Part shown: piece by piece, positions 1 to 64,000 of the stretch
How positions within the stretch are numbered: position 1 is the first letter of the stretch
How the letters are laid out: every line of letters starts with the position of its first letter
DNA from: an uncultured Acidobacteriota bacterium
Lineage (GTDB): Bacteria > Acidobacteriota > Thermoanaerobaculia > Gp7-AA8
NCBI GenBank assembly: GCA_963734155.1
Contig: CAVTGG010000014.1
Span: 309,841-373,840, forward strand
Direction: 5' to 3'
DNA: 64,000 bases
The notes under the pieces: model-generated
Seen by the model: the letters and a program-made list of their open reading frames with translations, nothing else
Databases searched by the model: none
What the model was told of the DNA's origin: nothing
Made by a program: the position numbers and the translations under genes

Positions 1-1
1 C

Positions 2-1984
2 TTGTTTCAATACGACGAGTGGCGCGTGTCGAGCCGCTCGACGGAAATGCAGACGACGATCGGGCGCAAGCTGATTCGCCGCGACCGCACGCGCGAGCAG
101 AGCTACCGCAACCGCCTCGGCGCATCGCAGGCGATCGCCGTGTGGGACGGCTGGCGCGTGCGTCTTCCGCAACTCGAAGAGCTCGCGCGCACGCTCGGCT
201 CGGAAGGATGGACGATCGAGATCGACTCCGCGCCGCTGCGCGTCACGGACGACTTCGACGTCGAGATCACGAGCGGCATCGACTGGTTCGATCTCGATGC
301 GCACGCGAGCTTCGGCGACGCGCGCCTCGGTCTTCCGGAGTTGCTCGCGGCGTCGGAAGCGAAGCGCACGCTGCTGCGGTTGTCCGACGGCTCCTACGGC
401 ATCGTTCCTTCTTCCTGGACGGACACGCTCGCGCCGCTCGTCGACCTCGGCAAACGCGAAAACGATCGCATCCGCTTCCGACCGACGCAGGCGCTGCTGA
501 TCGACGCGCTGCTGCAATCGCGCTTGAAAAAGAGCGACAACGCCTTCGCCGATCTGCGCCAGCGGCTCGCCGCCGCGGCACCGGTCCCGCGCAACGAGCC
601 GCGGACGCTGCAAGCGACGTTGCGTCCCTATCAACGCGCCGGCCTGGGATGGCTGCACTTTCTCCGCTCGATCAACACCGGCGGTTGTCTCGCCGACGAC
701 ATGGGCCTCGGCAAGACCGTGCAGACGCTCGCGTTGCTCGAAGAGCTGCGCGCGGGCGGCACCACGCGGCCGTCGCTCGTCGTCGCCCCGCGCTCGCTGC
801 TGTTCAACTGGGCCGCGGAGGCGCAGCGATTCGCGCCGAAGCTGCGCGTGCTGCAGCATCACGGCACCGAGCGCGCGAAGAACGAATTCGCCGGCTACGA
901 CCTCGTGCTCACCACGTACGCAACGATGCGGCTCGACGTCGCGCGTCTCGCGGAGACGGAGTTCGAATACGTCATCCTCGACGAAGCGCAGGCGATCAAG
1001 AACACGACGAGTCAGGTCGCGAAGGCGAGCCGCCTCTTGAACGCAAAACATCGGCTCGCACTGAGCGGCACGCCGATCGAGAATCACCTCGGCGAGCTTT
1101 GGAGCCTGTTCGAGTTTCTCAATCCCGGTCTCCTCGGCTCGTCGCGCGCGTTCGGCCGCACGTTCGCATCGAAGACCACGCCGCCCGAGCGCCGCGAAGC
1201 GCTCGCGCGCGCGCTGCGTCCGCTGATCCTGCGCCGCACGAAGGAACAGGTCGCGCCCGAGCTGCCGGAGCGCATCGAGCAGACGATCTACTGCGAGCTG
1301 GATGGAAAACAGCGAAAGCAGTACGACGAGCTGCGCGAGCATTACCGGCAGTCGCTGCTCACGAAGGTTCAGAAGGGCGGCATCGAGAAAGCGCGCATGC
1401 AGATCCTCGAAGCGCTGCTGCGTTTGCGCCAGGCCGCCTGCCATCCCGCGCTCATCGATCCGCGCACGGACGCGGAAAGCGCGAAGATGGATCTGCTCAT
1501 GGACGAGCTGCGCGAAGTGCTCGACTCCGGCCACCGCGCGCTCGTCTTCTCGCAATTCACGTCGCTGCTCGCGCTCGTCCGCCGCGCGCTCGACGCCGAA
1601 GGCGCCGGCTATCTCTATCTCGACGGCAAAACGCGCGACCGCCAATCGCTCGTCAATGCGTTCCAGCACGACAACGGTCCGTCGCTCTTTCTCATCAGCC
1701 TCAAAGCCGGCGGCCTCGGATTGAATCTCACGAACGCCGACTACGTCTTCCTGCTCGACCCGTGGTGGAACCCGGCCGTCGAAGCGCAGGCCATCGACCG
1801 CGCCCACCGCATCGGCCGCCAGAAACCGGTCGTCGCCTACCGCCTCATCGCCCGCGACACCGTCGAAGAAAAAATCGTCGAGCTGCAAGCGCGAAAACGC
1901 GAGCTGGCCGAGTCGATTTTCTCGGAGGACAACAGCGTGCTGCGGAAGATCGAAGTGGAGGATCTGGAGCTGCTGCTGTCGTAG
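2..1984 (+). CDS. SNF2/RapA-like superfamily-2 helicase, 5'-truncated at window edge
   Basis: The ORF runs from the window edge. It has an SNF2_N-type ATPase core (LADDMGLGKT Walker A, DEAQAIKN DEAH-like box) followed by helicase-C motifs (LFLISLKAGGLGLNLT, QAIDRAHRIGQ). Confidence 0.85.
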   Translation: MFQYDEWRVSSRSTEMQTTIGRKLIRRDRTREQSYRNRLGASQAIAVWDGWRVRLPQLEELARTLGSEGWTIEIDSAPLRVTDDFDVEITSGIDWFDLDAHASFGDARLGLPELLAASEAKRTLLRLSDGSYGIVPSSWTDTLAPLVDLGKRENDRIRFRPTQALLIDALLQSRLKKSDNAFADLRQRLAAAAPVPRNEPRTLQATLRPYQRAGLGWLHFLRSINTGGCLADDMGLGKTVQTLALLEELRAGGTTRPSLVVAPRSLLFNWAAEAQRFAPKLRVLQHHGTERAKNEFAGYDLVLTTYATMRLDVARLAETEFEYVILDEAQAIKNTTSQVAKASRLLNAKHRLALSGTPIENHLGELWSLFEFLNPGLLGSSRAFGRTFASKTTPPERREALARALRPLILRRTKEQVAPELPERIEQTIYCELDGKQRKQYDELREHYRQSLLTKVQKGGIEKARMQILEALLRLRQAACHPALIDPRTDAESAKMDLLMDELREVLDSGHRALVFSQFTSLLALVRRALDAEGAGYLYLDGKTRDRQSLVNAFQHDNGPSLFLISLKAGGLGLNLTNADYVFLLDPWWNPAVEAQAIDRAHRIGRQKPVVAYRLIARDTVEEKIVELQARKRELAESIFSEDNSVLRKIEVEDLELLLS

Positions 1985-1987
1985 CGC

Positions 1988-2716
1988 TCACGGCGCGACG
2001 CCGACCGGCGAGTGATCGACTAGATAGCCGAAGATCTGCACGTTCTCCGCGCGCGCGTCGAGCTCGATCGTTTCGTAGCGCTCGTTCGTGCTCGTCAGGC
2101 GGATGGTGTGGCCGCTGATCTCGAATCGCTTGAGAAAGAGAGCATCGTCGCGGCGAAGCAGAACGGTGCGTCCGTTCGCGGTGCGAGGGCTGCGCGTCGG
2201 TTTGAGATACGTGAGCTCGCCATTGCGCAGCGGATCGATGCCGCCATCCATCGAATCGCCGACGACCTTGGCGATGATCCGCGCGCCGCGATTCCACGCC
2301 GTGCGCGGGATGAGCACGCGCTCCGTCTCCAGTTCCGCGATCAACTCCGCATTCGGATCAGCCGCAGCACGAACGGGCGACGCCGATCGATCGCGCGATG
2401 GCTTCACCAGCGAAACCACCGGCGCCATCGCCGCCGGCGGCAGCCAGTTGCTCAGAATCTCCTGCGCCCGCAACACCGCGGCGTGCGCGGTGCGCACCTG
2501 ATCGACTTCGACGACGATGTCGCCGTCGGTGAGGAGCAGCGCCGGATCGGCTCCGATGGCGCGCGCGATGGCGATGAACTCCAGCACCGTCGGAACCTGC
2601 TTCCGGTTCAGGATCTTGCTCAGCTTCGTCGCCGGCATTCCCGCGTCCGTGGCCACGCGAAGCCGTTTCAAACCGCTGGCCTGGACCGCGGCGATGAGCC
2701 GCTCGATGGCATCCAT
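1988..2716 (-). CDS. XRE-type HTH plus S24 peptidase (phage CI/LexA-like autoproteolytic repressor)
   Basis: The N-terminal HTH reads ATKLSKILNRKQVPTVLEFIAIARAIG. The C-terminal S24 domain carries the catalytic Ser in VVGDSM with Lys downstream (LFLKRF). It is divergent from the peptide operon. Confidence 0.8.
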   Translation of the reverse strand: MDAIERLIAAVQASGLKRLRVATDAGMPATKLSKILNRKQVPTVLEFIAIARAIGADPALLLTDGDIVVEVDQVRTAHAAVLRAQEILSNWLPPAAMAPVVSLVKPSRDRSASPVRAAADPNAELIAELETERVLIPRTAWNRGARIIAKVVGDSMDGGIDPLRNGELTYLKPTRSPRTANGRTVLLRRDDALFLKRFEISGHTIRLTSTNERYETIELDARAENVQIFGYLVDHSPVGVAP

Positions 2717-2789
2717 CTACCCGGGACGGTACGTCGGCGTTTCGAATGGGTGTTGCACGAGCAGTTTCGCGACACGCAACACAGCTGCA

Positions 2790-2865
2790 CCGAATTGCGA
2801 ATATCGCGAGAAGACTCCAGTAAGTTACTTATTAAGCAACAAATGTTACTTGTCAAGCAACTGCA
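2790..2865. promoter_or_regulatory. AT-rich divergent promoter/operator region with two 17-bp direct repeats GTTACTT(A/G)T(T/C)AAGCAAC
   Basis: This is the only AT-rich patch between the repressor gene and the peptide operon. Repeats lie at 2824-2840 and 2845-2861. On the minus strand, TTGACA, a 17-nt spacer and TAATAA resemble a promoter reading toward the repressor. Confidence 0.45.
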
Positions 2866-2987
2866 CCCGCCGCACTTCACCGCCGCCGACGAGCCGCAAG
2901 CGTCTGAATTGCCGTGGCGCTGCTGTTGCATCCGCCTAACGGGACTTCCCGCATTCCACACGTTGCGCGACGAAAGGATGACGACAC

Positions 2988-3197
2988 ATGGCCGAGAACG
3001 AAACTCCCGATCGCCTGATTCACGAGATCCGCGAGATCAACGAGGCGCAGGACCGCTACGCCGTCAGCATGTCCGACACCGGCAGCGGCGGCGGCGCCGG
3101 CGACTCGAACGACAACACCAGCAGCGGCGGCAGCAGCGACACCACCGATACCAGCGACGGCAACGATTCGAACGACTCCTCCGACTCGGGCAACTGA
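2988..3197 (+). CDS. small acidic Ser/Asp/Asn/Gly/Thr-rich peptide (69 aa), candidate precursor or substrate peptide
   Basis: An AAGGA SD lies 9 nt upstream of the ATG. The N-terminal 30 aa look helical and leader-like (MAENETPDRLIHEIREINEAQDRYAVSMSD). The C-terminal 39 aa are low-complexity (TGSGGGAGDSNDNTSSGGSSDTTDTSDGNDSNDSSDSGN). The stop lies 5 nt before the next ATG. Confidence 0.5.
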   Translation: MAENETPDRLIHEIREINEAQDRYAVSMSDTGSGGGAGDSNDNTSSGGSSDTTDTSDGNDSNDSSDSGN

Positions 3198-3202
3198 CGG
3201 CG

Positions 3203-4387
3203 ATGGCGCAGGAAGACATCCTGCAGTTGGTCGGCAGCGAGGATTTCCTTCGGGAAACCTGGGGCCGGACCATGCAGCATTTCCAGGGAACGCCCGGCGC
3301 GTTCCATCAGGTGCTGCCGTGGGATGCGCTCAATGAGATCCTGCGCGCGCACCGGCTGGAACCTCCGCGCCTGCGGCTCGTCCGCCACGCGCAGTACGCG
3401 GCGGCGGAGAGCTACATCCGCGTCCGGCCGAACCGCCGCGGGCAGGCCATTCCGGAGATCATTCCGGAGCGCTTCACGGCACTGCTGCGCGACGGCTACA
3501 CGCTGATCGTCGATGCCATCGACGAAATGGCGCCGGCGATCCGGGAGATCGCGGTGGCGCTCGAGCGGTTGTTTCACGAGACCGTGCAGGCCAACCTTTA
3601 CACAGCCTGGCGTGATCTGCAGGGCTTCGACGTCCACTGGGACGACCACGACGTTTTGATCCTGCAGGTCTACGGCCGCAAACACTGGCGCGTGTACCGG
3701 GGCGGGCGGGAACATCCGCTGCACCGCGACATCGCGCCGAACACCGAGCCGCCGAAAGAGCTCCATTGGGAAGGAGAGCTGCGCGACGGCGACGTGCTGT
3801 ATCTCCCGCGCGGCTGGTGGCACGAGGCGGCAGGGTGCGGCGAGCCGACGCTGCATCTCACCTTCGGCATTCCGAAACGGAACGGCATCAACCTGCTGCA
3901 ATGGCTCACGGACGAACTGCGCGCGGCGACGGAGTTTCGCGCCGATCTGCCGCGCTTCGCGGACGCGGCAGAGCGCGCGCGGCACATGCAGGCGCTGCGC
4001 GCGCAGCTGCTTGCGCGCTGGGATGACACACTGCTCGAGCGGTATCTCGCTTCGGAAGACCAGCGCGCGCGCCCGCGCACCTGGGTGAATCTCCCGCTTG
4101 CGGCGCAGGAGGAGGCCGTTCCTCCGCTCGATGCAGTCGTCTCGCTCGCGATCGCGCGGCCGCCCGAGATTGCGAAAGGCGATGCCATGATCACCATCCG
4201 CGCGCTCGGCCGCGAATGGGATCTGGCCGCCGGAACAGAGCCCGCGTTTCGCCGCCTGATCGACGGCCCGACGACGGTCGCGGAGCTCTCGCGCACGCTG
4301 GAAGGCACGGCGACGGTCGGCCAGACGCAGACGTTCGTGGCCGACCTCGTCCGGCGCGGGCTGCTGACCGTTCACCATGCCGGCTGA
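3203..4387 (+). CDS. cupin-4/JmjC-family Fe(II)/2-oxoglutarate oxygenase (RoxA/YcfD-like) with C-terminal winged-helix region
   Basis: An HxD motif sits in VHWDDHD. LRDGDVLYLPRGWWHEA provides the second His, matching the YcfD-type cupin core. The length (394 aa) and C-terminal helical domain resemble ribosomal-oxygenase family proteins. Confidence 0.75.
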   Translation: MAQEDILQLVGSEDFLRETWGRTMQHFQGTPGAFHQVLPWDALNEILRAHRLEPPRLRLVRHAQYAAAESYIRVRPNRRGQAIPEIIPERFTALLRDGYTLIVDAIDEMAPAIREIAVALERLFHETVQANLYTAWRDLQGFDVHWDDHDVLILQVYGRKHWRVYRGGREHPLHRDIAPNTEPPKELHWEGELRDGDVLYLPRGWWHEAAGCGEPTLHLTFGIPKRNGINLLQWLTDELRAATEFRADLPRFADAAERARHMQALRAQLLARWDDTLLERYLASEDQRARPRTWVNLPLAAQEEAVPPLDAVVSLAIARPPEIAKGDAMITIRALGREWDLAAGTEPAFRRLIDGPTTVAELSRTLEGTATVGQTQTFVADLVRRGLLTVHHAG

Positions 4388-5288
4388 CGTCGCGCGGCCG
4401 TCGCGCGCGCTCTGTTCCACGGCATCGCGCGCCGCGGAGGAAGACCTCATCGGCACCGCCGAGCCGGTACATCACTGGATCGCCATCGAGCTGCGCTCGG
4501 GCTGGGGCCGCAATCCCATCGATCACGCCAATCTGCCGCCGGCGGTACGCGCGCGACTCGTCGAGCTCGTCGCTCGCGTGCCGCGGACGCGCGTCGTGTT
4601 CATCCGGCGCGACGGAACCCCTCCACCCGGCGTACAGGTGTATGTCGCGCGCACGCGCGAGTCGGGATCGGTTCTGCGGGCAGCGCGCGTTTCTGCAATC
4701 GACGACGTGGTCTCGATTCCGTTCGAACGTTTCTTCGACGCGGATGAGCCAATCGGCGACGATGCGCAACCGATTGCGCTCGTTTGCACGCATGGTCAAC
4801 ACGACTCCTGCTGCGGGTTGCGCGGCTATCCGACGTTCGAGGCGCTGAGCCGCCGATACGAGCACGTCTGGCAGTGCTCGCATGTCGGCGGCGACCGCTT
4901 CGCAGCGAACGTCGTGGTCCTGCCGGCCGGGATTTACTACGCTCGCGTCGAACCCGGCGATGCCGAAGCGATCGACGCAGCGCTGCGGAACGGCCGCATC
5001 GTTCTTCGCCACTACCGCGGGCGCAGCTGCTACGACCGCGCGGCACAAGTGATCGAAACGGTCGTTCGCCGCGCCCACCGTCTGATGCACCTCGACGACG
5101 TGCGCGTGCTCGACGTTCAGTCAACACGGCCGCAGGTCTGGATCGGCAGCGCGAGCGATTCCTCGGGAACCGTGCATACGATCGAAGTCATCGAACGGCG
5201 GACCTCCGCAGTCGGATTTCTCACCTGTTCGGCGAAGAAGCAGGAGCCGTGGCGCGAGTATGAAGTGCTGCGCCACGAGAGGTCCTAG
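4377..5288 (+). CDS. sucrase/ferredoxin-like (Apd1-type thioredoxin-fold, putative [2Fe-2S]) protein
   Basis: Family motifs are VCTHGQHDSCCG and CSHVGGDRFAANVVVLP. The ATG overlaps the JmjC stop by 11 nt (ATGCCGGCTGA), which suggests translational coupling. Confidence 0.7.
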   Translation: MPADVARPSRALCSTASRAAEEDLIGTAEPVHHWIAIELRSGWGRNPIDHANLPPAVRARLVELVARVPRTRVVFIRRDGTPPPGVQVYVARTRESGSVLRAARVSAIDDVVSIPFERFFDADEPIGDDAQPIALVCTHGQHDSCCGLRGYPTFEALSRRYEHVWQCSHVGGDRFAANVVVLPAGIYYARVEPGDAEAIDAALRNGRIVLRHYRGRSCYDRAAQVIETVVRRAHRLMHLDDVRVLDVQSTRPQVWIGSASDSSGTVHTIEVIERRTSAVGFLTCSAKKQEPWREYEVLRHERS

Positions 5289-5300
5289 CGCACGAGCTTC

Positions 5301-5660
5301 TCAAACAAATGCGCCAGCGCCGCCGCCAGATCGGCGTTCACTCCCGAATGCACCGGCGAGGTTTGAATGATCGTGCTGCGCGGAGCGACGAGCCAGTGAA
5401 AGCGCTCGCTCTGCGACAAGCAGGCCGATCGGTCCGGCGTCGGGGCCGCCGGCACAGATGCGCGGGATCGAATCGAGATAGCTTTGCACGACATCGCGAT
5501 CGAGCGACGGGGCGAGTGCGCTGAGGCGCGCTGCGTCGAGTGCGATGCGGGCGTCGAGGAAACGCGCCGTGCGGCTGAAGAGAATCACGCCCGCGTTGAC
5601 GAACTCACCGCGCTCCACGCGGGGGACGATGCGCACGACGGCGTAGTCAAACGCGTGCAC
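5301..5660 (-). CDS. DUF3037 domain protein (partner of HipA-like kinase)
   Basis: The conserved DUF3037 N-terminus is FDYAVVRIVPRVERGEFVNAGVILF. The start is a probable GTG at 5660, 14 nt inside the kinase gene end. An upstream ATG at 5732 is an alternative. Confidence 0.55.
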   Translation of the reverse strand: MHAFDYAVVRIVPRVERGEFVNAGVILFSRTARFLDARIALDAARLSALAPSLDRDVVQSYLDSIPRICAGGPDAGPIGLLVAERALSLARRSAQHDHSNLAGAFGSERRSGGGAGAFV

Positions 5661-6405
5661 GAATCGCCTCCTCCAGCCATGCGCGCGGCGACGCGAGGCG
5701 TCGCACGAGATAGTCGGCGTATGGCATCGCATCCTCTTCGAGCCACGAATCCGGAATCAGTTGCACGACTCGCTCGATCGCGTCGCGCGTGAGCAGCGCG
5801 CTCAGCTCTTCATCGACTTCGCGCAGCATCGTCGCCCAACGCAACAGCACATGATCGCGGATCTGCGGAAACGCGCTCGTCGCGCGCGACGGATCGCCGT
5901 TCCAGGAGTGATGCACGATCAGCGTCGCGCCGTGGTCGATCAGCCAGAGATCGCGATGCCAGATGAGGAGATTCGTGTTCTTCGCCGTGCGGTCGACATT
6001 CGTCACCAGCGCGTCGAGCCAGACGATGGACGAGGCGAGCCGCGGCTGGCCGGCGATCGCGGCGGCGCGCTCGACGAGAGGATCGAACGTGATCGATCCC
6101 GGGAGATAGTCGAGGGCGAGATTCAGTCCGACGCTCTTCCGCAGCAGATCCTGGATCTCGGGATCGGGCTCCGTCTTCGCCATCCGCTCATCGACCATGG
6201 CGAAGACGATCTCCGGCACGCGCAGTCCGAGGAGCCGGGCCAACTCGCCCGAGACCAGCTCGGCGATCAGCGCCTTCACTCCCTGCCCCGCGCCGCGGAA
6301 CTTGAGGACGTACGTGCCGTCGTCATCGCCTTCGACGATGGCCGGCAGCGAGCCTCCTTCGCGAAGCGGCGTCACATATTCGGTGCAAGTGATGGTGCGA
6401 AGCAT
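5647..6405 (-). CDS. HipA-like Ser/Thr kinase (HipA_C catalytic core only)
   Basis: The catalytic-loop equivalent is LVTNVDRTAKNTN (HipA has NxDDHxKN). A DFG-like LIDHGATL and a Gly-rich N-terminus are present. The start was chosen at the internal ATG 6405, so the long ORF extension upstream is treated as non-coding. Confidence 0.6.
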   Translation of the reverse strand: MLRTITCTEYVTPLREGGSLPAIVEGDDDGTYVLKFRGAGQGVKALIAELVSGELARLLGLRVPEIVFAMVDERMAKTEPDPEIQDLLRKSVGLNLALDYLPGSITFDPLVERAAAIAGQPRLASSIVWLDALVTNVDRTAKNTNLLIWHRDLWLIDHGATLIVHHSWNGDPSRATSAFPQIRDHVLLRWATMLREVDEELSALLTRDAIERVVQLIPDSWLEEDAMPYADYLVRRLASPRAWLEEAIRARV

Positions 6406-6888
6406 GCGAGGAGGGGATTCTCTCGTAAAATGGCGACGATGCGAACGCGCGCGCTCCTCACCTTTCTCGTGCTTCTGATGGTCGCCCTCGGCGCATCTGC
6501 GCAAAGCGACAGTGAATTCGGCCGCGCTTCCAGCGGCGCGATCAGCGCGATCACGAAAGGACCGAGCCAGTTCTCCGGCACGCTCTCGCTGTCGCTGGGC
6601 AGTGGTACCGGCTACGGCGCTTCCTTCGGAGGCGAAGCGATCAAGGATCGGCTCTGGGTGTTCGCCGCGGCGGCTGTTTTGCCTCAGATCCGGTTCTCGG
6701 AAACGAAGCTCGAAGATGCGAAAGCGACAGCGCTGCCGGTCGATTGGGCGAACGTGACCGCGTCGTTCAGTCAGCTGCGTTCGAACGACGTGTTGTTGCC
6801 GATCGTCGTTCCTCTCGCTGCGCTCGACGACGATGCTCTCCGATCGCATGATGATGAACATCAGCTTTTCGCGATCGGGGCGGTAGTG

Positions 6889-6964
6889 TGGAGCCGATGA
6901 CCGGACTCGAACCGGTGACCTGCTGATTACGAATCAGCTGCTCTACCAACTGAGCTACATCGGC
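6889..6964 (-). tRNA. tRNA-Thr (anticodon CGT)
   Basis: A manual cloverleaf fits: acceptor GCCGATG/CATCGGC, D-arm GCTCAGTTGGTAGAGC, anticodon stem GCTGA/TCAGC with loop TTCGTAA, T-arm ACCGGTTCGAGTCCGGT, discriminator T plus an encoded CCA. Confidence 0.85.
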
Positions 6965-7082
6965 GCTTAGGACAGGCAAGCCTGCCTGTCCGTCATCGAC
7001 GTCCCGGCAGGAACCACATGAACAGCGCGGGCGCGCATTCTATTCACCCCGGGCGGGGGTGTCGAGTAGGATGTGATCCAAC

Positions 7083-7159
7083 GCGCCCTTAGCTCAGCTG
7101 GATAGAGCATCAGACTTCGGATCTGAGGGTCGGGGGTTCGAATCCCTCAGGGCGCGCCA
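7083..7159 (+). tRNA. tRNA-Arg (anticodon TCG)
   Basis: The acceptor is GCGCCCT/AGGGCGC. The anticodon stem is TCAGA/TCTGA with loop CTTCGGA. The T-loop is TTCGAAT. An encoded CCA is present. Confidence 0.85.
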
Positions 7160-7168
7160 ACCTCCACT

Positions 7169-8605
7169 TTGTCGAAATCCGAGCGCATTCTTTTCTGGTC
7201 GTTGGCGGCAGCCTCGCTCGTGCTGCGCGCGCTCTCGTTTTTTCGCTATCGCTTCGACTCCGACGAGCAGCAGCATCTGCATGTCGCGTGGGCGTGGACG
7301 GACGGGCTCGTGCAGTACCGCGACGTCTTCGACAATCACCTGCCGCTCTTTCATCTGCTGACCGCGCCGCTGGTGGCGCTGTTCGGCGAGCGCGCGGACA
7401 TCCTCCTCTGGATGCGCCTGCCGATGCTCGCGTTGTTCGTGGTCGTGCTTTGGGCGACGTACAAGATTTCCGAGAGCGCGTGGGCGGTGGTGCTGTTGTC
7501 GCTCTTTCCGCCGTTCTTTCTCAAGTCGCTCGAGTTCCGCAACGACAACTTGTGGACGGCGCTCTGGATGCTCGCGATTCTCGGCGTGATGCGGCAATGG
7601 CGGCCGTTCGTGATCGGCCTTCTTCTCGGCGGCGCGTTCGCGGCGTCGATCAAGACCGTCGTGCTGCTGGTCGCGTTCGTGATCGCGTTCCCGAAACAGA
7701 AATGGCTGCAGATCCTCGCCGGCTTCCTCGTCATCCCGGCCGCGCTCGCGATCTACTTCGCGAGCGCCGGCGCGTTGGATGAGCTGCTGTACTGCAACTT
7801 CACCTTCAACGCGCACTTTGCGATGACGCGCAAGGGCCTTTGGGTTCTGCGCGTGCTCTTCCCGATTCTGCTCGCCTGCGTCCTCTGGCTCGCCAAACGT
7901 TTTCGCCCGCATGCGTTCGCGATCCTGATCGCGGTCTACGCGATCACGCTCCTGCCCCTCGGCGTTCCGATCTCGCCCCGCGATTTCCTCCCGCTCATGC
8001 CGCTGCTGGCGATCCTGTTCGCCGCGAATGCCACGCACCTGCAACGAGTGCTCGTTGCCGGCGTCTGCATCCTTGCGCTGTTCAAGTACGCGGACGGGTT
8101 CAAGGATCGAACGGAGTGGCACGTCACGATGCTGCATCAGGCGCTGCGACTCTCGCATCCCGGCGAGCTGCTGATGGACATCAAGGGCGAGACGATCTTT
8201 CGCCGGCGGCCGTTCTACTACGTCTTCGAGAACCTCACCCGCGCGCAGATGGATCGCGGGATCATCCGCGACACCGTGGCCGCGGACGTGATCCGCACGC
8301 GCACACACGTCGCGCAGGCGGACGGGCCGATGTGGCCGCCGCGGGCGCGCGCGTTTCTCAGCGAAAACTTTCTCGACATGGGACGGTTGCGTGCCTCGGG
8401 GCAATGGTTGAAGCCAGATGGCTCGTTCACCATCGCGGTTCCGGGCGAATACGTGATCGTGAGCGAAAACGGGGCAATCGGTCCTGCACGCGAGTACGCG
8501 GCAGGCACGTATCGCATCGCAATCAGAAAGAAGCTCGCGGTGATGTGGGCGCCGGCGTTCCGGCGCGGACACTCACCGTTCCATCTGCGCGATCGCGAGT
8601 TCTAA
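7169..8605 (+). CDS. GT-C fold integral-membrane glycosyltransferase (ArnT/PMT-like)
   Basis: About 11 predicted TM helices. The N-terminal loop with conserved acidic residues (FRYRFDSDEQQHLHVAWAW) is typical of the ArnT / dolichyl-phosphate-mannose transferase family. Confidence 0.55.
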   Translation: MSKSERILFWSLAAASLVLRALSFFRYRFDSDEQQHLHVAWAWTDGLVQYRDVFDNHLPLFHLLTAPLVALFGERADILLWMRLPMLALFVVVLWATYKISESAWAVVLLSLFPPFFLKSLEFRNDNLWTALWMLAILGVMRQWRPFVIGLLLGGAFAASIKTVVLLVAFVIAFPKQKWLQILAGFLVIPAALAIYFASAGALDELLYCNFTFNAHFAMTRKGLWVLRVLFPILLACVLWLAKRFRPHAFAILIAVYAITLLPLGVPISPRDFLPLMPLLAILFAANATHLQRVLVAGVCILALFKYADGFKDRTEWHVTMLHQALRLSHPGELLMDIKGETIFRRRPFYYVFENLTRAQMDRGIIRDTVAADVIRTRTHVAQADGPMWPPRARAFLSENFLDMGRLRASGQWLKPDGSFTIAVPGEYVIVSENGAIGPAREYAAGTYRIAIRKKLAVMWAPAFRRGHSPFHLRDREF

Positions 8606-8609
8606 CGAC

Positions 8610-8712
8610 GTGTCATTCCGAGCCGCGAAGACGGCGAGGAATCCCCGGCGCAAGTACGGTCCTCGTGCATCGGCGGGGGATTCCTCGCCGTCTTCGCGGC
8701 TCGGAATGACAC
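8610..8712. terminator. 37-bp perfect inverted repeat between convergent genes (bidirectional terminator-like hairpin)
   Basis: GTGTCATTCCGAGCCGCGAAGACGGCGAGGAATCCCC (8610-8646) has its exact reverse complement at 8676-8712, with a 29-nt loop. There is no long T-run. Confidence 0.55.
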
Positions 8713-8717
8713 AACGA

Positions 8718-9446
<729 letters not shown>

Positions 9447-9457
9447 TCCGATTCCTT

Positions 9458-10123
9458 TCAGGCGAAAACGTACGGGCCGAGGACGTGCACTACGACGTCG
9501 CCCGCGAAGTGGCCGAGGATTGCGGCTTCGATGCCCCACTTCACGTACAGCAGGCCGAGGACGATCGCGATCAGGCCGTTCACGATCATCACCGCGGTGA
9601 TCACGACCGGTCCCGCGGCGAGCCAGCGATTCAGATGTGCCGCGCCGAAGAGCAGCGCAGCGATGATGATGGCGATCCAGATCCCTTTGTGGGTGCCGCT
9701 GCCCTCAGCGGCACCGCGACCGCTGAGGGCAGCGGTCGCCACATTGATGAGCCACACGACGAACGAGACGATGAAGAGACGAAAGATGATTTCTTCGAGC
9801 GTGGCCGAGTCGAAGGCGATGATCAGCCACTTCCAGACGGGGATCGTCGCTTCTTTGATGATGCGGCTTTGCAGGCCGCCGAGCGGCAACAGCGCGAGCA
9901 CGACTGCTCCGGAGGCGGCGCCGATCAGCAGCGACAGCGCGGCGCGTTTCGGCGAAGGGATCGACGATCCGAGGCCGTGCTTCGCGCCGAACCAAAGGCC
10001 GGCCCAGATCAGCAGGACGATGACGATCTCGACCAAGAGCAACGCGAGAAAGTTCGGCGGATAGGGGAACGAGAGGAACGTGGCGATCACGCCGAGGACG
10101 TAGATCCACCACGCGCGGTTCAT
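9458..10123 (-). CDS. CPBP family (CAAX/Abi-type) intramembrane metalloprotease
   Basis: The gene shows the EEIIFRLFI (EExxxR), FGAAHL and HFAGD motifs across 6-7 TM helices. Its stop overlaps the fabD stop region, giving an ATGA overlap with fabD at 10120-10123. Confidence 0.75.
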   Translation of the reverse strand: MNRAWWIYVLGVIATFLSFPYPPNFLALLLVEIVIVLLIWAGLWFGAKHGLGSSIPSPKRAALSLLIGAASGAVVLALLPLGGLQSRIIKEATIPVWKWLIIAFDSATLEEIIFRLFIVSFVVWLINVATAALSGRGAAEGSGTHKGIWIAIIIAALLFGAAHLNRWLAAGPVVITAVMIVNGLIAIVLGLLYVKWGIEAAILGHFAGDVVVHVLGPYVFA

Positions 10124-11052
10124 GGCCGTGCCAGGAACGCCTCGATCGACGGCACGTCCGAGACGTTGATCAGCTCCACGTTCGGGTCAATCCGTTTGAT
10201 CATGCCGGTGAGCGCGTTCTTCGGTCCGACTTCCACGAACCGCTTCACGCCCATCGAGATCATCTTCTGCACCGACTCCACCCAACGCACGGGCGAGGCG
10301 ACCTGGCGCAGCAGCGCGTTGCGCACCGCCGTCGCGGTGCCGATCGGCGATGCGTCGACGTTCGAGACGAGCGAGACCCACAGATCATGAAAAGCCGCTT
10401 CGTCGAGCACCGGCTTCAATCGTTCTTCGGCGGGCTTCATCAGCTCGCAATGGAACGGCGCGGAGACCGGCAGCGGCAGCACGCGGCGCACGCCGTGTTT
10501 CTTCGCGATCTCGACCGCGCGGTCGATGCCGCTCTTCGTGCCGGCGATGACGACTTGCTCGGGCGAGTTGATGTTCGCGACGGACAACACGTCGCCCTGC
10601 GCCGCTTCGTCGCAGATCGCGCGCGCCTGCTCGAGTGTTCCCAGGACCGCGGCCATGCCGCCGGTGCCGACCGGCACCGCTTCCTGCATGAACGTTCCGC
10701 GCAGATGCACGATCTTCGCGGCTTCGGCCGGCTTCAATCCGCCGACGCTGACGATCGCGCTGTACTCGCCGAGGGAATGGCCGGCGACGAGATCGCGCCG
10801 CGCGGCGTTGTGCTCTTCGAGCACCGCGTGGATCGCCGACGACACGGCGAGAATTGCCGGCTGCGTGTTCTCCGTCAGTTTCAGCTGGTCCTCGGGGCCT
10901 TCGAAGCAGAGTTGCGAGATCGAGTAGCCGAGTGCGGCATCGATGTCGTCGAACACGCGGCGCGCGGCGGGATACGTTTCGGCGACGTCCTTTCCCATGC
11001 CGGCGTACTGGCTGCCCTGGCCGGGAAAGACGAAGGCGGTGTTGTGCTCCAT
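10120..11052 (-). CDS. fabD: malonyl-CoA:ACP transacylase FabD
   Basis: The N-terminus is FVFPGQGSQYAGMGKD and the active-site motif is GHSLGEYSA. Confidence 0.9.
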   Translation of the reverse strand: MEHNTAFVFPGQGSQYAGMGKDVAETYPAARRVFDDIDAALGYSISQLCFEGPEDQLKLTENTQPAILAVSSAIHAVLEEHNAARRDLVAGHSLGEYSAIVSVGGLKPAEAAKIVHLRGTFMQEAVPVGTGGMAAVLGTLEQARAICDEAAQGDVLSVANINSPEQVVIAGTKSGIDRAVEIAKKHGVRRVLPLPVSAPFHCELMKPAEERLKPVLDEAAFHDLWVSLVSNVDASPIGTATAVRNALLRQVASPVRWVESVQKMISMGVKRFVEVGPKNALTGMIKRIDPNVELINVSDVPSIEAFLARP

Positions 11053-11076
11053 CGCGCGGGATCATAATCGAAGGCG

Positions 11077-11763
11077 ATGAGAGTGGAACTGGTCGACGCG
11101 ATCTCGAGAGTCAAGTGGGCGGTGTATCCGTTTCTCCTGCGATTCGCGCCGCGGCTGGCGATCGCCGCCCACGAGCCGAAAGCGACCGGCGCGTGGTGGC
11201 GCGCGATCGAGGAAGGGATGATCGTCGTCGACGGCGGCGCGAACCTCGGCGGATACTCGATGCTCGCATCGAAACGCGCCGGCGCGGCGGGGCGCATCTA
11301 CGCGTTCGAGCCGGAGCCGGACAACTTCGCCAAGCTCGTGCGGCGCGTTCGCGCGATGCACAACGTCGTGCCGGTGCAGAAAGCGCTCGGCAGGCAATCC
11401 GGCGAAGCGCAGCTGCACCTCGACCGATTCCACGCGCGCCACTCGCTGACGCGGGACGGTTCCTACACGATCACGGTACCGGTGACGACGCTCGACGATT
11501 TCGTGCGCGATGAAAAGCTGGAAGGCGTCGACGTCATCAAGCTCGACATCGAAGGCGCGGAGCTCGAGGCGATCGCCGGGATGACCGCGGTTCTCACCGC
11601 CGCACGCCGACCTGTCGTTCTATGCGAGCTGCATCCGCCGCTAACTCCGGAACAGTTCCGCGACGCGCTCGCCGTTCACGGATATCGCTGCGAGGTGCTC
11701 GACGCGCAATTCACCGGAGCGGTGCATGATGCACCCGTGCACATCCTGGCCACTCCCGCATGA
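11077..11763 (+). CDS. FkbM-family SAM-dependent methyltransferase
   Basis: It has the Methyltransf_21-type pattern VVDGGANLGGYSMLAS ... IYAFEPEPDNF ... IKLDIEGAE. Confidence 0.7.
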   Translation: MRVELVDAISRVKWAVYPFLLRFAPRLAIAAHEPKATGAWWRAIEEGMIVVDGGANLGGYSMLASKRAGAAGRIYAFEPEPDNFAKLVRRVRAMHNVVPVQKALGRQSGEAQLHLDRFHARHSLTRDGSYTITVPVTTLDDFVRDEKLEGVDVIKLDIEGAELEAIAGMTAVLTAARRPVVLCELHPPLTPEQFRDALAVHGYRCEVLDAQFTGAVHDAPVHILATPA

Positions 11764-12353
11764 ATGACGATCTCGCGCTTCTGATCCGCCAGCTGCGCGG
11801 CGCGTATTCGGGCGAGCTCGCGGCCGGCTACGCGTATCGCGGCCACTGGCACAGCGTCCGCGACGCCGCGGAGCGCGAGCGGATTCAGGTCATCGAACAG
11901 GAGGAGTGGCATCACCGCGAGCTCGTCGGCGGACTGCTCGCGCAGCTCGGCGCGAAGCCGAGCCGCATCCGCGAAGCGATCTTCTTCGTCATCGGAAAAA
12001 CGATCGCCGCGATCTGCCACATCGGCGGGCGCTTCATCCCGATGTACGGGGCCGGAAAGCTCGAGCGCAGCAACATCGTGGAGTACGAAGACGCCGCAAC
12101 GTACGCATCGCGTTGCGGGCACGAAGAGATGATCGAGTGCCTCTTGGCGATGGCGGAGACGGAGTGGGAGCACGAGCGCTACTTCCGCGAGTGCATCGAA
12201 GGGCATCCGCTGCTGCGGGTGTTCAAGTTGTGGGAGCCGCCGCCAGAACCGCGCTGTCGTGCTCGCGTCGGTGCAGATCCCCAATCTTCTCGCGAATCTT
12301 CGCGTCGATCTGATTCGCGGCAAAGTCGCGGGCGACGCGGATCGCGTTCTTGA
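11760..12353 (+). CDS. ferritin-like diiron-carboxylate protein (rubrerythrin/DUF-type)
   Basis: Two ExxH pairs are present (EEWHHRE, ETEWEHERYFRE). The ATG overlaps the upstream stop (ATGA). The 3' 130 nt overlap plsX antisense and may be an artefactual extension. Confidence 0.5.
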   Translation: MNDDLALLIRQLRGAYSGELAAGYAYRGHWHSVRDAAERERIQVIEQEEWHHRELVGGLLAQLGAKPSRIREAIFFVIGKTIAAICHIGGRFIPMYGAGKLERSNIVEYEDAATYASRCGHEEMIECLLAMAETEWEHERYFRECIEGHPLLRVFKLWEPPPEPRCRARVGADPQSSRESSRRSDSRQSRGRRGSRS

Positions 12354-13260
12354 TCGCTTTCGCGTTCGAGCGGCCGTGGCAGATGATGCAGCCGCCGTTC
12401 ACGCCGAGGAGCGGCGCACCGCCGTACTCGTCATAGTCCATCCGCTTCTTGATGTCGTCGAACGCGCCGCGCAGGATGAACGCCCCGAGCTTGCGTCCCG
12501 GCGTCCGCGTGACCTCGGCGCGCAGCCATTTGCCGACCAGTTCTCCGAGGGCCTCCCCTGCCTTCAGCACGACGTTGCCGATGAACCCGTCGCAGACGAT
12601 CACATCGGCGTTGCCGTTGAACACGTCGCGGCCTTCGGCGTTGCCCATGAAATTCAGTCCCGTCTCTTTCAGGACGCGGAACGTTTCTTTCGTCAGCTCG
12701 TTGCCCTTGCCTTCTTCTTCGCCGATCGAAAGCAATCCGACGCGCGGCGACTCGACTCCGAGAATCATCTGCGCGTAGAAGTGGCCCATGACCGCGAACT
12801 CGCGCAGGTTCGAGACTTTCGAATCGACGTTCGCGCCGACGTCGAGGATGAGCACGTGCCCATTCTCGGTGGCGCTCGGCAGGATGGTGGCGAGGGCCGG
12901 GCGGCTCACGCCTTCGATCGTGCCGAGGACCTTGTACGCAGACGTCATCGCCGCGCCGGTGTGACCCGCCGACACCATCACGTTAGCGCGCCCCTCGGCG
13001 ACGAGGTTCGCGGCCACCCGCACGGACGAGTTGCGTTTGCGGCGCAGCGGCGCGAGCGCGTTGTCGGTCATGTCCACGACTTCGCGCGCATCGACGATCT
13101 CGATGCGCGGAACCGCGGCACCCATTTTTTCGCGTAGGACTTCTTCCCGGCCGACGAGCAGGATCTCGACCGCCGGGTATTCCGCGGCGGCGAGCATCGC
13201 CCCTTTGACGATTTCGTCCGGAGCGTTGTCGCCGCCCATCGCATCAAGCGCGATGCGCAT
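12223..13260 (-). CDS. plsX: phosphate acyltransferase PlsX
   Basis: It starts MRIALDAMGGDNAP and has conserved PlsX-family blocks throughout. Confidence 0.9.
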   Translation of the reverse strand: MRIALDAMGGDNAPDEIVKGAMLAAAEYPAVEILLVGREEVLREKMGAAVPRIEIVDAREVVDMTDNALAPLRRKRNSSVRVAANLVAEGRANVMVSAGHTGAAMTSAYKVLGTIEGVSRPALATILPSATENGHVLILDVGANVDSKVSNLREFAVMGHFYAQMILGVESPRVGLLSIGEEEGKGNELTKETFRVLKETGLNFMGNAEGRDVFNGNADVIVCDGFIGNVVLKAGEALGELVGKWLRAEVTRTPGRKLGAFILRGAFDDIKKRMDYDEYGGAPLLGVNGGCIICHGRSNAKAIKNAIRVARDFAANQIDAKIREKIGDLHRREHDSAVLAAAPTT

Positions 13261-13272
13261 AGTTCACCGCGA

Positions 13273-13458
13273 CTAGAGAACGTCCTTCGTGGCGATGACT
13301 TCGCGGCCCTTGTAGTAGCCGCACTTCGGGCAGACGCGGTGCGGCAGCTTGGCCTCGTGGCACTGCGGGCAGGTGGAGATCGACTTCTGCTCGAGAAAGT
13401 CGTGCGCGCGGCGCGTGCGTGTTCTCGCCTTCGAATGGCGTCGTTTCGGATTTGGCAT
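13273..13458 (-). CDS. rpmF: 50S ribosomal protein L32
   Basis: It starts [20 protein letters not shown] and has [20 protein letters not shown] zinc-ribbon cysteines. An AAGGAG SD is present. The start was set at the internal ATG 13458. Confidence 0.85.
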
Positions 13459-13469
13459 CGTGAAGCTCC

Positions 13470-14024
13470 TTAAACGTTTTTCTTCTTCGTCAACTCGTCG
13501 CGGATGCCTTTCAGCGCATCCCACCGCTCGTCCACGATCGACCCCTCACACGAGCACGACTCGCGGGAGCGGTTCGCGCCGCAGTGCGGACACAAACCGA
13601 GACAGCTCTCATCGCACAACGGCTTCATCGGAATCGAGAGCTGAATCTGCTCCAGCGCGAGGTCTCGCAGAGGGATCGTTCGTTCCGAGTAAAACTCGAC
13701 ATCGAGCTCTTCCTCATCGGTGATCTCGATCTCTTCTTCGGTGATCTCGGGACGAGGGCGAAATCTTACGTGAAACGTGGACGTGTTCGCAAACGGATAC
13801 GGCTCGAGGCAGCGCGAACAATTCAGGTCGGTCGTGAAGGTGGAGGTGCCGTCGGCGAGGTACTCGCCGTCCGCATCTCCTTTGGATACTGTCGCTTCGA
13901 TGCGAGCGCTGCCCGAGTTCGCCACTTCGACGCGCGCGATTTCCTCGGCGGACACGTCGTACGTGCCGCGGTAGGTTTGCGGGCCGTGCTCGTCGATGAC
14001 GTCGAAGTCGATCAGGTCGTTCAT
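13470..14024 (-). CDS. yceD: YceD/DUF177 family protein (23S rRNA accumulation protein)
   Basis: The DUF177 fold has a C-terminal Cys cluster ([13 protein letters not shown] ... CSC). It sits in the canonical position upstream of rpmF-plsX. Confidence 0.8.
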
Positions 14025-14059
14025 TTAGGCCGCTCCCGTAACCTGACGAGGCCGTAAAT

Positions 14060-15295
14060 CTATTTCGATGCAATGCGCACGCGCAATTCCTCAAAGCCGC
14101 CGGAGACCGAGTCCGCCGCCTCGATCGATCGGGCCTGGCGCAGGGCTTCGGTCCAGCGGCGCAGGTCGCGCGAGGCGCGGTGGACGCGCGACGCGACGAG
14201 GCGTAACCCGCGGCTGTCGCTGAGTTTGTCGAGAATCGGCGGCATCCGCTGGGCGTCGATGCGCAGCGACCAGACCGTCGCCGGCCACGCCGCGGGCTCG
14301 AACGTATCCTTTATATATAGCGGCATGCTCTGGCGGTCGAACGAGACCAGGACCTCGGCGCCGGTGTCGCGCGTCTCGCCGACGAGCGAGATCGCGCTCT
14401 GGACGTCGCCGATCGCGCGGCGCGATTGCTCGTTGGCCGGCAGCGAGATCACACCCTTCGGACGCGGGAGGAACGTGCCGGCGTCGATGTCGTAGAGCGC
14501 GACCGAGCCGCCGTTGCCGAGGAGCGTGGAGAGATCGGTGCCGAGGAGGCGTTGCACGTCGCCGAGGATGCGGGGCGGGCGGGCGAAGGTGGCGGAGAGG
14601 AGCGCGTTTTTCGGATGGCGGGCGGGAGTAGCGCGCGCCTCTGGCGCGCCTCCGTCCTCAGGCGCGCCGGGATCCGCGCCGGCGCGCGAGACGAGATCGA
14701 TCGCAGCCGGCGTCACGCGCACCGAGGTCACGGACGGGCGCGCGATCGGCGGAAACATCCCGCGGGCGCGGTCGCGCTGCACGGCGAAGAAATCGCCTTC
14801 GGGCAAACCGTTCGCGAGCGCGAGGATGTCGTCGAGAGAACGCGCGTCGAGCGGAGCGCCGGGCTCGCCGATCACGAACACGCTGCCGTCCCACACGCCG
14901 TTCGCGTTCGTCGAGGACATCAGCCAGAGACGGACGAGAAACGCGCGGAACGGATCGAGACGGATGGCGTAGCTGATTTTCTTGCCGCGACGCCAGGCCA
15001 CGGCGTCGGCGCCGCCGAGCATCCACGGTTGGGGGACGTCGTGTTCGGACGTCCAGCGCTCGACGGCATCGCGCGTGACGGGATTCGCGAGCAGCCGTTT
15101 GTTCAGCAGCGCGGCGGTGGGGATGAGCGCGAACGAGTCGGCGGATGCGGGCACGCGCGCGATGAGCGCGCGCTGCGAGGCGCTGAGCGGAAAGCGAACC
15201 GGCGCCGCGGCGCTCGGCGTGGTGAGCGCGAGGTAGGCCGCCATCGCGCCAATGAGCACGGCCACGATGGCGAGGATGATGAGGAACGTACGCAT
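14060..15295 (-). CDS. hypothetical membrane-anchored protein
   Basis: There is an N-terminal signal-anchor (MRTFLIILAIVAVLIGAMAAYLAL) and no recognisable catalytic motif. The start was chosen at the internal ATG. Confidence 0.4.
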   Translation of the reverse strand: MRTFLIILAIVAVLIGAMAAYLALTTPSAAAPVRFPLSASQRALIARVPASADSFALIPTAALLNKRLLANPVTRDAVERWTSEHDVPQPWMLGGADAVAWRRGKKISYAIRLDPFRAFLVRLWLMSSTNANGVWDGSVFVIGEPGAPLDARSLDDILALANGLPEGDFFAVQRDRARGMFPPIARPSVTSVRVTPAAIDLVSRAGADPGAPEDGGAPEARATPARHPKNALLSATFARPPRILGDVQRLLGTDLSTLLGNGGSVALYDIDAGTFLPRPKGVISLPANEQSRRAIGDVQSAISLVGETRDTGAEVLVSFDRQSMPLYIKDTFEPAAWPATVWSLRIDAQRMPPILDKLSDSRGLRLVASRVHRASRDLRRWTEALRQARSIEAADSVSGGFEELRVRIASK

Positions 15296-15319
15296 GGGTT
15301 GCACTACTATCGCGCGCGC

Positions 15320-16522
15320 ATGGCGCTGGTCTCCGCGATTCGGATCGTTTTTCACACTCTACGCCATGCGCTCACGGATCGTGTCCATCGCGTGTGGCGC
15401 GGCGCGGCGCATCGCGAGCGGAAGTTGCGCATCGGCGTCGACATCCGCCCGTTTTACGAGCCGCTGACCGGCGTCGGCTGGTACCTCTACTTCGTCCTCC
15501 ACGAGCTCGCGAAATACAAGCACGTCGAGCTCTATCTCTTCGGCGATGCGCGCGTCACGGACCTCGGCCCGACGCTGCACGTCGACATCCCGTCGAACGC
15601 GAAGCTCTGCTCGTTCGATCTGCGCGGCATCCCGTGGCGCAACGCGATGCGGCCGATGACCGCGGCTGGTTACGTCGCCTGGCTCGCGCTCTCCGACTGC
15701 GACGTGTACTTCGGCGCGAACTATTTCCTGCCGCGGCTGCACGGCGCGATCGCGAAGCGGCGCGTGATCACCGTGCACGATCTGACGTACAAGCGCTTCC
15801 CGGAGCTGCTGCAGAAGGAGACGCTCGAGAATCTCGAGCGCGAGATGGCGCGCGAGGTGGCGATCGCGGACGCGATCATCTGCGTGTCGGAATCGACGCG
15901 GCGCGATCTGCTCGAGTTCTATCCGATCGCTCCCACGCGCGCCGTGGCGATTCACTCCGGCCTCGCCCCCGCGCCCGCACCCGAGCCGCTCGAAGGTCTC
16001 CCCTCCCGCTACATCCTCTTCGTCTCCACGATCGAGCCGCGCAAGGACCTCGGCACGCTGATCTCCGCGTACGAGCGCCTGAACGATCCGACCGTGTCGC
16101 TCGTCGTCGTCGGAAAAGTCGGCTGGAAATCGAAAGCGTTGCTTCCGCGGCTGCGCGGCCGCGGCATCGTGCACCTCGACTACCTGCCGCCGTCGCAGCT
16201 GGCGACGGTGTACGAGCGCGCCGCGGCATTCGTGTTTCCGTCGATCTACGAAGGATTCGGATTCCCGCTGCTCGAGGCCATGCGCCACGGCATCCCGTCG
16301 ATCGCCGCGCGCTCGTCCTCGCTGCCGGAGATCGGCGGCGACGCGGCTCTGTACTTTCCCGCCGGGCGATGTCGACGCGCTCGAATCGCAGCTGCGGCGC
16401 GTGCTCACCGATGATGCTCTGCGCATCGATTTGTCCACGCGTGGAAAAGCGCGCGCGGCGGAGTTCCGATGGGAGATCGCAGGCGCGAAGACGCTGGAGG
16501 TGTTACAAAGAGCGGCGGAATG
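15320..16522 (+). CDS. GT4-family glycosyltransferase (apparent +1 frameshift near 16361-16367)
   Basis: The GT-B C-terminal motif is FVFPSIYEGFGFPLLEAMRHGIPSIAA. The reading frame breaks after LYFPAG (ccgggcg) and resumes in another frame to a TGA at 16521-16523. Confidence 0.55.
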
Positions 16523-17533
16523 AGAGTCGTCATCGACGGCCGCCCGCTCGTCGGCAACCGCACCGGCATCGGCGTGCACACCGCCGAGATCACGAAGCGC
16601 CTCCCCTTCGAAACGATCATCGCTTCTCACAAAGCAATCGAAGATTGCGCCAGATCTTCATCGCTCATCCTTCATCGTTCATCCTTCATCCCTCGGCGTC
16701 CTCTGGCAGCAAACTCAACCTCCCGAAAATCGATGGCGATGTTCTCTGGGGTCCTCACGGCACTCTTCCTCTGACCTCGCGCCTTCCGTCTGTCGTCACG
16801 CTGCACGACTTCACCTCCATCACGATGCCGGGCCGGCATCGCCTGAAGACGATCCTCTCCTTCAACCTCTTCATCGGCGCGAGCCTGGAAAAAGCATCGC
16901 GCGTCGCCTGCGTCTCGCGCGCGGTCGCGGACGAGGCGATGCGCGGCTTCGGCGTGCCCGCATCGAAGATCGAGCTCGTGCCGAACGGAGTGGACTCGTT
17001 TTTTTCTCCCGACGGTGAGGAAGAAGACTACGTGCTCTACGCGGGCACGATCGAGCCGCGGAAGGGACTGAATGATTTGTTCGCGGCGTGGAGTGCGCTG
17101 CCGCAGCCGCGGCCGCGGCTCGTGCTGTGCGGCGACGCGGGCTGGGGCATGCGCATCCCGGACGGCGTCGAAGTGACGGGATACGTTTCGCGCGAGCGGT
17201 TGCGCGAGCTGTATCGCCACGCGCGCGCGTTCGTCTATCCGTCGCACTACGAAGGCTTCGGCATTCCTCCGCTCGAAGCGATGGCGTGCGGCGCGCCGGT
17301 GATCGCCACGCGCGTCGGTGCAATCCCCGAATACGCGGAAGGCGCCGCGGAACTGATCGCACCCGGCGACGTCGCGCGTGCTGCGCGCTGCACTCACGCG
17401 TGTGCTGGGCGATGCGACGCTGCGGCGCGAGCTTCGCGCGCGCGGTCCGCAGCGCGCACGCGCGTTCGGATGGGACGAAAGCGCGCGCACGATGGCCGAG
17501 CTGATTCGTGGAACACCGTGGAACATCGCGTGA
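16520..17533 (+). CDS. GT4-family glycosyltransferase (at least 2 frame disruptions, including a 13-bp tandem duplication)
   Basis: It begins MRVVIDGRPLVGNRTGIGVHT and has the motif FVYPSHYEGFGIPPLEAMACGAPVIAT. The frame changes near 16640-16700 (TTCATCCTTCATC x2) and again near 17385. Confidence 0.5.
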
Positions 17534-17559
17534 TCATTTCGATTTTCATAAACAAATGC

Positions 17560-17588
17560 TTGACAATATCGTTTAAGGATTCTATTTT
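17560..17588 (+). promoter_or_regulatory. near-consensus sigma70 promoter (TTGACA-N17-TATTTT) in AT-rich patch
   Basis: The -35 TTGACA is at 17560-17565, followed by a 17-nt spacer and the -10 TATTTT at 17583-17588. The local AT-rich composition is unusual for this genome. Confidence 0.5.
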
Positions 17589-17761
17589 TCGATCAGTAAA
17601 ACGATGATCGCCGAAAAGAAGACGAAATCTTCATTCACGCCGCAGGTCATCGATGTTCGTTTCCCCACCCAACCGTTAACGATTAGCCGGATTCAATCCG
17701 GCGCGTTATGCCAAGAGCGCGACCGGGAGGTCCCGTACGGCATGAAAGGTGGTGAGCACTG

Positions 17762-17830
17762 ATGGCTGCTAAGAAGGGTGGCAAGAAAGCCGCTGCGAAG
17801 GGCGGAAAGAAGACCGCGAAGAAGAAATAA
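17762..17830 (+). CDS. 22-aa Lys/Ala/Gly-rich micro-protein MAAKKGGKKAAAKGGKKTAKKK
   Basis: A strong SD (AAAGGTGGTGA) lies 6 nt before the ATG. The stop TAA is followed at +35 nt by an intrinsic terminator. It lies downstream of the promoter at 17560. Confidence 0.5.
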   Translation: MAAKKGGKKAAAKGGKKTAKKK

Positions 17831-17864
17831 GCGATCATCACCGAACTTTTGGGGAGTCGTATGC

Positions 17865-17897
17865 GTCAGGCCGGCAAACGCCGGCCTGACGTTTTTC
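17865..17897 (+). terminator. rho-independent terminator
   Basis: A GTCAGGCCGGC-AAAC-GCCGGCCTGAC stem-loop is followed by GTTTTT. Confidence 0.65.
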
Positions 17898-17935
17898 AGC
17901 GCAACTTTTCGAATCCGCGCAACGTAACTCTCATC

Positions 17936-18604
17936 ATGCGATACGCCCTTGCCTGCCTCACGGCGGCCGTGCTGTTTGCACCGGCCGCTCTCGCTGACGA
18001 TGATGTCGAGCATTCCTTTCAGACGTCGGTGCCCCGCGGGCAGGTCCAGCGCGTGGTGATCGACATTCCGTTCGGCGAGTTCACCGTGCGCAACGGCGCG
18101 GCGAACGCGATCACCGTCGCCGGCATCGCCTCACGCGACTACGACGGCCACCGCGAGCGCCTCTGGGCGCAGCAGGTGGTCAACGACACGAGCGTCGAGA
18201 TCGTGGTCCGCGGCGCCGAAGCGACCGTGCGAAGGAAGTTCGGCCCGAAGGCGCAGAGCTGGCGGGCGAAGAAGTTCACCGGAATCGACGTGAAGCTCGA
18301 GCTGCCGCCGGGACTCGACGTGAAGTTCGAGACCAGCGCCGGCGAGATCGACGTCGCCGGACACTTCGGCGATCTCGACATCGATCTCAGCGCGGGCGAA
18401 GTCGACGTGCGCGTGCCGCGCGCGACCGTGCGCGAGCTGAACGCCTCCTGCCGCATCGGCGAAGTGCGCACGAACCTCGGCCACGAGATCGTAGCGCGCG
18501 AAGGGATCTTTCCCGGCAAGACGCACTTTTACAACGCCGCCGGCCAGGGACACGTGAACGTGCACACGACGTTCGGCGAAGTGCGGGTCACGCTGACGCA
18601 GTAA
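17936..18604 (+). CDS. secreted DUF4097/DUF2807-like beta-helix (putative adhesin-fold) protein
   Basis: There is a signal peptide (MRYALACLTAAVLFAPAALA). GEIDV, GEVDVRV and GEVRVTL strand motifs repeat. The long ORF start at 17849 was rejected because it encodes the upstream terminator hairpin. Confidence 0.5.
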   Translation: MRYALACLTAAVLFAPAALADDDVEHSFQTSVPRGQVQRVVIDIPFGEFTVRNGAANAITVAGIASRDYDGHRERLWAQQVVNDTSVEIVVRGAEATVRRKFGPKAQSWRAKKFTGIDVKLELPPGLDVKFETSAGEIDVAGHFGDLDIDLSAGEVDVRVPRATVRELNASCRIGEVRTNLGHEIVAREGIFPGKTHFYNAAGQGHVNVHTTFGEVRVTLTQ

Positions 18605-18695
18605 CGCGGCAGCGTGCAACGAGCGCGCGGGTCCTCGGTCCGTTCGTCGTCACCTCGCCGCGCAATCCTGCGCCTCGAGCACGCGCGCGCTCTGG

Positions 18696-19647
18696 TCACC
18701 GCGGCCTGCGCTCGGCGCGCCGCCGGCGCGATGCGGCCGATGCGATCTCTTCGCCGGTGAGCAGCGGGCGGATCGAGAAGTCGGGGAAGTCGAGCGCGTC
18801 GTCGCGGCCGAGGGCGCGGAGGAGCGCGGGAAGCTGCCGTGCGATCGATTCGCCGGCGTCGTAGAGCGCGATGCGGTCGTGATGATCGATCAGCCGCCGC
18901 AGCGTCTGCACCTCTCGCAGCAGCGCGTGGCTCCAGCCCAACTGATCGCCGCCCGCGAGCGCGAGCGCAGCCGGCGAACGAGACGTCGTCCGCATGAAAC
19001 ACGCCCGCGCGGATGCCGAGGACTTCGTCGAGCGCGGTGCGGTGCAACAGATCGAGTGCCGTTCGAAACGCGTTCGACGAGAAGATCACCGACAGCTCGT
19101 ACATCACGCGCTCTTTCGCGACGCTGGCCAGCTTCGGCGCACGCTCGCGGATCGCCGCGATCGTCGCGTCATCGATCGACATGCCGTACTTCACGGCCAT
19201 GCGCACGCCTTTCAGCGTCCGCAGCGGATCGTCGTCGAAATTCTCGGCGTGGACCATCCGCACGACTCGGTCGCGAAGGTCCTGCTGTCCGCCATGCGGA
19301 TCGAGCAGCGCGCCGTTGGAGAGATCGACGGCCATCGCGTTGACGGTGAAATCGCGGCGCGCGAGGTCGTCGGCGATGTTGGCGTCGAGCAGCTCCGCGA
19401 AATCGTAGACGTGCTCGGGCAGCACGACGCGGTACGCGCTCAAATGCTCCTGATCGCCGAGGCGGATGACTTTCGGGGAAACCGTGCGCGCTGCGGCGAG
19501 GGGATCGAGACAGGCCACGTCGGCGTCGGCGGGCTCGCGTCCCATGAGCAGATCGCGAATCGCGCCGCCGACGACGTAGGAGCTCGGCGGGAGCGTCGCG
19601 AGCGCGGGGAAACGGCGAACGAGCTCGTCACGCCACATGGTCGGCAA
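18696..19647 (-). CDS. cca: tRNA nucleotidyltransferase (CCA-adding)/poly(A) polymerase family (apparent frameshift near 18990)
   Basis: The Pol-beta head motif is GGAIRDLLMG ... DADV ... RRDFTVNAM. The C-terminal region continues in another frame (ORF 18696-18995). Confidence 0.7.
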
Positions 19648-19656
19648 GGTACGTTG

Positions 19657-19778
19657 CCCTTCTCCCCGCTTGCGGGGAGAAGGTGGCCGAAGGCCGGATG
19701 AGGGGCGGCTCTTCGCACGAGGAACGACCCCTCACCCGGCCCTTCGGGCCACCCTCTCCCCGCAAGCGGGGAGAGGGG
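19657..19778. repeat. ~120-bp imperfect palindromic REP-like element (two hairpins CCCT(T/C)CTCCCCGC-N4-GCGGGGAGA(A/G)GG around an inverted core)
   Basis: The left half (19657-19710) is approximately the reverse complement of the right half (19722-19778). A related copy lies at 34770-34811. Confidence 0.6.
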
Positions 19779-19793
19779 CAACGGCAGGGGAAA

Positions 19794-20473
<680 letters not shown>

Positions 20474-20477
<4 letters not shown>

Positions 20478-21991
20478 GCGCCGCGATCGTAAATCAACCA
20501 GAGGCCGGAAAACCCGCGGAGCAAGCGAAAACGCGATCGGTAGAGCTGATGCAGGATCTGCCGGTTCGAGTAATACACCGCCTCCTGCAGGAAATCGGCG
20601 AATAGCGCGTCGAGCTCTTTCGCGAGATCGAGGCTCTGCTTCGCGCGGGCGAGCAGCAGCGGCTCCGGATGCACGCCGGCCGCGATCGCGGTGGCGAGGA
20701 TCGTCGCCTCTTCATCCACCTTGATCCGCAGCGCCGCCGCGCGCACATGCAGAACCCACAGCTCCTCGGTGTCATCCTCCGAATCCGCTTCGCATCGCCC
20801 GAACAGCTTCTCGTACGCAGTGATCTCCCATGGCTCGAGGCGCAGCCGCTCTTCCGCGCCGGCATCGATCGCGGCGCCGATGCGGACGAGAAAATCGTGG
20901 AGCGGCTCGGCGCGGCCGAAGCGCGACGTCACGTCCTCGACCTGCCGCGTCTCGTCGAAGAACTGCGCCGGCGGCTCGGGCGACGGCTCCGGCTCCTCCT
21001 CGACGTCGAGCCCGCGGTCGAGCTGCGCGAGGATGTTGTTCATGCTCCCTTTCAGGTGCGCGACGACGTCGTGCTTGATGTTCGACTGCGCGCGCAGCGT
21101 GTCGAAGCGCTCCTTGAACTCACGGAAGCGGGCGATCTCTTCGATCAGCGCCGGATTGGCGTCGCCGAAATTGCGCTCGATGGCGTCGCCGTGCTCCATC
21201 AGCTTCGCCGAGTCCTCGACGATCCGCTGCTCCTCGCCGCGATAGAGACGCAGGAAGCGATTCTTCGACGCGACGTTGAGCTCGATGATCGACAGCAGCA
21301 CATCGGGATCGAAGAAGAGATCGCCGACGCGATGCTTGAACGTGCGCGCATCCTTGAGCAGATTGCGCTCGGTGAGATCGTCGAACTTCACGGCCGTGGC
21401 GATGTCGTCGCGCATCGAGCGGACGGCGCGGATCACGCGGACCACTTCGTCGCGCGGCGCGGTGGCGACGTTGAGCAGCGAGACCAGGGCGATGATCCGC
21501 TGGCGCAGCTCGAGCGACTCGCGCACGGAAAACTCGCCGCGCTGCGCGTTGAAGTCTTCGCCGAGGCGGGTGAAGAGGAAATCGAGCTTGTCGCGGCGGT
21601 CCGCTTCGACGGCGTCGGCGTAGAGATAGAACTTGATCAGGTACTCGATGATCGTGTCCTCCTGCCGCTTGAGCTTCTCGAAGAAGCGGCGCAGCAGCGA
21701 GGGACTGATGGCGTCGTCGGCGGTGAGGAGGTAGCGCGTGACGCGGTCGAGCGCATCCTCGAGATCGGTCACGGCGGCGATCGTGGCCACGAGCCTGCGG
21801 TCTTCCATCGTCGCGGTGAGATCGCGCACGCGGTCGTAGATGCGCGTGAAGTCGACGTTGTACGGAAGCGGCGCGGCGAGGAAGTGGCGATAGGTTCCGG
21901 AGACGAACTGGTGCGACGTCCAGGCCGCTTTCAAGCGATCGGAGATGCGCTCGTATCGCTTCTGCAGGGACAGGCTCTCTGCGACGGTCAC
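20474..21991 (-). CDS. conserved hypothetical protein (505 aa, helical, acidic)
   Basis: This long ORF overlaps the FAH gene start by 4 nt. No recognisable motif was found. Confidence 0.45.
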
Positions 21992-22008
21992 CCGAAAACC
22001 TCGATGCT

Positions 22009-22539
22009 ATGATTCTGGCACGAATGGCACAGACGACGTTAATCAGCCGCGAACAAATCGACCGCCGGGTGGCGGAGATGGCGAAGGAGATCAGCGCCGA
22101 CTTCGCCGGCACGGACGCCATCGCGCTCTGCGTGCTCAAAGGGGCGATGTTCTTCTGCGCGGACCTCGTGCGCAATCTCTCGTTCGACATCGCCCTCGAC
22201 TTCATCCAGATCAGCAGCTACGGCAACGAGAAATACTCGTCCGGCGTGGTGACGATCCTCAAAGAGCCGCAGCTCGACATGCGCGGCAAGGCCGTGCTGA
22301 TCGTCGAGGACATCATCGACAGCGGCCTCTCGATCCGCGAGGTCAACAACTACATCGAAAGCCGCGGCGCATCGATGGTGAAGACGGCGTCGTTTCTCGA
22401 CAAGCCGAAGGCGCGCAAAGTGCCGTTCGTGCCGACGTACGTCGGCTTCTCGATCGAGCCGCAGTTCGTGATCGGCTACGGGCTCGACTTCGCGGAGAAG
22501 TACCGGAACATTCCGGAAGTTCAAGTGCTCAGCGACTAA
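22009..22539 (+). CDS. hpt: hypoxanthine-guanine phosphoribosyltransferase
   Basis: The PRPP-binding motif is VLIVEDIIDSGLS. Confidence 0.9.
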   Translation: MILARMAQTTLISREQIDRRVAEMAKEISADFAGTDAIALCVLKGAMFFCADLVRNLSFDIALDFIQISSYGNEKYSSGVVTILKEPQLDMRGKAVLIVEDIIDSGLSIREVNNYIESRGASMVKTASFLDKPKARKVPFVPTYVGFSIEPQFVIGYGLDFAEKYRNIPEVQVLSD

Positions 22540-22985
22540 GGCGACAAACGGAACGGCACGGTGACGTGGAGCAGCGTTCGCACGGGCTCGCCGCGAACAT
22601 TCCTGCCCGGCTCGTACCGCCAGTACAGAACGGCCTGGCGCGCGGCAGCGTCCAATCCCATCGGCAGCGGCTTGAGCACGCGCGCATCGCTCACGCTGCC
22701 ATCGCGCTCGATCAGCACCTCCAGGATGACCACACCCTGAATGCGCGCCTTTCGTGCGATCGCGGTGTATTTGGGCTGCACGGATTTGATCAACTCCGGC
22801 GGAGTCGCCGGATTGCGGACGGGATCGTCCGGCCGCGGCGCGCTCGGAATGCGATCGAGCGGATGGACGGCGCGCGGCGCGGGCATCGGCGCCGCGGCGC
22901 TCTTCACGGGCCGCACCGGCGGCGTGTTGGGCGTTTCCTGCGCACATGCCGCGAGCACCAGCAGACACGCGATCCGGACGTTCAT
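22536..22985 (-). CDS. TonB C-terminal domain protein (lipoprotein-like N-terminus)
   Basis: There is a Pro-rich linker. The C-terminal TonB_C-like block is PKYTAIARKARIQGVVILEVLIERDGSV. Confidence 0.55.
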   Translation of the reverse strand: MNVRIACLLVLAACAQETPNTPPVRPVKSAAAPMPAPRAVHPLDRIPSAPRPDDPVRNPATPPELIKSVQPKYTAIARKARIQGVVILEVLIERDGSVSDARVLKPLPMGLDAAARQAVLYWRYEPGRNVRGEPVRTLLHVTVPFRLSP

Positions 22986-23398
22986 GCGCGCAGAGTGTCC
23001 GGCCGCCAGTTGCGGATGCGCCGCTTGATCGCGTCGCCGCCGCGCAGATTTTCATCCACGACGCAGCGCGCGAGCTCCGGCAACTCGTCATCCGCGCAGA
23101 AGCGCATCGCGATCAGCTGCCGCGTCGAGTAGCGCGACGGATCGAGGCCGAGCTCGCGCAGCCGCGCGCGCTCTTCGAATCGGATGAGGCGATTCTGCAC
23201 AGTGAGTGCGAAGACGCGCGCGGACAGCATCAGCATGGCCAGCGCCGCGGCGACGATGACCTCCCATCCGTTCGTCCACGACCACCAGCGCGCGGCGACA
23301 TAGATGCGCACCAGCAGATTGAGGATGAGCACCGGCATGGCCACGAAGTGATAGGGCCAGTAGTAGCGTGCGTGGTTGGCGTAAGTCTGTTCGGACAT
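22982..23398 (-). CDS. hypothetical small membrane protein
   Basis: It has two predicted TM helices and no recognisable motif. It overlaps both neighbours by 4 nt. Confidence 0.4.
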   Translation of the reverse strand: MSEQTYANHARYYWPYHFVAMPVLILNLLVRIYVAARWWSWTNGWEVIVAAALAMLMLSARVFALTVQNRLIRFEERARLRELGLDPSRYSTRQLIAMRFCADDELPELARCVVDENLRGGDAIKRRIRNWRPDTLRA

Positions 23399-24811
23399 CT
23401 AGCGGGCCTCCGGCAGAAGGACTCTCACCCACTCAGAATACTGCTGTCCTGAGGGATGGAGTCCATCGCCGGCGACCAGCGAGGGGTCGTTGCGGCGGGA
23501 AATGGGCGTGATGTCGACCCATTTCGCGCCCGCGCGCCGCGCTTCTTCGCGATTGATGGCGTTGAATTGATCGATCTCGCGGGCGATCTTCGCGCGGTCG
23601 CGCCCTTCCGCGAACGGCGTGACGCCCCAGTCGGGAATCGAGACGACGATCACGTGCTGCGCGTTTCCGCCCGCGAATCCAATCGCGCGCTGCAGCAGTC
23701 CGACGAACTGCGTGCGGTACTCATCCGCGCTGCGCCCGCGGTATTGGTTGTTCACGCCGATCAGCAGCGTGACGAGGTCGTACGGTCCTTTCGGATCCGC
23801 GGCGTCGATGGCGGCGTTGAGCTCGTCCGTCGTCCAGCCGGTCCTGGCGATGATCTGCGGCTCGCCGAGGTTCAGCTGCTTCGCGAGCTGCACCGGAAAG
23901 CGATCCTCGGCGGCAACGCTCTCGCCGATCGTGTACGAATCGCCCAGCGCGAGATAGCGCGTGTCCTTCGAAGGCATCGCCGAGCATGATGTCAGAAGAA
24001 GCACGGCCAGGACCGCGCCGAGGGCGTAGCGGTAGTAGATGAAGATGTGCGTCGTGTGCGTGCGGAGGTAGCGCAGCAGGAACCAGATCGACGCCCAGCC
24101 GGAAACGAACGCGACGACGATCGAGACGAGGATCGGGGTCATGCCGATCGCCGCCAGCGCTTTGCGCTCCGAGACGAGCTCGTACAACCCGGCGGCGGTG
24201 ATCGCGGGGATGCTCATGATGAAGGAGAACCGCGCGGCCTGTTCGTGCGGGATGCGGCGGAAGAGCGCGGTCATGATCGTCGATCCGCTGCGCGACGATC
24301 CCGGAATGAGCGCGATGCACTGTCCGAATCCCATCCACCACGCGTCCTTCGCGTTGAACTCTTCCGGCGCGCGGAATCCGCGCGTGCGCGCGTAACGCTC
24401 CGCCATCTGCATGAGAAACGCGATGAACACGAGCTGAAACGTGACGACCCAGGTGCTGCGAAAGACGCCGTGGATGAGGTCTTTGAGCAGGATGCCGAGG
24501 ACGATGATCGGAATCGTCGCGAAGATGACGTACCAGGCCATGCGCGAGTCGTCGTCGCCGAACGGCTGGCGCGTGATGAGGCCGCGAAAGAACGCGACGG
24601 TCAGGCGCACGATGTCGCGCGCGAAGTAGAGGATGACGGCGACGATGGTCCCGAACTGGATGACCGCCGACGCCGCGGCGCCGGGATCGCCCCATCCGAG
24701 AAGCTCGGGGACGAGTTTGAGATGCCCGGTGGATGAGATCGGAATGAACTCGGTCAGACCCTGCACGAGTCCGAGAACGATCGCTTCGGTAATGGACACT
24801 ACATCTCCCAA
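23399..24811 (-). CDS. uppP: undecaprenyl-diphosphatase (UppP/BacA) fused in-frame to an SGNH/GDSL hydrolase domain
   Basis: The BacA motifs are LTEFIPISSTGHL and PGSSRSGSTI. With no intervening stop, an SGNH domain follows (ALGDSYTIG ... DGLHPS). The junction (LLLTSC) resembles a lipobox. Confidence 0.65.
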   Translation of the reverse strand: MGDVVSITEAIVLGLVQGLTEFIPISSTGHLKLVPELLGWGDPGAAASAVIQFGTIVAVILYFARDIVRLTVAFFRGLITRQPFGDDDSRMAWYVIFATIPIIVLGILLKDLIHGVFRSTWVVTFQLVFIAFLMQMAERYARTRGFRAPEEFNAKDAWWMGFGQCIALIPGSSRSGSTIMTALFRRIPHEQAARFSFIMSIPAITAAGLYELVSERKALAAIGMTPILVSIVVAFVSGWASIWFLLRYLRTHTTHIFIYYRYALGAVLAVLLLTSCSAMPSKDTRYLALGDSYTIGESVAAEDRFPVQLAKQLNLGEPQIIARTGWTTDELNAAIDAADPKGPYDLVTLLIGVNNQYRGRSADEYRTQFVGLLQRAIGFAGGNAQHVIVVSIPDWGVTPFAEGRDRAKIAREIDQFNAINREEARRAGAKWVDITPISRRNDPSLVAGDGLHPSGQQYSEWVRVLLPEAR

Positions 24812-26439
24812 ATGACAGGCAGAATCATCGGCCGCCTGCCCATGCTCTTTCGAAAGTATCGCTTCAGCAGCGCGCGGATTTTTTCCTGCAGCAGGTCGGA
24901 ATCGCGCAGTTCCTCGGCGGGACTTTCGTCAAACATGCCAACGATCATCTGCTGCACTTCGGCGAGGATCTCCTGGCTCGCGTCGACGTGCACCAGTCCG
25001 CGGGTGATGATCTCGGGATCGCGGATCAATCGCCCGTTGCTGTCGACGGCGACGACGGCAATCACGAATCCGTCCTCGGCGAGATGCTGGCGGTCGCGCA
25101 CGACGACTTCCGGCACTTCCTCGGCCTGCGCGTCGATGAACACTTTGCCCTGCGTCACGCGCTCCTCGAGCACGCGAATCGCATCGCCCTCGATCTCCGC
25201 CACCTGCCCGTTCGTGATCACCACGCCGTGCGGCACTCCCACATCCTTCGCCAGCCGCGCGTGATGAATGAGGTGGCGCAACGTGCCGTGCATCGGGATG
25301 AAGAACTTCGGCCGCGTGACGTTCAGCATCAGCTTCAGCTCTTCCTGGCAGGCGTGGCCGGAGACGTGGATGTCGGGCTGCTCGTGATGCACGACGTCTG
25401 CGCCGCGGCGATAGAGGTGATCGATCACGTGCGCGACCGCGCGCTCGTTACCGGGGATCGTGCGCGCGGAGATGATGACGACGTCGCCGCGCTCGATCGC
25501 GACCTGTTTGTGCTCGCCGATGGCCATGCGCGAAAGCGCCGACGACGGCTCGCCCTGCGTGCCGGTGGTGAGGATGACGAGCTCGCGCGGCGCGAGATCG
25601 GCGGAGCCGGCGCGGACTTCGCGCGGAACGCGCAGATACCCGAGGCGCTCCGCGGTCTCGACGTTATCGACGAGCGAGCGCCCGACGAACAGCATCTTGC
25701 GGCGGTGCTTGCGCGCGAGATCGATGATCTGCTGCACGCGATGAATGTGCGACGCGAAGGTCGTGACGATGACGCGCCCGGTCGCGTTCGCGAACAGACG
25801 ATCGAGCGCGGTGCCGACCGTGCGCTCGGACGGACCGTGGCCGGGCACGAGTGCGTTGGTGGAATCGCTGACGAGGAGCAGCACGCCCTCTTCGCCGTAG
25901 TGCGCGAACCGCGCGAGATCGGTCGGCTTGGCGTCGATCGGCGTGTGATCGATCTTGAAGTCGCCGGTGTGAATGATCGTTCCGGCGGGCGTCGTGATCG
26001 CGTATCCGAGCGCGTCGACGATCGAATGCGTGACGCGGATCGCTTCGACGCGGAACGCGCCGGCCTCGACGACGTCGCCGCGCGGCATCGATCGTTTACG
26101 TCATCGCGAGCAGTCTCGATGACGTCCGTCGATGCCGAACTCTTCGAACTTGTCGGCGACGAAGCCGAGCGTCAGCGGCATGCCGTACACCGGCAGCGGC
26201 AACCGCTCGACGAGAAACGGCACCGCGCCGACGTGGTCTTCGTGCCCGTGCGTGAGAAAGAGCGCCTTGATCTTCGACGCGTTGTCGAAGAGGTACGTCA
26301 TGTCGGGCACGATGACGTCGACGCCGAGCGTGGCCGCGTCGGGAAACATCATCCCGCAGTCGACGAGGATGGCTTCATCGCCAACCTCGTAGACCATGAG
26401 GTTCATGCCGATCTCGCCGAGTCCGCCGAATGGGATCAC
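24799..26439 (-). CDS. rnj: ribonuclease J (interrupted by an in-frame TGA at 26101-26103)
   Basis: The N-terminal MBL domain carries HGHEDH. The beta-CASP domain and C-terminus follow in the same frame after a TGA (…GIDGRHRDCSR*RKRSMPRGDVVEAG…). The start is a probable GTG at 26439. Confidence 0.75.
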
Positions 26440-26448
26440 GCGAAGAAC

Positions 26449-26527
26449 GGGTTGCTGGGTTGCTGAGTTGCTGAATTGCTGTGGTCTTCGTCGGTCATGT
26501 GTTCCTAGCGATCTAGCAATTCAGCAA

Positions 26528-26530
<3 letters not shown>
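26449..26530. repeat. tandem GGTTGCT heptamer array with downstream inverted partner (AGCAATTCAGCAAC)
   Basis: GGTTGCTGGGTTGCTGAGTTGCTGAATTGCTG is followed 28 nt later by CTAGCAATTCAGCAACTAC. This is the same family as 45084-45150. It lies in the 5' region of rnj. Confidence 0.5.
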
Positions 26531-27821
<1,291 letters not shown>

Positions 27822-27842
27822 GAGGCGGCGGATTATAGCGAT

Positions 27843-28545
27843 TCAGGCCAACAGCTCGCGCAGCATGGCCTCGCGGCGATTCATGAAGTCGCGCATGACC
27901 GTGTAGTGCTCGGTTTCCTCGTAGGCGACTTCACGAATTTTCTCGTCGAGCTGATAAATCGTCGCGCCGGGATACGCCATGAGGATCGGCGAGTGCGTGG
28001 CGATGATGAACTGCGATCCCCATCCCGCGAGATCGTGAAGGCGCACGAGCATCGACAACTGCCGCATCGGCGACAGCGCCGCCTCCGGCTCGTCGAGGAT
28101 GTACAGCCCATCGCCGAGAAAGCGATTGAGCAAGCAGCGCCATGAACGACTCGCCATGCGACTGCGCATGCAGCGAAGCGCCGCCGTACCCGCGCGTCAC
28201 GCCAAGACGGTCGATCTCCGTGGCGACGTTGAAGAAGCTCTCCGCTCTCAGAAAGTACCCGTCACTCGGCCATTTTGCTGACCTCATTAGTTTCACGAGC
28301 CGTTCTTCTTCCGCCTCGCGCTTGACCGTCTCGAATTGAAAGTTCTTCGAGCCGCCCTCGGGATTGAACCCCGCCGCCAGTGCGATCGCCTCCACGAGCG
28401 TGGATTTGCCCGAACCGTTCTCGCCGATGAAGAACGTGATTGGGTTCGTGAACTCGAGGGTTTCCGTGCGGCGGATGGCGGGGATGCGGGCGCGATAGTC
28501 GGCGACGGGCTGGAGGAAGGCGGAGCGAACGAACACGGTGTTCAT
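27843..28545 (-). CDS. AAA/ABC-type ATPase (AAA_21-like; apparent frameshift near 28150)
   Basis: The Walker A is FFIGENGSGKST. The Walker B / D-loop YILDEPEAALSP ... IIATHSP is in a second frame. Confidence 0.6.
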
Positions 28546-28550
28546 CGTAC

Positions 28551-28666
28551 GGCGGCGGGACGCCGCCGGGCCAGCCGGCGAGGACGCCGGCGTTCCGAGG
28601 ACAGCGCCGTTAGCGTCGGAGCGCCGGCGTCCTCGCCGGCTGGTCAGGCGGCGTCCCCGCCGCCTC
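28551..28666. repeat. REP doublet (43-bp imperfect inverted repeat built from GCCGGCGAGGACGCCGGC units)
   Basis: The left arm (28551-28592) is approximately the reverse complement of the right arm (28622-28666). It lies immediately 3' of the RAYT gene. Confidence 0.6.
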
Positions 28667-29231
28667 ACCCAACCCACGGCCAGTCTTTCAAACCAGCTTT
28701 GTACGGATTGTCCCAAATGTACTTCTGCGTATCGTGAAACTCCGCCGGCGAACGCACAATTCGATCAAAGTACTCGCGCTGCCAGATGACACCTCGCTTG
28801 ATGCGATGCGCGGTGTACGACTTCCAGGCCTGCACGATGGCCGGTACATCGCGGCCGCGTAACACATGCAGCATGACGTGCACGTGATTCGGCATCACGC
28901 ACCACGCATGAAGCTCGTAGCGCGCACGATCGAAATGCGCGAGCGCATTCGCGACGAGCTCCGCATGGTCACGCAACACGCATGAGCCGCGGCTTTCATC
29001 GAGAAATTGATCGAGGCGAATGCCGAAGAGACGATCGGCTCGCGCACGATCAATGTTCGTCGCGTCGCGCAGCATTCGCTCGCGCTCTTGGTACAGCTGC
29101 TGGGCGATCTCTCGTGGAAGGGAATCGCGGAGGCGGAAGGTGATGAAGTAGACGGACTCGTCGACCTGCCAATGCGGGAGACGGCCGCGCGAGGTGATGG
29201 TGGCGTTGGGGATGAAGTTGTCGTGGCGCAA
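28665..29231 (-). mobile_element. REP-associated tyrosine transposase (RAYT; IS200/IS605 TnpA-like Y1 transposase)
   Basis: The HUH motif is MPNHVHVML and the catalytic Tyr region is WKSYTAHRI. It is flanked on both sides by GCCGGCGAGGACGCCGGC palindromes. Confidence 0.8.
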
Positions 29232-29297
29232 TTTGTCCGGTGAGCCGAGAGGTTGGACGGCAAACGGGACGTGTGGGAGGAGAGAAGAATAGCACGA

Positions 29298-29364
29298 GGC
29301 GGCGAGGACGCCGCCTGATCAGCCGGCGAGGACGCCGGCGCTCCGAAGCTCGTTGGCTTCGGAG
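29298..29364. repeat. REP palindromes (GGCGGCG-AGGA-CGCCGCC, GCCGGCG-AGGA-CGCCGGC) plus hairpin CTCCGAAGC-N6-GCTTCGGAG
   Basis: These are the same unit as 28571-28643. They overlap the last 15 codons of the dynamin-like gene, on the upstream side of the RAYT. Confidence 0.55.
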
Positions 29365-31004
29365 ACGATGCTTGTTAGTTTCGAAGCGAAGCGCTCTACC
29401 TTTTCCGACTCCGCGGCATAGAACCGCTCGTATGGTTCGAAGGCGGACTTGATGTTGCGGAGCATGCGGTCGATTTCGATGGTGCTTTCGCGGTCGAGGG
29501 AGTCGCGGAGTTGGCCGCGCAGCTCCTGGATGCGGCGTTTGAACTCTTCCTTTGCCTTCGAGCGCTTGTACGGGAGGATGAGGAAGCTGGTGACGAGGAG
29601 CATGGTGGCGGCGGTGAGGCCGGTGACGTCGATGGCGGTGCTGGTGACGGCGCTGGTGATCAGGTAGCCGAGTCCGAGGGCGCCGGCGCCGAGGCCGAAG
29701 GAGTGGAGGACGGCGCGCATGGCGTTGTCGATGATGCGGCGGCTCTCGAGGTTCACGTCGTACGCGGCCAGGCGCTGCTCCGCGTTGCGGTGCATCCGGC
29801 CGTACACCTCCTCGCGGTTATAAGCGAACTCGCGTCCGACGTTGTTGATCACTTCCTCGCGCCGCTGGCGCTGGAACGCATCGACCGTCCCATTCCACAG
29901 CTTCATGTTCTCGCGCACCAGCCAGTCCACCGCCTCCTGGATGGTCGTATCGATCGAGCCGCGCCAGCCCATGAACACCTGCCGCTCGAACTCCTCGCGG
30001 AAGCGGCTCGCGTCGCGCAGCATCATCACGTGCTGGATGCGCACGTAGCGATCGAGGAAATCGAGACCGCGGCGCTCGAGGTCCATCAGCAGGTTGTCGA
30101 TGCGGATCACGAACTGCGAGAAATTCGAAACGAGATCGGCGCGCGCGCGCTCGAGCTGATCGTGAATCGTATCGATGTGCGCCTTGTCCGACGACAGCAC
30201 CTGGCGCCGCGACTCGATCATCCGGAACTGCTTCTTCGCCAGCGAGAGAATCGTCTCCAGCGGCGCGGTGAGCTTGATCCGCACGCGCTCTTTCTCCGAC
30301 AGCACGCGGAAGATGTAATCCTCGAGCGCGTCGAAGCGGCTGCGCGTCTTCGTCGACACCGGATAGATCACGGGGTCGAATCCGAAAATCGAACGCGTGT
30401 TCGTGCGCAGGTAGTCGATCACCTGCGCGATCTCGGCGTCGTCTTTCGTGTCGATCTTGTTCAGCACGAATACGACTTTCTTGCCCCACTCGCGGATGTA
30501 TTCGAGGAAGCGCCGTTCCGACTCCGACAGCGGGCGATCGATCGACGTGACGAACAAGACGAGATCGGCGCGCGGGACAAAGTCCTCGGTGATTTCCTGA
30601 TGCCGCTGCACGATCGAGTTCGTGCCCGGCGTGTCGACGAGCGTGATGTTGCGCAGGAACTCGACGGGATAGAACTGCTCGACGACGTAGTCCGATACGC
30701 GCCGCTGCGTCGCTTTCTCGCCGTAACGCAGGACCGAGATGACGTCGTCGACGGGAACCGGTCCCTCGGTGCGCAGCTTTTCGCCGAACAGGGCGTTGAT
30801 CAATGACGACTTGCCGGAGTTGAACTCGCCGACGATGACGATCGTGAAGAGATCCTCGAGCGTGGCGATCAGCTCATCGACGCGGCGGCGGTCGTCGGCC
30901 TGCTCGCGCTCGAGCGTTTCGCGCAGCTCGACCAGGAGGCGTTGCTCGCGGCGGAGCAGCGCCTGCACTTCGGGGTCGAGGACGGAGGCGAAGGTGCCGG
31001 ACAT
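29319..31004 (-). CDS. bacterial dynamin-like GTPase
   Basis: G1 is GEFNSGKSSLINALFG, G3 is DTPG and G4 is NKID. Long helical stalk regions are present. The start was chosen at ATG 31004, and the ORF's N-terminal extension is antisense junk over the kinase gene. Confidence 0.7.
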   Translation of the reverse strand: MSGTFASVLDPEVQALLRREQRLLVELRETLEREQADDRRRVDELIATLEDLFTIVIVGEFNSGKSSLINALFGEKLRTEGPVPVDDVISVLRYGEKATQRRVSDYVVEQFYPVEFLRNITLVDTPGTNSIVQRHQEITEDFVPRADLVLFVTSIDRPLSESERRFLEYIREWGKKVVFVLNKIDTKDDAEIAQVIDYLRTNTRSIFGFDPVIYPVSTKTRSRFDALEDYIFRVLSEKERVRIKLTAPLETILSLAKKQFRMIESRRQVLSSDKAHIDTIHDQLERARADLVSNFSQFVIRIDNLLMDLERRGLDFLDRYVRIQHVMMLRDASRFREEFERQVFMGWRGSIDTTIQEAVDWLVRENMKLWNGTVDAFQRQRREEVINNVGREFAYNREEVYGRMHRNAEQRLAAYDVNLESRRIIDNAMRAVLHSFGLGAGALGLGYLITSAVTSTAIDVTGLTAATMLLVTSFLILPYKRSKAKEEFKRRIQELRGQLRDSLDRESTIEIDRMLRNIKSAFEPYERFYAAESEKVERFASKLTSIVSEANELRSAGVLAG

Positions 31005-31009
31005 AAGAA

Positions 31010-31948
31010 CTATCGCGGCACACGCACCAGCAGCGATTGCGGCACGATCGTAATCGAAAGCGGCGTCCGCATCGTGAAGACCTCGCCGTCGACGCCGACG
31101 TGGAGGTGCGGCCGCGACGATTGGACGCGCATGCGCTGCGTGCGGAACGAGCGGAAGCCCGGCACTGCGCGTACGCGCCCGGCGAGATAGCGCGCGACGA
31201 ATTTCATCAGCTGCCACCGCGGGATGTGCGACAGCCAGTAAACCGAGAGACGGCCTTCCTCGAGCGTGCTGCGCGGCGCCTGAATGCCGATGCGCGAGAG
31301 GTCGTAGGAGTTGTTGGAGACCATGAACACGTGAGTGCGAATCAGGTCCTGGCGGAAATCGGATTCCACGGTGAACGTCACGTGCGGATACTTGCGCAAC
31401 GTGACGTACGCGGCGTACAGCCGCGCCTTCCAACGCGGATAGTCGCGTCCCTTTTCCTCGCGGCGCGCCACGAGCTCGGGATAGAGACCCATCGAGACGT
31501 TGTTGACGAAGAACCGATCGTTCACGCGCGCGGTATCGATCTGGCGGCGCTCGCCGGTGAGCGCGACCTCGAGCGCGGCACGCCAGTCGAGCGGGATGCC
31601 GAGATCGCGGGCGAAATGGTTGTAGGTCCCGATCGGGAGCACGGCGAGCGCGGCTTCGGTGTGCACGACGGCCTGCATCACGTGGTGCACGGTCCCGTCG
31701 CCGCCGGCGGCGATGAAGAGCTTCGTGCCGCGGCGGAGGTGATCGCGACAGATGGCGGCGATGTCGACACCGGGCCCGAGCTGGACGACTTCGAGATTCG
31801 CCGCGCTCGCGGCGCTCAGCAAAGCGTCGACTTCGGCGGGAGGAAGTTTCGCGCCGGAGGTCATATTCAAGAAAACGATGCCTTTGGCTGGCAATTTCGT
31901 CCGTCCGACCGGCGTTTCCACCGCCGATTCTGCCCATGAGGTTCCCAT
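31010..31948 (-). CDS. diacylglycerol-kinase catalytic-domain lipid kinase (YegS/BmrU-like)
   Basis: The DAGK_cat pattern is KGIVFLNMTSGAK ... FIAAGGDGTVHHV ... LPIGTYNHFARDLG. The start codon overlaps the divergent neighbour's ATG (CATG). Confidence 0.65.
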   Translation of the reverse strand: MGTSWAESAVETPVGRTKLPAKGIVFLNMTSGAKLPPAEVDALLSAASAANLEVVQLGPGVDIAAICRDHLRRGTKLFIAAGGDGTVHHVMQAVVHTEAALAVLPIGTYNHFARDLGIPLDWRAALEVALTGERRQIDTARVNDRFFVNNVSMGLYPELVARREEKGRDYPRWKARLYAAYVTLRKYPHVTFTVESDFRQDLIRTHVFMVSNNSYDLSRIGIQAPRSTLEEGRLSVYWLSHIPRWQLMKFVARYLAGRVRAVPGFRSFRTQRMRVQSSRPHLHVGVDGEVFTMRTPLSITIVPQSLLVRVPR

Positions 31949-34770
31949 GAAAAAGTTCGCGCTCGCGCTCGTCCTACTGCAATTCCTTGTCCTCCCCCTT
32001 TCGGCCGCCGATGCGCCGAAGGAATGCACGCTCTGTGTCGGTGTCGTCGCGCCCGACGGCGCGGGCGTTCCGACGCTCAACCGCGTCGCCGAAGCCGACC
32101 TCGCGACCTACGCGCCGGCGCATCCCACTGACGTCGCGCTGGTCGTCGAGTACGCGATCGACGCACAGAAGGACGCGCTGCTGCAGGTCGAAGAGCACAC
32201 CAAAACCATCATCGACTGGGCGCGCGCACACGGTCCGTTCGATTCCCTCGGCGTCACCGTGATTGGTGCCGATCCGGCATCCGCCGCGTATGCGGTCAAA
32301 CGCCTCGCCGTCACCGCGCAAGGCCTCGACGTCGCGAAGCGGATCGTCGTGACGAGCGGCGTGAAGGAGCTGTTCGACAACGGCGCCGGCGGTTACTTCG
32401 ACGCGGTCGTCGTCGATGCCGCGCAGGTCGCAGACACCCTCGCACTCCTTGCCGAGAAAGATCCTTCGAAGAAGATCTTCGCCGTCGTCAACGTCGAATC
32501 GCCGAACGCGATCTTCGATCTCGCGAAAGTCTTCGGCACCGGCGCGACGCGCGCGTACGCGAACGGCACGGTCGACGCGAGCTCGCTCGCGCAGTTCAAC
32601 AAATCGATGACCGGCGACTGGGCCTTCGACTCGACGTCGAAGATCACCGTTCTCGATGCGAAAGGCAACTCGGTCGACATGCCGGTGCTCGGTTTCGTGC
32701 GCGGCGAAGACCTCCGCACGATGCTCATTCCGCGCGGCGACGCAGCCGCGCCGTCGATCCTCGCGCTGCCGGTCGATCGCTACGTGAATCCGCGCCGCGT
32801 CGACGCGGCGGGCGAGCGCGCGATCACCGACACCGGAAAGAAAGGCAATCGCCTGCTCGTCGGCTCGCCGAAGACGACGCTGCCGTACGCGGTGGTCGTC
32901 GACTACGCGGAGAAGCCGAACCGCAACGTGACGAAGGAAACGATCAGCGTCGCGACGGAGCGCGGTATCTCGGTCGAAGAAGTGATCCGCAATCATCAGG
33001 CGTACGACGCCTATCAGGAAACGATTCAGCCGCGCTACATCGCGCGCAACACGACCAAGCTCCGCTTCGACATCGGCACGGGCAGCGATTCGCTCGAGGC
33101 CACGATCGCCGGCGATTACTTTTCGGATCCGAAAGGGCCGCGCCGATTGGGTGTGGTCGGAGTTCCTGATCAACGGCGTGAAGTGGAAGTACGGCCGCAT
33201 CCCCGAGCTGCCGCTGATTCAGCCGGAGAAAGTCACGCAGCTGCCGCTCGACATCCATCTGACGAACGAGTATCGCTACGAGCTCGTCCGGCAGACCGAG
33301 GTCGACGGATATCGCGTGTATGAAGTGCGCTTCGAGCCGCCGCAGAACGCGCCGGAAAATCTGCCGCTGTATCGCGGCACGGTGTGGATCGACGCGCGGA
33401 CGTGGGCGCGCGTGCGGATCTCGATGATCCAGCTGCACCTCACCGGCGAAGTGCTCTCGAACGAGGAGCGCGTCGACTTCGTGCCGTTCTCGCGCGAGAC
33501 GAAGCAGCCGTTGACCGCCGCGGACGCGGCGAAAATCGACGCCCGCGAGCTGATCTGGCTGCCGGTCGAAGTCGGCGCGCAGCAGGTGGTCTCGGCCGCG
33601 GGACGCGCGAACGTGATTCAGCGCGCGACGACGTTCGACAACTTCCGCGTCGAGCCGCAGGAGTTCGACTCGCTGCTCGCCTCGACGTCCGCGTCGGACG
33701 CGCGCATGGTGCGCGAGACCGAAGCCGGTCTGCGTTACCTCGAAAAGCGCGGGGACGGCGAGCGCGTCGTCAAAGAGGGCTTCGACACGTCGCAGCTCTT
33801 CATGCTCGGCGGCGTGCATCACGACGCGGGACTCGAGTTCCCGGTCGTGCCGCTCGGCGGCATCGACTACTTCAATTTCAATCTCTTCAACAAAGGGATT
33901 CAGACGAACGTCTTCTTCGCCGGAGTCGTGGTCGCGGCGAACGCGACGAAGCCGAGCGTCTTCGGCACGCGCACGAACGTCGGCGCCGATTTCTTCGGCA
34001 TCGCGCTGCCGGTGACGAACTCGATGTATCGCGGCGGCGAGGAGCAGGTCGAGGAAGCGGTGAAGACGATTCCGACTGCGCTGACGCTGCGCGCCGGCCA
34101 TCCCGTGCTGCAGTTCGGAAAGATCGACGTGTCCCTCGGACTCGGACACACGTTCTACAAGCGCGGCGAAGAGACGCCCGACAACTACATCCTGCCGACC
34201 GACACATTCCTCATTCAGCCCGGCATCAACGGCACGTACACGCGCCGCGGCTATTCGCTCTCCGCGTACTACGACTACGCGCGACGCACGTCATGGGAGG
34301 CGTGGGGAAATCTCGCCGAGTTCGATCCCGATCAGAAGAGCTACGCGCGCTTCGGCGGCTCGATCGGCAAGACATTCTTCCTGCCGAAGTTCCAGCGCTT
34401 CGGCATCGACCTCAACTATCTCGACGGCAAGCGCCTCGACCGTTTCTCGAAGTACGAGCTCGGATTCTTCGGCGCGCAGCGCGTGCACGGCGTCCGCTCC
34501 GGTTCGGTGCGCGCCGAGCGCGCGATCCTCGGACATCTGTCGTACGGCTTCGTCTTCTCGCAGCAGTTCCGCCTCGAGGCCTTCTACGATCACGCGCTGA
34601 TCGACGACGCGAACGCGGGATTCAAACGCGAGCCGTTCCAGGGAATCGGCATCGCGGGACAGACCGTCGGTCCGTACGGAACGCTGCTGCGGCTGGACAT
34701 CGGAAAGATGATCGGCCGCAACGCGCAGGAGGGGTTCGTGGCGAACGTGGTGTTTTTGAAGTTGTTCTGA
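31947..34770 (+). CDS. large secreted outer-membrane protein (signal peptide, LolA-like middle region, C-terminal beta-barrel ending ...VVFLKLF; apparent frameshift near 33135)
   Basis: The signal peptide is MKKFALALVLLQFLVLPLSAADA. The two long ORFs join across ...DYFSDPKG | WSEFLINGVKW. There is an OMP-type C-terminal aromatic residue. Confidence 0.5.
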
Positions 34771-34811
34771 GCCCCTCACCCCGACCCTCTCCCCGCGACG
34801 CGGGGAGAGGG
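34770..34811. repeat. REP-like hairpin CCCTCTCCCCGC-GACG-CGGGGAGAGGG with CCCCTCACCCCG leader; likely bidirectional terminator
   Basis: It is homologous to the right half of the 19657-19778 element. It sits between convergent genes. Confidence 0.55.
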
Positions 34812-34825
34812 GGAACGATGAGGGA

Positions 34826-36436
34826 TCAAGGTTGCGGGTTGTTGTTCGCTACGTAGAAGTCCTGCGAGCCGATCTCGTTCGACGTGCCGAACTTGCTCAC
34901 GACGCGCACGGTCAGACGATGCTGCGCATTCACGAGCTTGCGCGTGTCGAACGTGAACGACCAGCCGGACAACCGCGAGTCGACGACGAACGGATACTGC
35001 TCCTGAACGTCGGGCCGCTGCAATCCATAGATCGCATTGCCGACGTAATTGCCATCGACGATCAGCTGCACTTCTTTGACGCCCTGTTCGTTGATCGCCC
35101 AGCCGCGGAACACGACGTCGCCGCCGACATAGTCGTACTTCTGCGGGAACTCGATGAAGCCGGTCGACGGGAATCCGAAGTTGTCGGGCGCGCACTGGAA
35201 CCAGACCGGGATGCCGTCGCCATTCGGCAGATCGGCGAACGTTCCTTCGAGATCGCCGACGCGAATGTGCATCGTGTGATTTCCGGGACGCACGCCGTTG
35301 CTCATCAGCGCGCCGACGTCCATCGTGAAGAAGAAGCCGGCCCGCGGCGCATCGGGATAGGTCGGGTAATACCGCGCCACGTCATATCGCGGCAGGCCGT
35401 AGCAGTTCGCGAATCGCCCGAGGATGATGCCGCAATCGTTCGTCGAATACCAGGAAACGCCGTCGATGAGCAGTTCCGCGTATGCGACGCGGCCGGTGCG
35501 GCCGCGCGTACCGAGGTCGAGCGCCCAGCCGCGGACCGGCGTGAGGTGCGCTTCGGTGCGCACGATCGGTGAAGCGCGCACGGGCTGATTCGTACACGTG
35601 CCCCACAGCACCGCGTCGCGCAACGGCTCATCGAGATAGCCGAACGGCGCGAGGAACGAGTCATTGTTGATGACCTGGATCTGCCGGCGTCCCAGCATGT
35701 TCGACATGCCGAGGCGGTCGACGGCGCGGACTTCGAGAAGATGCACGCCGTTCTCGATCTTGGTCGTGTCGACGTTCGCCACCCATCCGCTCAAGAGCGC
35801 TGCGGGGAAATCGGGATAGCTCGCGCCGACGTCCGGGCGCGGATCGCCGAACATCGCACCCTGAATGATGCCGCCGTCGACGAGCACTTCGATGCGGTTG
35901 ATGCCGTCGAGGTCGGCCGCCCATCCGTTGACCGGGAACGATCCGGTGGCGTTGTACACGGCGGCTTCGTTCGGGATGTCGATGTATCCGAACGGCGCCT
36001 GGTTGATGGAGTTGTTGATGGTGATGGTGCGCCGGCCGAGGAAGTGGATCTGGCCGTTGCTGGCATACACGCGCAACTCGACGGTGTGATTGCCGTTCGT
36101 GAAGCGAGTCGAGCTGAACCCGGTGAGGAATCCGGGACGGGCGGTGTGGATGCCGGGGAAGGTCGGGAAGGCGAGGGCGATGTCGATGCGCGGGAGATTC
36201 AGAACGAAATCGTGCTGATACTGGTCATCGACATAGAGCTCGATCTTGCTGATCTGTGCGACGTCGAGCGCCCAGCCCTGAACGAGAACCATTCCGGACT
36301 GTACGACGTTCGGATCCGGCTTCTCGACGACGCCGATGAATTCCTGTGCGGTGAGTGCGGGCGCAAGAAGCGCGGCCAGCAAGGCGAGAACAAACCCGCG
36401 GGTAACCCATCTCCACATAACCCCAACCTCCAACAC
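34826..36436 (-). CDS. secreted protein with four tandem ~115-aa repeats
   Basis: There is a signal peptide. Each repeat carries GW(A)xDxxGIxxIEVxVDG...RPDV...YP. Confidence 0.5.
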   Translation of the reverse strand: MLEVGVMWRWVTRGFVLALLAALLAPALTAQEFIGVVEKPDPNVVQSGMVLVQGWALDVAQISKIELYVDDQYQHDFVLNLPRIDIALAFPTFPGIHTARPGFLTGFSSTRFTNGNHTVELRVYASNGQIHFLGRRTITINNSINQAPFGYIDIPNEAAVYNATGSFPVNGWAADLDGINRIEVLVDGGIIQGAMFGDPRPDVGASYPDFPAALLSGWVANVDTTKIENGVHLLEVRAVDRLGMSNMLGRRQIQVINNDSFLAPFGYLDEPLRDAVLWGTCTNQPVRASPIVRTEAHLTPVRGWALDLGTRGRTGRVAYAELLIDGVSWYSTNDCGIILGRFANCYGLPRYDVARYYPTYPDAPRAGFFFTMDVGALMSNGVRPGNHTMHIRVGDLEGTFADLPNGDGIPVWFQCAPDNFGFPSTGFIEFPQKYDYVGGDVVFRGWAINEQGVKEVQLIVDGNYVGNAIYGLQRPDVQEQYPFVVDSRLSGWSFTFDTRKLVNAQHRLTVRVVSKFGTSNEIGSQDFYVANNNPQP

Positions 36437-36559
36437 CCGAGTATGCCCTTGGTTACGTTGGCAGAAGTTCGACGTTGCCGACGATACTCCGCTGACTCAG
36501 CAAAATCAAATAATCGCTGCGTCCGTCAGTTTCGTTTTGGCGAGTTTATACTACGGTGC

Positions 36560-37507
36560 GTGAGTTCTCCAACTACCAGCATCGCCATCGACTTAGCCGA
36601 CATCCGCGCCGCCGCCGCGCGCATCGCTCCGTACATTCACCGGACGCCGCTGCTCGCGAGCCGTTCGCTGTCCGAGCGCCTCGGCGTGGAAGTGCGGCTG
36701 AAGTGCGAAAACCTCCAGCGCTCCGGCTCGTTCAAGATCCGCGGCGCGATGAACGCGCTGCTGCAGCTCGACGAAGCGCAGCGCCGCCGCGGCGTCGTGG
36801 CGTTCTCGTCCGGCAATCACGGCCAGGGCGTCGCGCTCGCGGCGAAGATCCTCGGCGTTCCGGCGACTGTCGTGATGCCGGAGAACTCCGTCGAGACGAA
36901 GGTGCTTGCCGTGCGCGCGTATGGCGCCGAGGTCGTGCAGGCGGGCGTGACGGCGGCGACGCGGGACACGGTTGCGCGCCGGATCGCGGAAGAAAAGGGC
37001 GCGGCAGTGATCCCGCCGTTCGACGACGAGCGGATCATCGCCGGACAGGGCACGGTCGGACTCGAGATCGTCGAAGAATGGCCGGAAGCGACGGCGATCG
37101 TCACGCCCCTCGGCGGCGGCGGCTTGCTCTCGGGAGTCGCGCTCGCGGCCGGCGGCCGCGACGCGTACGGCGTCGAGCCGGCGGCAGGAAACGACGGCGA
37201 GCAATCGTTCCGCAAAGGCGAGATCGTTTCGATCGATGCGCCGAAGACGATTGCCGACGGCGCGCGGACGCTGCGCATCGGCGACCGCAACTTCCCCATC
37301 CTGCGCGAGCACGTGCGCGACATCGTGAGCGTCGACGACGACGTGCTGCTCGAGACGCTGAAGTTTGCGATGTATCGGACGAAGATGGTGATGGAGCCGA
37401 CGGCCGTCCTCGGGCTCGCCGCGCTGCTGAGTGGAAAGATCAAGGTGGCCGGGCCGGTGGCGGTGGTGATCAGTGGAGGGAACCTGGACTTCAGGCTCCT
37501 GTGCTGA
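36560..37507 (+). CDS. PLP-dependent threonine/serine dehydratase-family enzyme
   Basis: The PLP-Lys motif is SGSFKIRGA and the Gly-rich loop is SSGNHGQGVA. A GTG start is proposed at 36560, about 120 nt from the divergent gene. Confidence 0.7.
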   Translation: MSSPTTSIAIDLADIRAAAARIAPYIHRTPLLASRSLSERLGVEVRLKCENLQRSGSFKIRGAMNALLQLDEAQRRRGVVAFSSGNHGQGVALAAKILGVPATVVMPENSVETKVLAVRAYGAEVVQAGVTAATRDTVARRIAEEKGAAVIPPFDDERIIAGQGTVGLEIVEEWPEATAIVTPLGGGGLLSGVALAAGGRDAYGVEPAAGNDGEQSFRKGEIVSIDAPKTIADGARTLRIGDRNFPILREHVRDIVSVDDDVLLETLKFAMYRTKMVMEPTAVLGLAALLSGKIKVAGPVAVVISGGNLDFRLLC

Positions 37508-37994
37508 CGATGCGAACGCGAACGATCGTCGCAGTTGCCCTGCTCGCACTGGCCTGTCACTCACGGAGCGGCATTCGCGGCGACGCGGTCGGCTCGGCGT
37601 GGCTCGAGAGGGTGTATCTCACCTACCGCGTTCCCACGGTCTATTTACTCTTCGTCGCCGATGTCGGTCCGCCGGGTGCACCAGGTGGGTGGATGGGCAG
37701 CGGAAGCGTCGGAGGCTGGAACGCGGAGTTGGCCAAGCGTTACCGGGACGACGCATCTCTCACCGAGATCAACGCGCAGCCGATCACCATTCGATTCGCG
37801 ACGCTGCGCGCGGGGGGAACGTCGTTCGATCTGACAGATGGCAATGTTCTGGTCGCACACATGAGCTCAACCGGCGCGCTGACCATCACTCAATTGCCGG
37901 GGCGTGTCGGGCCGGACGAGCCGGTGCATGCCGTCGTGTCACTGATCAAACGCTCCCTTCCCTACGATGCGCGCGTGCAAGCGCTGCCGCTCCC

Positions 37995-39330
37995 ATGACC
38001 GGCTCCCTCTTCGGTGACGACGCCTTTCCATCCGAGCCCGCCGCTCCCGACGACGCTCCTCTCGCCGAACGCCTCCGCCCCCGATCGCTCGACGACGTCG
38101 TCGGGCTCGAGGATCTCCTCGGCAAAGGAAAGTTTCTCCGCAACGCGATCGAGAGCGACCGCATCCCGTCGATGATCTTCTGGGGTCCGCCGGGCTCCGG
38201 AAAAACGACGCTGGCGCGGATCATCGCGCGGACGACGCGCGCGCGGTTCGTGCAGTTTTCCGCGACGAGCACTTCGATCAAAGACATCAAGACGCTGATG
38301 GAAGAGGCGCGCAAGGCGAGGCGCGCGCGAAACTCCAAGACCATCGTCTTCATCGACGAGATTCATCGCTTCAACAAAGCGCAGCAGGACGCGTTTCTGC
38401 AATACGTCGAAGCGGGCGACATCATCCTGATCGGCGCGACGACCGAGAATCCGTCGTTCGAGGTGAACTCGGCGCTGCTCTCGCGCTCGAAGGTGGTCGT
38501 GATTCCGGCGCTGGAGCGCGAGCAGGTGATGACGATTCTGCATCGCGCCGTCGAAGACGCGTCGGTGCGCAAATTCGGAGTCGCGCTGACTGAAGAAGCG
38601 CTCGACTTCATCGCCGCAACCTCGGCGGGCGATGCGCGGCAGGCGCTGACGAGCTTGCAGCTCGTCACGGAGACCGCGTCGACGGAAGACAGTCCGATCG
38701 ACGTCGCGAAGGTGAAAGAGATCCTGCAGCGCCGCTCGCTGATGTACGACAAGTCGGGCGAGGAGCACTACAACATCATCTCCGCGCTGCACAAATCGGT
38801 GCGCAACGGCGACGCCGACGCGGCGGTGTACTGGCTCGTGCGGATGCTCGAAGGCGGCGAAGACCCGCTCTACATCGCGCGGCGCATGGTGCGCGCGGCG
38901 TCGGAAGACATCGGCAACGCCGACCCGCAGGCGCTCGTCCTCGGGATGGCGGTGAAGGAGGCCGTGCACTTCATCGGCATGCCCGAAGCCGGAGTCGCGC
39001 TCGCCCAACTCGTCGCCTACCTCGCCGCCGCCCCGAAATCGAACGCCGCCTACATGGGCTACGGAGACGCCGTCCGCGAAGTGCGCCAGGGCGACAATCC
39101 CCCCGTCCCCCTCCACATCCGCAACGCCCCCACCCGCCTGATGAAAGACCTCGGCTACGGCCACGGCTATCAGTACGCCCACGACCACGAAGACCAAACC
39201 GCAGCGATGGATTGCCTGCCGGAGTCTTTGGCCGGACGGCGGTTTTATGAGCCGAAGGAGGTGGGGGCGGAGACGGGAGATTCGGGAGAGGTTGGAGAGG
39301 ATGAGGAAGGCAAGGGGGAAGAAGGGTTAG
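37995..39330 (+). CDS. rarA: replication-associated recombination protein A (apparent frameshift at G5 run near 39265)
   Basis: The Walker A is GPPGSGKTTLA and the Walker B is FIDEIHRF. The MgsA C-terminal domain is present. A frame-shifted tail ...EIRERLERMRKARGKKG* ends at the TAG at 39328-39330. Confidence 0.8.
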
Positions 39331-40037
39331 GACACTTCCGCGAGGAACGCGGAGATCTCCCTCCACGCCTCCACCGGCGCCGTCTGCAACAGCAAGTGCG
39401 GCGCATCCACCGATTTGTGCACCACGCGCGATCCGATCTGCTCGAACTCGCGCACGTTCGGCCTAACGAGCGCATCGCGCTTGCCGGACAGAATGAGCAT
39501 CGGCGCTTCAATGCGAAAGTCCGCTTTCGGCAGCGAGAAGACCGCACGCATCCGCGCCGCGAGCACGCGTCGCGGAGTCATGGAAATTGCGGCACGAACA
39601 GCAGAGACGAGATCAGGCGAGGCGTGGCGGCCGACGAAGAGCCATCGAATGAGGAAGGGCGGCAAGGGAAGAAGGAAAAGAGCGTTCCAGGGAAGGAAGC
39701 GAAGCAACGGCGTAATCGGCGGTGACACGAAGGTGTTGCAGAGGATCACGGCGATCACGCGATCGGGAAACGCGCGCGTGATCGCGAGAGCGAGCGGGCC
39801 GGAGAAGGAATCGCCGAGGACAGCGAAGCGGCCGGCAGGAAGTTGCGGGCGGACGGCGTGAAAGAGCTCGTCGTAGGACGCGAGCTCCGGAAGGCGGATG
39901 ACGACGGGAGTGACAAAAGAGGGCGCGGTGGCGGTCAGCGGCTCGAAGAGCGTGCCGGTGCCGTCGAGCCCGGGCAGCAGTACCAGCGGCAGCGACGGCA
40001 CGTCATCCCCGAATCGGCTTCTTTTTCCGGTCCTCAC
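39327..40037 (-). CDS. alpha/beta-hydrolase
   Basis: The nucleophile elbow is LGDSFSG. The N-terminal pattern LVLLPGLDGTG is present. Confidence 0.7.
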   Translation of the reverse strand: MRTGKRSRFGDDVPSLPLVLLPGLDGTGTLFEPLTATAPSFVTPVVIRLPELASYDELFHAVRPQLPAGRFAVLGDSFSGPLALAITRAFPDRVIAVILCNTFVSPPITPLLRFLPWNALFLLPLPPFLIRWLFVGRHASPDLVSAVRAAISMTPRRVLAARMRAVFSLPKADFRIEAPMLILSGKRDALVRPNVREFEQIGSRVVHKSVDAPHLLLQTAPVEAWREISAFLAEVS

Positions 40038-40386
40038 CCACGTTCACGTACACCACGTTCGCTTCCGTGACCACCACGCGCTTGTTTACGTCGCGGATCA
40101 CTTCACACACGACCTTCGTCGTGATCGAGGTGTTGCCGATGCGGAGGGTCTCGGTCCAGAACGAGACCAGGTCGCCGACGAAGACGGGCTCGTGGAAGAC
40201 GACCTTGTCCATCGAGACCGTCACCATCAGCTGGCACCCCTGGCGGCGCGCTTCGATCGCGCCGGCCTGGTCGATGTAAGAGAGGATGACTCCGCCGAAG
40301 ATAGTGCCGTGCGCATTCGTGTCGCGCGGCATCATGAGCACGCGGATCGCGGGCTCATCCCACTTCGGCAGAATCTCCGCCGTCAC
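40003..40386 (-). CDS. acyl-CoA thioesterase (hotdog fold, YciA-like)
   Basis: The motifs are NAHGTIFGG and VTVSMDKVVFHEPVFVGDL. Confidence 0.8.
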   Translation of the reverse strand: MTAEILPKWDEPAIRVLMMPRDTNAHGTIFGGVILSYIDQAGAIEARRQGCQLMVTVSMDKVVFHEPVFVGDLVSFWTETLRIGNTSITTKVVCEVIRDVNKRVVVTEANVVYVNVGEDRKKKPIRG

Positions 40387-42347
40387 TAAAGTCCCGCCTG
40401 CTGCTGTTGCTGCGCGGGCGGGTTGAGCAACTGATCGTTCACTTCGATCTTCGACTGCGCGCGGAGGCGCTTGACCAGCGACTGCCGCAGGCTGCGCGCC
40501 TGCTGCTGGCGCAGCTGATTGATGAACGTCCCGCGATTCGCGGTCAGTTCCTGCGCCGTCACCTTCTTCTGCTCGAGCACCTGGAACGCGACCGCGCCTT
40601 CCTTCACGTTGACCGGTCCCTTCAGCTCGCCGACATTCGCGGCGATCGCGGCATCGACGAGCGGCGTGATGTCGCCCGTGATTCCGGGGATCGAGCCCTG
40701 GCGATTCGCGCTGCCTTCCTGCGCCGCGAGTCCCGCCTTCTGCGCGATCTGATCGACCGACGTCGCGCCGAGCATCATCTGCGCGAGCGCGGTCTTCGCG
40801 GCATCGGCGGCCTTCGACTGGCGCACGTCTTCCTCGACCTTCGCGCGCACTTCTTCGAGCGCGGAGACGCCCGAGGGACGGACGTTCTCGAGATACGCGA
40901 TCACCGGACCGCGCGGCGTACCGATCGACGGGCTGACGTCATTCTTCGACGCGGAGAAGATCCACTCCTGCAGCGGCTGGTGTGCGCCGATGCCGGGAAT
41001 CTCGTCGGTCTTCTGAACCCAGCCGGAGTCGTTGGACGTCACCTTGTCGTTCGCGTACGTGATGAACTCCGGCGCGTTGCCGATCTTCTTGCCGGCCAGG
41101 ATCGCCGAGAGACGGTTGATCTCGTTCTGTGCCTGTTCGCGCACCATCGTCTCCGCGGTCCGCGCGGCGAGCTCGCCGCGCACTTCCTCGAACGGCCGCA
41201 GTCCGCCGGCGCGGCGATCGAGAACCTTCACGATGTGAAAGCCGAAGTCGGCGGAGCGGACGGGATCGCTGATCGTGTTCAGAGGAATCTTGAAGATCAC
41301 CTGATCGAAGACGTCGACCGTGACGCCGCGCTCGACCCAGTTCATGTCGCCGCCGTTCGCAGCGGACGACGGATCCTGCGAATTCGCGCGCGCGACCGCC
41401 GCGAAATCCGCGCCGCCGCGCAGCTGGGCCACGAGCGCGTCGGCTTTCGCCTTCGCTGCCGTGACGACGGGGGGCGGCGCGTTCGGCTCGACCTTGATGA
41501 GGATGTGCAGCACGTGCGCTGCTTCCTTCGTGGTGTACTGATCCTTCGCCTCTTCGTACTTTTTGCGCAGCTCCGCTTCGGTCGGAACGACCTGCGCGCG
41601 CAGCTTCGCGTAGTCGGCGAGGAGATAGCGAACCGTGCGCTGCTCGCTGTGCGTGTACTTCGACTGATTGTTGCGGTAGTAGGCGGCGACTTCCTGCGGC
41701 GTGACCGTCACGGTCGCCGCCTGCTGCATCGCCGGCAGGACGACGTAGCGGATCTTCGCGTTCTCGTTGACCCGCTTGTATTCGGCGTCGGCCGCCTTCG
41801 GCGAGATCACCACCGAGTTCGTGAGGACGCTGTCCATCTTCGACGTGGCGATGTCGCGCGCGAGCGCTGCTTCGAAGTCCGCGGCGCTCGGATAGCCGAG
41901 GGGGCCGGTCACGTAGCGGTTGTACATCTCCATCCCGACGAACTTGCCGTCCTGGTTGAAGACCGGAATCGCCAGCAGCTTCTTGCGCACCTCTTCCGGC
42001 GTCGCCGCCAGGTTGAGCTTGCGCGCCTGCTGCGCGAGCAGGCGCTGTTCGATCAGCGACTCCATCACCTGCTGCGGCAGCTTCATCGCCGCCGCCATTT
42101 CCGGCGTGAACTGGCCGCCGTACATCTGGCGGTACATGTCCTCATAGTTCTTGAGGGCACGGTAATAGTCGTTGTGTGTGATCGTCTCGCCGTTCACGCG
42201 CGCGGCGAACGCGCTCGTGTCGGTCCTGCCGCTCAGCGCGCCGCTGATGCCCATGTCGAGAAACACGAAGCCGAACACGAACGCCGCCACGATGGCGATG
42301 AGGATCCACTTGAGTTGATTGAAACTCTCCCGCATCAACTTGAGCAT
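40386..42347 (-). CDS. ppiD: periplasmic chaperone PpiD-like (SurA_N plus parvulin PPIase)
   Basis: There is an N-terminal TM anchor. The parvulin block is DFAAVARANSQDPSSAANGGDMNWVERG. Confidence 0.75.
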   Translation of the reverse strand: MLKLMRESFNQLKWILIAIVAAFVFGFVFLDMGISGALSGRTDTSAFAARVNGETITHNDYYRALKNYEDMYRQMYGGQFTPEMAAAMKLPQQVMESLIEQRLLAQQARKLNLAATPEEVRKKLLAIPVFNQDGKFVGMEMYNRYVTGPLGYPSAADFEAALARDIATSKMDSVLTNSVVISPKAADAEYKRVNENAKIRYVVLPAMQQAATVTVTPQEVAAYYRNNQSKYTHSEQRTVRYLLADYAKLRAQVVPTEAELRKKYEEAKDQYTTKEAAHVLHILIKVEPNAPPPVVTAAKAKADALVAQLRGGADFAAVARANSQDPSSAANGGDMNWVERGVTVDVFDQVIFKIPLNTISDPVRSADFGFHIVKVLDRRAGGLRPFEEVRGELAARTAETMVREQAQNEINRLSAILAGKKIGNAPEFITYANDKVTSNDSGWVQKTDEIPGIGAHQPLQEWIFSASKNDVSPSIGTPRGPVIAYLENVRPSGVSALEEVRAKVEEDVRQSKAADAAKTALAQMMLGATSVDQIAQKAGLAAQEGSANRQGSIPGITGDITPLVDAAIAANVGELKGPVNVKEGAVAFQVLEQKKVTAQELTANRGTFINQLRQQQARSLRQSLVKRLRAQSKIEVNDQLLNPPAQQQQQAGL

Positions 42348-42419
42348 TTGAAAAAACTACCTTTCGAGGGTGCAGAGGTCTGGTCGAAGTTGCAGAAAAA
42401 GCGCGGCAGTCTACCTATT

Positions 42420-42506
42420 CCCGGCGAGGACAGACAATTTATCTGGTGGAGGACAGACAATCCTGTCTGTCCAAGCTTTCCTTCGGACAGACAGGATGTC
42501 TGTCCT
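42420..42506. promoter_or_regulatory. operator-like array of 9-bp GGACAGACA half-sites (two direct copies plus two palindromes)
   Basis: GAGGACAGACAAT occurs twice. The palindromes are GGACAGACA-ATCC-TGTCTGTCC and GGACAGACA-GGA-TGTCTGTCC. It lies in the divergent intergenic region between ppiD and the FecR-domain gene. Confidence 0.5.
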
Positions 42507-42536
42507 CCACCTTGATACACTCTCCCGCGCGGTTCC

Positions 42537-45082
<2,546 letters not shown>

Positions 45083-45083
45083 A

Positions 45084-45150
45084 GGTTGCTAGGTTGCTGA
45101 GTTGCTCAGTTGACTTCAGCAACCCAGTAACCCAGCAACTCAGTAACCCT
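45084..45150. repeat. inverted heptamer array (GGTTGCT x3 ... AG(C/T)AACCC x4) between mreB and mreC
   Basis: GGTTGCTAGGTTGCTGAGTTGCTCAGTTGAC is followed by TTCAGCAACCCAGTAACCCAGCAACTCAGTAACCC. This is the same family as 26449-26530. Confidence 0.5.
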
Positions 45151-45193
45151 TCTTAACTGGCAACAAATCTGCTGATCTCGCCCGCGGACAAAC

Positions 45194-46054
45194 ATGGCAG
45201 TACCGACAGACGTCATCCCCCGCCGCCCGACCTTGCTGCTGATTCTCGTACTGGCTGGACTCTTCGTCCTCATGAGCGTCAGCAGCCAGACTCGCTACGT
45301 CGGCGAGACGCGCACGATGTTCGAGCGCACGGTCATGACCATCTTCTCGCCCGTGCCGAAGCTCGTGCACTGGGCCGGCGGCTCGCTGCAGGACATGTAT
45401 CACGGCTACGTCGACATGCGCGGCTCGGTCAACGAGAACCTCGAGCTGCGCCGCAAGGTCGCGTCGCTCACCACCGAGAACCTCAAGCTGCGGCAATCGG
45501 AAGGCGATCTGCGCCGGCTGCGCAGCCTCCTCGCCTACTCCGAACAATTCACGATGTCGACGTCGATGGCGCAGACGATCATGCTCGACACCGCCGGCCG
45601 CTTCAAATCAATCATCATCGACCGCGGCTCGTCCGGCGGCGTGGAAGTGAATGATGTCATCGCCAACGCCAACGGACTCGTCGGCCGCGTCGTGCTGACG
45701 ACGAAGGACCTCGCCAAGGTCCAGCTCGTGACCGACAACAACTGCTCGGTCGGCGCGCTGATCGAGCGGACGCGGCGGCAGGGCGTCGTTCGCGGCAACG
45801 GCTCCACCGCGCTGCAGATGGGAGACATCCCGTCGCTCGCGGACGTCGCGCCGGGGGACCGCGTGCTCACCGCCGGCATCGACGGCGTCTATCCGCGCGG
45901 CATTCCCCTCGGCCTCGTCACGAAGGCGGAGCCGGGGCAGTCGCTGTTCAAGACCGTGACCGTGAAGCCGTCGGTCGACTTCGGCGCGATCGAGGAAGTG
46001 ATCGTGATTCACACGCGCAAAGTGCCGCCCGGGATCGTGAGGTACACACCTTGA
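45194..46054 (+). CDS. mreC: rod shape-determining protein MreC
   Basis: It has an N-terminal TM helix, a coiled coil and the MreC beta-domains. Confidence 0.85.
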   Translation: MAVPTDVIPRRPTLLLILVLAGLFVLMSVSSQTRYVGETRTMFERTVMTIFSPVPKLVHWAGGSLQDMYHGYVDMRGSVNENLELRRKVASLTTENLKLRQSEGDLRRLRSLLAYSEQFTMSTSMAQTIMLDTAGRFKSIIIDRGSSGGVEVNDVIANANGLVGRVVLTTKDLAKVQLVTDNNCSVGALIERTRRQGVVRGNGSTALQMGDIPSLADVAPGDRVLTAGIDGVYPRGIPLGLVTKAEPGQSLFKTVTVKPSVDFGAIEEVIVIHTRKVPPGIVRYTP

Positions 46055-46558
46055 GGTGGTTGCGGTTCGCCATTGGCCTCCTGATCGCGCTGACGCTGCA
46101 CTCGCTGCTCGACAGCTTCTATCCGAACGCGCTCGCGTTCTTCAATCCGTACATCATCCTCGTCGCCTACTACTCGATGGGCGGCAACATCGTCGGCGCG
46201 ATCTTCGCCGGCATCGCCGCCGGGCTTCGTGCAGGACGCGTTTTCGAACGCGATGTTCGGCCTGCATGCATTCTCGATGACGTTCTGCGCATACATCATC
46301 GCCTCGATCAACGCCCGTCTGATGCTCCGCGGCACGCTCGCGTTCGGCGCCTGCCTCGGCGGTGCGGTGATCGTGAACGAGTTCGTGATCTACATCCTCG
46401 TGAACATTCTCGTGAAGCAGCGCATCGAGATGTTCGAGCAGGCGTTGTTCGTGAAGACGATCTTCACGCTGCTGTTCGGAATGCTGGTGTATCAGCTGTT
46501 GACACTGTTCTTGCGCGAGGAGCCGATCGAGGCAACGAGACGGCCGGCCGGGTGGTGA
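46051..46558 (+). CDS. mreD: rod shape-determining protein MreD (apparent frameshift near 46225)
   Basis: The N-terminal TM helices are in the 46051 frame. The conserved segment ...QDAFSNAMFGLHAF... continues in the 46229 frame. Confidence 0.7.
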
Positions 46559-46559
46559 C

Positions 46560-48494
46560 ATGCGCGTTTATCGCGACGACCAAAAGTTCCTGCAGTTCCG
46601 TATCAACGCCCTGCTCTGGGCGATCGTGGCGATGTTCGTGTTTCTCGCGGGCTCGTTCTGGTTCGTGCAGGGCGTGCAGGCGGAGAAATACCGCGGCCTC
46701 TCCGAGGCGAACGCGCTGCGCGAGATCGAGATCCCGGCCAAGCGCGGGCTCATCATGGACCGCGTCGGAAAAATCCTCGCCGACAACCGTCCCGCGTATT
46801 CGCTCCAGATCGATCGCGTGGTGCTGAAGCCGCTCATCAAAGCGGACCCGAATCACAAGGCGCGCCTCCTCGAGTTTCTCTCCACCGTGCTCGCGTTTCC
46901 GCCGCAGGAGTTGCAGACGCGCTGGGACAAAGCGTCCGCGGCGGTCGTGCACTCGCAGCCGTTCGTGCTCGCCGAAGAGTTGTCGATGGCCCAGGTGGCG
47001 ACGGTGCAGTCGCAGTCGATCGCGTTTCCCGAAGTCAACGTCGTGCCGATGCAGCGCCGCAACTATTCGTACGGCCCGATGGCCGCGCACGTCCTCGGCT
47101 TCATCGGCGAAGTGAGCGAGAAAGAGCTCGCGCAGAGTCAGGATCTCAAGCAGGGCGATCTGATCGGCAAGCGCGGCGTCGAGCTGATGTACGACCAGTA
47201 CCTGCGCGGCAAGAGCGGCGCGGAGTATTGGGAGTACGACGCCGATGGTCGCCGCCTCAGCGAATACGTTCCCGCGCGCAAGACGCCGGTGCCGGGCGAC
47301 AACATCTATCTGACGGTCGACTTCGAGCTGCAGCGGCGGGCCGAGCAGTACTTCGCCGAAAACGAAATGGTCGGCTCCGCGGTCGCGCTCGATCCGCGCA
47401 ACGGCGAAGTGCTGGCGATGGTGTCGTCGCCGACCTACAACCCGAACGTCTACTCGAAGCGCTTCACGCCCGACGTCTACAAGCTGATCACCAGCAATCC
47501 GTTCAAGATCGAGCTGAATCGCGCGATCCAGGGACTCTACTCACCGGGCTCGGTCTTCAAAGTGGTCATGGCCATGGCCGGCATGTCGGAAGGCGTAATC
47601 GGGCCGGGCACGACGTTCAACTGCGGCGGCAGTGGCGTCTTCCGAGGACGACGGTTCCGGTGCTGGCGGCGCGAGGGACACGGCGCGGTGAACGTCGAAA
47701 CCGCGATGATGAAGTCGTGCGACATCTTCTTCTACAACACGGGCGACCGCCTCGGCGTGGACAAGATCCACGACTACGCGAACCGGCTCACGTTCGGCGA
47801 GATCTCGCACATCGATCTCGACGGCGAGCGCGCGGGCCTGGTGCCGTCGACGAAGTGGGCGAACGAGAAGCAGCATCGCAAGTGGTATCCCAGCGAGACC
47901 ATCTCCGTCTCCATCGGACAGGGTCCGCTCATCGTGACGCCGCTGCAGGTGGCGAACATGATCGCGGCCGTCGCGAACGGCGGGAAGGTGTTTCAGCCGC
48001 ACGTCGTCCGCTATGTCGATCGCGTACAGAAGGACGGTTCGTACAAACGCTTCCGCGTGCCGAGCCGCGTGATTCATGAAGTCGCGCTCGCGCCGAATGC
48101 GCTGAAGGCCGTGAAAGACGGTCTGTGGAAAGTCGTCAACGACGACGGCGGCACGGGCGGTAACGCGCGCGTCGCGGGGCTCGACATCTCCGGCAAGACC
48201 GGCACCGTGCAGGTCATCGCGCAGCACGGCTGGGTGAAGGCGGAAGGATTGCCGTTCAAGTATCGCGACCACGCCTGGTTCGCGTCGTTCGCGCCGCTGA
48301 ACAATCCGCAGATGGTCGTGGTCGTGTTCATCGAGCACGGCGGCCACGGCGGCACCGACGCCGCGCCGCTGGCGAAACTGCTTTACGAAGCGCGCTTCCG
48401 CGACAGCGTCACCGGCGCAAAGCTCGATCTCAGCAATCCCGAAACGCTCGAGCAGATCAAGGAAGGCGAGCTGCCGCTCCCCTCGACTCGATGA
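46560..48494 (+). CDS. mrdA: penicillin-binding protein 2
   Basis: It has the PBP dimerisation domain and the transpeptidase motifs SVFK, SxN and KTG. Confidence 0.9.
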   Translation: MRVYRDDQKFLQFRINALLWAIVAMFVFLAGSFWFVQGVQAEKYRGLSEANALREIEIPAKRGLIMDRVGKILADNRPAYSLQIDRVVLKPLIKADPNHKARLLEFLSTVLAFPPQELQTRWDKASAAVVHSQPFVLAEELSMAQVATVQSQSIAFPEVNVVPMQRRNYSYGPMAAHVLGFIGEVSEKELAQSQDLKQGDLIGKRGVELMYDQYLRGKSGAEYWEYDADGRRLSEYVPARKTPVPGDNIYLTVDFELQRRAEQYFAENEMVGSAVALDPRNGEVLAMVSSPTYNPNVYSKRFTPDVYKLITSNPFKIELNRAIQGLYSPGSVFKVVMAMAGMSEGVIGPGTTFNCGGSGVFRGRRFRCWRREGHGAVNVETAMMKSCDIFFYNTGDRLGVDKIHDYANRLTFGEISHIDLDGERAGLVPSTKWANEKQHRKWYPSETISVSIGQGPLIVTPLQVANMIAAVANGGKVFQPHVVRYVDRVQKDGSYKRFRVPSRVIHEVALAPNALKAVKDGLWKVVNDDGGTGGNARVAGLDISGKTGTVQVIAQHGWVKAEGLPFKYRDHAWFASFAPLNNPQMVVVVFIEHGGHGGTDAAPLAKLLYEARFRDSVTGAKLDLSNPETLEQIKEGELPLPSTR

Positions 48495-49600
48495 CGACGA
48501 CGATCTTCCGCGACCGCATCCGGCCCAACATCGATCTGAATTTCCTCGGAACGGCGATCGTGCTCGCGGTCATCGGCGTGCTGCTGGTTTACAGCGCGAC
48601 GTACTACAGCGATCCCGGGCTGGGGCTCGTGAAACGACAGATCCTCTGGGTCGGCATCGCTCTCGTGTTGATGGCCATCTTCCTGATCATCGACTATCAC
48701 GTGCTCTTCGACATCGCCCCGATCCTGTACGGCATCGGTATCGTGTTGCTCATCTACTTACTGGCGTTCGGCAAGCTGACTGCGAACGTGAAGTCGTGGA
48801 TCCGCTTCGGCGGATTCCAGTTCCAGCCGTCGGAGTTCATGAAGCTCTTCACCGCGCTGATGCTGGCGCGCTTCTTCGACTCGAACGACCGCGCCTACCT
48901 CGACTTCCGCTCGTTTCTCATCGCCATGGGCATCGTCGGAGCGCCGGTGGCGCTCATCATCGTGCAGCCCGACTTCGGAACCGCGGCGACGTTCTTTCCT
49001 CTGATCGCGGTGACGATGTTCTTCGGCGGCATCCGCGCGCGGATCTGGATCGCGATGATCCTGATCGTCGCCATCGCACTGCCGGCCGGCTACGCGTTTT
49101 TTCTCAAGCCGTATCAGCGCGACCGGCTGCTGACGTTCCTCAATCCCGAACGCGATCCGCTCGGCAAGGGCTATCAGGTCACGCAGGCAAAAATCGCCAT
49201 CGGCTCGGGCGGGATTCACGGCAAGGGCTTCAAGCACGGCACGCAGGCGAAGCTCGAGTTTCTCCCCGCGCGGCACACCGACTTCATCTTCGCCGTCCTC
49301 GGCGAGGAGTGGGGATTCATCGGCGTTGTGATCGTGCTCGGGCTCTATCTCTATCTCATCGTCCAGGCATTGCTGTTCGCGAAGCACGCTCGCGACAGGG
49401 GTGGCACCTTCCTGGTCATCTGCCTGATCGCCTTCTTCATCTTTCACGTGGCAATCAACGTGTCGATGCAGATTGGCGTTTTGCCGACAACCGGCATTCC
49501 GCTGCCGCTGATCTCGTACGGCGGCTCGTCGACGATGATGTTTTTCATCGCCATCGGGTTGATGCTGAACGTCGACATGCGCCGCTTCGTCAACGCTTGA
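48491..49600 (+). CDS. rodA: peptidoglycan glycosyltransferase RodA (SEDS family)
   Basis: It matches the FtsW/RodA/SpoVE family (SEDS family): 10 predicted TM helices and conserved GGFQFQPSEF. Confidence 0.9.
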   Translation: MTTTIFRDRIRPNIDLNFLGTAIVLAVIGVLLVYSATYYSDPGLGLVKRQILWVGIALVLMAIFLIIDYHVLFDIAPILYGIGIVLLIYLLAFGKLTANVKSWIRFGGFQFQPSEFMKLFTALMLARFFDSNDRAYLDFRSFLIAMGIVGAPVALIIVQPDFGTAATFFPLIAVTMFFGGIRARIWIAMILIVAIALPAGYAFFLKPYQRDRLLTFLNPERDPLGKGYQVTQAKIAIGSGGIHGKGFKHGTQAKLEFLPARHTDFIFAVLGEEWGFIGVVIVLGLYLYLIVQALLFAKHARDRGGTFLVICLIAFFIFHVAINVSMQIGVLPTTGIPLPLISYGGSSTMMFFIAIGLMLNVDMRRFVNA

Positions 49601-49946
49601 ACTTCTCGATCTCGCGGCGCTCTTTCTTCGTCGGACGTCCCGCGCCGCGATCGCGGAAGACCTGCGCCACGATGTCGGGCTTCGTGGGCGGCGGCGACTC
49701 GTCGAGGTACATCGTGCGCGCGGCTTCCTTGGAGACGTTCGATTCCGGCAGCTGCTGCACGATCACGCGCCGGAATCGATCGCCCTGGTAGAACTCGACG
49801 ACGTCGCCTTCGTTCAGCGCCGCGGACGGCTTCACGCGCGAGCCGTTCACTTTGACCAATCCGCCCTTGCACGCCTCCGTCGCATCCGCGCGGTGTTTGA
49901 AGAGGCAGACGAGCTTCAGCCACATGTCGATCCGATGCCGTTCCAC
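49590..49946 (-). CDS. S4-domain RNA-binding protein (Hsp15/HslR-like)
   Basis: The S4 fold is RIDMWLKLVCLFKHRADATEACKGGLVKVNG. The C-terminus is basic. Confidence 0.65.
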   Translation of the reverse strand: MERHRIDMWLKLVCLFKHRADATEACKGGLVKVNGSRVKPSAALNEGDVVEFYQGDRFRRVIVQQLPESNVSKEAARTMYLDESPPPTKPDIVAQVFRDRGAGRPTKKERREIEKFKR

Positions 49947-49956
49947 GTAACTATCG

Positions 49957-49980
49957 TATAATCAGCGCCTTCGCGGAGGA
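49957..49980 (+). promoter_or_regulatory. -10 box TATAAT and GGAGGA SD upstream of HU/IHF gene
   Basis: TATAAT is at 49957-49962. GGAGGA is at 49975-49980, 3 nt before the ATG. Confidence 0.4.
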
Positions 49981-49983
49981 CAC

Positions 49984-50253
49984 ATGATCAAGGCGGACAT
50001 CGTCAACAAGGTTGCGGAGACTTCCGAGATCTCGCGAGTCAAGGCCGCTCAGGCCGTCGACACGGTGATCGAAGGGCTGCGCAACGCGCTCGCGCGCGGC
50101 CAGCGCATCGAGCTCCGCGGCTTCGGCGTGTTTCAGGTCAAGCAGCGCAAAAAAGGAATCGGCCGCAACCCGAAGACCGGCGTCGAGGTCAAAATCCCGC
50201 CGGGAAACACCATCCGCTTCAAGCCGGGCAAAGAACTGCGCAACCTTCTCTGA
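49984..50253 (+). CDS. HU/IHF-family DNA-binding protein (IHF-like)
   Basis: The motifs are RGFGVFQVKQR and GRNPKTGVEVKIP. Confidence 0.85.
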   Translation: MIKADIVNKVAETSEISRVKAAQAVDTVIEGLRNALARGQRIELRGFGVFQVKQRKKGIGRNPKTGVEVKIPPGNTIRFKPGKELRNLL

Positions 50254-50440
50254 CAAAACAGTGAACACGAGAAACAGCGGGACGTGGCGCGCGTCTTAAG
50301 AAGTATGAACATGCCGCATCGCAGAACCCCAGTGATGCAAAGTCCCGCCTGAAATCCCGCCTTGCCGCCGGCGCAAAAAGGCTGCGCGCCGGCGGCCTCC
50401 CGCCTTTCCTGCAAGCCGCCAGCGGTATTCTGGTCCACGG

Positions 50441-53400
50441 ATGCCGAAGGTCTATATCTCATCGACGTTCAAGGATCTCCGCGAGCATCGTCAGGTCGCG
50501 ATCCATACGCTCGATCGATTGGGGTACTCGACGCGTGCGATGGAGAAGTACTTCGCCTCGGACGAACGGCCGCTCGATCTTTGCTTGGCCGATGTCGCGC
50601 AGTGCGACCTTTACGTCGGGATCTTCGCGTGGCGCTACGGGCACATCCCCTCGGAAGGCAATCCCGAAGGTCAGTCGATTACCGAATGCGAATTTCGTGA
50701 GGCAGTGCGTCTCCGGATTCCCTGCCTGATCTTTCTCAGCGACGAGAGTGATCGCTGGCTCGTGGACAGTGCGAACGATCGCGCACAGATCGCACGACTG
50801 CGTGAGGAGCTCGGCAAAACATGCGCATCCTTTGACACACCCGAGAAACTCGGGCTGGAGATCAGCGTTGCGGTCGCCAACTGGGAGCGCAACCCCGACT
50901 TTCGGCGCTACCTGCAGGCGTTGGCGACCGAGTTTGCCGACCTTCCGGAGCTGCCGGGACATACGAGAAACCTGGCGATCAGCGAAATCATGACGATCGC
51001 CGTCAACCTGAATACCACCGCAGCGCGTGAGCAACCCTCGATCGTTCCCCTGCCGCAGGCCGTCGCAGAACAACGCGCCCTGCTCGTCGTTGGCGAGGGA
51101 GGAATCGGCAAGTCGACAGCGCTGCGATTTCTGACATATCACCATGCACGCTCGCGCCTGGAGGCCGAAGCCAACGGCGCGGACCTGAAGACGACGCTGA
51201 TCCCCATCTACATCCAGCTGCGCGGCGAGCGAACGGATCTTCGAAAGCAGTTATGGACGGCGCTGCAGCGGCCCGATTTTCATTGCAGCCGCGAGCTCTT
51301 CGATCGATGGCTTGCTGAACAGCCGTTCCTCCTGCTCGTCGACCGGCTCGAGGACGTAAATGTGAGATCGATCCTCGAAGAGCTCGCCGAATTGCTGCAG
51401 CATGCAGCACATGCGCGGATCGTGGTGGCCAGTCGACCACATCCGGCACTCAAGGATTCACCCTGGTCTCACGCGGCGCTTCAACTTCCAAGCGATGCCC
51501 GGCTTGCGGCGTTCTTCAGGGCGCTGCTCGGAGCGCAACGTGGCGGCGAGCTGTTCGACATGCTCGCACATCACGGTCTCCTCGAGCCGTTTCGCCGGCC
51601 GCTGTTCGCGCGTCTCCTCGCGCTGAGCTCACTGGAGTTGCTGCAACAGGAGCGCCTCACGCCGGCTTCGGTATTCCAGGACGTCATCGAACGTCGATTT
51701 CTGACTGAGTGGGAACGACCCGATGATGCACACAACCAGCATGCGATCATGCAGGACTTTCTTGCGCGTCTTGCTCACCGCATGATCGCGGCGAACACCG
51801 ACAGCGTCTCAAGCGATGAGGCACTGCTCGACGCGCGCAGCACGATCACCGGGCGCGGTCTCCTCCCGGACGTGCGCACACTGCAGAACGTTATGGACTG
51901 GACGATGCGGCACGGGCTGCTGACACACGTCGACGGGCAGCTCCAGTTCTGGCATGCGACGTTCCGCGATTACTTTGCAGCACTCTGGCTCGAGCGGCAT
52001 GCGAACCTGTTCACCGTTTACCGCCGCAGCTGGAGCCCACGATGGCACGAATGCCTGGCCTACTACTTCGGTTTGCTCCAGGGCCGGCAACTGCAGCGAG
52101 CAGTGCGCGTTCTGCTGCTCGGCCTCCGCGTGAACATCGCGATCCTGCATTTCAAGCCGTCCCCGGACTCGTCAGGGCGGCTGCTGCTCGTATTGCGATG
52201 CCTGGTGCAAGCCGGCACCGGCGGCAGGCGATGGCACAATGACGTTCTGCGCCGGCTTCCCACGACATTCAGCTACTTCTACCTGAGCGGCGCACCGACC
52301 CCAATCACGTATTCCTATCGACGCGACGGTTATGACCCGCATCATTATCTTTGCGATCTGATCGGGCAATTACGGTCGCCGGAAGGCTTTGCGTACCTCG
52401 ACAGGGTGCAAGCGGATCTCGATGTTGTCGCACCGGGACTATTGCACAGCCCCGATCATCAGGTCATCGAACGCCTGGCCCAGGCACTCATCGACCAGCC
52501 TGACGATGAACGCCACCGGTCGGGCAACGAAGTGCTGAGTCATCTGCTTCTCCGGTCGCGTGATCCTCGTTGTTTTGCCGCGCTTCGTCGCGTCGCCTGT
52601 GACCTGGGTGCAACACCGAGAGCAAAACTTCTGGGCTTACTGGCGCACACCATGATCTGGTATCGCCACGATATCGATCTCCGACAGGTACTCGGCGATG
52701 AATGGGGCGAACTGCTCATCGGATTCACGTTGCATGATGACGACGCGAAGGTGCGGACTGCGGCGGTAACGTTCCTTCGAGAGCTCGGCCCCACTCCGGA
52801 ATATCCAAGCGAATCCCTGGCCCCACGGGCTCGTCAAGCGTTCCTGCATGCGTTGACGGACACGAATCCGACGATACGTGACACGCGCCCTTGCGGCATT
52901 TCGCATTCCGGAGCTCGAGCATCACCTGGAGATCCTCCAGCGATTCCTCGCCGAAGACGATCTCGACGTCGTGTTCCGTGCGCTCTATCACTTCCGTCAT
53001 TCTGCCGAGCCCCGTCGCTTTTGCGGGGCGACGCTGAAGGTTCTTCGCAGGTACTCGACCGATGCCACAAGGCCTTTAGCCGCAGTTTTTTACAAAGGCT
53101 TGTGCGGCGAGGAGCATGCTGCCGCCGATCTGCCGCGCCGATCAGTGGCCTTTCTCATGAGCAGCGTGTTCTGTGGAAAGTACAAAGGACTCACGCTGTA
53201 CGCCATCCTTGCGTTGGGCACTCTCGCGGGCGAGTGGGCAGTGCCGTTCCTGACGGCGGTGTTGAGGAGTGAGGCATGGGAGGACACACGCTCCGCCGCC
53301 CTCGGGATCCTGGTCAAGCTTCTCGGCGTCCAGGCAGGCGACCTGGTGGCTGAGATGCTCGCCGACCCGTCGGCGCTGATGCGCGGAAGCGCCGCGGCCG

Positions 53401-53612
53401 ACTGCTTCATCCGTGACTTCGGGAACGATTTCCCCCCGCGCGTTGGCGCGCTCCTGTTTCGGCTCGTGACGGATGAGCATGAATACGCCTCACGCTACGC
53501 GACCTATGCCCTGCAGAAATGGGGGTATCTCGCAAAGGACTGGTATCCACACGAGGGCAATCCGATCTATCTCGGCCCACCACCTCCGGACACGCCGGAG
53601 TTGCAGGGCTGA
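50441..53612 (+). CDS. STAND NTPase: DUF4062-like N-terminal domain, NACHT-like P-loop ATPase, C-terminal HEAT/PBS-lyase repeats (apparent frameshift near 52885)
   Basis: The N-terminus MPKVYISSTFKDLREHRQVAI...CDLYVGIFAWRYGH matches the DUF4062 pattern. The Walker A is VVGEGGIGKST and the Walker B is LLLVDRLED. At least five HEAT-like repeats follow (DDDAKVRTAAVTFLRELG etc.). Confidence 0.6.
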
Positions 53613-53633
53613 CGTTACAATCCGCGCCAGCAC

Positions 53634-55176
53634 ATGCAGCCAGCGCAGACGGTCCTCGTTCTCGATTTCGGATCGCAATTCACCCAACTGATCGCCCGGC
53701 GGATTCGCGACCATCGCGTCTACTCGGTCGTGCATCCGTGCGATCTCGCTCCCGACAAAATCCGCGAGCTCGCGCCGACGGCGATCATCCTCAGCGGCGG
53801 GCCGCAGTCGGTGTACGCCGAGAGTGCGCCGTACTGCTCGCGCGAAGTGTTCGAGCTCGGCGTGCCGATCCTCGGCATCTGCTACGGCATGCAGCTCACC
53901 GCGTACTTCCTCGGCGGCAACGTCGAGCCGGTGCTCGAGCGCGAATACGGGCGCGCGGAAATCGACGTCATCCGCGAGTCGCCGCTGTTCACCTCCACGC
54001 CGCCGCATCAGCGCGTATGGGCCAGTCACGGCGACAGCATCCTCGCGCCGCCGCCCGGCTTCGAGGTCACGGCGTCGTCCTCGAGCGCGCCGATCGCCGC
54101 GTTCGAAAACCGCGAGCGCGACTGCTACGGGATTCAGTTTCATCCCGAAGTCACGCACACCGAGGCCGGCGGGCAGATCCTGAAAAATTTTCTGTTCGAC
54201 ATCGCCAAATGCGAGCCGACGTGGGACCTCGGCGACTTTCGCAAGCGAAAAGTCGACGAGATCCGCAAGCAGGTCGGCGATCGCCATGTCATCGCCGCGG
54301 TCAGCGGCGGCGTCGACTCCTCCGTCGCTGCGCTGCTCGTCGGCGAAGCAATCGGCGATCAACTCACCGCGATCTTCGTCGACAACGGCGTGCTGCGAAA
54401 ACACGAAGCGATGCAGGTCGTCTCGCGCCTCTCCGAAGGCCTCGGCATGCACATCGTCGCCGTCGACGCACGCGAGCGCTTCTACGAGAAGCTCGCCGGC
54501 ATCGAAGAGCCGGAGACGAAGCGCAAGCGCATCGGCAACGAGTTCATCGCCATCTTCGAGGAAGAAGCGAAGCGGATTCCGAACGTCGAGTTCCTCGTGC
54601 AGGGCACGCTCTACCCCGACGTCATCGAGTCGGTCTCGATCAAAGGACCGTCCTCGGTGATCAAGACCCATCACAACGTCGGCGGGCTGCCGGAGAAGAT
54701 GGGGCTGAAGCTCATCGAGCCGGTGCGCGAGCTGTTCAAGGACGAAGTCCGCCAACTCGGCGATCGAGCTCGGACTCGAAGAGGAGTTCGTCTGGCGGCA
54801 TCCGTTCCCCGGGCCCGGCCTCGCCGTCCGTATCCTCGGCGAAGTCAACGCCGCGCGCGTAGAGATCCTGCAGAACGCGGACGAGATCGTGATCGACGAG
54901 ATCCGCAAAGCCGGCCTGTATCGCGAGATTTCGCAAGCCTTCGCTGTCCTTTTGCCGGTGCGGAGCGTCGGCGTCATGGGCGACGAGCGCACCTACGAGA
55001 ATGTGCTTGCAATCAGGGCAGTCACGACCACGGACTTCATGACCGCGGACTGGTACCGGATGCCGCACGACCTGCTCGATCGCATGGCGCGGCGGATCGT
55101 GAACGAGGTTCGCGGCGTCAATCGCGTCGTCTACGACGTCTCGTCGAAACCTCCCAGCACGATCGAATGGGAATGA
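53634..55176 (+). CDS. guaA: GMP synthase (glutamine-hydrolysing) (apparent frameshift near 54775)
   Basis: The GATase Cys is in GICYGMQ. The ATP-PPase motif is SGGVDSSV. The C-terminal dimerisation domain ...[20 protein letters not shown]... is in a second frame. Confidence 0.85.
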
Positions 55177-55340
55177 GTTTCCGAAATTGGAGTCAAAAAA
55201 ACGTGCACGCGGGACGTTCCGGACTTATAGTTACGCATCCGCGTCTAGTCAGATCATCTCGGACGGCGTAACCAATACGCCAAAACATCAGGAGTCACAT
55301 CCCCTGTGGATGTCCTCGTAGTCAAGGAGGAGGCAACGAT

Positions 55341-57050
55341 ATGGTGGTAAATCGGTCCCCCATCTTCAGGTTGATTGTCGCCGCAGTTCTGATCGCGGTC
55401 CCGATGGCGGCGTTCGCAGCGCCCGCCGGGAAAGCGGTCGGCGGCGGTTCGTACATTGAATGGCAGTTGTCGGCCGGATATGAGAAGGTCATTCTCACCA
55501 TTTCCGACCCGACGGGTGAGGTCTCCACGCGTGAGTACGCGGCCGGCAAACCGGTCTCGCTCAGCCTGAAAGACCTGCCGACTGCCGGCGACGGCAGCTA
55601 CACCTATCAGCTGCTGCTCGTGCCGAAGGTTTCGGCGGCGTTGCAGGCGCAGTTGTCGAAGGCGCGCGAAGCCGGAAACGACGCCGCGGCCCGCGCTCTG
55701 CTCCGATCGGCAGGCCTCGCCGAGCCGAATGTGGTGAGCGGCGCGTTCCTCGTCACGAACGGCTCGATCGTCGCGCCGGATCGCGCGGAAGAAGGCATCG
55801 GCGGCGGAACGGTGCAGGCGAACTCGATCCGCGAAGAAGGTCCCGCGAAGCTGGGCGGCGGAACGTCCTCGACGGCTCGCCCGGGCACGCCGGTCGTCAA
55901 CGACCAGGTCATTCCTGACGATCTCATCGTGCAGGGCAGCGGCTGCTTCGGCTTCGACTGCGTGAACAACGAGTCGTTCGGCTTCGACACGATCCGTCTC
56001 AAAGAGAACAACCTCCGCATCAAGGCCGAGGACACGAGCACCGGCAGCTTCCCGACCAACGATTGGCAGCTGACGTTCAACGACTCCGCGAGCGGCGGCT
56101 CCAGCAAGTTCTCGGTGGAAGACATCACCGGATCGCGGGTTCCGTTCACGATCACGGCCGGCGCCGCGACGAACTCGATGTTCGTCGACAGCACGGGCCG
56201 CCTCGGCCTCCGCACCTCCACTCCGGTCCTCGATCTCCACATCAACACCAGCAACACGCCGGCGATCCGCCTCGAGCAGAACAACTCGGGCGGCTTCACG
56301 GCGCAGACCTGGGACATCGGTGCGAACGAAGCGAACTTCTTCGTGCGCGACGTGACCGGCGGCTCGAAGCTCTCGTTCCGCATTCGTCCGGGAGCGCCGA
56401 CGAGCTCGATCGACATCTCCTCGGATGGTGACGTCGGCATCGGTACGGCTTCGCCGAGCGCGGCGCTGCACGTCCTCGACAGCACCAGCGCTGCTTCCGA
56501 TATCGTGCTCGCTGAGAACAACAACGAGGCCCGCATCTCGATCAAGAACAACGGCACGTCTCAGAAGTACATCCTCGGCGTGAACAACACCAACCCGGGT
56601 CTGTTCTTCATCTCGAAGGACGCCGGCGGCGGCACGATCGTCGAAGTCAACCAGCGTCTCGACGGCGGCGGCGTTGCCTCGGTGAAAGTCAACGGCAGCG
56701 TGCAGGCCACGAACGTGGTGTTCAGTTCTTCGCGCGAGCTGAAGAACGAGATCGACCTCGTCGACGGCAAAGAGACGCTTGCGCGTCTGACCGCGATGCC
56801 GATCGCGCACTGGTCGCTCAAGACCGACGAATCCGCGACGAAGCACGTCGGCCCGATGGCCGAGGACTTCTATGCGGCGTTCGGAGTCGGCAGAGACAAC
56901 AAGACCATCTCCGTCACCGACGCGAACGGCGTCGCGTTCTCTGCGATTCAGGGTCTCGCGCAGACTCTGAAGGAGAAGGACGAAGAGCTCACCCAGCTGA
57001 AAGCGCGCATGGCCGAGCTCGAGAAGCTCGTCAAGGCGCAGCAGCAGTAA
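55341..57050 (+). CDS. secreted fibre/beta-helix protein with C-terminal peptidase-S74 intramolecular-chaperone (autoproteolytic tail-fibre chaperone) domain
   Basis: A GGAGGAGG SD and a signal peptide are present. The C-terminal block SSRELKNEIDLVDGKETLARLTAMPIAHWSLKTDESATKHVGPMAEDFYAAFGVG...ELTQLKARMAELEKL is characteristic of the S74 chaperone domain. Confidence 0.65.
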   Translation: MVVNRSPIFRLIVAAVLIAVPMAAFAAPAGKAVGGGSYIEWQLSAGYEKVILTISDPTGEVSTREYAAGKPVSLSLKDLPTAGDGSYTYQLLLVPKVSAALQAQLSKAREAGNDAAARALLRSAGLAEPNVVSGAFLVTNGSIVAPDRAEEGIGGGTVQANSIREEGPAKLGGGTSSTARPGTPVVNDQVIPDDLIVQGSGCFGFDCVNNESFGFDTIRLKENNLRIKAEDTSTGSFPTNDWQLTFNDSASGGSSKFSVEDITGSRVPFTITAGAATNSMFVDSTGRLGLRTSTPVLDLHINTSNTPAIRLEQNNSGGFTAQTWDIGANEANFFVRDVTGGSKLSFRIRPGAPTSSIDISSDGDVGIGTASPSAALHVLDSTSAASDIVLAENNNEARISIKNNGTSQKYILGVNNTNPGLFFISKDAGGGTIVEVNQRLDGGGVASVKVNGSVQATNVVFSSSRELKNEIDLVDGKETLARLTAMPIAHWSLKTDESATKHVGPMAEDFYAAFGVGRDNKTISVTDANGVAFSAIQGLAQTLKEKDEELTQLKARMAELEKLVKAQQQ

Positions 57051-57072
57051 TCGCTCCGTCACGCAACTGAAA

Positions 57073-57102
57073 CGGCCGGCGGAAACGCCGGCCGTTTTTT
57101 TT
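57073..57102 (+). terminator. rho-independent terminator
   Basis: A CGGCCGGCG-GAAA-CGCCGGCCG stem-loop is followed by T8. Confidence 0.7.
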
Positions 57103-57120
57103 GCTATTCTGCGCGCACCG

Positions 57121-59244
57121 TTGCTGCACACCCGGGCCGTTGTCTCTCTCGCCTTTCTGACGCTCCTCCTCGCCTGCCGTCGCTCCGAGCCGGCGTTTGA
57201 TTTCGCCGCGAATTTCGACCAGGCATCGCTGACATCGGAGACCTCGCGCATCGACTTCGGCACAAGCGATGGCCGCCGGTTTCTGCTGGAAGGGTGGTCG
57301 ATCGACGAGACGTGGGGCAATTCCGAAACGACCGCGGTGTGGGGCGTCGGATCGTCGTCACGCCTCTTCTTTCATCACTTCGGAAGCGGCGCCGTCACGC
57401 TCACCTTCCACTGCATTCCGATCTGGTTCGATGCCCGCCAGCAGAGCATTCGCCTCCTCGTGAACGGCACACCGATCGATCGCATCACGCTCGGCGCAGG
57501 CTTCCGCACGTATCAACTGACCGTTCCCCGCGCGGCACTCCGAAAGGGCGCGAACGAGTTGCGCATCGAATACGCGATCACGCAGCAGAATGCGCCGGCC
57601 GGCCGGCAACTCGCGGTGGCCTGGGACTGGATGACGTTCAGCGTCGCGCCGCCAAAAGGCGTCGCGGAGCGCGACGACGACACGATCCGGCTGCCGGCGC
57701 GCACGCAACTCACCTACCTCGCTCCCGTCGCGCCGCGCTGTTCGATCAAGCTCGATCGGATCTACAGCGCGGGCGAAGCCTCGCTGCGGATCGCGATCGG
57801 CCGCTCCGATGCCGTTCCGCCGTCGGTGCACATTCTCGGCAAGCAGCGCGACGTGGAGATCGCGCTGCCGGTCCGCAGAGCCGCGCTGGCGCAAATCGAT
57901 TTCATGACCGGCGATCGCGACGTGAAACTCATCCGTCCCCGCATCGAATGCGAGAACGCCGCCGTCCCGCCGGCTGGTCCGGCGCCGTCCCGGCGCCGCC
58001 CAAATGTCCTGATCTACCTCGTCGACACCCTGCGCGCCGATCACCTCGGCGTCTACGGATACGCACGCCCGACTTCTCCGCACATCGACGCCTTCGCGCG
58101 CGACTCCGTCGTCTTCACCAGCGCCATCGCCCAATCGGGGTGGACCAAGACCTCCGTCGCGTCGATCCTCACCGGGCTCGTGCCGTTTCATCACGGCACC
58201 ATCGACCGCGACGACGCGCTTCCACCGTCGATTCCCACGCTGCCGATGATGCTCGCGCGCGCCGGCTACGCGCGCTACGCGGCCATCGCCAACGGCAATC
58301 TCAGCCCCGCGTTCGGGCTGCAACGCGGATTCGAGCCGTATCGCTATCTTGCGTCCGGCGAATACGAAGCCGGAGCCGTCGCCGGCGTGGTCGTCGACGC
58401 GTGGCAGCAGTGGCTCGACACGCGCCGCGGCGCAGAGCCGTGGTTCGCGTACCTGCACACGATCGACCCGCACGATCCGTATCACGCGCCGGAGCCGTTC
58501 ACGAGCCGCAGCACGATCCCGATCACCGGCGTCGGCGAGATCCCCGCGTTTCTGCAAACGCATCACGGCGTGAGCGCCGAACAGTTAGGCGCGGACCTCA
58601 TCGACAAATACGACGCCGAGATCGTCTACACCGACGCCATGTTCGGCCGCGCCATCGAGGATCTGAAGCGCCGCGGTCTCTACGACGAGACGCTCATCCT
58701 CTTCGCCTCGGACCACGGCGAGGAGTTTCTCGATCACGGCGGCTGGGGACACGGCCATTCGCTCTATCGCGAGCTCCTGCACGTACCGCTGATCGTGAAG
58801 TTTCCCCGCAATCGCCACGCGGGGATGATCGTGAAGACGAACGTGCAGCACGTCGACATCGTGCCGACGGTGCTGCAAGCCGCGGGAGTGGCGATTCCGA
58901 AGAACCTCGACGGCATGCCGCTGATGGAGGTCCCGGGCGCAGCCGAGCGCCGGATCGCGTCGTACCTGCGCATGGATCGGCACGACGTCATGAGCGTGAT
59001 CTACGGCGAGCGGCAGTATCTCGTGAATTCGACGTTCGGAACGCCGGTGGAATCGCTGCTGCGTTTCGCGCCGTCGAGCACGGACCGCGAGCGGATCTAT
59101 CTCGCGCAGACCGACGTGTGGCGAAAGGACCTTCGGCGGACGCTCGTGCGTCTGCGGCAAGAGTCGCGGCGCGTCGCCGCGCCGCAGGTGCCGCTCGAAG
59201 GCGAGCTCGCAAAGCAGCTGCGCGCACTCGGCTATTTGCGCTGA
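57121..59244 (+). CDS. sulfatase-family (alkaline-phosphatase superfamily) lipoprotein
   Basis: There is a lipobox (LLLAC). The sulfatase core is NVLIYLVDTLRADHLG ... LILFASDHGEEF ... GWGHGHSLYRE. Confidence 0.8.
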   Translation: MLHTRAVVSLAFLTLLLACRRSEPAFDFAANFDQASLTSETSRIDFGTSDGRRFLLEGWSIDETWGNSETTAVWGVGSSSRLFFHHFGSGAVTLTFHCIPIWFDARQQSIRLLVNGTPIDRITLGAGFRTYQLTVPRAALRKGANELRIEYAITQQNAPAGRQLAVAWDWMTFSVAPPKGVAERDDDTIRLPARTQLTYLAPVAPRCSIKLDRIYSAGEASLRIAIGRSDAVPPSVHILGKQRDVEIALPVRRAALAQIDFMTGDRDVKLIRPRIECENAAVPPAGPAPSRRRPNVLIYLVDTLRADHLGVYGYARPTSPHIDAFARDSVVFTSAIAQSGWTKTSVASILTGLVPFHHGTIDRDDALPPSIPTLPMMLARAGYARYAAIANGNLSPAFGLQRGFEPYRYLASGEYEAGAVAGVVVDAWQQWLDTRRGAEPWFAYLHTIDPHDPYHAPEPFTSRSTIPITGVGEIPAFLQTHHGVSAEQLGADLIDKYDAEIVYTDAMFGRAIEDLKRRGLYDETLILFASDHGEEFLDHGGWGHGHSLYRELLHVPLIVKFPRNRHAGMIVKTNVQHVDIVPTVLQAAGVAIPKNLDGMPLMEVPGAAERRIASYLRMDRHDVMSVIYGERQYLVNSTFGTPVESLLRFAPSSTDRERIYLAQTDVWRKDLRRTLVRLRQESRRVAAPQVPLEGELAKQLRALGYLR

Positions 59245-60266
59245 TCGAGCTCGCGCAGTTGATCGATCGTGATGCGCACGGCCTGCGGCTGCGTTTCCGC
59301 GAGCAGCGCGTCGAGCTCCGCGCCGCCGCCGGCGATCATGTCGTAATGAAAGCGCCGCGATCCGAGCCACGCCGGTGAGACGGCGTCGACGACGTCCGCG
59401 GCGAAGCCGGCGAGCCGCAGCGATTCCGCCAGGCCGTGATCGTCGCCGATGATGAGGATCGAGTCTCTCGCCATCGCGTCGCGCGCGGCGATGATGCGCT
59501 CCAGCCTCTTCGCGAGCGGCGCATCGGGACGGACGCGGAGGAACGCGCGCCAGCGATGGTGAAAGCGCGGGTGATTGATCGCCAGTAACGCGCGGCTTCC
59601 CTCCTCGGAACCGGACGCGCCGCCGGCATGCGTCACCACCGACGCGGGCTCGTACCAGATTTCCCAGCCGCGCGCGGCGAGGCGGAGACAGAGATCGGCA
59701 TCTTCGAAGTAGGCGATGTGAAACCAGGGATCGAAGCCGCCGGTCTCGTGAAAGAGCCGCGTGCGCACGGCCAGGCACGCGCCGGTCACGTAGTCGACGC
59801 GGCGCGCGAACGCGTACTCCGGCTTGTCCGGATCGTCGCCGGCGCCGTAGTGCATCGCCCAGCCGTCATGGCCGAGGAGCGCGCCGGCATGATCGATGCG
59901 GCCGTGGAGATCGACGATCTTCGCGCCGGCGACCGCGTTCCGCGGATGCTCTTCGAGCCGGCGGCAGAGAGGATCGAGCCAGTTCGGAGAAACGATCACG
60001 TCGCTGTTGATGAAGACGACAATCGGCGCGCGCGCGCGGGCGGCGCCGAGATTCGCGGCTACGCCGAAGCCGAGGTTCGCGTCGTTGAAGATGATCGTCG
60101 CGTTGCGCACTTCGTCGCGCAGAAACTCGCGCGTGCCGTCGGTCGACGCGTTGTCGACGACGATCAGCTCGTACGGAACCGCGGTGTGCTCGGCGATGGA
60201 TTGGATGCAGCGCCGCGACCATTCGAGCGCGTTGAACGTGACGACGACGAGACTGGCGCGGATCAT
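59232..60266 (-). CDS. GT2-family glycosyltransferase
   Basis: The GT-A N-terminus is SLVVVTFNALEW...ELIVVDNASTDGT with a DxD-like INSDV. Confidence 0.8.
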   Translation of the reverse strand: MIRASLVVVTFNALEWSRRCIQSIAEHTAVPYELIVVDNASTDGTREFLRDEVRNATIIFNDANLGFGVAANLGAARARAPIVVFINSDVIVSPNWLDPLCRRLEEHPRNAVAGAKIVDLHGRIDHAGALLGHDGWAMHYGAGDDPDKPEYAFARRVDYVTGACLAVRTRLFHETGGFDPWFHIAYFEDADLCLRLAARGWEIWYEPASVVTHAGGASGSEEGSRALLAINHPRFHHRWRAFLRVRPDAPLAKRLERIIAARDAMARDSILIIGDDHGLAESLRLAGFAADVVDAVSPAWLGSRRFHYDMIAGGGAELDALLAETQPQAVRITIDQLRELDQRK

Positions 60267-61648
60267 TTTCGCAATCGCGCGAGCCAGCTCTGCACGCGCA
60301 ACGCGGCGGAGACAATGCGCGTGCGCAGCACGAGGCGATGCCGTTCGTTCTCCGCCGTCACCGTTTCCAGTTGCGCGGAGGCGCGCCCGACATCCACTCG
60401 CGCGCTCGTCAGGTCGCGACGGACCTGTTCGAGTTGATCCTGCACGCGGTCATGCGCGGCCTCGATTTCGCCGAGCCGCGTTTCGACCGCATCCGCGCGC
60501 GCCTCCGCCTCCTCCGCGCGTTGCTCCGCAAGGCCGCGTCCGTGGTTCGCGTCCGATTCGTTTCGCAGCAACTCCGCGTTCCGGATCACGAGACTCTCGA
60601 CGTCGAGGTCGCCCTCGCTGAAGCGATTCACCGCCTCGGCGAAGATGGCGCGTTCCATCCGCAGCTGCTGATCCGCGCGCACCTCGTCCACCTCGCGAAT
60701 TCGCACCGAGCGCGCAATCGCCGCGAGCTCGGGCGAGGATCCGAGATAGGCAGACGCTTGCGCGAGTGCGCTGACGATGTCTTCGCGCGTCGCGTGCGAG
60801 TCGATGATGAAAATGTTCTGCCGCACGCGGCCGCGCAGCTGCTGCGCCTGCGCTTCTTCTTCCGGCGTGGTCGCGATGACGACGACGTCGTGCGCGGTCT
60901 CGGATGCCGTCCATGTCGGATCGACGACGATCGGACGCCCGAACGGCGGATACGCGCCGATCGCGCGCAACTGCCTCAGGCGCCGCTCGAAGACATCGGC
61001 CGGCAGCGGCGTGACGCGAGCGTCCGCGACCACGATCCAATACGAGCCCTCCGGATCGCGGCCCGGAACGATCAGCGGCGCGCCCTGCAACTGTTGGAGA
61101 TGCGTCAGCTCCAGTGACGGGTAATGCGGCTTCGCCGCGGCGCGCAACTCGTCCTCGAACTGCTCCAGCGTCCAGTCGTTCACGTGGTACTTGTTGATGT
61201 GCGAGCCGTGATACTTCGGATTCGGGAATGACGTGATCAGCAGCGGCGCGGCGGCGAAGGCGAGGCGCAGCGCCTGCGGCGCATCGTGAAGATGCTCGAT
61301 GACTTCGAACATCACCGCCGCGTCGGCAGGCGGGAGCGGCTGCGCGCAGAGATCGTGTCCGTACGTCAGCGTCGCGCCGCCCGGCCACTGCGGCCTCTCG
61401 TGCGATTCCGGCTCCCACAAATCGAAGCCCTGCACCGACGCCGCGACCCACGTCAGCATCTCGCTGCCGTACCCGGTGCCGCATCCGAGGTCGAGCACGC
61501 GCATGCGCGGCACGAGGTGCTGCGCGAACGCGTAGCGCATGCAGTGCTCCGCGATCAAACCGGCGTTCGGCATTCCCGGAAACGCGCGCTCCGGCAAATC
61601 GAGATCGGGTCCGCCGAGGGTTTGCGACTCGCGCCAATCGACACTCAT
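60263..61648 (-). CDS. class I SAM-dependent methyltransferase with C-terminal coiled-coil
   Basis: The SAM motif I is VLDLGCGTGYG. The C-terminal ~100 aa are helical and Glu/Arg-rich. Confidence 0.7.
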   Translation of the reverse strand: MSVDWRESQTLGGPDLDLPERAFPGMPNAGLIAEHCMRYAFAQHLVPRMRVLDLGCGTGYGSEMLTWVAASVQGFDLWEPESHERPQWPGGATLTYGHDLCAQPLPPADAAVMFEVIEHLHDAPQALRLAFAAAPLLITSFPNPKYHGSHINKYHVNDWTLEQFEDELRAAAKPHYPSLELTHLQQLQGAPLIVPGRDPEGSYWIVVADARVTPLPADVFERRLRQLRAIGAYPPFGRPIVVDPTWTASETAHDVVVIATTPEEEAQAQQLRGRVRQNIFIIDSHATREDIVSALAQASAYLGSSPELAAIARSVRIREVDEVRADQQLRMERAIFAEAVNRFSEGDLDVESLVIRNAELLRNESDANHGRGLAEQRAEEAEARADAVETRLGEIEAAHDRVQDQLEQVRRDLTSARVDVGRASAQLETVTAENERHRLVLRTRIVSAALRVQSWLARLRK

Positions 61649-64000
61649 GCATCACCATCCAACAGCATGCGCACGCGCTCGCCGACCGCCCGCGGCGACA
61701 ACAGCGTCTCGACCGTCACGCGTCCGCGCGCGCCGTGCGCCGCGGCCTCGTCGCGATGTTCGAACACGCGGCGCATCAGCTCCGCCGCGTGATCGACGTC
61801 CGGCTCGGCCCACACACTGCCGCGATGAAACGGCCCTTCCTGAACGTTCGTCTCCACTTCCTTGATAAGAGACGAGATACGAGTTCTCCTCGTTCATGAA
61901 GTGCATGTTGCCCGAGTATCCGGTCGCGATGACCGGCTTCGAGTACGCCATGGCCTCGGCGCACGTGTAGCCGAATCCCTCGCCGCGATGCAGCGAGACG
62001 TAGCAGTCCGTGGCGGAGAAGAGGCCGTACAGATCGCGGCGGCTCAGGTCTTCCGCGCGGATCTCGATGTTGTGCGCACCGCGCACCTTTCTCCATCAGC
62101 CGCCGCAGCCGCGCGCGGCCGCCCATGTCGGCGAAGCTCGACGACTTGATGAGCAGGCGGACGCGATCGTCGTTGCCGAACGCGCGGCGGAACGCTTCGA
62201 TCGCGCCGTCAGGATTCTTCCGCTCCGTCGCGCTGCTCGCGTCGAAGATGAACAGGAACGTGAAGACGCCGGGATCGAGACGATGCGCTTCCTTCGTCGA
62301 CGGCGGCGGAAACGCAGCGAGGTCGACGACGCACGGAACGGAGTGCACCTTCCGCTGCAGCGTCTCCGTCAGCGAATCGGCGACGAAGTCCGACAGCGCC
62401 CACACCTGATCGAATTCCGCGAACGCATCCTTCCAGTAATGATTCCCCTCGCGCTGCTCCCACGCGAGATAGACGATGTTGCGATGCCGCTCCACGACTT
62501 CGTCCGGCACCGTACGCAGGAGCAGCTGCTGCAAATGCGTGACGCTGACGAAGATGTTCGTTCCCTTCGCGACGTCATATCGCTGGATGAAATCCTCGGG
62601 GCGAAGATCATCGTCCATGCGGCTCGTCGGCAGCGGGATGTCCGACGTCGCGCAGCCGATCGTGTGCAGCGCCTGCGTGAGACCGCGCGTCATCTGCCCG
62701 AGGCCCGTGTCGCTGCGATGAAATCCGAACACGTTCGCGCCGCGCGGAATCGGCCGCGGCGGCGGCTGAATCTTCCTCGGCGGCTTGCCGATCGCCGAGT
62801 AAACGTGGATGTCGATCCCGGTGCGCTTCGAGCGCGGCGCGGGATCGTCGACCGGCGGATAGCGCCGGCGATAGTCGTCGAGCGCAACGGCGAACGCGCG
62901 GTCGCGCCGCAGCACCGGCTCGAGAATCTCCTGCTGCCCGGCGCGCGAGCGCGACGACGGATGCCGCGTCGTGTGAATCGGCAGTTCCAGCGTGAGCGGC
63001 ACGCCGGCCCACGGCTTGACGTCCATCGTCCAGAGAAACATCTCGACGTCGTGCAGGTCGTACTCGGCGGCGTATTTGAAGATGTCGAGCAGCGCGCGGC
63101 CGAACTCCGCCTTCCCTTCGCCGACCATCGCCAACGGCCACGCTTCCATGAAATGCCACGTGCGCGAGAACAGCGAGAACACGCGCGCGAGCGGCCGTCC
63201 GTTCGCGCGCTCCGCGAACAGCTCGATGGCCTCGGCGGGAGAGGAAGTGCTCTTTCAAACGGTGATCGCGCAGCCACTGCGCGAACGCCGCTCCGTCATC
63301 GAACAGCACGTCGGGAAACGCGTCGCGCAGATCGGGGCGCGCGTCGTACAGCTCGCGAATCGCGCGGATCGGCGAGAGCACGAACTGCTCGGTCGCGCCG
63401 ATGAGAATCTGATCGGCCTCGTGCCGCGCGACTTCCTGCAGGCGCGCGACAAACTCGCGGCGGTCTTCGCGCAGCGGCGCCTTCAGTCCCTCGAATACGC
63501 GCGGCCATTTCTTGTGGACCGCCGAGAGCAGCATCGCGCCGTAGTGCGTCGGCACGGCCGGGCGATAGCGATCGATCAGCGCCTCGTAGCCGTGATCCTG
63601 TACGCCGCTGGCGAGCATCCATTCGAGCAGCGGGCGCGGATTCAAACTGACGTCGCCGAATTTGGCGCCGAGGTCCGGACGCAGTTCCTGAATGCGCTTG
63701 ACGAGAATCGGCACGAGCGACGACGTCGACGGCACGGGTTGCAGCAGCGCGCGGCAATAGAACGCTTCGCCTTCCGGCGTCCACGGACTCACGTCCGAGC
63801 GAAGGAACACCTCTTCGTCGCGAAAGATATGGCGCATGATCGCGCCGTCGATCGCGATGCCCGACGGAAACGCGCCGAAGCCGTACGCCGTGCCGAGCTC
63901 TCCGCGATTGTTCGCCTCCACGCGATTCACGTAGAAGTCGCGGATGCGTGCGAGCGCTGGAAAGTCGAAGAAGTTGTAGCGATTCTGATGATGGGAAAGG
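61645..64000 (-). CDS. large GT4-family glycosyltransferase with N-terminal extension (5' end beyond window; at least 3 apparent frameshifts near 61862, 62060 and 63235)
   Basis: The GT-B C-terminal motif is EGFGYTCAEAMAYSKPVIATGYSGNMHF. Consecutive ORFs in different frames join with continuous family-like sequence. Confidence 0.5.

Follow-up and report, generated by a model that had tools for sequence, protein, structure and literature searches.

Introduction

Among the closest described counterparts of the locus analysed here is the REPtron of Escherichia coli K-12, in which the nuclease TnpA_REP (RayT/YafM; structure 4ER8) goes together with REP/BIME elements. The present locus lies in a 64-kb stretch of DNA (hereafter the window) whose host probably belongs to the Thermoanaerobaculia (Acidobacteriota). 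It shares with the E. coli system the HUH/Y1 fold and active-site layout, a tyrosine in a Y-x3-NP motif, an asparagine four residues after that tyrosine and guide contacts made by W-Q and an arginine, as well as a single-copy gene flanked by inverted REPs in which a short conserved head precedes the foot of the hairpin on its 5' side. However, the two proteins are only about 20% identical, H123 of the E. coli enzyme is an alanine here, and where E. coli REPs are long bulged hairpins with GTAG, the repeats described below are perfect 7-bp GC hairpins arranged as a direct double unit with GGAG or GGAA.

A second point of reference is provided by the REPIN-RAYT system of Pseudomonas fluorescens (Bertels and Rainey) and by the domesticated RAYTs of Bertels et al. 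2017, which, like the gene in the window, are single-copy, syntenic and vertically inherited. As in those systems, inverted REP doublets form a long hairpin and repeats are dispersed in relatives; the present system differs in belonging to another phylum, in the much lower repeat density of the sampled sequence, and in that each REP arm consists of two hairpins. In the classification of Quentin et al. 2018 (PMC6006769), the signature Y-x3-NP defines class 2 TnpA_Y1, and subclass 2.7 (and 2.4) has the motifs NHVH, WQ and YI-x-x-NP, the changes E100->D and H101->R, and REPtron-like genes flanked by REPs, all of which recur here. These subclasses have been described chiefly in Cyanobacteria and Bacteroidetes, with GT[AG]G heads, whereas the heads in the clade studied here are GGAR. 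More remote are the TnpA proteins of IS200/IS605 (IS608, ISDra2), which share the superfamily fold and the logic of single-strand hairpin recognition but carry Y-x3-Q and belong to dimeric, multi-copy insertion sequences with non-inverted subterminal hairpins, often accompanied by tnpB, of which none was seen in the window.

Systems of this type are well known; the lineage is little studied, RAYT/REP is uncharacterised there, and the present system shows some variant features. The analysis leaves the established picture of RAYT biology unchanged and extends the RAYT/REP system to Acidobacteriota of the Thermoanaerobaculia type, for which the sequences compared here come mostly from soil metagenomes. 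It defines the cognate element, a head plus two hairpins, with covariation support and in the form of a covariance model that can annotate repeats in MAGs, and it explains an odd C-terminus in a dynamin-like GTPase, a Pro/Ala/Gly-rich linker in a sulfatase, and strong hairpins able to break assemblies or pass for terminators or small RNAs. Taken as a whole, the locus is very probably a REPtron, that is, a single-copy, chromosomally fixed class 2 RAYT with its cognate REP family.

The nuclease

The product of the RAYT gene (Table 1) scores 33.9 bits with Pfam Y1_Tnp (PF01797), above the cut-off of 23. Its top NCBIfam model is REP_Tyr_transpos (NF047646) at 71.4 bits, which falls under the equivalog cut-off of 80 because the match is confined to residues 83-186 and leaves the N-terminal half, with its helical insert, uncovered. 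By sequence (phmmer), the closest solved structure is E. coli TnpA_REP 4ER8 (E=1e-6, as against E=0.33 for ISDra2), and a Foldseek search with the AlphaFold model (pLDDT 78.8) returns 4er8_A first (E=1.2e-8, TM 0.68, rmsd 3.0), followed by IS200/IS605 TnpA proteins with TM <=0.52. HMM, sequence and fold thus all favour TnpA_REP/RAYT over IS200/IS605, in agreement with the original prediction of a 188-aa HUH-Y1 RAYT. Relative to TnpA_REP the protein has some 45 extra residues, predicted to form two helices (residues 40-79) between strand 1 and helix A.

Residues H116, H118, Y171, N175, P176, W150 and R160 are invariant among 27 homologues. H116-V-H118 constitutes the HUH motif and Y171-IWD-N175-P176 the Y-x3-NP signature; H116, H118, Y171, N175, W150 and R160 align with H59, H61, Y115, N119, W94 and R104 of TnpA_REP, and W150, Q151, R160, D156 and R157 occupy, by alignment, guide-contact positions of the E. 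coli protein (the roles of the aligned TnpA_REP residues are described in PMC3479197 and PMC6006769). The alignment with Y115 thus identifies Y171, in QKYIWDNP, as the predicted catalytic tyrosine. The Y1 motif had originally been placed in SYTAHRI, whose tyrosine, Y139, is replaced by F or W in some homologues and matches a non-catalytic position, so that this assignment was mistaken. With NHVH, WQ, YI-x-x-NP and D156/R157, the protein appears closest to subclass 2.7 (or 2.4) within class 2, a placement made by comparing motifs with the descriptions in Quentin et al. (PMC6006769).

Upstream of the gene, a TGnTAnnnT motif sits between hairpin A (see below) and the RAYT start in the window and in L001, L123, L125, L126 and L206, and the variant GGTAnnnT stands at the equivalent place in L128-L133. 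Together with the CCCACAC that follows it, this motif may be the RAYT promoter; a scan of 28300-29600 for consensus sigma-70 promoters found none and did not call it.

Table 1. Positions of the RAYT gene, the REP units and associated features in the 64-kb window.
Feature	Position	Strand	Basis and remarks
AAA_21/AAA_15 ATPase gene	28547-27843	-	Between RAYT and asnS
REP unit 1, paired with unit 2 in inverted orientation	28549..28600	-	Model R1, 67.3 bits
REP unit 2, directly downstream of RAYT, inverted to unit 3	28614..28666	+	Model R1, 60.0 bits; head CGGAGC 28617-28622, hairpin B 28623-28640, spacer TGGTCA, hairpin A 28647-28664; adjoins RAYT stop codon (28665-28667)
RAYT (TnpA_REP-like HUH/Y1 nuclease) gene	28665..29231	-	188 aa, TTG start, intact ORF
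Candidate extended -10 promoter of RAYT, TGnTAnnnT (TGCTATTCT) then CCCACAC	29286..29294	-	Inferred only
REP unit 3, upstream of RAYT	29296..29348	-	Model R1, 60.1 bits; head CGGAGC 29345-29340, hairpin B 29339-29322, spacer TGATCA 29321-29316, hairpin A 29315-29298
REP-derived end of dynamin-like gene, R-S-A-G-V-L-A-G + TGA	29319..29345	-	DNA alignment of window, L001, L123 and L125
Extra 9-bp hairpin (CTCCGAAGC / GCTTCGGAG)	29341..29364	-	Folding; outside the repeated unit
Fourth, diverged REP unit	57949..57999	+	Model R1, 52.2 bits, E=1.4e-7; in frame, sulfatase linker

The repeat unit

The 18-mer palindrome GCCGGCGAGGACGCCGGC is present in three exact copies, at 28574-28591 (+), 28623-28640 (-) and 29322-29339 (+), and variants of the form GGCGGCG..CGCCGCC are found at 29298-29315 and 28647-28664. 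When up to three mismatches to the 18-mer are allowed, the 64 kb contain nine matches against 0.84 expected, a number reached in 0 of 100 shuffles, and the original observation stands far above chance. Alignment of the three copies shows that the true repeat exceeds the 18-mer and is a unit of about 52 nt, in which the head CGGA(G/A)C is followed first by hairpin B (GCCGGCG-TCCT-CGCCGGC) and then, after 6 nt of spacer (TGRYCN), by hairpin A (GGCGGCG-TCCY-CGCCGCC), the stem of the first GC hairpin being 7 bp long and that of the second 7-8 bp.

Read in the direction of the ORF, a head-B-A unit comes first, then about 65 nt, the ORF itself, A'-B'-head' and a further head-B-A unit (Table 1), and the stems are perfect in all three of these units. 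An inverted repeat of 55 nt (95%; 28612-28666 and 29296-29350) encloses the ORF. On the downstream side, units 1 and 2 form an inverted doublet with arms of 42 nt (28557-28598 and 28616-28657; 93% complementary, gap 17 nt), and the whole of 28549-28666 folds as a single long hairpin (-70 to -73 kcal/mol, z -10 to -14) that stops 4 nt short of the ATG at 28547, where the AAA ATPase gene starts. The doublet is a REPIN as the term is defined: two inverted REPs, a short spacer and a single long hairpin. The original prediction had described flanking palindromes, an inverted doublet and a classical RAYT/REP arrangement; the first two are borne out by the exact 18-mers, the 42-nt doublet and the 55-nt bracketing repeat, and the third by head-outward inverted REP units that recur in homologues of 40-79% identity. 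A search of Rfam with the long hairpin gave sub-threshold matches to miRNA precursors only, which I judged to be chance. The AAA ATPase was also considered as a component of the system, and rejected, as none of the related loci contains a counterpart of it.

GC-rich stem-loops at gene ends could also be read as ordinary terminators or attenuators of the neighbouring genes, unrelated to the nuclease, and the RNA of the dynamin-like 3' end is predicted to fold into three stem-loops at -51.6 kcal/mol (z -6.3). However, the palindromes have no T-runs, a scan of 28300-29600 for intrinsic terminators found none, the 52-nt sequence with its conserved head recurs, inverted, on both sides of the gene and also in distant homologues, and one copy is found within a gene's coding sequence. 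A true terminator in the window, the T-tailed hairpin GGCCGGCG-GAAA-CGCCGGCC at 57070-57105, which was tried as a REP and rejected, looks different. This explanation can hardly be credited, and it is contradicted by the association of the palindromes with the nuclease gene throughout the family.

The RAYT protein family is large (834 matches at E<=1e-5), and many of its members are named RayT (JGI) or 'transposase [Thermoanaerobaculia bacterium]' (NCBI); one member, encoded on a contig of 468.5 kb, is 100% identical. I compared 2 loci retrieved by exact protein, 80 metagenomic loci and the closest relative, L206. Significant inverted complementarity on both sides of the gene was found at 61 of the 78 homologous loci with enough flank, and the inverted segment shared by these 61 is the head with its GC hairpin(s). 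The covariance model R1, built from 65 units, recognises 100 units across 81 sources. Stem pairing holds in 96.4% of the cells of the unit alignment, with compensatory double changes in 13 of 14 pairs, and covariation is 0.311 against 0.095 in shuffled alignments (0/500) and <=0.053 in slid ones, in a model-fitted alignment that leans towards structure. Stem variants such as GCCGCCG/CGGCGGC, GCCGACG/CGTCGGC, GGGGGCG/CGCCCCC and GCGGGCG/CGCCCGC are visible by eye. This covariation is consistent with recognition of the unit as a hairpin.

Dispersal of the units

At all 14 loci with a RAYT at least 50% identical to that of the window, one or more units lie no further than 300 nt from the gene, and in the close clade 33 units fall in 7.8 kb near the RAYT compared with 15 in 198 kb elsewhere. 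The distal units of these close relatives, about one per 13 kb, are intact and often form inverted (REPIN) pairs. In relatives they lie at convergent or unidirectional gene ends (L002 19201-19391, L131 5595-5704, L203 3002-3052), and units also occur in loci without a nearby RAYT, for example L040 and L099. Together, the units of the relatives favour a genuine dispersed REP family.

Across the whole 64-kb window, with filters off, R1 detects exactly four units, the next, non-REP match scoring 16 bits. The exact 18-mer has no copy outside the RAYT locus within the 64 kb, where the distal complement amounts to one diverged intragenic unit (57949-57999); a high copy number in the source genome is therefore unsupported, and the REP population there, whose dispersal is sampled in these 64 kb alone, may be small or decaying. 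In a collection of genomes that does not include the source genome, the palindrome matches listed are mostly single, chance-like and coding, in unrelated high-GC genomes, and none of those listed lies within the fetched stretch (<=8 kb) of a RAYT homologue. Also among the matches listed are REP-like copies, with the palindrome followed by a GCTCC or GCTAC tail, in several phyla.

An exact palindrome restricted to the RAYT locus within 64 kb, and a sole distal unit that is decayed and fixed inside a gene, would also suit a relic or TIR-type element, in which the repeats survive essentially as the RAYT's own terminal inverted repeats, the REP population has died out or never underwent expansion, and RAYT and REPs would no longer work as a pair in this genome. 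Genes of RAYT type that have TIRs but hardly any dispersed repeats, or none, are on record, TIRYTs being an example (PMC3733652, PMC6006769). I consider this improbable, however, given that the RAYT ORF is intact with its catalytic residues complete, that the three flanking units have perfect stems and are head-plus-hairpin REP units, not an unrelated TIR, and that close relatives have intact distal units and REPIN pairs at the density given above. A REPtron remains the preferred reading.

REP units within genes

The genes of the RAYT region all lie on the minus strand. The dynamin-like GTPase gene (Dynamin_N, 87.8 bits) ends with a stop at 29319-29321, and its ORF has the C-terminus ...SEANELRSAGVLAG. 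In L125 the gene ends GAG ATC CTG TCG CAA ATC TAA, with CGGAAC and hairpin B following directly, whereas in the window GAG CTT is followed directly by CGGAGC and hairpin B; thus, the window lacks the final ~5 native codons together with their stop. The ORF instead reads through the head and hairpin B to a TGA inside the spacer TGATCA, and hairpin A starts 3 nt past this stop. The residues SEANEL further upstream are native coding sequence, comparable to QEAREI and TEAREI in orthologues. The original prediction had the REP palindromes encode the last 14-15 residues, which is right for RSAGVLAG and the stop but wrong for SEANEL, and it took both tandem palindromes as coding when the outer one (29298-29315) lies 3' of the stop. 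Its broader proposal, that this REP family contributes coding sequence, applies twice in the window, at this 3' end and in a sulfatase linker.

The extra hairpin of Table 1 pairs the REP head and 4 nt with native dynamin-like codons. It was considered as a decayed inverted partner unit and rejected: its 5' arm consists of native codons and R1 finds no unit there. Effects of REPs on mRNA stability or translation termination are familiar from E. coli, and by analogy such an effect on the dynamin-like mRNA is plausible. As a side observation, neighbouring genes (asnS, rnj and the ATPase gene, within 24.8-28.6 kb) carry indel lesions, so that the assembly may contain small errors.

The fourth unit lies 28.7 kb from the RAYT, in a sulfatase gene at 57121-59244 (+), where it falls in the Pro/Ala/Gly-rich linker …ENAAVPPAGPAPSRRR… (longer stretch …RIECENAAVPPAGPAPSRRRPNVLIYLVDTLRAD…). 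It is decayed, with one stem mismatch and a degenerate head GAGAAC. An 88% identical sulfatase orthologue (L205, a Thermoanaerobaculia MAG) has a unit at the equal site with hairpin B intact and hairpin A damaged, the opposite of the damage pattern in the window, and a 55% identical orthologue (L203/L204) has no unit at the linker site. A net insertion can be rejected, as homologues have a linker of equal length; the unit has either replaced part of a hypervariable linker or been inserted there while a compensating stretch was lost. The comparison points to an old event of either kind that has probably been decaying independently in two lineages. Both overlaps, dynamin-like and sulfatase, fit the record of REPs at ORF ends and inside ORFs (PMC3733652). 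Compared with the gene-end REPs of Di Nocera et al. 2013 (PMC3733652), the dynamin-like case differs in that the native stop is lost and a new one lies in the spacer between the hairpins.

Inheritance and mobility

The window holds one RAYT copy in 64 kb. The gene order dagk-dyn-RAYT-asnS-rnj-bacA is common to the window, L001, L123 and L125, and L002 keeps RAYT-asnS-rnj-bacA. L131-L133 lack dyn and have the RAYT in the opposite orientation, still with dagk and asnS on either side; an inversion between the head-outward inverted units would explain this. Over 50-100% identity the dagk-(dyn)-RAYT-asnS-rnj neighbourhood is held, with L206, L126 and L129 as exceptions. The closest relative, L206 (78% identical), has one unit on each side of the gene as here and other neighbouring genes; the cassette is therefore not completely immobile, and some movement or transfer must have taken place. 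Overall, the RAYT behaves as a stably, vertically inherited gene and not in the manner of an insertion sequence, and stable vertical inheritance of RAYTs is among the points described in PMC5581495.

The case of L206, an equal cassette in another neighbourhood, could be taken to mean that the gene and its hairpin ends transpose as one mobile unit, in other words that this is an autonomous insertion sequence of the IS200/IS605 type, with which it would share the HUH/Y1 fold and a compact build (the two outer heads are about 800 bp apart, and the ends are hairpins). Against this, the protein has Y-x3-NP, not the Y-x3-Q of IS200, and does not pass the IS200 model NF033573 (20.8 bits, the cut-off being 55); the window contains one copy of the gene and no tnpB, and its chromosomal position is conserved across 50-100% identity. 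Furthermore, the ends of IS200/IS605 elements are not inverted repeats and those here are, and units also stand alone, away from any transposase gene. An autonomous insertion sequence is thus very improbable.

For the preferred REPtron, a course of events can be proposed by analogy with E. coli TnpA_REP. The RAYT, predicted to be an active nuclease, would recognise the folded hairpin with its head where DNA is single-stranded, such as at replication forks, and would cut and rejoin it by means of Y171 and the metal site of H116/H118. REP or REPIN units would in this way be moved or copied, perhaps even now, while the RAYT gene stays put. On this account, a deletion at the junction, or a re-insertion, took away the native stop of the dynamin-like gene, whose reading frame now continues across the head and first hairpin to a stop in the spacer, and an older unit became fixed in frame in the sulfatase linker.

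The head sequence

The canonical 5' GT[AG]G tetranucleotide was not found at the hairpin foot of the units in the window. A conserved head does stand at the corresponding place, its second base being G instead of T. The window has the form CGGAGC or CGGAAC, as does every locus whose RAYT is at least 54% identical, except L132, and GTAGC, which contains the canonical GTAG, is present in L132 and in more distant homologues. Four protein positions, including F/Y155, split the groups with GGAR heads from those with GTAG heads, a split that is confounded by phylogeny; F155 (as opposed to Y155) adjoins the guide-contact residues D156 and R157. It is possible, if doubtful, that the clade changed its REP rules as a whole, with an obligate direct double hairpin whose first hairpin alone carries a head, a switch from GTAG to GGA(G/A) at its base together with substitutions of the F155 type, inversions of the whole cassette in some lineages, and protein ends and linkers rewritten repeatedly. 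If it is real, the change of head would provide a natural experiment on the re-programming of DNA specificity in HUH/Y1 nucleases. The switch from GTAG to GGAR tracks the RAYT phylogeny, and offers a modest, testable handle on how the guide is read.

REP units beyond the RAYT locus

A diverged copy of the REP unit, the 52-nt repeat of head (CGGA(G/A)C), two hairpins and spacer, lies within the linker of a sulfatase gene and is encoded in frame. It is shared with the 88% orthologue (L205 8019-8069), and the 55% orthologue (L203/L204) lacks it. A hairpin nearby, downstream of an ORF that ends at 57050, is similar in sequence to the REP hairpin but scores only 16 bits with R1, the covariance model of the unit, and was rejected as a REP unit; it is a textbook intrinsic terminator.

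Features of the window with their coordinates
Feature	Position	Strand	Remark
RNase J gene	24802-26481	-	lesion at about 26089-26127
asnS (asparaginyl-tRNA synthetase)	26531-27821	-	reading-frame change at about 27536
AAA_21/AAA_15/AAA_23 ATPase	27843-28547	-	between REPIN and asnS
REPIN hairpin	28547-28668
Stem of REP head and native codons	29341-29364		perfect, 9 bp
Intrinsic terminator	57070-57105	+	GGCCGGCG-GAAA-CGCCGGCC then T8
Diverged REP unit in sulfatase linker	57949-57999	+	gene 57121-59244

In a 54% relative (L131 11484-12061), four direct REP units form a tandem array with a spacing of about 162-182 nt, interspersed with weaker inverted units and lying 3.8-4.3 kb from the RAYT. These units are clustered, not dispersed. 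The RAYT cassette of L131-L133 sits between dagk and asnS, as it does in the window, L001, L123 and L125, but in the opposite orientation, and dyn, the dynamin-like gene present in those four, is absent. An inversion between the inverted REP units on either side of the cassette would be consistent with this arrangement.

Further afield, a genome-contig scan recovered, among the matches listed, the palindrome of the RAYT locus followed by a GCTCC(A/C) tail at L028, L061, L079, L097, L098 and L102, in REP-like contexts that are intergenic and often paired or multi-copy. The host genomes among these matches include Akkermansia, Sumerlaeota, Vicinamibacteraceae, other Acidobacteria and Terricaulis, and this recurrence across several phyla suggests that related REP families exist in them.

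Hairpins and neighbouring genes at the RAYT locus

Beside the RAYT, the REP head (+GCTT) is paired with native codons of the dynamin-like gene (CTCCGAAGC); within the native arm of the stem is CTCCGA, which is the head's reverse complement. Chance, junction microhomology and target preference are candidate origins. In Rfam, the REPIN, the inverted REP doublet downstream of the RAYT, matches miRNA precursor families of plants and animals below threshold (MIR1846 reaches 40.6 bits, the gathering score being 77.5); for GC-rich long hairpins of this kind, such matches are likely to cause false annotation.

No counterpart of the AAA ATPase was found in any related RAYT locus compared, suggesting that it is a lineage-specific insertion adjoining the REP doublet. 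Its gene is broken into two frames near 28135-28170 and is possibly a pseudogene.

Aligned with the L001 orthologue, asnS reads in frame -3 over residues 1-95 and in frame -1 over residues 96-430. Either the assembly has a 1-nt error here, or this essential gene has become a pseudogene. In the RNase J lesion about 13 codons are out of frame (GRHRDCSR*RKRS versus DIEL..RAI), and a TGA falls in frame at 26101-26103; the lesion resembles two indels that compensate each other.

Follow-up and report, generated by a model that had tools for sequence, protein, structure and literature searches.

The locus considered here raises the question of what a large gene is doing alone between two core genes, those of an HU/IHF-type DNA-binding protein and of GuaA, and whether this gene, which is split in the sequence as given, is intact in the organism. 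It is found in a DNA stretch of 64,000 nucleotides from an uncultured Acidobacteriota bacterium (the window), where it is represented by two overlapping open reading frames in different frames, ORF A (50441-53272, 943 aa) and ORF B (52878-53612, 244 aa). In the joined translation, the removal of one base yields a single continuous reading frame of 1,056 codons, and full-length homologues of 1,040–1,100 aa cross the ORF A/ORF B junction in one frame; the closest of these, P0001 (1,059 aa), is collinear over its full length and 71% identical. The repaired protein contains all the strings from which an earlier note on this DNA had recognised its domains, i.e., MPKVYISSTFKDLREHRQVAI at aa 1-21, DLYVGIFAWRYGH at aa 56-68, GEGGIGKST at aa 218-226 and LLLVDRLED at aa 297-305. 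The gene and its parts are the following:

50441..53612, plus strand: whole gene, encoding a 1,056-aa DUF4062-NACHT-HEAT protein once one extra base is removed
50441-52879 and 52881-53612: reading of the repaired gene, aa 1-813 and aa 814-1056 plus stop, respectively
52879..52890, plus strand: site of the extra base by which the gene is split, best placed at 52879-52883, with the CCC run at 52888-52890 as the alternative
50441..50890, plus strand: predicted NADase effector at the N-terminus, a DUF4062/TIR-like domain (aa 1-150, of which aa 3-88 match Pfam)
50690..50692, plus strand: codon of E84 (in SITECEF), the predicted catalytic glutamate, from the alignment to 10wc_A and from conservation
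51038..51475, plus strand: NACHT-like P-loop nucleotide-binding domain (aa ~200-345)
51092-51118, plus strand: Walker A, GEGGIGKST, intact
51329-51355, plus strand: Walker B, LLLVDRLED, intact
51416-51439, plus strand: RIVVASRP motif, which includes VVASRP
51476..52006, plus strand: STAND module, helical domain 1 plus winged-helix domain (aa ~346-522)
51590-51607, plus strand: FRRPLF, invariant in the family alignment
51947-51979, plus strand: FWH..FRDYFAA, with invariant columns
52007..53522, plus strand: presumed ligand sensor, a C-terminal alpha-solenoid (aa ~523-1027) built of HEAT-type repeats

The N-terminal domain matches the DUF4062 profile (PF13271) strongly and over its full length, as had been proposed (E = 1.1e-24; 86.8 bits, where the cutoff is 24.7; all 82 profile positions aligned). 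It has the TIR/nucleoside 2-deoxyribosyltransferase-like flavodoxin fold with five parallel strands; its model superposes on the TIR domains of RPS4 and SARM1, and a sequence match to the crystal structure of the TEP1 TIR domain was also detected (E = 2e-5). [quoted passage not shown] The region of the catalytic glutamate in the DUF4062 family, S-x-T-E-x-E-[YFW], is present in the window protein as SITECEF, and the conserved residues of the predicted BB-loop region are retained. Residue E84 is invariant across 32 aligned DUF4062 domains and kept in every DUF4062-bearing member of the family; a sequence search matched the solved KpSwz structure (E = 4e-5), and in this alignment E84 falls on an alanine, residue 84 of chain 10wc_A, that presumably represents the E97A mutation of the published cryo-EM construct. 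By analogy with the proteins of these preprints, the domain of the window protein would cleave NAD+ to the same two products. [quoted passage not shown] Against a catalytic role here, the same preprints report that NADase activity was not seen in vitro for the human DUF4062-NACHT proteins NWD1, NWD2 and NPHP3; therefore, the fusion of DUF4062 to a NACHT domain guarantees neither catalysis nor a function in immunity.

The P-loop region that follows had been described as NACHT-like. This description stands as regards the motifs and the NLR-type fold, but not as regards the Pfam NACHT model (PF05729), whose score for the window protein, 18.4 bits, is below the cutoff of 26.7. AAA_22 scores 29.5 bits, and the NACHT cutoff is passed by relatives of the protein, i.e., the L005 protein (34.2 bits) and P0088 (34.9 bits), while P0004-P0007 carry precomputed PF05729 matches. 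Residues G218, G221, G223 and K224, together with D301 and R332, are invariant in the family, as is F503-W-H505, which holds the winged-helix histidine and is accompanied by FRDYFAA. A further point against the assignment is the Walker B, for which the NACHT signature is D[GAS]hDE (Kibby et al.); in D301-R-L-E-D both acidic residues are kept, but an arginine occupies the place of the small residue. Most members of the family have D-R-L-D-E at this position, and two have D-G-I-x-D/N. An AlphaFold2 model of the full protein (pLDDT 85.8) gave as best Foldseek matches NOD2 (8.5e-11), NLRC4, NLRP3 and NAIP5 (8.5e-11 to 1e-6), and NLRC4 was also matched by sequence in a PDB profile search (E = 2e-3). 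On the basis of its sequence and of this model, the module is classed as a NACHT-like STAND NTPase. A special tie of the NTPase to NPHP3_N/TEP1 was dropped, given that the NPHP3_N Pfam model does not match the window protein.

In the same AlphaFold2 model the protein is all-helical from aa ~523 to 1027. HEAT_2 was matched at aa 763-847 (36.7 bits, cutoff 27.7), the Pfam models HEAT and HEAT_PBS were matched as well, and a profile search of PDB sequences found designed HEAT (alphaRep) proteins at aa 930-1042 (E = 5e-15); with these results, the at least five HEAT-type repeats counted previously are a reasonable estimate. The solenoid is where the protein is least conserved, with an identity to its homologues of 25-47% (69% for P0001), and the N-terminal domain of the DUF4062-bearing members shows 56-81% identity. 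Conservation decreases from the effector to the NTPase and from this to the sensor, the order that is typical of NLR and Avs proteins. These observations support the three-part arrangement put forward in the earlier note (effector, STAND NTPase, repeat sensor).

The position of the gene was examined by comparison with related contigs, for which the following elements are relevant:

49984..50253, plus strand: gene of the HU/IHF-type DNA-binding protein (core), left flank; Pfam Bac_DNA_binding in relatives, protein 100% identical in L011-L020
53634..55176, plus strand: guaA (core), right flank, with its frame broken near 54760 by a 1-nt insertion
50415..53612, no strand: inserted DNA, approximate extent ~3.2 kb, with one gene only, in the HU-guaA spacer

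In each of the ten related contigs whose HU protein is identical, guaA directly follows HU (0-270 bp) and the window gene is absent. Positions 50254-~50415 align with the spacers of L017 and L019, and positions 53613-53633 with the leader of guaA. Synteny therefore confirms that a single gene was inserted between HU and guaA, as the earlier note had suggested, and the comparison of these sequences identifies this as a real insertion of ~3.2 kb. The GC3 of the window gene is 0.70-0.73 versus 0.83-0.90 in its neighbours, and the genomic context of its closest homologue is unrelated to HU-guaA. With the junction absent in relatives, this unrelated context and the deviant GC3, it is reasonably probable that the gene was acquired horizontally as a single gene. 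At the borders of the insertion, no direct or inverted flanking repeats above chance and no target-site duplication, integrase or tRNA were found, and patterns of promoters or terminators were at chance level. The flanks consist of mreBCD, PBP2, rodA, HU and guaA, and no known defence genes or signs of mobile elements were detected in the window. The locus represents a clean, scar-less insertion of an immune-type gene at a conserved housekeeping junction and outside defence islands, a location that would cause such genes to be missed by discovery pipelines based on these islands.

An exhaustive HMM search recovered ~35 representatives that share the NACHT-HEAT chassis. In these proteins the N-terminus has been exchanged, and DUF4062, a canonical TIR_2 (E = 2.4e-20), HNH_2, Trypsin_2, Pkinase and SMEK_N were found at this position. 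Only P0052 was counted as HNH; P0011 and P0063 look HNH-like by eye and were rejected, given that Pfam returned nothing for the former and 15.6 bits for the latter. The N-terminus of P0003 resembles a Cap4-like nuclease at a sub-threshold score (22.2 bits), and this is a lead only. From the sequences recovered, the family appears to be small and mostly of soil-metagenome origin; in the genome-collection scan, homologues were found in Paludibaculum fermentans and Bryobacterales F-183 (33-38% identity), both of them Acidobacteriota, and in no other named genomes. Defence or mobile-element neighbours were present in four of the seven contexts examined, and absent from L001, L021 and the window. 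The L005 homologue lies next to a Ppl/AriA/GajA-like ATPase, the L022 homologue next to a CARF6-like kinase, a CARF protein and a type II MTase, and the L004 homologue next to an HNH/REase-like gene, while P0006 adjoins a relaxase, TraG, PemK and further NACHT/NB-ARC genes. The exchange of N-termini on the same chassis and the vicinity of homologues to defence genes strengthen a reading in terms of defence. In addition, the replacement of DUF4062 by a canonical TIR domain in sister proteins provides independent comparative support for the view that DUF4062 serves NLR-like receptors as an executioner that cleaves NAD+.

Taking these data together, the window gene most likely encodes an NLR-like anti-phage suicide system that consists of one gene, still uncharacterised but of a known kind. 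At rest, the protein would be kept monomeric, with its DUF4062 domain switched off, by the HEAT solenoid together with the NACHT-like module in its ADP-bound form. A trigger, most probably a conserved phage protein, would bind the HEAT sensor and lead to nucleotide exchange and to oligomerisation driven by the NACHT module. [quoted passage not shown] The domain identities, the intact catalytic and NTPase motifs, the fold, the insertion, the swapping of effectors and the defence neighbours of the homologues are established by the analysis; the trigger, the oligomerisation, the NADase activity of the window protein and the phage phenotype are what we infer. As a whole, i.e., as a horizontally acquired, self-contained NLR-like immune receptor and executioner that acts through NADase-mediated abortive infection, this explanation is the best available and somewhat better than an even bet.

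A related possibility is that the protein is an NLR-like switch whose role is not antiviral; it could bring about NAD+-depleting dormancy or death triggered by stress or damage, act as a sensor of inter-bacterial conflict, or use DUF4062 as a non-catalytic scaffold. We consider this unlikely, albeit with some real weight. It is favoured by the location of the gene among core genes of cell shape and nucleotide metabolism, outside a defence island and inside an apparent housekeeping operon that runs from HU to the purine/GMP gene guaA; nevertheless, this location is the result of a recent insertion with no conserved synteny, and so the neighbours tell little about function. No relatives of the window protein were found in a scan of viral contigs, which also counts against the defence reading, as does the lack of a match in PADLOC (2023). 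The lack of activity of NWD1, NWD2 and NPHP3 in vitro fits such a role as well, since DUF4062 may be non-catalytic in eukaryotic NWD1 and NPHP3; however, the catalytic glutamate and the conserved residues of the predicted BB-loop region are kept in the window protein. STAND clades without a defence role are interspersed among defence clades (PMC13581612), and the kinase N-terminus of some chassis members is also compatible with signalling, but the alternative N-termini are mostly destructive (TIR, HNH, trypsin-like protease), and homologues adjoin restriction-, Ppl/Gabija- and CARF-type genes, with one context being a conjugative element.

Another alternative maintains the same family and mechanism, but regards the gene of this organism as a genuine, recently inactivated pseudogene, in which the +1 shift truncates the protein after residue 813, adds ~130 out-of-frame residues and removes the last third of the sensor. 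The frameshift reported previously near 52885 is borne out, with the extra base at 52879-52883 or in the CCC run 52888-52890. ORF A and ORF B are truly out of frame in the given sequence, and in a deletion scan the best-fit extra base lies outside any clear homopolymer, so that the shift could be genuine; moreover, abortive-infection genes are costly and frequently lost, and another member of the family, P0010 in L021, is likewise called in two pieces (612 and 423 aa). On the other hand, in the same scan a deletion at 52879-52883 restored ...NPTIR-x-RALAAF, in agreement with the family pattern R-x-R-A/S-L, through which the homologues run in one frame at the point of the insertion, and a DNA alignment to L001 revealed one extra base in the window gene. 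There is no decay downstream of the shift, where identity to P0001 is 65% versus 68% before it, i.e., conservation is equal on both sides. Insertions of the same +1 type occur in mreD, in the window gene and in guaA, all within 9 kb; in guaA, it is a single nucleotide near 54760, detected by a DNA alignment and by tblastn with the L019 GuaA, which follows frame 3 to 54761 and then frame 1. Single-base insertions in the housekeeping genes mreD and guaA are hard to square with a viable free-living cell and point to an error of reads or assembly, and because these nearby genes show the same kind of defect, the frameshift of the window gene is read in the same way. Core genes are split in related long contigs too (PBP2 in L017, FtsZ in L020). 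From these comparisons, an error of sequencing or assembly is the probable cause of the frameshift, and the organism probably carries an intact gene, a genuine pseudogene being quite improbable. Programmed frameshifting was rejected, given that the homologues are single ORFs and that two unrelated neighbouring genes share the defect. Lastly, a transcriptional regulator of the MalT/LuxR/AfsR type, which the earlier note had named as the outcome that would overturn its reading, is effectively refuted and extremely improbable: STAND NTPases with helical repeat sensors do include the transcription factors MalT and AfsR (PMC13581612), but Pfam and NCBIfam detected no DNA-binding (HTH/LuxR/SARP) domain at E<=1, the N-terminus is a DUF4062 with an intact predicted active site, and the AlphaFold2 model holds only TIR-like, NTPase/WHD and solenoid parts, with NLRs as its best structural matches.

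The window protein falls within the known class of bacterial NLR-like/Avs-type abortive-infection proteins and does not introduce a new principle. With bNACHT (Kibby et al. 2022/2023), Avs1-5 (Gao et al.) and Avs6+ (PMC13581612), it shares the single gene, the arrangement of effector, STAND module and repeat sensor, the swapped N-terminal effectors (TIR, nucleases and proteases in those systems) and the fast-diverging C-terminus, and HEAT repeats figure in the list of sensors given for bacterial NACHT proteins (Kibby et al.). It differs in its Walker B, in its host, a soil bacterium instead of Enterobacteria, and in matching no PADLOC HMM of either group. In a scan with PADLOC-DB 2.0 (2023), a library that excludes the Avs6+ families of the 2026 Nature paper (PMC13581612), no Avs1-5 or bNACHT model was matched and the best hit was PDC-S60 (E = 0.04); PADLOC gave no match for the L005 homologue, and NCBIfam no family assignment for the window protein. 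Therefore, the layout is alike, but the membership in Avs that had been suggested is not supported.

Swarozyc (KpSwz) and Evangelion (Eva01-04) are also single genes with an N-terminal DUF4062 TIR-like domain, in which the catalytic glutamate (E97 in KpSwz, E87 in Eva01) corresponds to E84 of the window protein, and the N-terminal aromatic motif to F10. These systems act by NAD+ depletion and abortive infection, as the window protein presumably would. In contrast, their DUF4062 is accompanied by a short helical region termed 'AUX', and an NTPase is lacking, whereas the window protein continues after this domain with a STAND ATPase of the NACHT-like type and ~500 aa of HEAT solenoid, and for this reason sensing and activation of the NLR type are expected; KpSwz assembles on the phage portal, while the window protein is expected to follow the logic of NLRs.

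The activity of DUF4062 was established only in 2026, and only for the NTPase-free Swarozyc and Evangelion and for human TEP1. In TEP1, NWD1, NWD2, NPHP3 and the bacterial 'TEP1-like' proteins, DUF4062 directly precedes NACHT, after which come a helical domain and repeats, and in TEP1 DUF4062 is an active NADase with E1008 as the catalytic residue. The window gene offers a compact bacterial combination of DUF4062, NACHT switch and repeat sensor, wired as in animal TEP1 and NWD1; however, TEP1, NWD1, NWD2 and NPHP3 carry WD40 or TPR repeats and additional TROVE/vWA domains, and the window protein only HEAT. A bolder proposal, which we regard as doubtful, is that the NACHT-HEAT chassis constitutes a still-unnamed Avs-type family whose HEAT solenoid senses a new class of trigger, and whose DUF4062-NACHT members are the free-living prokaryotic counterparts of the TEP1/NWD1/NWD2/NPHP3 module. 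If true, it would provide a tractable bacterial model of how a NACHT switch activates a DUF4062 NADase. A last comparison concerns the plant TIR-NLRs (RPS4, RPP1), SARM1 and Avs5 (SIR2-STAND), with which the window protein would share an N-terminal NAD+ cleavage activated by oligomerisation; it differs from them in having DUF4062 and not a canonical TIR, a NACHT-like module and not NB-ARC, and HEAT instead of LRR/ARM repeats. By analogy with KpSwz and TEP1, its expected products are plain ADPR and nicotinamide, and not signalling nucleotides.

The gene at window 50441-53612 (+) was read as a joined translation of 1,056 aa, in which Pfam detects the full DUF4062 profile at aa 3-88 (E=1.1e-24, 86.8 bits), AAA_22 slightly over the cutoff and HEAT_2 above it; NACHT falls below threshold (18.4 bits versus a cutoff of 26.7), and PADLOC and NCBIfam scans of the protein gave no match. 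The sequence strings quoted in the earlier note were all found in this protein. AlphaFold2 models the full-length protein with confidence (pLDDT 85.8, pTM 0.68), and the model comprises the following parts:

aa 1-150: alpha/beta N-terminal domain
aa ~200-522: P-loop domain with helical and winged-helix domains
aa ~523-1027: all-helical solenoid

The top Foldseek matches of the full model in the PDB are the NACHT NLRs NOD2, NLRC4, NLRP3 and NAIP5 (E 8.5e-11 to 1e-6), followed by HEAT proteins, e.g., PP2A-A, SF3B1, CAND1 and alphaRep. Invariant in the family are the Walker A residues G218, G221, G223 and K224, the Walker B residue D301, the motifs RIVVASRP (R332) and FRRPLF (384-389), and FWH...FRDYFAA (503-513), which includes the winged-helix histidine. 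The published NACHT signature, D[GAS]hDE (Kibby et al.), is present only in part, as D-R-L-E-D; some family members pass the Pfam NACHT threshold. Therefore, from the NLR structural matches and most of the motifs, the NTPase is NACHT-like, and strict membership of the NACHT clade is not claimed for the window sequence.

The earlier note had considered the activity of DUF4062 unknown, a view outdated by work from 2026 on Swarozyc, Evangelion and TEP1. The domain is a TIR-like NADase that produces ADP-ribose and nicotinamide, and it is the executioner of the anti-phage system Swarozyc, where KpSwz has E97 as its catalytic residue and the phage portal as its activator; the DUF4062 of human TEP1 is also active (E1008), and the domain adjoins a NACHT ATPase in TEP1, NWD1, NWD2 and NPHP3 (Osinski et al., bioRxiv 10.64898/2026.05.01.722283). 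Evangelion is another single-gene DUF4062 defence family, and bacterial TEP1-like DUF4062-NACHT-WD40 proteins exist (Ibarra-Chavez et al., bioRxiv 10.64898/2026.06.25.731849). From sequence alone, the window domain matches the solved chains of KpSwz (10wc_A, E=4e-5) and of the TEP1 TIR (11gz_A, E=2e-5). Its residue E84 (SITECEF) aligns with an Ala position of the KpSwz chain, which is consistent with the E97A construct of the published cryo-EM structure. Across 32 aligned DUF4062 domains, E84, M34 and E35 are invariant and Y37, A39, R43, P44 and L45 nearly so; all of these except E84 lie between the second strand and the next helix, the place of the BB-loop in TIR domains. Short DUF4062 proteins (P0036, P0037 and P0038) are fused to a Macro domain (PF01661), PF05419 or PF00413, the last being a metallopeptidase family; Macro domains bind or process ADP-ribose, and their fusion to DUF4062 fits an enzyme that makes this product.

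The window protein has its effector in common with Swarozyc and Evangelion, but the architecture differs; with bNACHT and Avs it is the architecture that is shared, yet none of their PADLOC models match. The DUF4062-NACHT junction is also that of TEP1, NWD1, NWD2 and NPHP3, although these carry WD40 or TPR repeats instead of HEAT. DUF4062-NACHT-HEAT already appears in public annotation (P0022, "HEAT repeat domain-containing protein", Paractinoplanes hotanensis), and HEAT sensors and TIR effectors are among those listed for bacterial NACHT proteins (Kibby et al.); therefore, this kind of protein is already known and the window gene adds another, predicted member.

Searching 1.84 billion representative proteins exhaustively with a profile gave 774 matches at E<=1e-30, of which approx. 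35 cover the NACHT-plus-HEAT chassis in one stretch. Many of these begin to match only at profile position ~150-200 and therefore have a different N-terminus. The N-termini assigned with Pfam are:

P0049: canonical TIR_2 (E=2.4e-20)
P0060: SMEK_N (E=1e-38)
P0052: HNH_2 (28 bits, above cutoff)
P0075: divergent DUF4062 (36.4 bits, above cutoff)
P0071 and P0082: Trypsin_2 (above cutoff)
P0088: protein kinase (above cutoff)
P0003: Cap4-like nuclease (below cutoff)

The swapping of destructive effectors on one sensor-switch chassis is recognised as the hallmark of bacterial conflict systems of the NLR-like/Avs kind, and the replacement of DUF4062 by a canonical TIR on the same chassis argues for a functional equivalence of the two there. 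Identity decreases from the effector (56-81% among DUF4062-bearing members) to the NTPase (37-73%) and the sensor (25-47%; 65-69% for P0001, the closest homologue).

The association with defence genes is partial. In Bryobacterales F-183, a cultured acidobacterium, the gene directly upstream of the homologue encodes a 1,043-aa ABC-type ATPase (L005, 5386-8517) that matches the PADLOC Ppl/AriA/GajA models (E=5e-26), and the locus may represent a small defence island. Other homologues neighbour a CARF6-like kinase-AAA protein, a CARF protein and a type II methyltransferase (L022), an HNH/restriction-like gene (L004), or a relaxase/TraG/PemK element with more NACHT and NB-ARC genes (P0006). No such defence or mobile-element neighbours accompany the members in the window, at the P0001 locus (L001) or in L021, and the viral contigs scanned contained no relatives of the protein.

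Taken as a whole, the gene is probably an NLR-like abortive-infection system of one gene. Its HEAT solenoid would sense a ligand, probably a phage protein, upon which the NACHT-like module would exchange nucleotide and oligomerise; clustering would switch on the DUF4062 NADase via E84, and the depletion of NAD+ would arrest the cell. The analysis shows the identity of the domains, their intact motifs, the fold, the insertion, the swapping of effectors and a partial association with defence genes, whereas the trigger, the oligomerisation, the catalysis by this protein and the phage phenotype are predicted. A less probable reading is a non-antiviral NAD+-linked role in stress, cell death or signalling, or a DUF4062 that is not catalytic, which may be the case in NWD1 and NPHP3; against it speak the invariant E84 and the exchange with destructive effectors.

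The earlier note was right in describing a solo gene inserted between core genes. The 89-aa HU protein of the window is found 100% identical on many metagenome contigs, and in the 10 loci read (L011-L020) guaA is always the next gene, 0-270 bp further on; the mreB-mreC-mreD-PBP2-rodA-S4-HU-guaA-S74 order of the window recurs in three of these loci (L016, L017 and L019). Since window 50254-~50415 can be aligned to the spacer between HU and guaA in L017 and L019, and 53613-53633 to the guaA leader, the inserted DNA is ~3.2 kb, with the DUF4062 gene as its only content. Neither flanking repeats nor an integrase or tRNA were detected at its borders. The GC3 of the gene is 0.70-0.73 versus 0.83-0.90 in eight kb of neighbours, and P0001 lies in an unrelated neighbourhood, on contigs of 235-336 kb. 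The solo insertion points to horizontal acquisition.

The joined translation spans a frameshift. Comparison of the window with the proteins of the syntenic metagenome contig L019 revealed that mreD and guaA, which are conserved housekeeping genes unrelated to each other and lie within 9 kb, are each split by a single-base insertion; they are listed here with the two ORFs of the DUF4062 gene:

46051-46555: mreD, shift near 46223-46227 (~46225)
50441-53272 (+): first ORF of the DUF4062 gene, 943 aa
52878-53612 (+): second, overlapping ORF in a different frame, 244 aa
53634-55176: guaA, shift near 54758-54762 (~54760; ctcggc[g]atcgag versus ctcgg-gatcgag in L019), N-terminal 376 aa and C-terminal 138 aa in separate frames

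Joined, the two ORFs find homologues that are collinear over their full length (1,040-1,100 aa), with P0001 the closest (1,059 aa, 71% identity). In the family alignment every homologue continues across the junction, where the pattern is R-x-R-A/S-L, and the window has one surplus base relative to the P0001 locus. Deleting any single base of 52879-52883 restores the 1,056-aa ORF with ...NPTIR-x-RALAAF; a deletion in the CCC run 52888-52890 also repairs the frame, with a poorer match to the family pattern. The part downstream of the shift is conserved as well as the upstream part (65% versus 68% identity to P0001, 47% versus 41% to the homologue P0002). Three +1 insertions in ~9 kb suggest an error-prone assembly, possibly from long reads. 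Likewise, in related 'contig_NNNN' metagenome contigs PBP2 is called as two genes of 250 and 414 aa (L017, 6498-8491) and FtsZ as two of 291 and 138 aa (L020, 13995-15289), pointing to frequent frameshift errors in such assemblies. Because mreD and guaA are also split, the post-shift part is still conserved and related contigs have split core genes, the frameshift most probably arose as an error of sequencing or assembly; a true pseudogene of very recent origin is unlikely. The homologue P0010 is also called as two adjacent genes (L021, 8001-11225), of 612 aa (DUF4062-NTPase) and 423 aa (HEAT), and is either a further artefact or a truly split version; its neighbours are housekeeping genes, and a VapBC pair is close by. 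A MalT/LuxR-type regulator, which would share an NTPase and a repeat region, is effectively excluded because Pfam and NCBIfam detect no DNA-binding domain in the window protein.

Just downstream of guaA, window 55341-57050 (+) encodes a 569-aa protein with 44% identity to its L019 counterpart, and its relatives at the same position have a Peptidase_S74 domain, which serves as an intramolecular chaperone in phage tail fibres and endosialidases. The gene evolves fast and is phage-tail-like, and its place in the chromosome is conserved. The sole matches at the Rfam gathering threshold in the 64-kb window are two divergent tRNA genes:

6892-6964 (-): tRNA gene
7083-7156 (+): tRNA gene

Follow-up and report, generated by a model that had tools for sequence, protein, structure and literature searches.

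A gene for a fibre that ends in a Peptidase_S74 domain is a long-standing resident of an Acidobacteriota chromosome, and its product joins a known group, the bacterial S74-terminated trimeric fibres. With a probability of roughly 0.65, we assign the protein as a secreted, S74-chaperoned, trimeric and glycan-directed surface fibre, inherited vertically and working like the S74 fibres of Bdellovibrio. Chromosomal, secreted fibres with a terminal S74 domain were described experimentally in 2024 (Caulton et al., PMC10769870): for the mosaic adhesive trimers (MATs) of Bdellovibrio, whose S74 subgroup is exemplified by Bd3182 of Bdellovibrio bacteriovorus, self-cleavage by S74, trimeric fibres and surface display were all shown by experiment.

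The gene lies in the window, by which we mean the whole 64-kb stretch of DNA analysed, as an intact reading frame at 55341..57050 (+) that opens with ATG and encodes 569 aa. The first-pass annotation had described the same frame, with an end at 57102 that takes in the terminator; the ribosome-binding site (AGGAGG, 8-9 nt 5' of the ATG) and the gene's own terminator were likewise read correctly. So was the signal peptide: judged by eye, the N-terminus MVVNRSPIFRLIVAAVLIAVPMAAFA, followed by AP, has the Sec-like n/h/c pattern and an AxA site without a lipobox Cys. The AAFA motif of this signal peptide is kept in homologs, and aa 7-23 form a helix in the predicted model. The layout of the gene and its neighbours is as follows.

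53634..55176, + strand: guaA, conserved upstream neighbour by which the chromosomal slot is recognized; a frameshift splits it here.
55326..55335, + strand: Shine-Dalgarno region AAGGAGGAGG, read from the sequence 5' of the ATG at 55341.
55341..55418, + strand: signal peptide, aa 1-26, Sec/SPI type, with predicted cleavage between AFA and AP (n/h/c pattern).
55419..55772, + strand: N-terminal domain, aa 27-144, an Ig/FN3-like beta-sandwich plus helical hairpin, moderately conserved (42-48% identity).
55773..55895, + strand: low-complexity, gap-rich linker, aa 145-185 (pLDDT <40; 18% identity, 32% gaps).
55896..56468, + strand: fibre core, near-invariant over 74 homologs (aa 186-376), with two repeats of ~80 aa and homology to the Bd2133 beta-helix region.
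56469..56726, + strand: hypervariable third repeat, aa 377-462, predicted distal tip of the mature fibre.
56727..56945, + strand: Peptidase_S74 intramolecular chaperone domain, aa 463-535.
56727-56729, + strand: codon of Ser463, predicted nucleophile of the S74 dyad.
56742-56744, + strand: codon of Lys468, predicted general base of the S74 dyad.
56946..57050, + strand: C-terminal helix, aa 536-569, and stop; predicted trimeric coiled coil (model and coiled-coil matches in the PDB).
57069..57098, + strand: intrinsic terminator with a 13-bp stem, 9 G-C pairs and a T-run.
57121..61648, both strands: start of a variable glycan-related island, with a sulfatase-family lipoprotein (+), a GT2 glycosyltransferase (-) and a methyltransferase (-); context, possibly functionally linked.

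The S74 assignment, first made by inspection, was confirmed in Pfam, where PF13884 matches aa 463-514 with 28.0 bits (E 2.6e-6; gathering cut-off 22); the same family scores 46 bits in the Tahibacter relative L052. The SSRELK block corresponds to S463-S464-R465-E466-L467-K468, and across 74 homologs neither S463 nor K468 varies; 31 further homologs keep the Ser, Arg and Lys without exception. The second residue of the S-[D]-x-x-x-K arrangement is Ser in the window protein, where Asp is usual. The block aligns with ADLRAK in the chain of the myelin regulatory factor MyRF and with SGIEYK in an L-shaped tail fibre, and in a fold search the S74 region matches the ICA domain of MyRF (PDB 7DC3). This chaperone domain is the sole part shared with MyRF, a eukaryotic membrane-bound transcription factor. 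Full-length profile and fold searches told more than a profile of S74 alone, which gave weak PDB matches (E 0.05-0.09). In the predicted model, the ICA fold leads into a helix that spans aa 525-568 at pLDDT ~90 and has coiled-coil matches in the PDB.

The resemblance to phage fibres pointed out at the outset was also found in dedicated collections: PHROGs places the protein in tail-fibre and virion-structural families, and the top BFVD matches are phage S74 tail fibres that cover both fibre and chaperone; NCBIfam returned no match. Sequence and fold of the S74 domain are shared with phage fibres and tailspikes (K1F endosialidase, the T5 pb1 L-shaped fibre and N4-like virion proteins), in which S74 directly follows a trimeric fibre or beta-helix, as it is predicted to do in the window protein.

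An S74 domain behind fibre repeats is typical of phage tail fibres, and the first-pass annotation had offered a prophage remnant as one of its options. That the gene is such a remnant, or a working phage or tailocin tail fibre gene sitting in the chromosome, is highly improbable. Phage proteins do reach 34-42% identity over the S74 domain, but across 50,697 phage genomes the BLAST-level matches are limited to aa 452-545, the S74 part, and the core is absent; its motifs likewise found no relatives among the 2.9 million viral contigs of IMG/VR. The 64-kb window contains housekeeping and envelope genes only, with no phage structural, lysis, integrase or tailocin gene; the stand-alone chromosomal position first ascribed to the gene is supported. 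The slot mreBCD-PBP2-rodA-S4-HU-guaA-fibre is conserved in at least 17 related genomes, often together with ftsZ and ftsA of the dcw cluster. There, amino-acid identity is 0.71-0.88 for the fibre core versus 0.80-0.90 for GuaA, and identity at four-fold sites is similar for the two (0.58-0.79 versus 0.52-0.76). GC content (0.63-0.645) and GC3 (0.86) are close to those of the neighbours and typical of the window. In addition, the protein lies outside any virion gene module and carries a Sec signal peptide, which is unusual in a virion protein. We therefore reject the prophage reading on the grounds of housekeeping synteny, synonymous divergence like that of guaA, ordinary composition and a core missing from viral collections; the fibre is a long-resident chromosomal gene of an Acidobacteriota family. 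We also reject recent horizontal spread as a source of the conservation of the core: at synonymous sites the core has diverged as far as guaA. Purifying selection maintains the gene in this fixed housekeeping position.

The repeats rich in Gly, Ser, Thr and Asn, noted earlier, are evident on closer analysis: these residues make up 40% of aa 186-462, a region that consists of three ~80-aa repeats, the first two of which are 31% identical (E 2e-15). Conservation along the protein is highly uneven. Among 74 homologs, the core averages 85% identity with an entropy of 0.42 bits and zero gaps, as against 17% mean identity in the tip (aa 377-462). The core is better conserved than the N-terminal domain, and a simple role as a shaft does not account for such extreme conservation. 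The loop motif G-x-[LV]-G-[LI]-x-T-x-x-P-x-x-x-L-H closes each core repeat, and the core contains two invariant residues, Cys202 and Cys207, separated by five positions and compatible with an extracytoplasmic disulfide. The closest solved relative is Bd2133 (8OND; E 5e-7 with the single sequence, 8.4e-9 with a profile), with further profile matches to the MAT structures 8OJN (E 7e-5) and, more weakly, 8OL4 and 8OML; all MAT entries in the PDB are C-terminal fragments. The loop motifs GRLGLRTSTPVLDLH and GDVGIGTASPSAALH of the window fibre align with those of Bd2133.

The C-terminal end is exchangeable. Across related loci, 65 of 89 fibres end in S74, and in 23 the C-terminus is of one of three non-S74 types, for which Pfam returned no match; a supposed likeness of one of these, the NS-A module, to a phage 'Peptidase_G2'-type end was not confirmed by Pfam. 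The homolog P0011 shares 81% identity with the window protein in the N-domain and 87% in the core and then continues into an unrelated C-terminal module, the breakpoint falling at the loop motif near aa ~378.

These features are common to the window protein and the MATs: both are chromosomal, signal-peptide-bearing, phage-like fibres with homologous beta-helix repeats, the G-x-V-G-I-x-T-x-x-P-x-x-x-L-H loop motif, a C-terminal S74 domain with a Ser-x4-Lys dyad, and mosaic C-terminal tips in S74 and non-S74 versions. There are also differences. MATs are ~1,000 aa long, the window protein 569 aa; the core of the Acidobacteriota family is nearly invariant across genera; and its genes, single-copy or grouped in small tandem arrays, occupy fixed housekeeping slots and usually lie beside a glycan island. 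The MAT anchor domain, of ~130 aa, follows the signal peptide, is rich in beta structure and was reported to have no PDB homologue (PMC10769870). The N-domain of the window protein (~118 aa, beta-rich) is generically Ig/FN3-like, and compared with the MAT domain by description only it suggests that the logic of anchoring may differ.

On this basis, we propose how the fibre may work. The protein would be exported by Sec, in keeping with the signal peptide and the two invariant Cys residues, and would then assemble into a homotrimer resembling a phage tail fibre. The S74 domain (aa 463-569) would serve as an intramolecular chaperone and nucleate the trimer formed by the three beta-helical repeats before it; the trimeric beta-helix is taken from homology because the available model is that of a monomer, with low pLDDT in the core (~55) and ~75 at aa 390-440. 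With Ser463 and Lys468 as presumed catalysts, the domain would subsequently remove itself by autoproteolysis, leaving a mature chain of ~45 kDa (aa 27-462) and releasing a fragment of 11.7 kDa. Once mature, the fibre would have a constant part close to the cell, made up of the Ig/FN3-like N-domain and the near-invariant core, and an exposed distal tip, the hypervariable third repeat, bearing the specificity for a ligand, most probably a glycan. The gene itself is a resident of the Acidobacteriota (Thermoanaerobaculia and relatives), inherited vertically, and does not belong to a virus. A Sec-exported fibre still needs a route across the outer membrane and a means of retention there. The domesticated surface fibre suggested by the first pass stands as the best reading, its surface role argued by analogy with the MATs and its likely role being that of a glycan-directed surface fibre; the S-layer-like component suggested alongside it found no support.

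The neighbourhood downstream raises the possibility, which we regard as rather unlikely, that the fibre is coupled to the adjacent variable glycan island and that its swappable tip or C-terminal module recognizes the cell's own surface polysaccharide. Such recognition could serve self-anchoring or kin-specific adhesion between cells, or alternatively the processing of the cell's own polymer; phage S74 tailspike depolymerases and hydrolases of EPS operons process such polymers. Of 79 loci, ~25 have a glycan island 3' of the fibre gene, and at least three kinds of upstream context occur among them; the island draws on genes for ArnC-like GT2, DegT, WbqC, an acetyltransferase, a sulfotransferase, PMT_2 GT-C, Ugd and an epimerase. 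Gene calls at these related loci come from a crude ORF/GC3 heuristic, with small genes and start sites unreliable. GT2 stands downstream of the fibre in 22 of 23 cases; for DegT the figure is 13 of 15. The NS-A module occurs with a sulfotransferase island at all 7 of its loci, versus 3 of 68 others (Fisher 6e-8, uncorrected for shared ancestry). The homolog P0004 has both the tip type and the sulfatase-GT2-methyltransferase island of the window, and P0011, with its swapped module, has a partly different island. Against such a coupling, orientation and spacing vary across loci, the island genes of the window fall in other clusters than the recurrent island, and neither a catalytic glycanase motif nor a glycanase family was detected in the fibre with Pfam and NCBIfam. 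Moreover, the strong terminator between the fibre and the next gene means that the two form no operon, and the slot could be a mere hotspot for variable surface genes. It is likewise doubtful that Acidobacteriota and some Lysobacterales keep a two-part cassette at a fixed slot, in many cases flanked by the elongasome/guaA cluster on one side and the end of the dcw (ftsZ) cluster on the other, in which the exchangeable tip and C-terminal module of the fibre match an equally exchangeable surface-glycan locus.

The kinship with MATs also bears on a different purpose for the fibre, that of recognizing prey or competitors in contact-dependent antagonism or predation by soil bacteria. The homology to MAT fibres and the shared mosaic logic would fit such a purpose, as would the presence of the family in Lysobacterales (Tahibacter, Rhodanobacteraceae) and the 13 of 79 loci at which 2-3 paralogs that differ in their tips stand in tandem. 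The window itself, however, holds a single copy, tblastn having returned no paralog within its 64 kb, compared with 21 copies in Bdellovibrio. No killing or secretion apparatus was found nearby in searches of the window, including PADLOC, which matched neither the fibre nor the DUF4062 ATPase nor the sulfatase. Thermoanaerobaculia are not known to be predators. We consider this purpose unlikely and retain the glycan-directed surface fibre as the preferred reading.

The protein might at first have passed for a singular oddity, but it belongs to a very large family with a precedent in the MATs (PMC10769870); no fewer than 525 species-level genomes have a member, and 1,444 cluster representatives were counted at E<=1e-30. 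Relatives ~90% identical to the window protein are Thermoanaerobaculia-like, and cultured carriers of the family include Tahibacter aquaticus DSM 21667, to which locus L052 belongs, as well as T. harae, T. soli and T. caeni. Members are already auto-annotated as 'tail fiber domain-containing protein', but Acidobacteriota are not among the taxa listed for MATs (PMC10769870), and no publication on acidobacterial S74 fibres turned up in our literature searches. Until now, trimeric fibres that are encoded in the chromosome, secreted and processed by S74 had been characterized in the predator Bdellovibrio only; the same design is now seen in a very large, uncharacterized family of abundant soil Acidobacteriota, whose 190-aa core and three C-terminal module types have no Pfam family. 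If glycan and cognate fibre do form a cassette, it would serve self-recognition, self-anchoring or remodelling of the glycan, a cellular use of phage receptor-binding logic on the cell's own polysaccharide. Were the link between tip and glycan island real, the fibres would allow the surface-glycan specificity of these mostly uncultured bacteria to be read from their genomes and would be a source of new glycan-binding modules.

The fibre gene is an ATG-initiated ORF of 569 aa (55341..57050, + strand) with a Shine-Dalgarno sequence, AGGAGG, 8-9 nt upstream and an intrinsic terminator downstream at 57069-57098 (13-bp stem, 9 G-C pairs, T-run); no sigma-70-type promoter was found at the gene. In an HMM search with Pfam, aa 463-514 score 28 bits against Peptidase_S74 (PF13884), for which the curated cut-off is 22 bits. 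The first-pass annotation, which had described this ORF with a strong Shine-Dalgarno sequence, its own terminator and an S74 domain, is thus confirmed in its observation as a whole. PHROGs matches of the protein are to tail-fibre and virion-structural families, and a search against NCBIfam gave no match. The SSRELK block (S463-S464-R465-E466-L467-K468) separates S463 and K468 by four residues, as in the Ser-x4-Lys catalytic dyad of S74 domains, the motif of which is given as 'SDxxxK' (PMC10769870). The regions listed here were delineated from two alignments of full-length homologs (20 and 74 sequences) with per-column statistics and from an AlphaFold2 monomer model.

Regions of the fibre protein
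aa 1-26: signal peptide, predicted by inspection
aa 145-185: disordered linker with many gaps (column statistics and AlphaFold2 model)
aa 186-376: near-invariant core without gaps (mean identity 85%, column entropy 0.42 bits)
aa 377-462: hypervariable segment (17% identity)
aa 463-535: S74 domain, with S463 and K468 invariant in the homolog alignments
aa 536-569: C-terminal helix (AlphaFold2 monomer model)

Core and variable segment together comprise three tandem ~80-aa repeats of a single type. Repeats 1 and 2 (31% identity, E 2e-15) are each closed by the loop motif G-x-[LV]-G-[LI]-x-T-x-x-P-x-x-x-L-H, and column statistics show Cys202 and Cys207 of the core to be invariant. The low core pLDDT (about 55) is what a monomer model of an intertwined trimer would be expected to give. 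In endosialidase, cleavage falls before the catalytic Ser; a cut before Ser463 would yield a mature chain (aa 27-462) of 44.9 kDa and a fragment of 11.7 kDa. The core (55896-56468) also carries the triplets D248-S249-A250, invariant throughout, and D283-S284-T285, with D283 and S284 invariant, which we take to resemble the Bacteroidetes O-glycosylation sequon D-(S/T)-(A/I/L/V/M/T); PMT_2 GT-C and ArnC-like GT2 genes recur beside fibre genes in related loci.

The options first raised for the gene were a domesticated fibre, used as a surface adhesin or S-layer-like component, and a prophage remnant. Matches in phage genomes are confined to aa 452-545 (34-42% identity), and a search of 2.9 million IMG/VR contigs with the core motifs found zero relatives. 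The gene follows mreB, mreC, mreD, PBP2, rodA, an S4-domain gene, HU, a DUF4062-AAA gene and guaA, and precedes a sulfatase-family gene, a GT2, a methyltransferase and one gene without family; the first 33 kb of the window encode an SNF2 helicase, a JmjC protein, a HipA-like kinase, FabD, BacA, RNase J and a dynamin-like GTPase. A PHROGs scan of window ORFs without an assigned family detected zero structural phage families, and together with the gene annotation upholds the earlier statement that no other phage structural genes lie nearby, here across 64 kb. The GC content (0.63-0.645) and GC3 (0.86) of the fibre gene are like those of its neighbours.

With a single genome scanned for each species, at least 525 loci were found to encode relatives, the best 79 of which entered neighbour clustering. 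The order mreC-mreD-PBP2-rodA-S4-HU-guaA-fibre is common to 17 of these 79, often with ftsZ-ftsA-murC directly after the fibre gene on the opposite strand, and two metagenomic close relatives of the window protein occupy the same slot behind guaA. Other slots of the family, after rpsB-tsf-frr-SpoU, carbamoyltransferase-GDSL or FG-GAP/ASPIC-TPR, are likewise non-phage-like. Across the syntenic loci, amino-acid identity is 0.71-0.88 for the fibre core versus 0.80-0.90 for GuaA, and four-fold synonymous-site identity 0.58-0.79 versus 0.52-0.76. This GuaA-like divergence at both levels points to old vertical inheritance under strong purifying selection, and the synonymous sites speak against recent transfer of the core. 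Given the housekeeping neighbours, conserved slot, divergence, typical composition and lack of IMG/VR relatives by the core motifs, we reject the prophage remnant.

Several other features of the window were recorded. The guaA gene (53634-55176) carries a single frameshift near 54755-54765, with the N-terminal 370-odd residues in one frame and the remainder to the C-terminus in the next; since close relatives have it intact (513-543 aa), the break reflects either an indel in the assembly or recent pseudogenization. An insertion between HU and guaA (50441-53272, +), missing there in relatives L080, L081 and L082, encodes a 943-aa protein with DUF4062 and an AAA_22/ORC-CDC6-like ATPase. PADLOC returned no match for this protein, two PHROGs families of unknown function match at its N-terminus, and a STAND-like NTPase or a defence function is possible. 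Three large ORFs of about 480-540 aa lie at 33151-34770 (+), 34826-36436 (-) and 42537-43970 (+), two with bacterial Ig-like domains (Big_7; Glucodextran_B/Big_6) and one without family; related genomes also have the ORF at 42537 (cluster c26) as a conserved neighbour on the upstream side of mreB. The only strong PHROGs match among the unassigned ORFs tested is a 350-aa ORF at 26531-27580 (-), 28 kb from the fibre gene (PHROG 19509, unknown function, E 2e-50).

The nearest described counterparts are the mosaic adhesive trimer (MAT) fibres of Bdellovibrio bacteriovorus. A PDB sequence search retrieved 8OND (Bd2133; E 5e-7 with the single sequence, 8e-9 with a profile), as well as 8OJN, 8OL4, 8OML, the MyRF intramolecular chaperone auto-processing domain and a phage long-tail-fibre tip. 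Caulton et al. (2024) described 21 MATs, 13 with an S74 end, built from a signal peptide, a conserved ~130-aa N-domain, a trimeric beta-helical fibre bearing capping loops, and interchangeable tips; Bd3182 cleaves itself at the catalytic Ser, which Ser-to-Ala substitution abolishes, and surface display and glycan binding were demonstrated for other MATs (PMC10769870). The window fibre shares the signal peptide, homologous repeats, S74 end and mosaicism. Its N-domain is Ig/FN3-like, whereas the MAT anchor domain is reported to have no PDB homologues (PMC10769870), which argues that the two may differ. The same study lists MAT-like proteins elsewhere in predator-associated taxa, Acidobacteriota not among them (PMC10769870). 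The design principle is already established experimentally in Bdellovibrio.

By analogy, the fibre protein would be exported by Sec and trimerized through its S74 domain, after which autoproteolysis at S463 would leave repeat 3 exposed as a distal, specificity-bearing tip, with the constant N-domain and core used in attaching or presenting it. Sequence gives direct evidence for the S74 chemistry and for the division into constant and variable parts; trimerization, cleavage, surface location and an adhesin role are proposed from the MAT precedent. Conservation of the core exceeds that of the N-domain and is similar to that of GuaA, which suggests either a binding partner that is itself conserved or very tight packing between the chains. 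A domesticated fibre is the best reading of the gene, its placement at the surface as an adhesin being by analogy.

The window fibre is not a one-off but belongs to a very large, already auto-annotated family. Its best full-length matches (49-90% identity), as far as they carry names, are called 'tail fiber domain-containing protein [Thermoanaerobaculia bacterium]' or 'endosialidase-like protein'. The family is found mainly in MAGs of Thermoanaerobaculia, Holophagales, Vicinamibacteria and Pyrinomonadaceae, and also in cultured Tahibacter species and other Lysobacterales. A core-only search of 1.84 billion entries gave 4,724, 2,473 and 1,444 cluster representatives at E<=1e-3, 1e-10 and 1e-30. 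Two or three tandem paralogs occur in 13 of the 79 loci, and among the 89 fibres encoded there 65 have an S74 end, whereas 23 terminate in one of three alternative module types that Pfam does not cover: NS-A (L002, L035, L040, L043, L044, L067, L074), NS-B (L022, L053, L054, L071, L073, L078, L082) and NS-C (L065:7786-9417, L078:1761-3569). NS-B has a conserved block, 'GGSFIDDGxTLNVPDYVF...HLPxVPSA...LLEKVEELTLY', followed by a coiled coil. P0011, a close relative with 81% identity to the window fibre in the N-domain and 87% in the core, ends in NS-B, similarity stopping directly past the second loop motif (aa ~378); the family is mosaic. The core-only search also retrieved giant proteins with 3-4 core copies (P0125, 1701 aa; P0126, 3409 aa; P0127, 4164 aa; P0128, 4928 aa). 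In the two scanned, P0125 and P0126, these are accompanied by 2-3 S74 domains, by dockerin domains and by a protease domain of the matrixin (M10) type; all four may be polyproteins self-cleaving into several fibres, or fused gene calls.

A variable glycan-biosynthesis island adjoins the fibre gene in about 25 of the 79 loci, and the upstream surroundings of these are of at least three kinds. Among its genes are those for ArnC-like GT2, DegT, WbqC, hexapeptide acyltransferase, sulfotransferase, PMT_2/ArnT-like GT-C, Ugd, epimerase and methyltransferases, and it lies almost always 3' of the fibre (GT2 22/23, DegT 13/15). The window's own island genes cluster apart from these recurrent ones and are separated from the fibre gene by the terminator. 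The sulfatase-family protein directly 3' of the fibre (57121-59244, +) has the N-terminus MLHTRAVVSLAFLTLLLAC with a lipobox-like signal and a ~290-aa N-terminal extension without Pfam match; a sulfatase is also the first gene past the fibre in L080, L081 and L082. Sulfotransferase islands stand beside NS-A fibres in 7/7 cases versus 3/68 for others (Fisher 6e-8, not corrected for phylogeny). P0004, another close relative, combines the tip type of the window fibre (77% identity past the core) with its sulfatase-GT2-methyltransferase island, and P0011 combines its swapped module with a partly different island, between fibre gene and ftsZ. Such co-occurrence is suggestive, though not proof, of a match between the tip and a glycan made by the cell itself, with the tip binding it, processing it or being glycosylated by it, and the possible fibre-glycan cassette is the part that merits follow-up.
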